24,000 nucleotides of DNA from an uncultured Actinomycetota bacterium. Its GTDB lineage: Bacteria > Actinomycetota > Actinomycetes > Propionibacteriales > Nocardioidaceae. A model generated the notes under the pieces. That model did not search any database and was not told where the DNA came from. It saw nothing but the letters and a program-made list of their open reading frames with translations. Of this stretch, positions 1-24,000 are shown piece by piece (position 1 is the stretch's first letter; every line of letters starts with the position of its first letter). The position numbers and the translations under genes are program-made. The stretch lies in the NCBI GenBank assembly GCA_963765905.1, contig CAVXXY010000006.1, forward strand, positions 699,630-723,629. Reading direction: 5' to 3'.

Positions 1-155
1 TGGTCGGTGTGCTTGCGGCAGCGCGGGCAGAACTTCTTCAGCTCAAGACGATCCGGGTCGTTGCGCCGGTTCTTCTTGGTGATGTAGTTGCGCTCCTTGC
101 ACTCCACGCAGGCCAAGGTGATCTTGGGACGTACGTCGCTGGTCTTGCTGGCCAC
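1..155 (-). CDS. rpmG: 50S ribosomal protein L33, 3' end runs off the window
   Basis: Reverse complement translates from GTG (153-155) as [51 protein letters not shown]. This is the characteristic L33 sequence with its CxxC...CxxC zinc ribbon. It is not in the ORF track because it is truncated. Confidence 0.9.
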
Positions 156-232
156 GGTGGTGCCTCTTCTTTGCTCGTCGGTATTGCAACGCCCAAGTCT
201 GCCCTACGGGACAAGGGCCGACCAAACTTCAG

Positions 233-306
233 TAGCGGGGGCGGGACTCGAACCCGCGACACCACGATTATGAGCCGTGTGCTCTAACCACCTGAGCTAC
301 CCCGCC
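233..306 (-). tRNA. tRNA-Met (anticodon CAU)
   Basis: Reverse complement is GGCGGGGTAGCTCAGGTGGTTAGAGCACACGGCTCATAATCGTGGTGTCGCGGGTTCGAGTCCCGCCCCCGCTA. It folds by eye as a cloverleaf with D-arm GCTC/GAGC, anticodon loop CTCATAA and T-arm GCGGG-TTCGAGT-CCCGC. CCA is not encoded. Confidence 0.9.
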
Positions 307-352
307 ACCGGGACGGGGGTCCCGGACCATTCGGTCCGGTTTCCCTACCCAG

Positions 353-425
353 AGCCCCTTTACGGAATCGAACCGTAGACCTTCTCCTTACCATGGAGAC
401 GCTCTGCCGACTGAGCTAAAGGGGC
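353..425 (-). tRNA. tRNA-Thr (anticodon GGU)
   Basis: Reverse complement is GCCCCTTTAGCTCAGTCGGCAGAGCGTCTCCATGGTAAGGAGAAGGTCTACGGTTCGATTCCGTAAAGGGGCT. The acceptor stem is GCCCCTT/AAGGGGC, the anticodon stem-loop is CTCC-ATGGTAA-GGAG and the T-loop is GGTTCGATTCC. Confidence 0.9.
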
Positions 426-490
426 AAGCCGCAGAGAAGGATACACAGCCGCGACCCGAACACTGAAATCGGTATGAGACGGTCAACCCC

Positions 491-1264
491 GTGACCTCTT
501 TCTACGTCTCCAGACCCGACGGCGGGTTCGACTCCCAGCCCACCACGCCCTCGGCCTGGAGCCCCCAGCACCAGCACGGCGGGCCGCCCTCGGCCCTGAT
601 GGCCCGGGCGATCGAGGCACTGCCGGAGGCGCAGGACCGGGTGATCGGCCGGATGACCGTGGAGCTCCTCGGCCCGGTGCCCGTCGCCCCGGTCACAGTC
701 TCCACGTCCGTGCTGCGCAACGGTCGCTCGGTCGCTCTCGTGGAGGCCACCCTGTCGGCCGAGCGGCCTTTGGCAAGGGCCAGCGCCTGGCTCTTCCCCA
801 GCGGCGCGTCGGGGCTGCCGGCCGCGGAAAAGCCGCTGTCGCACGGGCCCGCCGACGGCGTACTCCGCGAGTTCCCCGCCTCGTGGCAGTCCGGCTACGT
901 CACCGCGACGGAGTGGCGGTGGGTCGATGGCGGGCTCCACCAGGGCAGGGCCGTGGCCTGGATGCGGCCGACGGTGGATCTGGTCGACGACGAGCCCTGG
1001 TCCGCCGTACCCCGGCTGCTCTCGCTGGTCGACTCGGCGTCCGGGGTGTCGTCGGCGTTGGACCCGGCCGAGTGGCTGTTCCTCAACACCGAGCTGAGCG
1101 TGCACGTGCTGCGCCCTCCCGTCGGCGAGTGGCTCTGCCTCGACGCGCAGACGACGCTGTCGTCAGGGAGCGTGGGGCTCGCCACCTCCGCCGTGTACGA
1201 CGAGAAGGGGCTCGTCGGCCGGTCGGCACAGGCACTGCTCATCCAGCAGGCGCCTCCGCGCTGA
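491..1264 (+). CDS. thioesterase-like superfamily protein (TesB-like double hotdog acyl-CoA thioesterase family)
   Basis: 257-aa ORF with a GTG start. The N-terminal segment (SAWSPQHQHGGPPSALMARAIEAL) and overall length resemble actinobacterial thioesterase-like (4HBT_3-type) proteins. Its 3' end overlaps the convergent gene by 26 bp. Confidence 0.6.
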   Translation: MTSFYVSRPDGGFDSQPTTPSAWSPQHQHGGPPSALMARAIEALPEAQDRVIGRMTVELLGPVPVAPVTVSTSVLRNGRSVALVEATLSAERPLARASAWLFPSGASGLPAAEKPLSHGPADGVLREFPASWQSGYVTATEWRWVDGGLHQGRAVAWMRPTVDLVDDEPWSAVPRLLSLVDSASGVSSALDPAEWLFLNTELSVHVLRPPVGEWLCLDAQTTLSSGSVGLATSAVYDEKGLVGRSAQALLIQQAPPR

Positions 1265-2000
1265 GCACCTCGATCCGGATGCGCTTGTTGTCCTTGCCCT
1301 TGCTCTCGGTGCCGGCGACGCGCACCGCGCCGACCTCCGCCGTCGACAGGAGATGCGTGCCGCCATCGGCCTGACGGTCGAGGCCGATGATGTCGATCAC
1401 GCGCAGCGGGTCGATCTCACGCGGGATGAGGTCGGCCGCGGTGCGGATCAGGGCGGGGTCCGCGTCGGCCACGCCGCGCGGGACGAAGTCGACGACGATC
1501 TCGTGGGCCTTCTCGATCTCCTCGTTGATGCGGCGCTCGACCTGGGCGCCGAGGTCGGCCGACATCGCCGGGAAGGGGAAGTCCAGCCGTCCCTTGAGGG
1601 GTTCCATGTTGCCGCCGGTGACCGGGATGCCGTAGTCGGCCCAGATCACCCCGCACAGCACATGCAGAGCGGTGTGGGTGCGCATCAGCGCGTGCCGGCG
1701 GTCCCAGTCGAGCTCGCCCTCCACCTCAGTACCGGGGTCGGGAAGGTCGTCGGTGGCCAGGACGTGCCAGATCGCACCGCCCTCACGGCGTACCGAGGTC
1801 ACGGCGCGGCCGGCGATCGTGCCCAGGTCGTGCGGCTGGCCACCACCACCGGGGTAGAACGCTGTGCGGTCCAGTCGCACCCGGCGACGTTCTGTGTCGA
1901 GCTCGACGACCTTGGCCTCGAAACCACGGATGTACGCATCGACGGCGAAGAGCTCGGTTGCGACGAGGTCTGCCGGCGGCGGGTTGCCTGGGACGCCCAT
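1239..2000 (-). CDS. AlaX-like alanyl-tRNA editing / metal-dependent hydrolase (tRNA synthetase second additional domain family)
   Basis: 253-aa ORF with an ATG start. It has the N-terminal LFAVDAYIRGFEAKVVEL...RTAFYPGGGGQPHD segment and the HTALH (HxxxH) motif. A DGGTH motif sits where AlaRS editing domains normally carry CGGTH. Confidence 0.75.
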   Translation of the reverse strand: MGVPGNPPPADLVATELFAVDAYIRGFEAKVVELDTERRRVRLDRTAFYPGGGGQPHDLGTIAGRAVTSVRREGGAIWHVLATDDLPDPGTEVEGELDWDRRHALMRTHTALHVLCGVIWADYGIPVTGGNMEPLKGRLDFPFPAMSADLGAQVERRINEEIEKAHEIVVDFVPRGVADADPALIRTAADLIPREIDPLRVIDIIGLDRQADGGTHLLSTAEVGAVRVAGTESKGKDNKRIRIEVLSAEAPAG

Positions 2001-2011
2001 GCCTCACTGAA

Positions 2012-2674
2012 TCATGCGTAGCGCCAGAGGGCCACGTGATAGCTGACGCCGAACGGGTCGTCGTCGTACGCCAGCCGCGAGGTCCGCGGAGGACCTGCCG
2101 CACCGAGCACGCGGAACGCTGTGCGACCCAGCACCATCAGCTCGTCGGCCAGCTTCGTGTCCATGCTGGACAGCGCCTCCGCATCGCCCTGGTCGAGCGC
2201 TCGCGCCGTCGCCTGGTCGAACGGAAAGGCCCGCTCGTCGAGGTAGCCGGGGGCCTTGTCCCCCCGGCGCGCGCTGCCCTCACCGAGGACGAGCAGCACC
2301 GTGCGCTCGTCGCCGCGCGGGACCGCGTCGAGGACCTCGGCGTCGGTCGCGTCCCAGCCGAGCGTGCGCAGCTCGGTGGAGCCCGTCCACCCGGCCTCGT
2401 CGAGCAGCCGCCTCCCGATCCCCACCGACAGCGGGAGTCCGGGCTCCTCGAGACGCGGCCCGGTGGTGCCGAAGCGGCGTACGTCGGGCGAGCCGTGCCA
2501 GGTGCGGGCGTCGTCGGCCGCACCGACGACGACGACACGCTCGGGGCCGAGCCCCAGCGCCTCGCGGAGAACGTCCTGGCACGCCTTGCGCAGATCCGCC
2601 GCGACGTCCTGGATCCCGCTCAGCTCCCGGAACAGGAGAGGCGGGTGCGGGCACAACACGGCAGCGACGATCAC
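2012..2674 (-). CDS. class III extradiol dioxygenase subunit B-like (LigB/Memo-like fold) protein, function unknown
   Basis: I start this gene at the GTG at 2672-2674, which overlaps the upstream TGA as GTGA. The N-terminus VIVAAVLCPHPPLL matches the LigB-family strand-His-Pro-Pro motif. The rest of the 401-aa ORF in the track overlaps folP and is Arg/Gly-rich noise. Confidence 0.55.
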   Translation of the reverse strand: MIVAAVLCPHPPLLFRELSGIQDVAADLRKACQDVLREALGLGPERVVVVGAADDARTWHGSPDVRRFGTTGPRLEEPGLPLSVGIGRRLLDEAGWTGSTELRTLGWDATDAEVLDAVPRGDERTVLLVLGEGSARRGDKAPGYLDERAFPFDQATARALDQGDAEALSSMDTKLADELMVLGRTAFRVLGAAGPPRTSRLAYDDDPFGVSYHVALWRYA

Positions 2675-3531
2675 GCGAGCCCCCGGACTACGGCTTGTGG
2701 GGCCCGCGTGCCCTTGATGGCGCCGACCATGTCGAGCACCTGACGGGTCTCGGCCACCTCGTGCACGCGGTAGACCTGCGCGCCGAGCCATGCACTGACC
2801 GCAGTAGCGGCGAGCGTCCCCGTCACCCGGTCGCCCAAGCCTTTGCCCAGCGCCTCGCCGACGAAGTCCTTGTTGGAAAGACTCACCAGCACCGGCCAGC
2901 CGGTCGCGCACATCTCGTCGAGGCGCCGGGTGAGCTCCAAGGAGTGCCAGGTGTTCTTGTCGAAGTCGTGCGCCGGGTCGATCAGGATCGACTCGCGGTC
3001 TACTCCTGCCGCGAGAGCTCGCCCGGCCAGGGCAACGGTGTCCTCGATGGCGCTGGCCACCACGTCGTCGTACGACGGACGGTGGGGTGGTGTGCGCGGA
3101 GTCGCGCCGTTGGTGTGCGTGCAGACGTACGCCGCGTCGTGCTCGGCCGCTACGTCCAGCAGGCCGGGGTCGAAGCCGCCCCACGCGTCGTTCAGGACGT
3201 CCGCACCCGCCTGGCACACGGCCTGGCCCACGCTGGCCCGCCAGGTGTCGACGCTGACCACCAGGTCGGGGAACTCGGAACGGACCTTCGCCACGAAGCC
3301 GGCCACCCGGCGGATCTCCTCGGCGTCGTCGACGATCTCGCCCGGCCCCGCCTTGACGCCGCCGATGTCGACCAGGTCGGCTCCCTGCTCGACGACCAGG
3401 CGCACGCGCTCGAGCGCCTTCTCCTCGGCCCAGGTCGCGCCGCGGTCGTAGAAGGAGTCCTTGGTCCGGTTGACGATGGCCATCACCAGGAGGTCGGTGT
3501 CCTGGAAGGTTCGGCGTCCCAACTTGAGCAC
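2671..3531 (-). CDS. folP: dihydropteroate synthase family protein, FolP2 (Rv1207-type) paralogue
   Basis: The pterin-binding TIM-barrel family is clear from DIGGVKAGPGE, SVDTWRA, LNDAWGG, LIDPAHDFDKN, SLSNKDFVGE and YRVHEV. The N-terminus MAIVNRTKDSFYDRGA and C-terminus VRGLA match my recollection of mycobacterial FolP2. Start chosen at GTG 3529-3531, which has GGAGGG about 13 nt upstream. Alternative starts are ATG 3619-3621 and TTG 3640-3642. Confidence 0.8.
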   Translation of the reverse strand: MLKLGRRTFQDTDLLVMAIVNRTKDSFYDRGATWAEEKALERVRLVVEQGADLVDIGGVKAGPGEIVDDAEEIRRVAGFVAKVRSEFPDLVVSVDTWRASVGQAVCQAGADVLNDAWGGFDPGLLDVAAEHDAAYVCTHTNGATPRTPPHRPSYDDVVASAIEDTVALAGRALAAGVDRESILIDPAHDFDKNTWHSLELTRRLDEMCATGWPVLVSLSNKDFVGEALGKGLGDRVTGTLAATAVSAWLGAQVYRVHEVAETRQVLDMVGAIKGTRAPQAVVRGLA

Positions 3532-3651
3532 TGTGGTGAGGCTACCCTCCCCAGGGCCGCGAGTCCGACACGAGCGGACTAGTCCGCATGGAGGGGCGAC
3601 ATCCGCCGCCTCGGAGGGCATGCTTGGGGGTGGATCGAGCAAGGGGGCTCA

Positions 3652-4110
3652 ATGAACAAGACCTATCGCATCCTCGCCAACACCATCGTCATCCTGGTCG
3701 TGGTCCAGGCCATGATGATCGTGTTCGCCGTTGCGGGGCTGTTCCACTGGATCGACGAGGGAGCGACCCTCGACAAGGCCGTGATCGAGGGCTGGGAGGA
3801 CGAGCCGCCCACCTGGCAGGGCGCCATCGGTCACTTCGTCCACGTGATGGCTGGCACGTACCTGATCCCGCTGCTGGGCATCATCCTGCTGGTCGTCGCG
3901 TTCTTCGCGACGGTCCCCGGCGGGGTGAAGTACGCAGCCATCGTCGCGGCCTCCATCGCGGTGCAGGTCACCGTCGGCATCATGGCCGACTCGGCGCCGT
4001 GGCTGGGCCTCGTGCACGGGCTGAACGCCTTCATCCTCTTCATGTCGGCGATCATGGCGGCGCGCGCGGCCAGACCGGCTGACGTGCGGCAGCCTGCGAT
4101 GGCCGGGTGA
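3652..4110 (+). CDS. small integral membrane protein (4 predicted TM helices), unknown function
   Basis: 152-aa ORF with an ATG start preceded by AAGGGGG. It has four hydrophobic stretches and several His residues near the helix ends (FHW, GHFVHVM, LVHGLN). Its stop overlaps the next gene's start as GTGA at 4107-4110. Confidence 0.7.
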   Translation: MNKTYRILANTIVILVVVQAMMIVFAVAGLFHWIDEGATLDKAVIEGWEDEPPTWQGAIGHFVHVMAGTYLIPLLGIILLVVAFFATVPGGVKYAAIVAASIAVQVTVGIMADSAPWLGLVHGLNAFILFMSAIMAARAARPADVRQPAMAG

Positions 4111-5546
4111 CCAAAGCACGACTCCGGCTGCTGCTGGCAGTCGTAGCAACGCTGGCCGTCGTCGCACCACTCGGGTACTTCTGGCAGCAGAGCCGGATGC
4201 CCGGCAGCTACAACGTCATGGAGATGGGCTACGTCGACAACGGCGGCGGCAGTGCGGTCAGCCATGCCCACCATGGCTCGGGCGGCACGAGCGTTGCGGA
4301 CCTCCGGTCCCCCACCGACCGTGCGCCAGACGTGCGGTTCGAGCTGGTCGCGCGCAAGGAGCGCTTCGAGCTCGCCTCGGGACGCGCGTTCGACGGCTAC
4401 ACGCTCAACGGCCAGTCGCCAGGACCGCAGCTGACCGTGCGCCAGGGCCAGCTCGTCGAGGTGGTCCTGCGCAACGAGTCGGTGCCCGACGGGGTGAGCG
4501 CGCACTGGCACGGCGTCGACGTCCCGAACGCCGAGGACGGCGTCGCGGGTGTCACCCAGGCAGCCGTGCGCCGCGGCCAGGAGCACACCTACCGCTTCGT
4601 TGCCGAGCAGGTCGGCACCTACTGGTACCACTCGCACCAGGTCTCGCACACCCAGGTCGTGCGCGGCCTGTTCGGCTCGATCGTCGTGCTGCCGGCCAAG
4701 TCGGACGGGCGCCTGGACATCACCGCCGTCACCCACACGTACGCCGCCGTGCGCACGGTCAACGGCGAGGAGGGCACCACGGTCGTGGCAGCCGACCCCG
4801 GCCAGGTCGCCCGGGTCCGCGTGGTCAACACCGACAACGGCCTGGTGCAGGTGTGGACCGCGTCGCCGTACCGGGTCCTGGCCGTCGACGGCTACGACGT
4901 CAACCAGCCCACGCCCGTCGAGGGGCGGTCGGTGCAGGTCGCGGCCGGCGGGCGGGTCGACCTGGAGGTGACCGCCCCCGCCCGGGTGCAGGTCGGTGGC
5001 GCGACCGCCGTCGTGGTCGGCACCGACAGCGACAAGCCCGAGCAGCCCGACAAGGAGCTCGACCTGCTGTCCTACGGCTCTCCGGCCGACCTTCCGTTCG
5101 ACGCCGAGCAGGCCGACCGGCACTTCGACTACCGGATCGGACGCAAGCCAGGCTTCGTCGACGGCAAGCCCGGGATCTGGTGGTCCATCAACGGGCACCT
5201 CTGGCCGGACGTCCCGATGTTCGCCGTCGAGGAGGGCGACGTCGTCGTCTTCCGCATCAAGAACAGCAGTGGCGAGGTGCACCCGATGCACCTGCACGGC
5301 CACCACGCCGTCGTACTGTCGCGCGACGGGAAGCCCGCTACAGGCAGCCCCTGGTGGGTCGACTCGCTCGACGTCGAGAACGGCGAGGAGTTCGAGATCG
5401 CCTTCCTCGCCGACAACCCCGGGATCTGGATGGACCACTGCCACAACCTCACCCACGCTGCCGAGGGACTCGTGGCACACCTGATGTACGCCGGGGTGAC
5501 CACACCGTTCATGCTTGGCGACGACTCGGGCAACGAGCCGGAGTAG
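4107..5546 (+). CDS. multicopper oxidase (laccase-like), N-terminal signal/anchor
   Basis: All four copper motifs are present: HWHG, YWYHSH, HPMHLHGH and HCHNLTHAAEGL. The N-terminus MTKARLRLLLAVVATLAVVAPLG is hydrophobic. Confidence 0.9.
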   Translation: MTKARLRLLLAVVATLAVVAPLGYFWQQSRMPGSYNVMEMGYVDNGGGSAVSHAHHGSGGTSVADLRSPTDRAPDVRFELVARKERFELASGRAFDGYTLNGQSPGPQLTVRQGQLVEVVLRNESVPDGVSAHWHGVDVPNAEDGVAGVTQAAVRRGQEHTYRFVAEQVGTYWYHSHQVSHTQVVRGLFGSIVVLPAKSDGRLDITAVTHTYAAVRTVNGEEGTTVVAADPGQVARVRVVNTDNGLVQVWTASPYRVLAVDGYDVNQPTPVEGRSVQVAAGGRVDLEVTAPARVQVGGATAVVVGTDSDKPEQPDKELDLLSYGSPADLPFDAEQADRHFDYRIGRKPGFVDGKPGIWWSINGHLWPDVPMFAVEEGDVVVFRIKNSSGEVHPMHLHGHHAVVLSRDGKPATGSPWWVDSLDVENGEEFEIAFLADNPGIWMDHCHNLTHAAEGLVAHLMYAGVTTPFMLGDDSGNEPE

Positions 5547-5547
5547 C

Positions 5548-6279
5548 TCAGCCCGACGACTTGGCGTCGATCGCGCCGGCGACCTGGTTGGCGAGAAGAA
5601 CCGCGACTCGTCGCTGCTCGCGCGTGGGATAGGAGATCCGGGACGCCGAGGTGATCACGAAGTGACCCAGCGTGGTCGGACCACGCTGCACCACCAGCGC
5701 TACCTGCTCGTCGAACGGCAGCCCGTGACGGCCGACGTCGACCGACCGCCCTGCCCGCGTCACGTCACCCTCGTGGTCCATGATCGCCAGCCGGCTGTCG
5801 TGCACCGGCCCGGGCACGTAGTCGCATCGGGGGACGTCCAGCACCGCCTGGATCTGGCGGCGCGCCATCTCGATGCCCTCACGGACGTCGGCGGACGCGA
5901 CCAGCTCCGCCGTAGCGAGCACGCCCTCGAGGTAGCCGGATCGCCGAGCGGCGCGCGCCTGATGTCGATGCCCCCACGTCGCCACCTCGGTGACGGCCAG
6001 GCCGACCACCAGCAGCAGCACGACGACCTCGACGTCGTCGGGGTCGTCGATGGTGAGCCGGTGGTAGGGCTCGGTGAGGAAGAAGTTGAACCAGAGGCCG
6101 GCGCTTAGGGCCGTCAGCAGCCCGGCGAGCCGGTCACCGGTCGCCGCCGCCGCGACTACCCACAGCACCAGCACCAGCGCGGCGGTGGCCGTGGTGACCT
6201 CCGAGCGGAAGGCCGCGAGGACAGCGGAGGTGGTCAGGGTCGCAACAACGCCACCGAACACGTTCCAAGGTCTGTACAC
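5548..6279 (-). CDS. DUF4118 (KdpD-type transmembrane domain) protein with an uncharacterised C-terminal domain and no kinase domain
   Basis: 243 aa. It has three TM helices followed by FFLTEPYHRLTIDDPDDV, the hallmark of the DUF4118/KdpD membrane domain. About 120 further residues follow, without HisKA/HATPase motifs. Confidence 0.65.
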   Translation of the reverse strand: MYRPWNVFGGVVATLTTSAVLAAFRSEVTTATAALVLVLWVVAAAATGDRLAGLLTALSAGLWFNFFLTEPYHRLTIDDPDDVEVVVLLLVVGLAVTEVATWGHRHQARAARRSGYLEGVLATAELVASADVREGIEMARRQIQAVLDVPRCDYVPGPVHDSRLAIMDHEGDVTRAGRSVDVGRHGLPFDEQVALVVQRGPTTLGHFVITSASRISYPTREQRRVAVLLANQVAGAIDAKSSG

Positions 6280-6336
6280 ACTTCCGTTGTACGCCGGCCG
6301 AGGCAGGCTGCACCGTGCTTCGACGTTAGCGTCACG

Positions 6337-7797
6337 TTAGGACTTCGCGGCTGCGTCGCGCCCGGCCCGGCGCCCGAAGAAGGACGCCTCTCCGAGCTGC
6401 GTGCCGGACGAGTACCCCTTGCCGTCGACGGCGATGTTGGACGCGCACGCCCCGGCCGCGTAGAGCCCAGGGACGACGCTGCCGTCGTCTCGGAGCAGTG
6501 CGCCGTCCACGGTCACGCGCAGGCCCCCGCACGAGAAGCCGGCGTAGAAGCACTTGCCCGGAGTGAGGTCGTAGGCGCCCCACGGCCCTTGGTCCAGCGG
6601 TACGACGTACTCCGGCGCCTTGCTGAAGGCGGGGTCCTCCCCCTCGGCGGCAGCCTTGTTGTAGTCGGTCATCGTCGCCACCAGCGCGCCCTCGGGCATG
6701 CCCAGACCGGCCTCCATCTCCTCGATGGTCTCCCAGCCGTCGACGAGCGGCTGGAAGCCGTAGGCCGGACGGTCCATCGTGGCCGAGTCGAGGATGAGGT
6801 AGGCGACCCGGTCGGGCTGGTCGAACACGAAGGCCGACGTGCGCGAGTGGTAGGAGTCCTCGTTGACGAACCGCTGCCCGTGCTTGTTGACCGCGATGCC
6901 CCGCAGCAGCCCCTCGGGCGGGTAGAAGGGGGCGGTGAAGAACGCGCCGTCCAGGTGGTCGGCCACTCCCCCGACCGACTCGCCGAGCCGGATGCCGAGG
7001 CCGTCGTCGTAGGTGTTGCCCAGCGCCATCCCGTTGTCGTCGAGTGCGAGCAGCGACGGCGCGTGCTGCTCGACCATGTCGTGGTTGAGGACGAAGCCGC
7101 CGGCCGCCAGGACGACCGAGCCGGCACGGATGAAGCCGGTCTCGTCGAAGCGGCGCCACGCGACGCCCGCCACGACGTCGCCGGAGATGACCAGAGCGGT
7201 GGCCCCGGTCTCGAAACGCACCTCGACGCCCAGCTCGGCCAGCTTGTCCAGGGCGAGACCCACGACCATCCCGGCGCCACCGGCATCGCCGGTCACGGGC
7301 ACCTTGTGCCCGCGCGGCGCCGGCTTGGCCAGCTCCCTCACCGGGAGGCACTTCTCGTTGCCGGTGAACATCAGGCCCTGCGTCTCGGGCTGGATCACGG
7401 CCTTGTGCGGGTAGAACGAACGCTCGAACTCGAAGCCCAGAGACTCCAGCCACCCGAAGTGCTCCACGCTGCCCTCGGCGTAGAGGCGGATCTTCTCCGG
7501 GTCGCACTCGGGCGACATCGCGCGCAGGTACGCCGCCATCTCCTCGGGGCTGTCGTCCCAGCCGGTCGCCTCCTGCACCGGGGTTCCGCCGCCGAGGTAG
7601 AAGTGACCGCCGGCCATGGCGCTCGTGCAGGTCAGCCGCCCGCCGCGGTCGATCACCAGCACCCGCGCGCCCGCCTCGACGGCCGCCAGCGCGGCAGTGA
7701 CCCCGGCCATGCCCGCGCCGACGACGAGCACGTCCACCTCGTCGGACCAGGCAGGGACGTCCGCAGCCGGGATAGGGGCAGGGGGAGCTGTCGTCAT
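6337..7797 (-). CDS. FAD-binding dehydrogenase (FAD_binding_2 family; 3-ketosteroid dehydrogenase / fumarate reductase flavoprotein-like)
   Basis: 486 aa. The N-terminus carries the dinucleotide fold DVLVVGAGMAGVTAALAA..GARVLVIDR. The C-terminus has PGLYAAGACA, typical of this family. Confidence 0.85.
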   Translation of the reverse strand: MTTAPPAPIPAADVPAWSDEVDVLVVGAGMAGVTAALAAVEAGARVLVIDRGGRLTCTSAMAGGHFYLGGGTPVQEATGWDDSPEEMAAYLRAMSPECDPEKIRLYAEGSVEHFGWLESLGFEFERSFYPHKAVIQPETQGLMFTGNEKCLPVRELAKPAPRGHKVPVTGDAGGAGMVVGLALDKLAELGVEVRFETGATALVISGDVVAGVAWRRFDETGFIRAGSVVLAAGGFVLNHDMVEQHAPSLLALDDNGMALGNTYDDGLGIRLGESVGGVADHLDGAFFTAPFYPPEGLLRGIAVNKHGQRFVNEDSYHSRTSAFVFDQPDRVAYLILDSATMDRPAYGFQPLVDGWETIEEMEAGLGMPEGALVATMTDYNKAAAEGEDPAFSKAPEYVVPLDQGPWGAYDLTPGKCFYAGFSCGGLRVTVDGALLRDDGSVVPGLYAAGACASNIAVDGKGYSSGTQLGEASFFGRRAGRDAAAKS

Positions 7798-7807
7798 GGC
7801 CTCATCT

Positions 7808-7821
7808 TAGAACAGGTTCTA
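7808..7821. promoter_or_regulatory. inverted repeat TAGAAC-AG-GTTCTA, candidate operator next to the FAD dehydrogenase start
   Basis: Perfect 6-bp arms with a 2-bp spacer, 11 nt upstream of the minus-strand ATG at 7797. It lies in the only AT-richer stretch of the intergenic region. Confidence 0.25.
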
Positions 7822-7876
7822 GTTTTGTTGTGGTGTTGGTCGCGTTGCGGGGGCCGGGCCACTCCGCTAGCGTAGT

Positions 7877-7895
7877 TTAGGTAAGGCTTACCTAA
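7877..7895. promoter_or_regulatory. IdeR/DtxR/DmdR-type iron box
   Basis: TTAGGTAAGGCTTACCTAA is a perfect 19-bp palindrome. It matches the consensus TTAGGTTAGGCTAACCTAA at 17 of 19 positions, and the two mismatches are symmetric. It lies 14 nt upstream of the GTG at 7910 and just upstream of the GGAGG RBS at 7901-7905. Confidence 0.8.
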
Positions 7896-7909
7896 CTTCC
7901 GGAGGCGCA

Positions 7910-9436
7910 GTGCTGTTCAACGCGGACAACGTGGACGAGTACGTCGCCACGCTCAACCGGGGCGTCGAGCATCTCGCGGGGCAGCTGCGCCGGCTCCAGG
8001 GACCGGTCACCGGCGTCACGCCCGAGCAGGCCGAGAAGCTCGTGTACGACGTGGACCTCGACCGCCCGCTCCGTGACACCGACGCGGCGCTCGAGGAGCT
8101 CAGCCGGCTCTACCTGGACGACGCGGCCTGGTTCCACGAGCCGACGTACGCCGCGCACCTGAACTGCCCGGTGGTGATCCCCGCTCTGCTCGGCGAGCTG
8201 TTCGTCTCCTCGGTGAACTCGTCGCTGGACACCTTCGACCAGAGCGTCGGTGGCACCTTCATCGAGCGCAAGCTCGTCGACTGGACCGCGGAGCGCATCG
8301 GCTTCGCCCCCGACACCGCCGACGGCGTCTTCACCAGCGGAGGCTCGCAGTCCAACCTGCAGGCGCTGCTGCTCGCACGCGGGCAGACCGACGCTGCGCT
8401 CGGCAGGGTTCGCATCTTCGCCTCGAGCGACAGCCACTTCAGCGTGGTGAAGTCGGCCACGCTGCTCGGCCTGGACGCCGACGCTGTCGTCAAGGTGCCC
8501 ACGGATGCACGGAGGCGGATGGACGTCGGCGAGCTGGACCGGCTGCTGACCCAGAGCCTCGCACTGGGCCTGACCCCCATGGCGGTCGTCGCGACTGCGG
8601 GCACCACCGACTTCGGCGCGATCGACCCGATGGACCGGATCGCCACCGTCACCGAGAAGCACGGCGTCTGGCTGCACGTCGACGCGGCGTACGGTGGCGG
8701 GCTGCTGGTCTCGAAGCGTCGCCGGCACCTGCTGGCCGGCATCGAGCGCGCGGACTCGGTCACGGTGGACTACCACAAGACCTACTTCCAGCCCGTGTCG
8801 TCGAGCGCGCTCGTGGTGTGCGACGCGGGCACTCTCCGGCACGCGACCTACCACGCCGACTACCTCAACCCGGAGTCAGCCGAGCATCCCAACCAGGTCG
8901 ACAAGAGCCTCCAGACGACAAGGCGGTTCGACGCCCTGAAGCTCTGGATGACGCTGCGGATCATGGGGGGCGGCCAGGTCGGTGACTACTTCGACGCGGC
9001 GATCGACCTCGCCCACGAGGTGTACGACGTGCTCCTGACCGACCCCGACTTCGAGGTCGCGGCCCCGCCGACGCTGTCGACGCTGGTCTTCCGGTACCGC
9101 CCGCCGCGGGTGTCGGAGGACTGGGCCGACGAGCTCAACCCGAGACTGCGCTCGGCCCTCTTCGCCGGAGGCTCCGCGGTGGTGGCCGGCACGACGTTCG
9201 AGGGCCGGTCCTGGCTGAAGTTCACCCTGCTCAACCCCGAGGCGAAGCTCGCCGACCTCCTCGGCGTCGTCGACACCCTGCGTGGGATCGGCCATGAGCT
9301 CTCGACCGCTGGTCGAGCAGGTGGCGAGCCGCTGGGCGAGCCACCGTCCGTCGAGACCAACCAAGGCGACGTGCGGTCATTGGTCTCGACGGACGTTCGC
9401 TCCGCTCACTGCTCGACCAGCGTCGGGCGTTCCTGA
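7910..9436 (+). CDS. PLP-dependent group II decarboxylase (DesA/DfoJ-like lysine, ornithine or 2,4-diaminobutyrate decarboxylase for siderophore diamine supply)
   Basis: 508 aa. Motifs are [23 protein letters not shown] and DYHKTYFQP (PLP lysine). About 45 C-terminal residues look like a non-conserved tail. Confidence 0.9.
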
Positions 9437-10740
9437 TGCACACCCAGGACTTCATCGGCATCGGCCTGGGACCGTTCAACCTGGGGCTCGCCTGCCTGAC
9501 CGATCCGATCGACGAGCTCGACGGCGTCTTCCTCGAGGCGCAGCCGCAGTTCGACTGGCACCCAGGGATGATGCTGCCCGAGGCAACCTTGCAGGTGCCG
9601 TTCCTGGCCGACCTGGTGACGATGGCGGACCCGACCTCGCCGTACTCCTTCCTCAGCTACCTCAAGGAGTCGGGGCGGCTCTACTCGTTCTACATCCGCG
9701 AGTCGTTCTACCCGCTTCGTGCCGAGTACAACCGGTACTGCCAGTGGGCTGCCGCCAAGCTCGACAACGTCCGGTTCGGCACTCGCGTGACCAGGGTCGA
9801 GCACGAAGGCGAGGCCTACGTCGTGCACGCGGTCGACGACCGCACGGGCCGCACCGAGTGCTTCAGAGGTCGCAAGCTCGTGCTGGGCGTCGGCACGAAG
9901 CCGGTCGTGCCCAACGCCCTAAGGAACGCCGGCGGGCCGTGGGTGCACTCGGCCCGCTACCTGGAGCACAAGGAGTCGCTGCAGCGGAAGCAGTCGATCA
10001 CGATCGTCGGAAGCGGACAGTCGGCGGCGGAGATCTACCTCGACCTGCTCGGCGACATCGAGTCGTTCGGCTACTCGCTCAACTGGGTCACCCGGTCGCC
10101 GCGCTTCTTCCCCATGGAGTACACCAAGCTCACCCTCGAGATGACCTCGCCGGAGTACACCGCTTACTTCCAGTCGCTCGACCGGGAGACCCGTGCCCGG
10201 CTGGTCAACGAGCAGAAGGGCCTCTACAAGGGGATCAGCGGCGACCTGATCGACACCATCTTCGACACGCTCTACCAGAAGCAGGTGTACGGCGAGGTCC
10301 CGACGCTGCTGCTCACCAACACTGCCCTGGTCACCGCCGAGTGGGACGGCACGTCGTACCGCCTCGGACTGGTGCACGAGGAGCAGAAGCAGCCGATGGA
10401 GCTCGAGACCGACGGCCTCGTGCTGGCCACCGGCTATGCCGCACGCACCCCCTCGTTCGTCGACCCGATCCGCGACCGGATCCGGTGGGACGAGCGCGGT
10501 CGCTTCGCGGCCGGGCCGACGTACGCCGTCGACGGTCCGCCCGAGAGCTCAACCCCGACGATCTTCGTGCAGAACGCCGAGGAGCACACCCACGGGTTCG
10601 TCGCCCCCGACCTGGGCATGGGCGCCTACCGCAACTCGGTGATCATCGCCTCGCTGCTGGGCCGCGAGGTCTACCCGGTCGAGAAGCGGGTCGCCTTCCA
10701 GCACTTCGGGGTGCCCGACTCGCTGCGGGTGGGCCCGTGA
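9436..10740 (+). CDS. lysine N6-hydroxylase / L-ornithine N5-oxygenase family flavin monooxygenase (DesB/DfoA/IucD/AlcA-like)
   Basis: 434 aa. Motifs are [14 protein letters not shown] (FAD), [12 protein letters not shown] (NADPH) and LATGY. Its start overlaps the upstream stop as TGATG. Confidence 0.9.
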
Positions 10741-12869
10741 CGGCCTCGACCGGCGCGACCATCGAGCTGCTGGCGCTCGACCTCGAGCGCCACCTGCCGC
10801 TCCTCCACGCCTGGGTCACCCACCCGCGGGCGGTCTACTGGGGGATGCAGGGTGCGTCGATCGGCGACGTGCGGGAGGAGTACGCCCGCATCGACGCCGA
10901 CCCGCACCACGACGCGTTCCTCGGATACGTCGGCGGCGAGCCCGCGGTCCTCGCCGAGGTCTACGACCCCGCGCACAGCGAGCTCGCCGACCACGTCCGG
11001 CCCGGCGACGTCGGGATGCACGTGCTGGTCGCCCCGCCCGAGGGTGAGCCCCGGCACGGCTTCACCCTCGCGATCCTGCAGGCGGTGATGTGGCACTGCT
11101 TCGCCCCGGCCGAAGTCCGCCGCGTCGTGGTCGAGCCCGACGTACGCAATGACAAGATCGCCCGGCTCAACGCCGCTGTCGGCTTCCGGGTCGCTCGAGA
11201 GATCCCGCTGAAGGGCAAGACCGCCGCTCTCTCGTTCGCCACGCGTGAGGCCTTCCTGCTGACCCTCGCCCAGCGCAACCTGGTCGCCAAGGCGATCGCC
11301 GAGTTCGCCCACGAGCGCATCGTCACGCCCCAGCCGCACGGCGACGGCTGGTTCGGTCTGGGCGACTACCGGTTCCGGGCTCGGGTGCACCCGCTGGAGC
11401 ACTGGGTGGTCGACCCGCTGTCGCTGCCGGAGGGGGTCGACGCGCAGCGGTTCGTCCTCGAGCACGGCCCGGTGCCGGACGCGCTCATGCCGACGTACCT
11501 GGAGGAGATCGCGAGCACTCTCGCCGCGTCGATGTGGAAGCTGGAGCACTCCACTCAGACCGCCGACGAGCTGGTGCACGCGGACTTCCAGACCATCGAG
11601 TCCGCGATGACCGAGGGCCACCCGGCCTTCGTCGCCAACAACGGCCGGATCGGGTTCGGCACCGACGACTACACGTCGTACGCCCCCGAGTGCGGCCAGG
11701 ACCTCGAGCTGGTCTGGGTCGCGTGCCGCCGCGACAAGACGGTCTTCTCCCTCGGCAGGGACGTCGACCCGAAGAGCCTGTACGACGAGGGCGAGGTCGA
11801 CCCGGACTTCGTGGTGCTGCCCGTGCACCCCTGGCAGTGGAAGAACAAGGTCTCGGTCACGTTCGCGCCCGACGTCGCCCGCGGCGATCTCGTCCATCTC
11901 GGCACCAGCCGCGACCGGTTCCGTGCCCAGCAGTCGATCCGCACCTTCTTCAACGTGAGCAGGCCGGAGCGGCACTACGTCAAGACGGCCCTGTCGATCC
12001 AGAACATGGGCTTCATGCGTGGCCTCTCGCCGCGCTACATGGAGGCGACGCCGGCTATCAACGACTGGGTCGCCGACGTCGTCGAGCAGGACCCGGTCCT
12101 GCGCGACCTGGGTTTCGGCGTGCTCCGCGAGCTCGCGGCGGGCGGCTACCGTGGCGACGCCTACCACCTCGTCGAGCGGCCGAACGCACACCAGAAGATG
12201 ATCTCCGCCCTGTGGCGGGAGAGCCCCCTCCCCCGGCTCGCGCCCGGAGAGCGGGTCGCCACCATGGCCTCGCTGCTGCACCGCGACCGCTCCGGCAAGG
12301 CGCTGGTGACCGCCCTGATCCGCGAGTCGGGACGTGCGCCCGCCGTGTGGCTGCGGTCGTACCTCCGGGCCTACGTCACGCCGATCGTGCACTGCCTCTA
12401 CCGCTACGACCTCGCGTTCATGCCGCACGGCGAGAACCTGATCCTGGTGCTGGAGGACCACGTCCCGACCCGGGTGTTCATGAAGGACATCGGCGAGGAG
12501 ATCGCGGTGATGGGCGACCTGCCGCTGCCTGCGGCGGTGGAGCGGGTCCGGGGCTCGTTCCCCGACGACGTGAAGGCGCTCGCTCTGCACACCGACGTCC
12601 TCGACGGCTTCCTGCGCTACCTCGGGGCGATCCTTGCCGACGACGGGGTGATCGGCTCGGACGCGTTCTGGACGCTGGTCCGCGAGGCCGTGCTCGACCA
12701 GGACCCGGAGCTGAAGGAGTCCGCCGAGCGCTACGACCTGCTGCGCCGGGAGTTCCGGCACTCCTGCCTGAACCGCCTCCAGCTGCGCAACACGCTGAGC
12801 ATGGTGGACCTCTCCGACCAGGCCGAGTCACTCATCTTCGCCGGAAGCCTGGTAAACCCGATCGCATGA
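10737..12869 (+). CDS. fused N-hydroxydiamine acyltransferase (IucB/DesC-type GNAT) :: IucA/IucC-family NIS siderophore synthetase (DfoC/BibC-like)
   Basis: GTG at 10737 overlaps the upstream TGA as GTGA. The N-terminal ~175 aa carry [15 protein letters not shown] and VVVEPDVRN (acyltransferase). From about nt 11262 the sequence is IucA/IucC-like, with [19 protein letters not shown] and [11 protein letters not shown]. The upstream part of the 1195-aa track ORF is rejected. Confidence 0.85.
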
Positions 12870-14752
12870 CCTCCTACGAGATCTTCCGCGACGCCTACGG
12901 CATCCCGCACGTCCGAGCCGGCTCGGTGCCGGACCTCGCCCACGGGCAGGGCGTGGCGACGGCCCGGGACCGCGCCTGGCAGCTCGACCTCGAGCGGCTG
13001 CGCGGCGAGGGCCGCGTCGCCTCGCTCCTGGGCGAGCCCGGCGTCGAGTGGGACGTCTTCGCACGACGGGCCCGGATCGCGGAGACGGCCCAGCGGTCGT
13101 TCGCGCTGCTCGACGCCGAGACCCAGGAGTTCGTCTCGGCGTACGTCGACGGGGTGAACGCCGGCCTGGGCTCGAGCAACGCGTCGGTGGAGCATGCCGC
13201 ACTCGACGCCACGCCCGGCCGCTGGGAGCCGTGGGCACCGCTGTCGGTCTTCCTCGTGCAGCAGATCCTCTTCGCGACCTACCCCTCCAAGCTGTGGCGC
13301 CAGCACCTCGTGGACACCATCGGCCCGGAGGCGCTGGGGTGGTTCCGGCAAGAGGGCATGCCCCTCTCCGGTAGCAACGCGTTCGCGGTCGCGGGTGGCC
13401 GGACGCGCTCGGGGAAGCCGCTGGTCGCCGGTGACCCGCACCGGCTCTTCGAGGCGCCGAACGTCTATGCGCAGGTGCGGCTGGCCTGCCCCGAGTTCGA
13501 CGTGGTCGGCTTCACCTTCCCCGGCGTCCCTGGCGTGCAGCACTTCGGACACACCGGCAGCGTGGCCTGGGCCATCACCAACGCGATGGCCGACTACCAG
13601 GACCTCTTCGTCGAGGAGGACCTGACCCACGCCGAGACGCACCTCGAGGAGATCGAGGTCCGCGACGGCGACCCCGTGGAGGTCGACGTCACGATCACCC
13701 CGCGCGGCCCGATCGTGGTCGACCACTTCAGCCTGCGCACCGCGTCGTACGTCTGCGAGGACCTCGGCTTCGGGGCGATCCTGCCGCTGCTGCGCGCCCG
13801 CACGACCGCCGACGTCGACGCCGCGATGGCGCACTGGGTCGAGCCGGTCAACAACGTCGTGATCGCCGACGACCAGGGCACCGTGCTGCACCGGGTCGCC
13901 GGCAAGGTCCCGGTGCGGCCTCTGGAGAACCGCACCCTCCCCGCGCCGGTCGGGAACGAGTGGACCGGCTGGGTCACCGACCTCCCGCGCACGACCGTGG
14001 CGGACGACGGGTTCGTCGTCACCGCCAACCAGAGGCTGTCCCCCGACTACGTCCGGATCGGCGACGACTTCGCGCGGACGGACCGCGCCGACCGGATCAC
14101 CGAGCTGCTCGGCGAGCGCACCGACCTCGCTGTCGACGACCTCGCGGGGATCCTCACCGACACCTGGAGCCGCAAGGCCGGAGGACGCATGGAGGACGTG
14201 GGCGAGGAGTACGTCGCGCACCGGGACGCCCTCGTCGCGGAGGTCGCTGCTCGACCCGAGATCGCCCGGCTGGACGGCGCCGCGCCGTACGGCGAGCTCT
14301 ACGATCCCTGGTTCTTCCTGCCGCTGCGCATCGCCAAGGCGCTGCCCACCGCATCAGTGGTCTCGACGGACGGCTCGCAAGCTCGCCTGCTCGACCAGCG
14401 TGGGGCAGTCTCCTGGCCGAAGCTGTTCCACCCCCTCCACGGGCTCGAGCAGCTCGGCGTCGAGCACCCTCTCGTCGATGCCCTGCACAAGAGCACGGCG
14501 GTCCCGGTCTACGGCGACAACGACTGCGTGCAGGCGATGCACTCGATCCCCGGCTCGCCGGTGTGCAGCCGCGGTCCGGTCGCACGCTACGTGTGGGACC
14601 TGGCCGACCGCTCCAACAGCCACTGGGTGGTGCCGCTCGGCGCGTCCGGCGTACCGGGGCCGCATCACCACGACCAGCTGGACCTCTGGGCGAACGGCCG
14701 GCTCGCGCCGGTGGTCACCGACTGGGACCGACTCGAGAAGGAAGAACCATGA
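12866..14752 (+). CDS. penicillin acylase family (S45, Ntn hydrolase) protein with no signal peptide
   Basis: ATG at 12866 overlaps the upstream stop as ATGA. The N-terminus is [20 protein letters not shown]...GQGVATARDRAWQLD. The predicted autoprocessing site and nucleophile is G-S(170)NAFAV...GKPLVAGDPH. No hydrophobic leader is present. Confidence 0.85.
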   Translation: MTSYEIFRDAYGIPHVRAGSVPDLAHGQGVATARDRAWQLDLERLRGEGRVASLLGEPGVEWDVFARRARIAETAQRSFALLDAETQEFVSAYVDGVNAGLGSSNASVEHAALDATPGRWEPWAPLSVFLVQQILFATYPSKLWRQHLVDTIGPEALGWFRQEGMPLSGSNAFAVAGGRTRSGKPLVAGDPHRLFEAPNVYAQVRLACPEFDVVGFTFPGVPGVQHFGHTGSVAWAITNAMADYQDLFVEEDLTHAETHLEEIEVRDGDPVEVDVTITPRGPIVVDHFSLRTASYVCEDLGFGAILPLLRARTTADVDAAMAHWVEPVNNVVIADDQGTVLHRVAGKVPVRPLENRTLPAPVGNEWTGWVTDLPRTTVADDGFVVTANQRLSPDYVRIGDDFARTDRADRITELLGERTDLAVDDLAGILTDTWSRKAGGRMEDVGEEYVAHRDALVAEVAARPEIARLDGAAPYGELYDPWFFLPLRIAKALPTASVVSTDGSQARLLDQRGAVSWPKLFHPLHGLEQLGVEHPLVDALHKSTAVPVYGDNDCVQAMHSIPGSPVCSRGPVARYVWDLADRSNSHWVVPLGASGVPGPHHHDQLDLWANGRLAPVVTDWDRLEKEEP

Positions 14753-15267
14753 GCGTCAGCCACCGACCCGTCGAGCCTCGCCGCGACTCCGACCTGCTGC
14801 ACGGTTGGGTCACGCAGGACCGTGCGACGTTCTGGGGCATGACCGAGACCACCCGCGACGAGGTCGAGGAGATCTATACCTACATCCAGTCGCAGGAGCA
14901 CCTCGCCGCCTACCTGGTGCACTGGGACGACCAGCCCGTTGCGCTCTACCAGACCTACGACCCGGCCGTCGACGAGATCGGTGAGCACTACGACCGAGAG
15001 CCCGGTGACCTCGGCGCGCACTTCTTCATGGCGCCGGACAAGAGGCCGTGGACGGGCTCGGTGATCCGCTACATCCTCGAGCAGCTGTTCGCGCCGTCCG
15101 CGACGTCGCGCGTCGTCGTGGAGCCGGACGCGCGCAACGCGCGGGCGGTCGGGCTGATGCGCAGGATCGGCTTCGAGCTCGGCCCGCGGGTGGAGCTGCC
15201 GCACAAGCCGGCGCAGTTCGCCTTCTTGACCAGGGCGGCGTACGACGGACTGACGCTGAGCGTCTAA
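14749..15267 (+). CDS. stand-alone IucB/DesC-type siderophore acyltransferase (GNAT, Acetyltransf_8-like)
   Basis: ATG at 14749 overlaps the upstream stop as ATGA. The 172-aa protein has LHGWVTQDRATFWGM and VVVEPDARN. It is a paralogue of the N-terminal domain of the 10737-12869 product. Confidence 0.85.
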   Translation: MSVSHRPVEPRRDSDLLHGWVTQDRATFWGMTETTRDEVEEIYTYIQSQEHLAAYLVHWDDQPVALYQTYDPAVDEIGEHYDREPGDLGAHFFMAPDKRPWTGSVIRYILEQLFAPSATSRVVVEPDARNARAVGLMRRIGFELGPRVELPHKPAQFAFLTRAAYDGLTLSV

Positions 15268-15341
15268 TGCCTGACACTGTCCAGACGCCAGCCGAGTGCG
15301 TTTGGTTCGTCGGAATAGACAGGAGGCGCCAACGGTTCGTA

Positions 15342-15359
15342 TAGTTGAAACGTCAACTA
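15342..15359. promoter_or_regulatory. inverted repeat TAGTTGA-AACG-TCAACTA abutting the RBS of the LLM monooxygenase gene
   Basis: Perfect 7-bp arms with a 4-nt spacer. It ends at the AAGGAG RBS (15359-15364), 15 nt before the ATG at 15374. A GGTTCGT direct repeat lies at 15304-15310 and 15334-15340. Confidence 0.3.
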
Positions 15360-15373
15360 AGGAGTGAGCGGCA

Positions 15374-16459
15374 ATGCAGTTCGGCATCTTCACCGTCGGC
15401 GATGTGACCCCCGACCCCACCACCGGGCGTACGCCGACCGAGCACGAGCGCATCAAGGCGACCATCGAGATCGCCAAGAAGGCCGAGGAGGTCGGGCTCG
15501 ACGTCTTCGCCACGGGCGAGCACCACAACCCGCCGTTCGCCGCCCCCGCCAACCCGCCGGTGCTGCTGGGCAACATCGCGGCGCAGACCTCGAGGCTCAT
15601 CCTCTCGACGAGCACGACGCTGATCACCACGAACGACCCGGTCCGCATCGCGCAGGACTACGCCTACCTTCAGCACCTCTCCGATGGCCGGATGGACCTG
15701 ATGATGGGCCGTGGCAACACCGGCCCGGTCTACCCATGGTTCGGCAAGGACATCCGCGAGGGCATCGCGCTGGCGATCGAGAACTACCACCTGCTGCACC
15801 GGCTCTGGCGCGAGGACGTCGTCGACTGGGAGGGCAAGTTCCGTACGCCGCTGCAGGGGTTCACCTCGACGCCGCGACCGCTGGACGGCGTACCCCCGTT
15901 CATCTGGCACGGCTCGATCCGCTCCCCCGAGATCGCCGAGCAGGCGGCGTACTACGGCGACGGGTTCTTCGCCAACCACATCTTCTGGCCGGCGTCGCAC
16001 ACCCAGCAGATGGTCGGGCTCTACCGTGAGCGCTACGAGCACTACGGCCACGGCTCCGCCGACCAGGCGATCGTCGGGCTCGGCGGCCAGATCTTCATGC
16101 GCCAGAACAGCCAGGACGCGGTCAACGAGTTCCGGCCGTACTTCGACAACGCCCCGGTCTACGGCAACGGTCCCTCGCTGGAGGACTTCATGGCCCAGAC
16201 GCCGCTGACCGTCGGGTCGCCGCAGCAGGTGGTCGAGCGGACGCTCTCCTTCCGGGAGTACGTCGGCGACTACCAGCGCCAGCTGTTCCTCCTCGACCAC
16301 GCCGGGCTCCCGCTGAAGACCGTGCTCGAGCAGCTCGACCTGCTCGGCGAGATCCTCCCCGCCCTGCGGGCCGGGTTCGCCGAGGGCCGGCCGGCGCACG
16401 TGCCCGACGCCCCCACCCACCAGTCGCTGCTCGCCACCGCGCAGGAGGTCACCGCATGA
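15374..16459 (+). CDS. LLM-class (luciferase-like) FMN-dependent oxidoreductase, probably the CE1758-type family
   Basis: 361 aa. The N-terminus MQFGIFTVGDVTPDPTTGRTPTEHERI...GLDVFATGEHHNPPF and the later LMMGRGN motif are typical of luciferase-like monooxygenases. The gene is coupled to an FMN reductase gene. Confidence 0.85.
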   Translation: MQFGIFTVGDVTPDPTTGRTPTEHERIKATIEIAKKAEEVGLDVFATGEHHNPPFAAPANPPVLLGNIAAQTSRLILSTSTTLITTNDPVRIAQDYAYLQHLSDGRMDLMMGRGNTGPVYPWFGKDIREGIALAIENYHLLHRLWREDVVDWEGKFRTPLQGFTSTPRPLDGVPPFIWHGSIRSPEIAEQAAYYGDGFFANHIFWPASHTQQMVGLYRERYEHYGHGSADQAIVGLGGQIFMRQNSQDAVNEFRPYFDNAPVYGNGPSLEDFMAQTPLTVGSPQQVVERTLSFREYVGDYQRQLFLLDHAGLPLKTVLEQLDLLGEILPALRAGFAEGRPAHVPDAPTHQSLLATAQEVTA

Positions 16460-17067
16460 CCAGGATCGTCGTCGTCAGCGCCGGGCTCTCGCAGCCGTCG
16501 TCGACGCGCCTGCTCGCCGACCGGCTCACCGCCGCGGCCGTCGCTCGCATCGAGTCCGCGGGCCGCCCGGTGGGGGTGGAGGTGGTCGAGCTGCGCACGC
16601 TCGCCCACGGTCTGGCCGACAACCTGCTGACCGGCTTCGCCACCGGTGACCTCGCCGCGGCCGTCGAGTCGGTCGAGGCAGCCGACGCGCTGATCGTCGT
16701 GACGCCGATCTTCTCCGCGTCGTACAGCGGTCTGTTCAAGACGTTCTTCGACGTGCTGCCGGACGACGCCCTGCAGGGGAAGCCCGTGCTCATCGCGGCC
16801 ACCGCCGGCACGGCGCGGCACAGCCTCGCGCTCGAGCACGCCCTGCGCCCGCTCTTCGCGCACCTGCACGCCGTGGTCGTTCCCACCGCGGTTTTCGCGG
16901 CGACCGAGGACTTCGGGCACGCCGGGCTCCAGGAACGCGTCGAGCGCGCGGCCAAGGAGCTCGCCGAGCTGGTGGTCGGCCGGGTCGCGGCGACTCCCGC
17001 AGCCTCGCCCCGCGCCGCCAACGGCGTCGAGTTCACCCCGTTCGACCAGCTCCTCCACGCGCGCTGA
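16456..17067 (+). CDS. NADPH-dependent FMN reductase (LLM-partnered, CE1759-type)
   Basis: ATGA overlap with the LLM gene. The N-terminus is the flavodoxin-like MTRIVVVSAGLSQPSSTRLL, followed by ADALIVVTPIFSASYSGLFKTFFD. Confidence 0.8.
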   Translation: MTRIVVVSAGLSQPSSTRLLADRLTAAAVARIESAGRPVGVEVVELRTLAHGLADNLLTGFATGDLAAAVESVEAADALIVVTPIFSASYSGLFKTFFDVLPDDALQGKPVLIAATAGTARHSLALEHALRPLFAHLHAVVVPTAVFAATEDFGHAGLQERVERAAKELAELVVGRVAATPAASPRAANGVEFTPFDQLLHAR

Positions 17068-17147
17068 GGCCACCCGGACGTGCAACTCCCCCACATCGAC
17101 GGCCGGCCCTCGGCGTGTCGCGGAGAGTTGCATGTTCTGCTGGCCTC

Positions 17148-17732
17148 ATGACCATCTCGGATCCCAAGGCGACCCTCCAGCGCTACCTGCAGTCGGCTCG
17201 TGGGGCCCTCCTGTGGAAGCTTGACGGCCTCAGCGAGTACGACGCCCGCCGGCCGATGACCCGCACCGGCACCAACCTCCTAGGGCTGGTCAAGCACGTC
17301 GCCAGCGTCGAGGCGGGCTACCTGGGCGACTGCTTCGCGCGGCCGTTCCCGCAGAAGTTCCCGTGGTTCACCGACGACGCCGAGCAGAACGCCGACATGT
17401 GGGCCACCGCCGACCAGCCGCGCGAGGAGATCATCGACCTCTACCACCGGGTCTGGGCACACTCCGACGCGACGATCGACGCGCTCTCCCTCGACGCCAC
17501 CGGCGAGGTGCCGTGGTGGCCCGAGGACCGCCGCACCGTCACGCTGCACCAGATCCTCGTGCACATCACCACCGAGACCCACCGCCATGCCGGTCACGCC
17601 GACATCGTGCGAGAGCTCATCGACGGTGCCGCGGGGCTGCGCGCCGACAACGACAACCTGGCCGAGGGCGACGAGGCGTGGTGGACGTCATACGTCGAGA
17701 AGGTGGAGCAAGCCGCCCGGGACGCCGGCTGA
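17148..17732 (+). CDS. DinB family protein (DUF664 / mycothiol-transferase-like four-helix bundle)
   Basis: Motifs are LLWKLDGLSEYDARRP, NLLGLVKHVASVEAGY and HITTETHRHAGHADIVRELIDG (His triad). I prefer the ATG at 17148 (MTISDP...) over the GTG at 17115. Confidence 0.75.
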   Translation: MTISDPKATLQRYLQSARGALLWKLDGLSEYDARRPMTRTGTNLLGLVKHVASVEAGYLGDCFARPFPQKFPWFTDDAEQNADMWATADQPREEIIDLYHRVWAHSDATIDALSLDATGEVPWWPEDRRTVTLHQILVHITTETHRHAGHADIVRELIDGAAGLRADNDNLAEGDEAWWTSYVEKVEQAARDAG

Positions 17733-17783
17733 GCTGGGCGCCGTAGCCGGGAATCCCCCAACCACCCGAGGCGTTCCACCCAC

Positions 17784-18848
17784 GTGCGAGACGTCGACGT
17801 GGTGGTGGTGGGTGCGGGTCAGGCCGGCCTGTCCGCGTCGTACCACCTGCTCCGCAAGGACGTCGACTTCGTCGTCCTCGACGCCAACGCCGGACCCGGC
17901 GGAGCCTGGCGGCATCGCTGGGAGTCGCTGCGGCTGGGCGACGCGCACCGCGTCCACGACCTGCCCGGCCTCCCGCTCGGCGACGCCGACCCGGACCTCC
18001 CGGCCAGCCAGGTGGTGGCCGACTACTACGGCCGCTTCGAGAGGGAGTACGACGTGCCGGTCGAGCGCCCCGTGAAGGTCGACAGGGTCACCAGCGTCAC
18101 CAGCGGGGTCACCAGCCACGAGCTCCTGCACGTCGAGACCGACCGGGGCACGTGGCGCGCACCGGTCCTGCTCAACGCGACCGGCACCTGGGACAAGCCG
18201 CACTGGCCGTACTACCCGGGCCGCGAGCGCTTCCGTGGTCGTCAGCTGCACACCCACGACTTCGTGTCGGCCGAGGAGCTGGCGGGCAAGCACGTCGTGG
18301 TCGTAGGCGGGGGCACGAGTGCGGTTCAGTTCCTCCTGCAGCTAGCGCCGCTCTCGACCACGACCTGGGTGACCCGCCGGCCGGTGGAGCTCACGCGTCG
18401 CGAGTTCAGCAGCGAGTGGGGCCGTGAGGTGGAGCGCCGGGTGACCGAGCGCGTGCGCCAGGGCCTCCCCGGCGGCAGCGTGGTGTCGAACACCGGGCTG
18501 CCCTGGACGCCGGCCTACCAGCGCGGCATCGACGCCGGCATCCTCGTCGCGCGCCCCATGTTCACCTCGATCGAGGAGGACGGCGTCCGCTTCGCCGACG
18601 GCTCGTTCGTGCGCGCCGACGTGATCCTCTGGGCGACCGGCTTCCGCGCCGCCCTCGACCACCTGGCTCCCCTGCACCTGCGCGAGCCGGGCGGCGGCAT
18701 CCGCATGGACGGTACGACGGTCGTCCGTGACCCTCGCGTGCAGCTGGTCGGCTACGGACCGTCGGCCTCCACCCTCGGGGCGACCCGTGCCGGCCGGCAG
18801 GCAGCGCTGAACGCGGTCCGCTATCTGGAGCAACGCGTCGCGGCATAG
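17784..18848 (+). CDS. NAD(P)/FAD-dependent oxidoreductase, class B flavin-monooxygenase-like (COG2072-type)
   Basis: 354 aa with a GTG start. It has two dinucleotide motifs (VVVVGAGQAGLSASYHL and VVVVGGGTSAVQFLLQL) and an ATGF motif (ILWATGFRAALDHL). Confidence 0.75.
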   Translation: MRDVDVVVVGAGQAGLSASYHLLRKDVDFVVLDANAGPGGAWRHRWESLRLGDAHRVHDLPGLPLGDADPDLPASQVVADYYGRFEREYDVPVERPVKVDRVTSVTSGVTSHELLHVETDRGTWRAPVLLNATGTWDKPHWPYYPGRERFRGRQLHTHDFVSAEELAGKHVVVVGGGTSAVQFLLQLAPLSTTTWVTRRPVELTRREFSSEWGREVERRVTERVRQGLPGGSVVSNTGLPWTPAYQRGIDAGILVARPMFTSIEEDGVRFADGSFVRADVILWATGFRAALDHLAPLHLREPGGGIRMDGTTVVRDPRVQLVGYGPSASTLGATRAGRQAALNAVRYLEQRVAA

Positions 18849-18857
18849 TGTGGCCGC

Positions 18858-20231
18858 ATGGCCATTGCGACGACGGACCCTCGCTCCGGCGAGGTAGTGA
18901 AGACCTACGACGAGCTCACTGACGAGCAGCTGGAGCAGAGCCTCGCGCGAGCCGCGGCAGCTGCCGAGACCTACCGCCTCACGACGCACGCCGAGCGTGC
19001 CGGCTGGCTCCGCGCCGCAGCCGACCTCCTCGACGAGCGCAACGCCGAGATCGGCGAGCTGATGACGCTCGAGATGGGCAAGACGCTCAAGGCGGCGAAA
19101 GCCGAGGCCACCAAGAGCGCGACCGCACTGCGGTTCTACGCCGACCACGGCGAGTCGTTCCTGGCCGACGAGGTTGTCGACGCGAGCACCGTGGGGGCGA
19201 GCAAGGCCTACGGCCGCTATCTGCCGATCGGCGTGGTGCTCGCGATCATGCCGTGGAACTTCCCGCTCTGGCAGGCGATGCGGTTCGCGGCCCCGGCGCT
19301 GGCCGCCGGCAACGTCGGGCTGCTCAAGCACGCGAGCAACGTGCCTGGCACCGCGCTGTTCCTCGAGCAGCTCTTCCGCGACGCGGGCTTCCCCGACGAC
19401 GTCTTCCAGACACTGCTGATCGGCTCTGCGAAGGTCGAGGCGGTGATCCAGGACGGCCGCGTCGCAGCCGCCACGCTGACCGGCTCCGAGGGTGCCGGGG
19501 TGGCGGTCGGACGCACCGCGGGCGAGGCGCTCAAGAAGGTCGTGCTCGAGCTCGGCGGCTCCGACCCGTTCGTGGTGATGCCGAGCGCCGACCTGGCCGC
19601 CAGCGCCAAGGTCGCCACCACCGCACGCTGCCAGAACAACGGACAGTCCTGCATCGCGGCCAAGCGCTTCATCGTGCACGAGGACGTGTACGACGAGTGG
19701 CTCGCGCTGTTCAAGGACGCGATGGCGGCCCTGGTCGTCGGGGACCCGATGGACGAGGGCACCGATGTCGGGCCCCTCGCGACGGAGCAGGGCCGCGAAG
19801 ATGTCGCGGCGCAGGTGAAGCAGGCTCGGTCGGACGGCGCCACGATCGTGCTCGGCGGCGAGCAGCCGGACCAGCCGGGCTGGTGGTACCCGCCCACGGT
19901 CATCGCCGACATCACCAGGGAGATGGACCTCTACCACGAGGAGGTCTTCGGTCCGGTCGCCTCGGTCTTCAAAGTCGCCTCGATCGAGGAAGCCGTGCAC
20001 CTTGCCAACGACACCCGGTTCGGTCTGGGCGCCAACGCCTGGACGACCGACCCCGACGAGCAGGAGATCTTCGTTCGCGACCTGCAGGCCGGCCAGACGT
20101 TCATCAACGGCATGACGACCTCCTACCCCGCACTCCCCTTCGGCGGCGTCAAGGCCTCGGGCCACGGCCGCGAGCTGTCGGCCGCCGGCATCCGCGAGTT
20201 CTGCAACCTGAAGACAGTCTGGGTCGCGTGA
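18858..20231 (+). CDS. NAD(P)+-dependent succinate-semialdehyde dehydrogenase, YneI/Sad-type aldehyde dehydrogenase
   Basis: 457 aa. AIMPWNFPLWQ, LLKHASNVPG, VLELGGSDPF and QNNGQSCIAAKRF (catalytic Cys) closely track E. coli YneI as I recall it. Confidence 0.85.
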   Translation: MAIATTDPRSGEVVKTYDELTDEQLEQSLARAAAAAETYRLTTHAERAGWLRAAADLLDERNAEIGELMTLEMGKTLKAAKAEATKSATALRFYADHGESFLADEVVDASTVGASKAYGRYLPIGVVLAIMPWNFPLWQAMRFAAPALAAGNVGLLKHASNVPGTALFLEQLFRDAGFPDDVFQTLLIGSAKVEAVIQDGRVAAATLTGSEGAGVAVGRTAGEALKKVVLELGGSDPFVVMPSADLAASAKVATTARCQNNGQSCIAAKRFIVHEDVYDEWLALFKDAMAALVVGDPMDEGTDVGPLATEQGREDVAAQVKQARSDGATIVLGGEQPDQPGWWYPPTVIADITREMDLYHEEVFGPVASVFKVASIEEAVHLANDTRFGLGANAWTTDPDEQEIFVRDLQAGQTFINGMTTSYPALPFGGVKASGHGRELSAAGIREFCNLKTVWVA

Positions 20232-21397
20232 GCAGCTTCGACATCGCCGACCCGCTCTCGGTCGACGAACTGCTCACCGACGAGGAGCTCGCCGTTCGCG
20301 CCAGCGTTCGCAAGCTCGCTGACGACCGCATCACGCCCTTCATCGCGGACTGGTTCGAGGCGGGCGAGATCGACGACCCCCGCGCGCTGGCTCGGGACCT
20401 CGGCTCGATCGGCCTCCTCGGCATGCACCTGGACGGCTACGGGTGCGCCGGCATGGGAGCCGTCGCCTATGGGGTGGCGTGCCAGGAGCTCGAGGCGGTC
20501 GACTCCGGCATCCGGTCCATGGTGTCGGTGCAGGGATCGCTCGCGATGTTCCCGATCTGGCGCTACGGCTCGGAGACGCAGAAGAGCCAGTGGCTGCCGC
20601 CCATGGCGACCGGCGAGGCCATCGGCTGCTTCGGGCTGACCGAGCCCGACCAGGGCTCCGACCCCGCCGGCATGCGCACCCGGGCGGTCCGTGACGGCGA
20701 CGACTGGGTGCTCGACGGGCGCAAGATGTGGATCACCAACGGGTCCATCGCCGATGTCGCAGTGGTGTGGGCGCGAGCGGACGACGGCATCCGCGGCTTC
20801 GTCGTACCGACGGACACCCCAGGGTTCTCCGCGCCGCTGATCAAGCACAAGATGTCGCTCCGAGCCTCGGTCACCAGCGAGCTCGTGCTCGACGGCGTCC
20901 GACTTCCGGCGAGCGCCGCCCTCGACGTCGTCGGCCTCAAGGGTCCGTTGTCGTGCCTGACCGAGGCCCGCTTCGGGATCATCTGGGGCGCGGTGGGAGC
21001 GGCGCGCTCGTCGTACCTTGCCGCGGTCGACTACGCCAAGACCCGTGAGCAGTTCGGCAGGCCCATCGGCGGCTTCCAGCTCACCCAGCAGAAGCTCGCC
21101 GAGATGGCGCTGGTCATCGGCAAGGCCCAGCTGCTCTCGCTGCACCTCGGGCGCCGCAAGGAGGCCCACACCCTCCTGCCCGAGCAGGTCTCGTTCGGCA
21201 AGCTGAACAACGTCCGTGACGCGCTCGACGTCTGCCGCACCGCGCGGACGATCCTCGGGGCCAACGGGATCTCGCTGGAGTACCCCGTGATCCGGCACAT
21301 GAACAACCTCGAGTCGGTGCTGACCTACGAGGGCACCGTGGAGATGCACACGCTCGTGCTCGGCCAGGCGATCACGGGGCTGGCCGCGTTCCGCTGA
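20228..21397 (+). CDS. acyl-CoA dehydrogenase, glutaryl-CoA dehydrogenase-like
   Basis: GTG at 20228 overlaps the ALDH stop as GTGA. Motifs are GCFGLTEPDQGSDPAGM and WITNG. The C-terminus TYEGTVEMHTLVLGQAITGLAAFR resembles the GCDH terminus YEGTHDIHALILGRAITG. Confidence 0.85.
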   Translation: MSSFDIADPLSVDELLTDEELAVRASVRKLADDRITPFIADWFEAGEIDDPRALARDLGSIGLLGMHLDGYGCAGMGAVAYGVACQELEAVDSGIRSMVSVQGSLAMFPIWRYGSETQKSQWLPPMATGEAIGCFGLTEPDQGSDPAGMRTRAVRDGDDWVLDGRKMWITNGSIADVAVVWARADDGIRGFVVPTDTPGFSAPLIKHKMSLRASVTSELVLDGVRLPASAALDVVGLKGPLSCLTEARFGIIWGAVGAARSSYLAAVDYAKTREQFGRPIGGFQLTQQKLAEMALVIGKAQLLSLHLGRRKEAHTLLPEQVSFGKLNNVRDALDVCRTARTILGANGISLEYPVIRHMNNLESVLTYEGTVEMHTLVLGQAITGLAAFR

Positions 21398-21510
21398 CGC
21401 GGGCCCCGCCACGACGTCATACGGACCCGAGGCCAGAGGCACCAGTCGGTATGACGTCCGGGCGAAGCCCGGTCCCGGCAGCTACAGCGGGACTTCGTAG
21501 GATCGAGCGC

Positions 21511-21903
21511 ATGGATCTGCAGGACCTGCCCAACGGCCCGTTCATCGACCACCTCGGCCTGCGCTTCACCGAGGTCAGCGGCGAGAAGGTCGTCGCCGAG
21601 TGGACCGCGGCCGAGAAGCACCACCAGCCCTACGGCATCGTCCACGGCGGGGTCTACTGCAGCATCGTGGAGACCCTGGGCAGCATCGGCTCGGCGGTCT
21701 GGTACGGCGAGCGGGGCAAGTGCGTCGGCGTCAGCAACAACACCGACTTCTTCCGCGCGGTCTCCACCGGCGAGATGGTGTCGACCGCCGTGCCGCTGCA
21801 CCAGGGCCGCTCGCAACAGGTCTGGGTCGTGGAGACCCATGACGACGAGGGTCGCCTCATCGCGCGCGGCCAGCTGCGGGTGCAGAACCTCGCGAACCGC
21901 TGA
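21511..21903 (+). CDS. PaaI-family hotdog thioesterase
   Basis: Motifs are MDLQDLPNGPFIDHLGLRF, QPYGIVHGGVYCSIVETLGS, NNTDFFRAV and the C-terminal GRLIARGQLRVQNL. I prefer the ATG at 21511 (preceded by AGGAT) over the track start at 21451. Confidence 0.8.
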   Translation: MDLQDLPNGPFIDHLGLRFTEVSGEKVVAEWTAAEKHHQPYGIVHGGVYCSIVETLGSIGSAVWYGERGKCVGVSNNTDFFRAVSTGEMVSTAVPLHQGRSQQVWVVETHDDEGRLIARGQLRVQNLANR

Positions 21904-21912
21904 CCTCGAGGC

Positions 21913-23109
21913 TCACCACGCGGCGTACGGCGGCCTCAGCCCGGCCAGCGTGCGGGTCCAGTCCAGCCGAGTGAGGATGGCGGCGCGCTGGGCCGGGGTC
22001 GCCCGATGCGTGACCCGGTCGCTGTTCGACACGGCGACGACGCCGAAACCGAAGCGGACCTTCAGCTCGGGCAGCCGGGTCGACCGCACCTCCGACGCAC
22101 AGTCGGTGGTGCGCGCGCAGCGCTCCCCCAGGTCGAGCCAGTCCTGGAGGTGCGGCTGGTCCGGGACCGTGAGCCGCACCCGAATGGCGGCGGCTCGGGT
22201 CCGCTCGGCGTCGTCCTGCTGGTCGAAGATGAAGTTGCCCATGGAGTAGACGATCGGGCGTCCCTTCCAGGACTCGGAGTTCTGGACCCAGTGCGCATGG
22301 TCGCCCAGCACGGCGTCGGCCCCGGCTTCGACCATGCTGCGGTAGAGGCTCACCTTGATGCCGGTCTCCCTGGCGACGTACTCCAGGCCGCTGTGCGGGA
22401 GCGCCAGCACCGGCACGTGCTTGGACAGCCGCCTCATCACGTCGAGGGCTGCAGGGGGCGGGATCTCGAAGACGCCGTGAAAGCCACAGAGTCCGACGGG
22501 GAGGTGTCCCGTGGTCGTGCTCCCGTCGGCGCGGGTCACCTGGGTCTTGAGACCGAGCACGGAGCAGACCCGGTCCAGCCTCTTGGGGTCCGGGTCACCG
22601 AAGAAGCCGATCCCGGCGTCCTCGAGGTGGCGGCGGGTCTCCTCGACACCGGCCCGGCCCTGGTTGCCGGTGTGGTTGTTGGCCAGCGAGAACGCCGTGA
22701 ACCACCTGCCGGCCGCTGTCAGGAACCTCGGGTCGCAGTTGAAGCTCAGCAAGCGGTCCTGCTCCGCGAGCGACAGGTGAAGGCCGGCAACCGTCGGGCA
22801 CTCCAGCCCCGAGATCCAGGCGTCGTAGCTGTCGCGGTCGAGCTCGTTCAGCCCGCTGAACGGGAAGCGGTAGCCGAGGGGGCTACGGTGCGACCACTCC
22901 TCGAGGTGCCGGCCCCAGAACGTGTTGCCGCTGACGAGGAGACGACTGCTTGCACGCGTCGGGTGAGCATCAGTGGTCGGGGTCGGGCGCGCGGCGGTGC
23001 GACCGATCGTGCGGCGTCCCACATCGCCGTCGGTCGCGTCGCACGCCACCAGGCACGCCACCAGAGTCGTCGACAGCACACCAGCAGCCACCGCCCGAAG
23101 AACCTTCAC
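21913..23109 (-). CDS. CapA-family (PGA_cap metallophosphoesterase-like) lipoprotein
   Basis: 398 aa with a GTG start. The signal peptide has an LVAC lipobox, which is duplicated. Family motifs are ANNHTGNQG, HSGLEYV, GDHAHWVQ and SMGNFIFDQ. Confidence 0.8.
   Translation of the reverse strand: MKVLRAVAAGVLSTTLVACLVACDATDGDVGRRTIGRTAARPTPTTDAHPTRASSRLLVSGNTFWGRHLEEWSHRSPLGYRFPFSGLNELDRDSYDAWISGLECPTVAGLHLSLAEQDRLLSFNCDPRFLTAAGRWFTAFSLANNHTGNQGRAGVEETRRHLEDAGIGFFGDPDPKRLDRVCSVLGLKTQVTRADGSTTTGHLPVGLCGFHGVFEIPPPAALDVMRRLSKHVPVLALPHSGLEYVARETGIKVSLYRSMVEAGADAVLGDHAHWVQNSESWKGRPIVYSMGNFIFDQQDDAERTRAAAIRVRLTVPDQPHLQDWLDLGERCARTTDCASEVRSTRLPELKVRFGFGVVAVSNSDRVTHRATPAQRAAILTRLDWTRTLAGLRPPYAAW
23041..23064. 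repeat. perfect 12-bp tandem duplication (GCACGCCACCAG x2) inside the CapA signal peptide
   Basis: Read directly from the sequence. On the coding strand it is CTGGTGGCGTGC x2, which encodes LVAC-LVAC. Confidence 0.9.
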
Positions 23110-23157
23110 AAGCTAGACACGCTTGGCGGGCCCTCGGGGTTGCGCGGCAGCTGACAG

Positions 23158-24000
23158 TTACACCCCGATCTTGTGCCAAGGCCCCCAGATCGCGAACGTC
23201 ATGCCCCGGCTGGCCTGGATGTTGACGAACAGCGTGTGCCCGTCAGGGCTGAACGTCGACCCGGCGAACTCGTCGTTCGAGCGGTCGGCTCCCGTGCTGC
23301 TGACCAGGCGGTTGAGCGCGATGTCCCAGAGCTGACCGTTCTTCGAGAGACCGCGGATGAAGTTGTCGGCGACGTTGTCCTCGCAGACAACGAGCGTGCC
23401 GCGCCGTGACGTGGTGATGTTGTCGGGAAAGTCGAGCTCCAGCGGTCCCGAGGAGTTGAAGACGCAGCGCAGCTTCTGCGACCGCGTGTCGTAGGCCCAG
23501 ACCTGGCCGGAGCCGTTGCCGAAGCCGTCGGCGATCGGCCCCAGAGACGTCTCGGCGGCGCCACCCCCCTGCGTCGAGGTGAAGTAGACGACGCCGCGGT
23601 CGTAGACCTGCCCCTCCAGCCGGGAGAAGTAGGCCGCGCCCTGGGCGCGCCCTTGGCCGCCGACGTGGTTCAGGGCCTCGTCGTTGGTCGTCGGTGCTGG
23701 CTGGCCGGGCGTGTAGGGGAACGACGGCGCCGGGTCGTCGATGTCGACCCAGTCGACCTTGTAGGTCGTGCCCGCGACCTGGGTCGCCTCGAGGTGGATG
23801 TTGGGCATGCCCTTCACGCGCAGCATCTGCAGCTGCCCGCCGTCCTCGAGCCGACCGACCTTCATCGGGTGGTGCGGCGGCCGGTAGCGGTAGAAGCCCG
23901 ACGGGAAGCCGAAGTTGTCCTCGGTGAGGTAGAGGAAGCCGTCCTTCGGGTCGAACGACACCGCCTCGTGAGCGAACCGGCCGGCGTGCGTGAGCGGCTC
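23158..24000 (-). CDS. phoX: PhoX-family alkaline phosphatase (DUF839), 5' end outside the window
   Basis: The frame stays open to nt 24000 (EPLTHAGRFAHEAVSFDPKDG...). GRFAHEA, FYRYRP, YFTSTQGG, PDNIT and FSPDGHTLFVNIQ are typical of the PhoX/DUF839 beta-propeller. The M at 23961 in the track is an internal codon. Confidence 0.8.
   Translation of the reverse strand, partial: EPLTHAGRFAHEAVSFDPKDGFLYLTEDNFGFPSGFYRYRPPHHPMKVGRLEDGGQLQMLRVKGMPNIHLEATQVAGTTYKVDWVDIDDPAPSFPYTPGQPAPTTNDEALNHVGGQGRAQGAAYFSRLEGQVYDRGVVYFTSTQGGGAAETSLGPIADGFGNGSGQVWAYDTRSQKLRCVFNSSGPLELDFPDNITTSRRGTLVVCEDNVADNFIRGLSKNGQLWDIALNRLVSSTGADRSNDEFAGSTFSPDGHTLFVNIQASRGMTFAIWGPWHKIGV

Follow-up and report, generated by a model that had tools for sequence, protein, structure and literature searches.

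The five-gene locus at 7910–15267 of the window (the whole 24-kb stretch of DNA that was analysed) raised the question of whether a siderophore operon carrying two enzymes beyond its assembly core makes an unusual product or belongs to a system that is already known. The analysis suggested, at a probability of about 0.8 and judging from the sequence, that the region is an iron-repressed desA-desB-desC::D-desG-desH operon for desferrioxamine-type hydroxamate siderophores. It is an ordinary example of the known desABCD+desGH system in a rather divergent, compact Nocardioidaceae form.

Gene content and core enzymes

Five genes on the same strand were delineated at 7910–15267 by the third-position GC frame analysis and Pfam searches, and both agreed with the order given in the original prediction, i.e., decarboxylase, N-hydroxylase, GNAT::IucA/IucC fusion, acylase and GNAT. 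On the plus strand, desA (7910–9436) encodes a PLP-dependent decarboxylase of 508 aa (PF00282, E 3e-58), desB (9436–10740) an FAD-dependent diamine N-hydroxylase of 434 aa (PF13434 Lys/Orn N-monooxygenase, E 8e-124) and the desC::desD fusion (10737–12869) a protein of 710 aa (PF13523 + PF04183 + PF06276). They are followed on this strand by desG (12866–14752), encoding a penicillin-amidase-family Ntn-hydrolase of 628 aa (PF01804, E 7e-135), and desH (14749–15267), encoding a stand-alone GNAT N-acyltransferase of 172 aa (PF13523, E 7e-42). All six catalytic domains were present at full length according to Pfam, and none of the five operon proteins reached the cut-off of an NCBIfam model. The junctions read from the sequence were exactly those claimed earlier, TGATG at 9434–9438, GTGA at 10737–10740, ATGA at 12866–12869 and ATGA at 14749–14752, with an overlap of 1 or 4 nt at each of the four. 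The four families of the published antiSMASH rule for desABCD (PF00282 + PF13434 + PF13523 + PF04183 within 5 kb) all lie in the region 7910–12869, and desG and desH, which overlap by 4 nt, fit the desGH rule (co-operonic PF01804 and PF13523 genes no more than 1 kb apart); both rules were taken from PMC12161575.

The proposed dfoJAC-type core was borne out by comparison with solved structures. The best match of DesA was DfoJ 5o5c (E 4e-138), and the enzyme would convert lysine to cadaverine. Its best NCBIfam match was a diaminobutyrate decarboxylase model, far under its cut-off, and lysine, ornithine and diaminobutyrate are all candidate substrates. DesC::D comprises an acyl-CoA N-acyltransferase domain (nt 10779–11207), an IucA/IucC domain (nt 11583–12281) and a C-terminal FhuF-like domain (nt 12348–12791). 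The synthetase is of the type C NIS kind, as it matched DfoC 5o7o over its full length (E 4e-188) and DesD 7tgn (E 5e-167); the E-values against DesD 7tgn/6p63 were about 1e-161 to 1e-167, with IucC and AsbB scoring far lower. In a neighbor-joining (NJ) analysis, the N-terminal domain was placed inside the monophyletic DesC clade. The desC::D fusion is common in Nocardioides, Pimelobacter, Aeromicrobium, Actinoplanes and Asanoa and was found in 8 of 11 related loci. The same core, a decarboxylase, an N-hydroxylase and a fused acyltransferase-synthetase, is found in the Erwinia/Pantoea dfoJAC and the bibABC-type clusters. These clusters produce macrocycles, mainly DFO E or bisucaberin, and they are not known to contain desG or desH or to be under actinobacterial iron-box control.

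Iron box and transcription of the operon

An IdeR/DmdR-type iron box TTAGGTAAGGCTTACCTAA was located at 7877–7895 (strand not assigned), with two mismatches to the consensus TTAGGTTAGGCTAACCTAA. It was the single match in the window, and no match was obtained in 100 shuffles. The 3' end of the box lies 14 nt from the GTG start of desA, whose ribosome-binding site GGAGG was read from the sequence at 7901–7905 on the plus strand. An iron box (≤4 mismatches) was present once per locus, directly 5' of desA, in 10 of the 11 related five-gene loci. Another iron-box-like match at 3532–3548, with one mismatch to a degenerate pattern, was judged to be due to chance (0.24 expected).

A KstR-type palindrome was also observed in the promoter region, at 7808–7821, and it probably serves the divergent gene. 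The claim that the iron box is the only obvious control element thus needs correction, as it did not take this palindrome into account.

The control of the operon by the iron box and its transcription as a single, translationally coupled mRNA appeared plausible, with both the box and the overlaps being conserved in relatives; overlapping junctions were also kept in the related loci L010, L012 and L084. The only promoter-like match in the region 7700–15500, TAGACA-18-TATAGT (15316–15345, plus strand; 0.2 expected by chance), was found in the 106-nt gap 3' of desH and delimits the operon on its 3' side. A terminator scan of 7700–15500 revealed nothing. It is very unlikely that the five genes are split into several transcription units, with desG-desH or desC::D under internal promoters of their own. 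Such an arrangement is suggested by Streptomyces, in which desGH is a locus of its own under its own iron box, and by the closest relatives of the window, which express desG without upstream des genes and in which the sequence just 5' of desG can suffice. In the window, however, every junction overlaps, leaving no intergenic space, the interval 7910–15267 contained neither promoter- or terminator-like sites nor a second iron box, and L010, L012 and P. simplex 3E keep the identical overlaps.

With the operon taken as one unit, an IdeR/DmdR-type repressor encoded elsewhere would bind 7877–7895, immediately 5' of the ribosome-binding site, and block transcription when iron is plentiful. When iron is scarce, one mRNA would be made and its five cistrons would be translated in a coupled manner via the 1- and 4-nt overlaps. 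By homology, DesA would form cadaverine from lysine, DesB would N-hydroxylate it, and the DesC domain would succinylate the product to N-hydroxy-N-succinylcadaverine (HSC), which the fused DesD domain would oligomerise and close into a ring, giving bisucaberin or desferrioxamine E. According to a published proposal, with genetic evidence from S. coelicolor only, DesG, a self-processing Ser-nucleophile amidase, would strip the succinyl group from part of the HSC pool. The freed N-hydroxycadaverine would, as also proposed, be re-acylated by DesH, typically with acetyl-CoA, and together the two enzymes would supply the cap unit required for linear desferrioxamine B-type products.

DesG, DesH and the expected product

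The two additional enzymes had been expected to shift the product away from textbook ferrioxamines. This expectation was not upheld, as the enzymes are the known DesG and DesH, described in 2017 (PMC5812494) and 2025 (PMC12161575), and S. coelicolor needs both of them for the normal production of desferrioxamine B, a textbook linear ferrioxamine. In S. coelicolor mutants, the DFO B level decreased about 1000-fold (desG) and about 16-fold (desH) and DFO E increased (PMC12161575). The 2026 literature continues to call both enzymatic activities 'putative' or 'proposed' (PMC13495013).

An identical five-gene cluster with a characterised product, which had been named beforehand as a ground for refutation, is essentially at hand in Pimelobacter (Nocardioides) simplex 3E (GCA_016803235.1, JADCLI010000004.1), a member of the same family, Nocardioidaceae. 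The strain is listed as desG+ desH+, and its known products are bisucaberin and desferrioxamines B, D3 and E (Hofmann et al. 2021, PMC7824959). Its five genes follow one another in the order seen in the window and share a strand, desC and desD are fused, all four junctions overlap (GTGA, TGATG, ATGA, ATGA), and a near-identical iron box TTAGGTAAGGCTTACCTGA lies about 22 nt upstream of desA. The proteins are 44–62% identical to those of the window (DesA 62%, DesB 61%, DesG 44%). The two loci differ in that DesG has 672 aa in P. simplex 3E and 628 aa in the window, that an MFS transporter gene follows desH only in P. simplex 3E, and that the genomic contexts are unrelated. Because the same operon occurs in P. 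simplex 3E and the extra genes are desG and desH, textbook ferrioxamines are the expected products; by analogy with the chemistry of that strain, the operon would yield desferrioxamine or bisucaberin.

In S. coelicolor, desABCD (SCO2782-85) and desJGH (SCO4048-50) provide the same enzyme set under DmdR1 iron-box control (PMC12161575), and desG lies next to desH in a shared operon there, as in the window. In contrast to the one merged operon of the window, the Streptomyces genes form two separate loci, each with its own iron box. In S. coelicolor, DesC and DesD are separate proteins, whereas they are fused in the window, and desE, desF and desJ (uptake/reductase) are linked, whereas none of the three is present in the window.

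The G169-S170-N171 motif of DesG was invariant in 12 homologues and retains the Ntn-hydrolase nucleophile. Residue 170 aligned to the first residue of the beta chain of 35sz, 4hsr and penicillin G acylase, and self-cleavage is predicted before Ser170 (codon 13373–13375). In the alignment with mature alpha chains, the N-terminus of DesG (20 residues) coincided with their start, and no hydrophobic leader was found there by eye. DesG is predicted to be cytoplasmic. PvdQ of Pseudomonas is likewise a siderophore-linked member of the Ntn-hydrolase superfamily, and its nucleophile region aligns with that of DesG. PvdQ is, however, periplasmic and takes a fatty acyl chain off an NRPS product in pyoverdine maturation, whereas DesG has no N-terminal signal-like segment. 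The assignment of DesG as a PvdQ-type periplasmic acylase was rejected, with 33.8 bits to the PvdQ equivalog model against a cut-off of 950 and a similarity over only about 70 residues. DesG falls in a shortened clade (608–635 aa), which has three deletions when compared with other DesG proteins. Given this membership and the 44% identity to the P. simplex protein, its substrate could differ.

DesH is a paralogue of DesC. Its distance was ≤0.63 to all 69 other DesH-position sequences and ≥0.64 to any DesC. In the NJ tree of 87 GNAT sequences, the 17 DesC sequences formed one clade with no DesH inside, and the GNAT of the window grouped with DesH.

It is unlikely that the operon makes aryl- or otherwise unusually capped desferrioxamines, with DesG adding phenylacetyl, as in the 2017 Cruz-Morales model (PMC5812494), or DesH taking a non-acetyl acyl-CoA. 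Micrococcus sp. CH3/CH7, also non-Streptomyces actinobacteria with a penicillin-amidase-family desG inside the des cluster, do yield aryl-capped desferrioxamines (PMC5812494), the DesG of the window is of the divergent short form, and the acyl-CoA specificity of DesH is not revealed by its sequence. In Micrococcus, however, desG and desH are one fused gene (PMC12161575), whereas they are separate, overlapping genes in the window. P. simplex 3E, with an equal layout, was reported to produce DFO B, D3, E and bisucaberin and not aryl forms, S. coelicolor has desGH but no aryl-DFOs were identified there (PMC12161575), and succinyl- and glutaryl-amide hydrolases (7ea4, 4hsr) were among the best solved-structure matches of DesG. 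A main role of DesG in the hydrolysis of finished or imported ferrioxamines, serving iron release, recycling or the use of foreign siderophores instead of HSC editing, is quite unlikely. It draws on at least four syntenic relatives with an intact GSN-containing desG and without desABCD at the locus, three of which also lack desH, and on a desG dN/dS of 0.34 between two such orphans, which is not neutral. These orphans could nevertheless be recent relics, with the dN/dS of desG being the highest among the neighbouring genes, and most of the relatives are metagenome bins, in whose genomes the des cluster may sit elsewhere. Translation of desG is coupled to that of the biosynthetic genes in the window, desG is nearly always followed by desH across 80 loci, and the genetics of S. 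coelicolor indicate a biosynthetic role (PMC12161575). The formation of ordinary ferrioxamines, with DesG and DesH supplying the cap unit, remained the preferred reading.

Relatives with an orphan desG and genomic context

The nearest relatives place the source of the window in Nocardioidaceae, and an exact-sequence search with its DesG retrieved no record. The closest syntenic relatives of the window lack exactly 7825–12847 (5,023 bp), a segment that holds the iron box together with desA, desB and almost the whole of desC::D, but they keep an intact orphan desG. In these relatives, of which there are at least four, the GSN motif is kept and desH is mostly gone. A relic resembling the 3' end of desD upstream of the orphan desG favours a deletion of 7825–12847 in the relatives, as does the even divergence of all five window genes from those of other genera. 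The DesG of the window is, however, nested among orphan DesG proteins in the tree, and a deletion would then need several events or recombination. The composition of 7825–12847 gave no signal for insertion versus deletion. As desG is kept without desABCD in relatives, it fits a purely biosynthetic role poorly. Still, it seems improbable that the short-clade Nocardioidaceae DesG acts independently of the cell's own desferrioxamine assembly, e.g., by cleaving imported ferrioxamines or N-succinyl-hydroxamate units. If it did, the window would carry the producer form of a single locus that is polymorphic between producers and non-producers.

No binding protein, ABC/MFS transporter, SIP/FhuF reductase or transcription factor was detected with Pfam and NCBIfam among all other called genes of the 24 kb, in agreement with the earlier claim, and three small ORFs had no family matches. 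The absence of uptake genes is no peculiarity, being the norm for this operon in Nocardioidaceae. The same gene order was found in at least 11 other genomes of the family with unrelated flanks, in which only an MFS gene recurred. Two candidates for a hidden reductase were rejected. The NADPH-FMN reductase gene at 16456–17067 overlaps with its start the stop codon of a gene for a luciferase-like monooxygenase, an arrangement typical of two-component monooxygenases, and relatives without des genes keep both genes in synteny. The PF06276 'FhuF' match is the C-terminal domain that DesD/DfoC-type synthetases normally carry, as judged from the end-to-end alignment. The genes for export, for ferrioxamine uptake and for iron release must lie in other parts of the genome.

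The operon adds little to the knowledge of siderophore biosynthesis. The clean 5-kb presence/absence of the producer and orphan-desG alleles is usable for studying siderophore loss and stand-alone DesG, although its value is modest. The single-operon layout, with the fused desC::D and the coupled desG/desH, is a conserved self-contained module occurring in unrelated genomic contexts.

Gene content and operator of the operon

In the window (G+C of about 70%), reading frames were picked by third-position G+C and families were assigned by Pfam. The region 7910–15267 was filled by five co-directional genes encoding a PLP-dependent decarboxylase (DesA, PF00282, 7910–9436), a lysine/ornithine-type N-monooxygenase (PF13434, 9436–10740), a 710-aa fusion of a GNAT domain (PF13523) with IucA/IucC (PF04183) and the usual FhuF-like C-terminal domain (PF06276) (10737–12869), a penicillin-amidase family protein (DesG, PF01804, 12866–14752) and a 172-aa GNAT protein (DesH, PF13523, 14749–15267). 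All four junctions overlapped, at TGATG (9434–9438), GTGA (10737–10740), ATGA (12866–12869) and ATGA (14749–14752). The best match of DesA was DfoJ, and the fusion protein matched DfoC (5o7o, E = 4e-188) and DesD along its whole length. Both gene sets of the published detection rules, desABCD and desGH, were present.

The iron box TTAGGTAAGGCTTACCTAA was located at 7877–7895, with two mismatches to the actinobacterial consensus. It was the only such site in 24 kb and 100 shuffles gave no match. The GTG start lies 14 nt from its end, and the intervening stretch holds a GGAGG ribosome-binding site. Gene content, overlaps, iron box and flanks were checked and agreed with the original prediction, which also read the iron-box regulation correctly; repression by iron and co-transcription are themselves predicted.

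Neighbourhood of the operon

The reported absence of transport, reductase and regulator genes nearby was confirmed by family scans over the 24 kb. The other window genes encode two thioesterases, a tRNA-editing-domain protein, a pterin-binding enzyme, a multicopper oxidase, a DUF4118 membrane protein, an FAD-binding oxidoreductase, a luciferase-like monooxygenase with its FMN reductase, a mycothiol S-transferase-family (DinB-like) protein, a flavin oxidoreductase, an aldehyde dehydrogenase, an acyl-CoA dehydrogenase, a PGA_cap protein and a PhoX fragment, with no siderophore-binding protein, ABC/MFS transporter, SIP/FhuF-type reductase or transcription factor among them.

The flanks of related five-gene loci were mutually unrelated. 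Among the 25 most frequent families of 97 flanking ORFs from 11 loci, a list that leaves out families seen once, MFS_1 (7 members) was the sole transport family, and no siderophore-binding protein, FecCD, ABC or SIP families occurred. Because of these unrelated flanks and the restriction of listed transport families to MFS_1, the absence of uptake genes is normal for the five-gene operon in Nocardioidaceae. In one Nocardioides subgroup an MFS gene points away from desA and has the iron-box region in common with it. MFS genes stand beside the operon in loci L002, L007, L008, L011 and L018 (about 3510–4860, minus strand), and in Pimelobacter simplex 3E (L084) one lies 3' of desH (15054–16637). 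The MFS protein of some Nocardioidaceae loci, which the window lacks, is a candidate exporter; the remaining related loci had nothing relevant in their flanks.

Downstream of the operon, a CE1758-family luciferase-like monooxygenase and an NADPH-FMN reductase gene overlap by 4 nt (15374–17067). The pair is syntenic in all close relatives, whether des genes are present or not, and therefore lies outside the siderophore operon.

Two further operator-like sites were noted. The sequence TGTGGTGAGGCTACCCT (3532–3548) has one mismatch to the degenerate iron-box pattern TNANGNNAGGCTNNCCT and is flanked by the divergent pterin-binding gene and a 164-aa ORF to which no family was assigned. It is probably a chance match (0.24 expected) and fails to fit the full 19-nt consensus. 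The palindrome TAGAACAGGTTCTA (7808–7821) fits the KstR operator motif TnnAACnnGTTnnA (PMC1995591) and occurs only once in the window, where chance alone would give 0.03 matches. It sits 11 nt 5' of the divergently oriented FAD-binding gene (6337–7797), which NCBIfam places in family PRK07121 and which is related to 3-ketosteroid dehydrogenases. As the palindrome is kept in relatives with no iron box (L081 9964–9977; similar in L083, L085 and L087), it probably controls this divergent gene.

The closest relatives of the window DesG (61–70% identity) came from metagenome-derived assemblies, two labelled as Nocardioidaceae bins. They share the genomic neighbourhood and lack the 5,023 bp at 7825–12847, a segment with the iron box, desA, desB and desC::D except for its final 22 nt (corresponding sites: L081 9978–9984; L083 about 9886–9985; L085 9945–9983; L087 239–279). 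Their orphan desG directly follows a KstR-type operator, with desH kept in one lineage and lost in three. The orphan genes have an intact catalytic motif and a dN/dS of about 0.34, somewhat above most neighbouring genes. About 20 nt upstream of orphan desG resemble the conserved desD 3' end, and the five window genes are all about equally distant from other genera; both points favour deletion in the relatives. However, the window was nested among the orphans in the DesG tree (orphan clade excluding it in 0/200 bootstrap replicates), which speaks against deletion, so that insertion and deletion may both be argued. The 243-aa DUF4118 gene (5548–6279, minus strand) has no counterpart in L081 and L085, in which almost nothing separates the multicopper oxidase gene from the FAD-binding gene, and marks a second small indel.

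Identity of DesG and DesH

The two extra enzymes had been expected to yield an unusual product; they are the already named desG and desH. The penicillin-amidase gene in or near des clusters was named desG by Cruz-Morales et al. 2017 (PMC5812494), where DesC-DesD fusions in Actinobacteria were also noted. The iron-box-controlled desJGH locus of S. coelicolor encodes an amidase (desG) and a DesC-like acyltransferase (desH), whose knockouts lowered desferrioxamine B about 1000-fold and about 16-fold, respectively, and raised desferrioxamine E (PMC12161575, 2025). Both activities were still termed putative as of 2026.

The Gly169-Ser170-Asn171 motif of DesG was invariant, and Ser170 aligned with the first beta-chain residue of acylases of solved structure. 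Since its N-terminus lined up with the point where mature alpha chains begin and lacked a hydrophobic leader on inspection, DesG is probably cytoplasmic. It belongs to a monophyletic short clade (P0001–P0007, 608–635 aa, 200/200 bootstraps) with three deletions relative to other DesG proteins (about 640–710 aa), and its predicted beta chain has only about 459 aa versus 543–576 aa in solved relatives. Neighbour joining of 87 GNAT sequences placed the fusion's N-terminal domain inside a clean DesC clade, and each DesH sequence was nearer to the terminal GNAT than any DesC was. DesG-DesH fusions (PF01804 and PF13523 in one protein) were seen in P0034 (Nocardioides cavernaquae, 813 aa), P0058 and P0105, extending their occurrence to Nocardioides and metagenomic sequences beyond the reported Micrococcus and Streptomyces atratus.

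The same layout in other genomes and the proposed function

DesG homologues number in the thousands, the nearest named ones being from Nocardioidaceae. The window proteins were compared against 80 loci from a genome scan across species representatives. In 11 complete loci (Nocardioides, Aeromicrobium and unclassified Actinomycetota bins) and in two cut by contig ends, the genes followed the order A-B-C(D)-G-H on a single strand. The C::D fusion was present in 8 of the 11, two (L010 and L012) had overlaps of 1, 4, 4 and 4 nt exactly as in the window, and 10 carried one iron box per locus of about 22 kb, directly upstream of desA. Streptomyces loci hold just desG-desH, preceded by an iron box of their own; in four other loci (two Micromonospora, one Kitasatospora and one Streptomyces) desABCD is present as well, upstream of desG and on the opposite strand.

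Decisive here is Pimelobacter (Nocardioides) simplex 3E (JADCLI010000004.1), which has the same five genes, the same fusion, four overlapping junctions and the iron box TTAGGTAAGGCTTACCTGA. This strain makes bisucaberin and desferrioxamines B, D3 and E, as determined by HRMS (PMC7824959), and was scored desG+ desH+ in a 2025 survey (PMC12161575). Its gene layout and chemistry thus tie an identical operon to characterised textbook products, contrary to the original prediction, and the unusual product is not supported.

For regulation, co-transcription, substrates and products, we infer as the best-supported explanation a single iron-repressed transcript, from which DesA, DesB, DesC and DesD activities would give macrocyclic products, while DesG and DesH would draw on part of the N-hydroxy-N-succinylcadaverine pool to supply linear products, desferrioxamine B among them, with a cap unit carrying acetyl or another acyl group. 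The nearest solved relatives of DesG include the penicillin-acylase-family protein 35sz, glutaryl-7-ACA acylase and D-succinylase, which means that cleavage of succinyl or glutaryl amides is found among them. Action of DesG on finished or imported ferrioxamines is given low confidence, and aryl or other unusual caps appear similarly doubtful. Internal promoters would split the transcript and are also unlikely; no promoter-like or terminator-like match was found within the operon, and the sole promoter-like site (15316–15345), in the 106-nt gap 3' of the last gene, is that of the monooxygenase/reductase pair. The window operon is a new, fairly divergent example of a cluster type that is already known and has been characterised chemically.

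Follow-up and report, generated by a model that had tools for sequence, protein, structure and literature searches.

A short, leaderless DesG and its DesH partner in a desferrioxamine-type operon of an uncultured Nocardioidaceae bacterium

DesG and DesH in described desferrioxamine pathways

The gene desG was named in 2017, when it was located inside des clusters and the first idea for its product was aryl (phenylacetyl) capping; the desG-carrying isolates of that study (Micrococcus and two Streptomyces) made aryl-desferrioxamines, and the sole producer without desG did not (PMC5812494). Genetic evidence came in 2025 from Streptomyces coelicolor, where deletion of desG lowered desferrioxamine B (DFO-B) ~1000-fold and deletion of desH lowered it 16-fold, in each case with a rise in desferrioxamine E (DFO-E) and with complementation of the mutant, and the nine sequenced desferrioxamine producers without desGH were found to yield only uncapped products (PMC12161575). 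In the model published with these results, DesG de-succinylates N-hydroxy-N-succinylcadaverine and so enables its re-acylation by DesH, an arrangement framed as a balancing of pools (PMC12161575). A paper of 2026 still cites the two proteins as a putative hydrolase/acyltransferase pair (PMC13495013), and a search of the accessible literature turned up no enzyme assay for either kind of protein.

The window analyzed here is a stretch of 24,000 nucleotides of genomic DNA from an uncultured bacterium whose closest matches are in the Nocardioidaceae, a lineage that neither the text of PMC5812494 nor the supplement text of PMC12161575 mentions. The original prediction for this DNA had seen an undescribed step of siderophore assembly in a penicillin-acylase-family protein encoded among NIS (IucA/IucC-type) biosynthetic genes. 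That claim fails because desG and desH had already been named (PMC5812494) and their genetic requirement for DFO-B demonstrated (PMC12161575); the acylase of the window and the GNAT encoded next to it are new DesG/DesH members of desferrioxamine biosynthesis.

The operon and the conservation of its acylase-acyltransferase pair

Five forward-strand genes with an overlap at every junction (desA, desB, desC::desD, the acylase as the fourth gene, and a GNAT) make up an operon at 7910-15267. An unstranded iron box of the IdeR/DmdR1 operator type, TTAGGTAAGGCTTACCTAA, lies at 7877-7895, ending 15 nt before desA begins. Its sequence departs from TTAGGTTAGGCTAACCTAA at 2 positions, and 100 shuffles gave 0 matches of this kind. 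The desA-like PLP-dependent decarboxylase (7910-9436; 508 aa, GTG start; PF00282, E=2.8e-58) could not be assigned to lysine, as its best NCBIfam model, the RhbB type of DABA decarboxylase, scores 396 bits against a cut-off of 900, and any diamine named as its product is therefore putative. Its stop codon overlaps, in TGATG at 9434-9438, the start of a desB-like amine N-hydroxylase gene (9436-10740; 434 aa; PF13434 Lys_Orn_oxgnase, E=8e-124), which is joined in turn by a GTGA overlap at 10737-10740 to the desC::desD fusion (10737-12869; 710 aa, GTG start). The fusion protein consists of a GNAT domain (PF13523, E=1e-44), an IucA/IucC NIS synthetase domain (PF04183, IucA_IucC, E=2.8e-72) and a FhuF-like C-terminal domain (PF06276, E=1.5e-30); DesC-DesD fusions in Actinobacteria have been noted before (PMC5812494).

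Pfam matches to PF01804, PF13523 and PF04183 bear out the predicted arrangement of a 628-aa S45 reading frame between an acyltransferase::IucA/IucC fusion and a second acyltransferase. The acylase gene, desG (12866-14752), encodes a leaderless, short-form Ntn amidohydrolase of the S45 penicillin-acylase family, with a match to PF01804 (Penicil_amidase) of E=7e-135 and 452 bits (cut-off 21.3). The ATGA overlaps claimed for both of its ends are present, one shared with the stop of desC::desD at 12866-12869 and the other formed by its own stop and the start of the downstream gene at 14749-14752. That gene, desH (14749-15267), specifies a second PF13523 GNAT acyltransferase (172 aa; E=7e-42). To judge from sequence, a promoter-like site at 15316-15345 of the same strand (TAGACA-18-TATAGT, 10/12 matches) is likely to mark the 3' boundary of the operon. 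An LLM monooxygenase/FMN reductase pair lies downstream and is placed outside the siderophore unit, because it adjoins desG also in relatives that are without the des core.

Over its full length (698 alignment columns, E=2e-170) the acylase is 46% identical to the product of an iron-box-linked desG of S. flavusporus (locus L030), and the DesH of the window is 42% identical to Streptomyces DesH; with the DesC domain encoded in its own operon it shares 36% identity. The PF01804 and PF13523 genes overlap by 4 nt, and the 'desGH' detection rule of PMC12161575 accepts such pairs within 1 kb. In keeping with the reference proteins SCO4049 and SCO4050, Streptomyces homologues have Trp at DesG position 61, and Trp39 and Gln87 of DesH correspond, with a 4-residue N-terminal offset, to W43 and Q91; DesG position 61 and DesH W43/Q91 are the positions that were edited in PMC12161575.

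The synteny is not confined to one genome. In a set of 80 acylase loci from different species, a DesH-type GNAT was found immediately 3' of the acylase in 69, distributed among 14 colinear desA-B-C::D-G-H operons, 5 loci in which the des core adjoins the pair but is read from the other strand, and 50 with no des core in the flank. The downstream GNAT scored higher with a DesH query than with a DesC query in every one of the 69. An iron box is located within 400 bp upstream of desG in 49 of the 55 non-colinear pairs and upstream of desA in 10 of the 14 colinear operons, and only 1 of the 11 acylases without a GNAT partner has one. The same operon, with a 4-nt overlap at each junction, is present in Nocardioides panacisoli, and acylase::GNAT fusion proteins were also found (P0034, P0058 and P0105). 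The functional tie to the NIS pathway that had been predicted for the acylase is upheld by this conserved synteny and by the S. coelicolor counterpart, the knock-out of which has a strong siderophore phenotype (PMC12161575). Among the closest relatives, desG(H) has been kept at the same chromosomal site after loss of the des core; orphan desG(H) copies in loci L081 and L083 are without an iron box.

The catalytic site and the proposed editing role

The reading frame of the acylase is open upstream to 11534, and the resulting extension overlaps the synthetase gene. The conserved core of the protein begins at residue 8, and its motif, R-D-x-[WYH]-G-I-P-H, is preceded by nine or fewer residues in 59 of 62 aligned homologues (by 14, 17 and 25 in the remaining three); a twin-arginine motif is absent from the first 35 residues in 62/62. 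The leaderless start that had been proposed is thus confirmed, and the absence of a leader across the homologues marks it as a clade-wide trait of the acylase and not an artefact of the choice of start codon. On these grounds the enzyme is predicted to be cytoplasmic.

The codons of G169-S170-N171 (13370-13378, forward strand) specify the predicted autoprocessing site and the Ser nucleophile at the N-terminus of the β-subunit. This triplet is invariant in the alignment (62/62 homologues), and S170 aligns with the first β-chain residue of PDB entries 35sz and 4hsr, the β chain of 35sz starting SNAWGVAG; the catalytic residues have been retained among homologues, and the site proposed at S170 is well founded. 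In the AF2 model of the acylase (pLDDT 93.1, pTM 0.94) the linker before the nucleophile (residues 161-170) has a mean pLDDT of only 60, and self-cleavage into α and β chains may be expected by analogy. N388 and R410 are likewise invariant, and their counterparts in 4hsr lie in its ANNR...RAERI motifs; by this alignment they are candidates for the oxyanion-hole Asn and the supporting Arg, which in penicillin G acylase (PGA) are βAsn241 and βArg263, with the same spacing of 22 residues.

Positions β23-β24, H192-R193 in the acylase, are His-Arg in 62/62 DesG homologues as well as in 4hsr and D-succinylase, in contrast to PGA (Gln-Phe) and PvdQ (His-Phe). By analogy with class III acylases, Arg24 is a putative carboxylate-binding residue. 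The alignment with 4hsr is ungapped from β1 to β82, with Tyr32, His57 and Phe58 of the β chain in common, and the motif that matches in D-succinylase is NDPHR. Position β24 is also one of the two altered in the PvdQ double mutant 4bth, which has a changed property according to its PDB title. The acylase resembles the acylases of dicarboxylyl amides in sequence and fold, a resemblance and not a membership, and its specificity is putative. Assembly on a fatty- or aryl-capped precursor that is later deacylated, one of the roles first envisaged for the acylase, is disfavored because the residue at β24 is invariably Arg, which succinyl and glutaryl amidases also have, in place of the Phe of PGA and PvdQ.

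Our preferred reading, to which we give a probability of about 0.6, is that the acylase is a DesG orthologue and the cytoplasmic editing partner of DesH in desferrioxamine-type NIS biosynthesis, where it would remove succinyl groups from N-succinyl units. Under iron limitation the iron box would be de-repressed and desA-desB-desC::D-desG-desH would be transcribed and co-translated as one unit. DesA and DesB would supply an N-hydroxy-diamine, which the DesC domain would succinylate to a unit for chain extension (HSC when the diamine is cadaverine). DesG, matured by self-cleavage at G169|S170, might then use Ser170 to hydrolyze the N-succinyl hydroxamate amide in part of the pool, and the N-hydroxy-diamine set free might be re-acylated by DesH with acetyl-CoA (or another acyl-CoA) to yield a chain-terminating cap unit, from which the DesD domain could build linear capped products, similar to DFO-B, besides succinyl-only macrocycles. 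We infer that the siderophore of the host organism is of the desferrioxamine type and that the substrate of DesG is the monomeric N-succinyl unit. This scheme and the published model come close to the proposal that the acylase proofreads mis-acylated N-hydroxydiamine units, of which the removal of acyl groups from such units survives and the notion of proofreading gives way to that of pool-balancing.

The S. coelicolor knock-out data are equally compatible with the action of DesG on dimers or trimers. It is conceivable, if rather doubtful, that editing takes place late, with DesG stripping the N-succinyl end group from a linear oligomer that has already been assembled, such as desferrioxamine G or the HSC-HSC dimer, whose freed hydroxylamine DesH would then acetylate to a B-type product. 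S45 acylases typically tolerate bulky leaving groups such as 7-ACA or the pyoverdine precursor, a pocket that contains Arg would suit the succinyl group, and the DesC::DesD fusion could pass monomers straight on to the synthetase, so that not much HSC would be free. The desG mutant, with its loss of DFO-B and its higher DFO-E, would fit late editing as well, but the published model prefers the monomer (PMC12161575), and fusions of acylase and GNAT are explained equally by editing of monomers.

A catabolic role, another of those first envisaged for the acylase, in which DesG would cleave the hydroxamate amides of siderophores taken up in ferric or apo form and so release or recycle iron, could draw on its cytoplasmic location and regulation by iron, on the position of the S. 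coelicolor desG after desJ, which is paralogous to desF, the gene for ferrioxamine reductase (PMC12161575), and on the survival of desG(H) after loss of the des core, which hints at a function without a synthetase encoded in cis. We consider it unlikely, since the knock-out shifts which products are made and not their use (PMC12161575), a purely catabolic scheme would have no use for an acyltransferase so closely paired with, or fused to, the acylase, and the iron box is gone from the orphan copies of L081 and L083. About as improbable is the operation of the acylase in the synthetic direction, whereby DesG would itself transfer phenylacetyl or another acyl group onto the N-hydroxy-diamine. 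Penicillin acylases are capable of kinetically controlled acyl transfer, which speaks for such capping. The aryl-desferrioxamines of the desG-carrying isolates of 2017 (PMC5812494) point the same way, but S. coelicolor requires desG for the acetyl-capped DFO-B and makes no aryl-desferrioxamines (PMC12161575), β24 is Arg, whereas in PGA and PvdQ a Phe at this position lines the pocket for the phenyl or fatty-acyl group, the nearest relatives hydrolyze succinyl and glutaryl amides, and the obligatory CoA-dependent GNAT partner already supplies acyl transfer. We give hardly any credence to a PvdQ-like or quorum-quenching acylase that merely lies beside siderophore genes and removes fatty-acyl groups or degrades AHLs, a reading for which the shared S45 superfamily and a weak local NCBIfam PvdQ match (33.8 bits, far under the cut-off of 950) could be cited, and against which stand the missing signal peptide, Arg in place of Phe at β24, the rank of PvdQ (about 46th among the Foldseek matches listed) and the conservation of both DesH synteny and iron box.

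Comparison with solved acylases and with other desGH loci

The closest solved sequence is that of PDB 35sz ('Penicillin acylase family protein'), which matches with E=3.9e-79 for the β chain and E=2e-39 for the α chain, has the clade motifs GDPHR, HFAHAGxVAW and ADYQDLY, is longer than the acylase of the window and was deposited as separate α (195 aa) and β (576 aa) chains. In a Foldseek search with the AF2 model, against a library that runs to April 2026 and does not include 35sz, 50/50 of the matches listed are S45 acylases (E down to 5e-37); a D-succinylase and a class III glutaryl acylase head the list, and PGA and PvdQ match far more weakly. The two at the head are the D-succinylase of Cupriavidus sp. 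P4-10-C (7EBY/7EA4; E=5e-37 and TM 0.78 for 7eby) and the class III glutaryl-7-ACA acylase 4HSR (sequence match of E=3.7e-55). Both share the Ser1 nucleophile and His23-Arg24 with DesG and cleave amides of short dicarboxylic acids, the chemistry that is proposed for DesG, but they are merely 22-30% identical to the acylase of the window, their chains are larger (824 aa for D-succinylase; α 229 and β 543 aa for the class III acylase), their leaving groups are D-amino acids and 7-ACA, respectively, unlike that of DesG, and they have no linkage to siderophore genes. At β70, DesG has Asn and 4hsr has His.

Penicillin G acylase proper was rejected as an assignment on the strength of its Q23-F24 versus H192-R193 of DesG; the α chains of PGA give matches of about E=1e-14, while its β chains range from 6e-8 for the best match to 5e-4. 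PvdQ of Pseudomonas aeruginosa is also an S45 Ntn hydrolase, with Ser1 and His23, that removes an acyl group in siderophore biosynthesis; unlike the acylase of the window, it is periplasmic, has a signal peptide and a hydrophobic Phe24 pocket and acts on a fatty-acyl-capped NRPS substrate.

The window DesG is a short form, of 628 aa compared with about 690 in Streptomyces, with three insertions missing, and its substrate range may differ for that reason. The desJGH locus of S. coelicolor (SCO4049/SCO4050) likewise has a PF01804 acylase followed by a PF13523 GNAT, an iron box and no leader; no desJ-like gene accompanies desG and desH in the window, where, unlike in that locus, the two are genes 4 and 5 of one overlapping operon with a fused DesC::DesD. 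In Micrococcus, desGH is likewise co-located with desABCD (PMC5812494), and in Micrococcus, Salinispora and others desG and desH are found within the cluster or fused to each other.

The des operon and its flanking genes

The acylase encoded by the plus-strand ORF at 12866-14752 (628 aa; Pfam PF01804 penicillin amidase, E=7e-135) is, with a probability of about 0.9, a DesG orthologue that works together with DesH, the PF13523 GNAT encoded next to it, in an NIS siderophore pathway. The functional link to such a pathway that had been proposed from the sequence of the window is real and conserved; the accompanying suggestion of an "undescribed step" was wrong, since acylase and GNAT correspond to desG and desH (PMC5812494, PMC12161575).

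The acylase gene is preceded by a GNAT(PF13523)::IucA_IucC::FhuF fusion and followed by desH, a second PF13523 GNAT, and is joined to them by ATGA overlaps at 12866-12869 and 14749-14752, exactly as the original prediction had them. The two earlier junctions overlap as well (TGATG at 9434-9438 and GTGA at 10737-10740), so that the five genes at 7910-15267 (PLP decarboxylase, N-hydroxylase, acyltransferase::synthetase fusion, acylase and second acyltransferase) are coupled in translation as a single unit. The first start codon is preceded, 15 nt away at 7877-7895, by an iron box of the IdeR/DmdR type, TTAGGTAAGGCTTACCTAA; none is expected by chance. A promoter-like site follows the last gene, desH, at 15316-15345. 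The best model for the DesA-like decarboxylase (7910-9436), L-2,4-diaminobutyrate decarboxylase of the RhbB type, scores 396 bits, well below its cut-off of 900, and the diamine of the pathway could therefore be any of cadaverine, putrescine or 1,3-diaminopropane.

The reading frame of the acylase is open in the 5' direction back to 11534. An upstream start with a signal peptide was rejected on two counts: the added stretch shares its DNA with the synthetase gene, and no more than nine residues precede the conserved R-D-x-[WYH]-G-I-P-H core in 59 of 62 aligned homologues. None of the 62 has a twin-arginine motif. The start is fixed by homology in this alignment, which makes the lack of a leader, predicted earlier for the window protein and now borne out, a property of the whole clade.

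The window region at 15374-17067 encodes a CE1758-family luciferase-like (LLM) monooxygenase (700.9 bits) and its partner, a CE1759-family FMN reductase, with ATGA-type coupling at 16456-16459; farther 3' are genes for a mycothiol S-transferase-like DinB protein, an ArsO-like flavin monooxygenase (below the cut-off), an aldehyde dehydrogenase and an acyl-CoA dehydrogenase. This block is conserved in relatives, where it likewise adjoins desG. We rejected a tailoring role in the cluster for these downstream genes on the grounds of the promoter-like site after desH, the identity of the first two as a CE1758/CE1759 duo and the presence of the same two beside desG in relatives that have no des core; the block is probably unrelated to the siderophore. 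On the other side of the operon, a perfect-arm palindrome, TAGAACAGGTTCTA (7808-7821), separates it from a divergent FAD-binding gene (6337-7797, minus strand; NF005508 'FAD-binding protein', with weaker similarity to 3-ketosteroid dehydrogenases). The palindrome, which has an equivalent, TAGAACGCGTTCTA, at ~7962-7975 of the related locus L081, fits the KstR-type operator pattern, TnnAACnnGTTnnA. Still farther upstream, also on the minus strand, are a multicopper oxidase gene and an ORF with a DUF4118 membrane domain (4107-5546 and 5548-6279), the former syntenic in L081 and in another related locus, L083.

Distribution of desG and desH among relatives

At least 596 relatives were confirmed in a scan with each species represented by one genome; the best 80 of them were analysed, and the proportions given here hold for these close relatives only. 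The synteny is conserved beyond the window: a GNAT, always closer to the window DesH than to the window DesC domain, lies directly 3' of the acylase at 69 of the 80 loci. Fourteen of these 69 are colinear desA-desB-desC::D-desG-desH operons (Nocardioides, Aeromicrobium and MAGs), five have the des core adjoining on the opposite strand, and 50, mostly from Streptomyces, are desG-desH pairs whose flank contains no des core. The operon of N. panacisoli (CP080409.1) has the same five genes, with a 4-nt overlap at every junction. Iron boxes cleanly separate the pairs and colinear operons from acylases that stand alone, occurring within 400 bp 5' of desG in 49 of the 55 non-colinear pairs and 5' of desA in 10 of the 14 colinear operons, and beside only one of the 11 lone acylases. 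In S. flavusporus (L030), whose DesG and DesH are 46% and 42% identical to those of the window, the box is 20 nt 5' of desG, and desH overlaps the desG stop.

The 11 GNAT-less acylases (L007, L014, L016, L029, L032, L045, L058, L065, L068, L073 and L075, of which L058 ends 9 bp past the acylase, leaving the downstream gene out of view) are 44-48% identical to DesG. Protein P0115 of N. psychrotolerans (658 aa; 6001-7977 of the metagenome contig L084) is encoded directly 3' of two PAS-HisKA sensor kinases. All of these appear to be paralogues that have nothing to do with iron.

The window DesG belongs to a short-form subclade of 608-635 aa (P0002-P0007, 64-72% identity), whose members are without three insertions present in the majority (~650-730 aa). 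Its two closest relatives, at 70% identity, are encoded at L081 (8001-10384; a Nocardioidaceae MAG) and L083 (8001-9845), which represent the same chromosomal site as 6337-16459 of the window, from the FAD-binding gene to the LLM/FMN-reductase pair; thioesterase, pterin-binding, multicopper-oxidase, FAD-binding, LLM and FMN-reductase genes are common to the flanks of all three. L081 has kept only desG-desH and has neither desA/B/C::D nor an iron box, and L083 has kept of the des genes only desG, adjoining a split FAD-binding gene, and its iron box is gone. The pattern suggests that the des operon was lost stepwise around an intact desG.

The acyl pocket and the substrate of DesG

If residues of the β chain are counted from S170, the predicted nucleophile (β1), the positions invariant in 62 of 62 homologues are G169-S170-N171, the site that the original prediction had picked out as retained, H192-R193 (β23-β24), Y201 (β32), H226-F227 (β57-β58), N388, R407 and R410. 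The AlphaFold model of the window DesG is confident (pLDDT 93.1, pTM 0.94), with only two soft spots, the linker before S170 and residues ~491-510. By far the closest PDB sequence is 35sz, a 'Penicillin acylase family protein' (chains A/C, E=3.9e-79), which carries the motifs of the DesG clade and aligns to DesG residues 4-170 and 170-624. Its α (195 aa) and β (576 aa) chains are separate in the deposited entry, and the latter begins at the aligned Ser, which gives indirect support to the predicted self-cleavage of the window DesG at G169|S170. The fold ranking used a Foldseek library that ends in April 2026 and does not contain 35sz.

In sequence as in fold, the best characterised neighbours are enzymes that hydrolyse the amides formed by short dicarboxylic acids. 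D-succinylase (7ea4/7eby; sequence E=1.2e-35) is the best fold match (Foldseek E=5e-37, TM 0.78), followed by the class III glutaryl-7-ACA acylase 4hsr (E=4e-32), which matches at E=3.7e-55 by sequence; PGA and PvdQ are far weaker on both counts. Residues 1-82 of the β chain align without gaps between 4hsr and DesG, with His23, Arg24, Tyr32, His57 and Phe58 in common, and D-succinylase likewise has His-Arg at β23-β24, whereas the PDB sequences read Gln23-Phe24 in PGA and His23-Phe24 in PvdQ. The double-mutant structure 4bth, which is titled as having an altered property, has PvdQ changed at two positions, one of them Phe24. An invariant Arg in place of Phe at this pocket position favours an acyl group with a negative charge, for instance succinyl, over phenylacetyl or fatty acyl groups. 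In class III acylases Arg24 presumably binds the carboxylate; the literature searched yielded no paper on Arg24 of cephalosporin acylases, and the S45 review PMC11241749 gave no residue-level data.

Together with the dicarboxylyl-amide-cleaving neighbours, Arg24 favours a model in which DesG would de-succinylate an N-succinyl unit that DesH would then re-acylate. We lean towards a monomeric N-succinyl unit as the substrate. The strongest rival is late-stage editing, in which linear oligomers would be the target (for example DFO-G, converted to its des-succinyl form and then to DFO-B); it fits all of the genetic data and is possibly favoured in the window by the fusion of DesC to DesD. It is rather unlikely that DesG is a tailoring or salvage hydrolase that acts on hydroxamate oligomers, native or foreign, after their assembly, instead of a balancer of the monomer pool. 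The persistence of desG(H) at L081 and L083, together with the three lost insertions, leaves a small opening for a second, synthetase-independent function, such as the re-capping or dismantling of imported desferrioxamines.

Both Arg24 and the S. coelicolor data disfavour aryl capping by DesG itself, the role first proposed for it as the adder of phenylacetyl caps (PMC5812494). A catabolic, iron-releasing role would leave both the partner acyltransferase and the biosynthetic phenotype unexplained. A PvdQ-like or AHL-acylase role (PvdQ model 33.8 versus 950 bits, no leader, Arg and not Phe at β24) and identity with PGA (score, leader and β24 residue) were rejected.

Comparison with known desGH systems

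A conserved 'penicillin amidase' was described inside the des cluster of Micrococcus, and outside it, in Streptomyces and Arthrobacter, with an iron box alongside, by Cruz-Morales et al. (2017; PMC5812494), who named it desG. In S. coelicolor, where a DmdR1-controlled operon, desJGH (SCO4048-4050), has been characterised (PMC12161575; 2025, PLoS Biology), desferrioxamine B was ~1000-fold lower in ΔdesG and 16-fold lower in ΔdesH, desferrioxamine E rose in the desG and desH mutants, and both were complemented; nine of 46 sequenced producers were without desGH, and those nine made only uncapped products. The model of that study has DesG de-succinylating N-hydroxy-N-succinylcadaverine and DesH acetylating the freed N-hydroxycadaverine into a capping unit, and the proofreading of mis-acylated N-hydroxydiamine units once proposed for the window acylase came close to it without being identical. 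Both proteins were still termed putative in July 2026 (PMC13495013); in the literature searched, no enzyme assay of DesG or DesH was found, and on Ntn hydrolases in connection with desferrioxamine it yielded only pyoverdine papers.

The DesG/DesH pair decides between linear, capped products of the B type and succinyl-only macrocycles, and desferrioxamine B is in clinical use for iron chelation. The minimal 628-aa DesG could lend itself well to enzyme studies, and the comparison of β24 residues is an independent, sequence-based argument for de-succinylation over aryl capping.

The window contains PF01804 and PF13523 within 1 kb of each other, which is the detection rule of PMC12161575, and the desG-desH fusions noted there have natural counterparts in three database proteins (P0034, P0058 and P0105). 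The positions edited in that study, W61 of SCO4049 and W43/Q91 of SCO4050, fit the Streptomyces homologues that we retrieved, which is a weak check. No new kind of system is revealed by the window; what it adds to those known is a compact, fully co-translated desA-B-C::D-G-H operon from a Nocardioidaceae-like genome.
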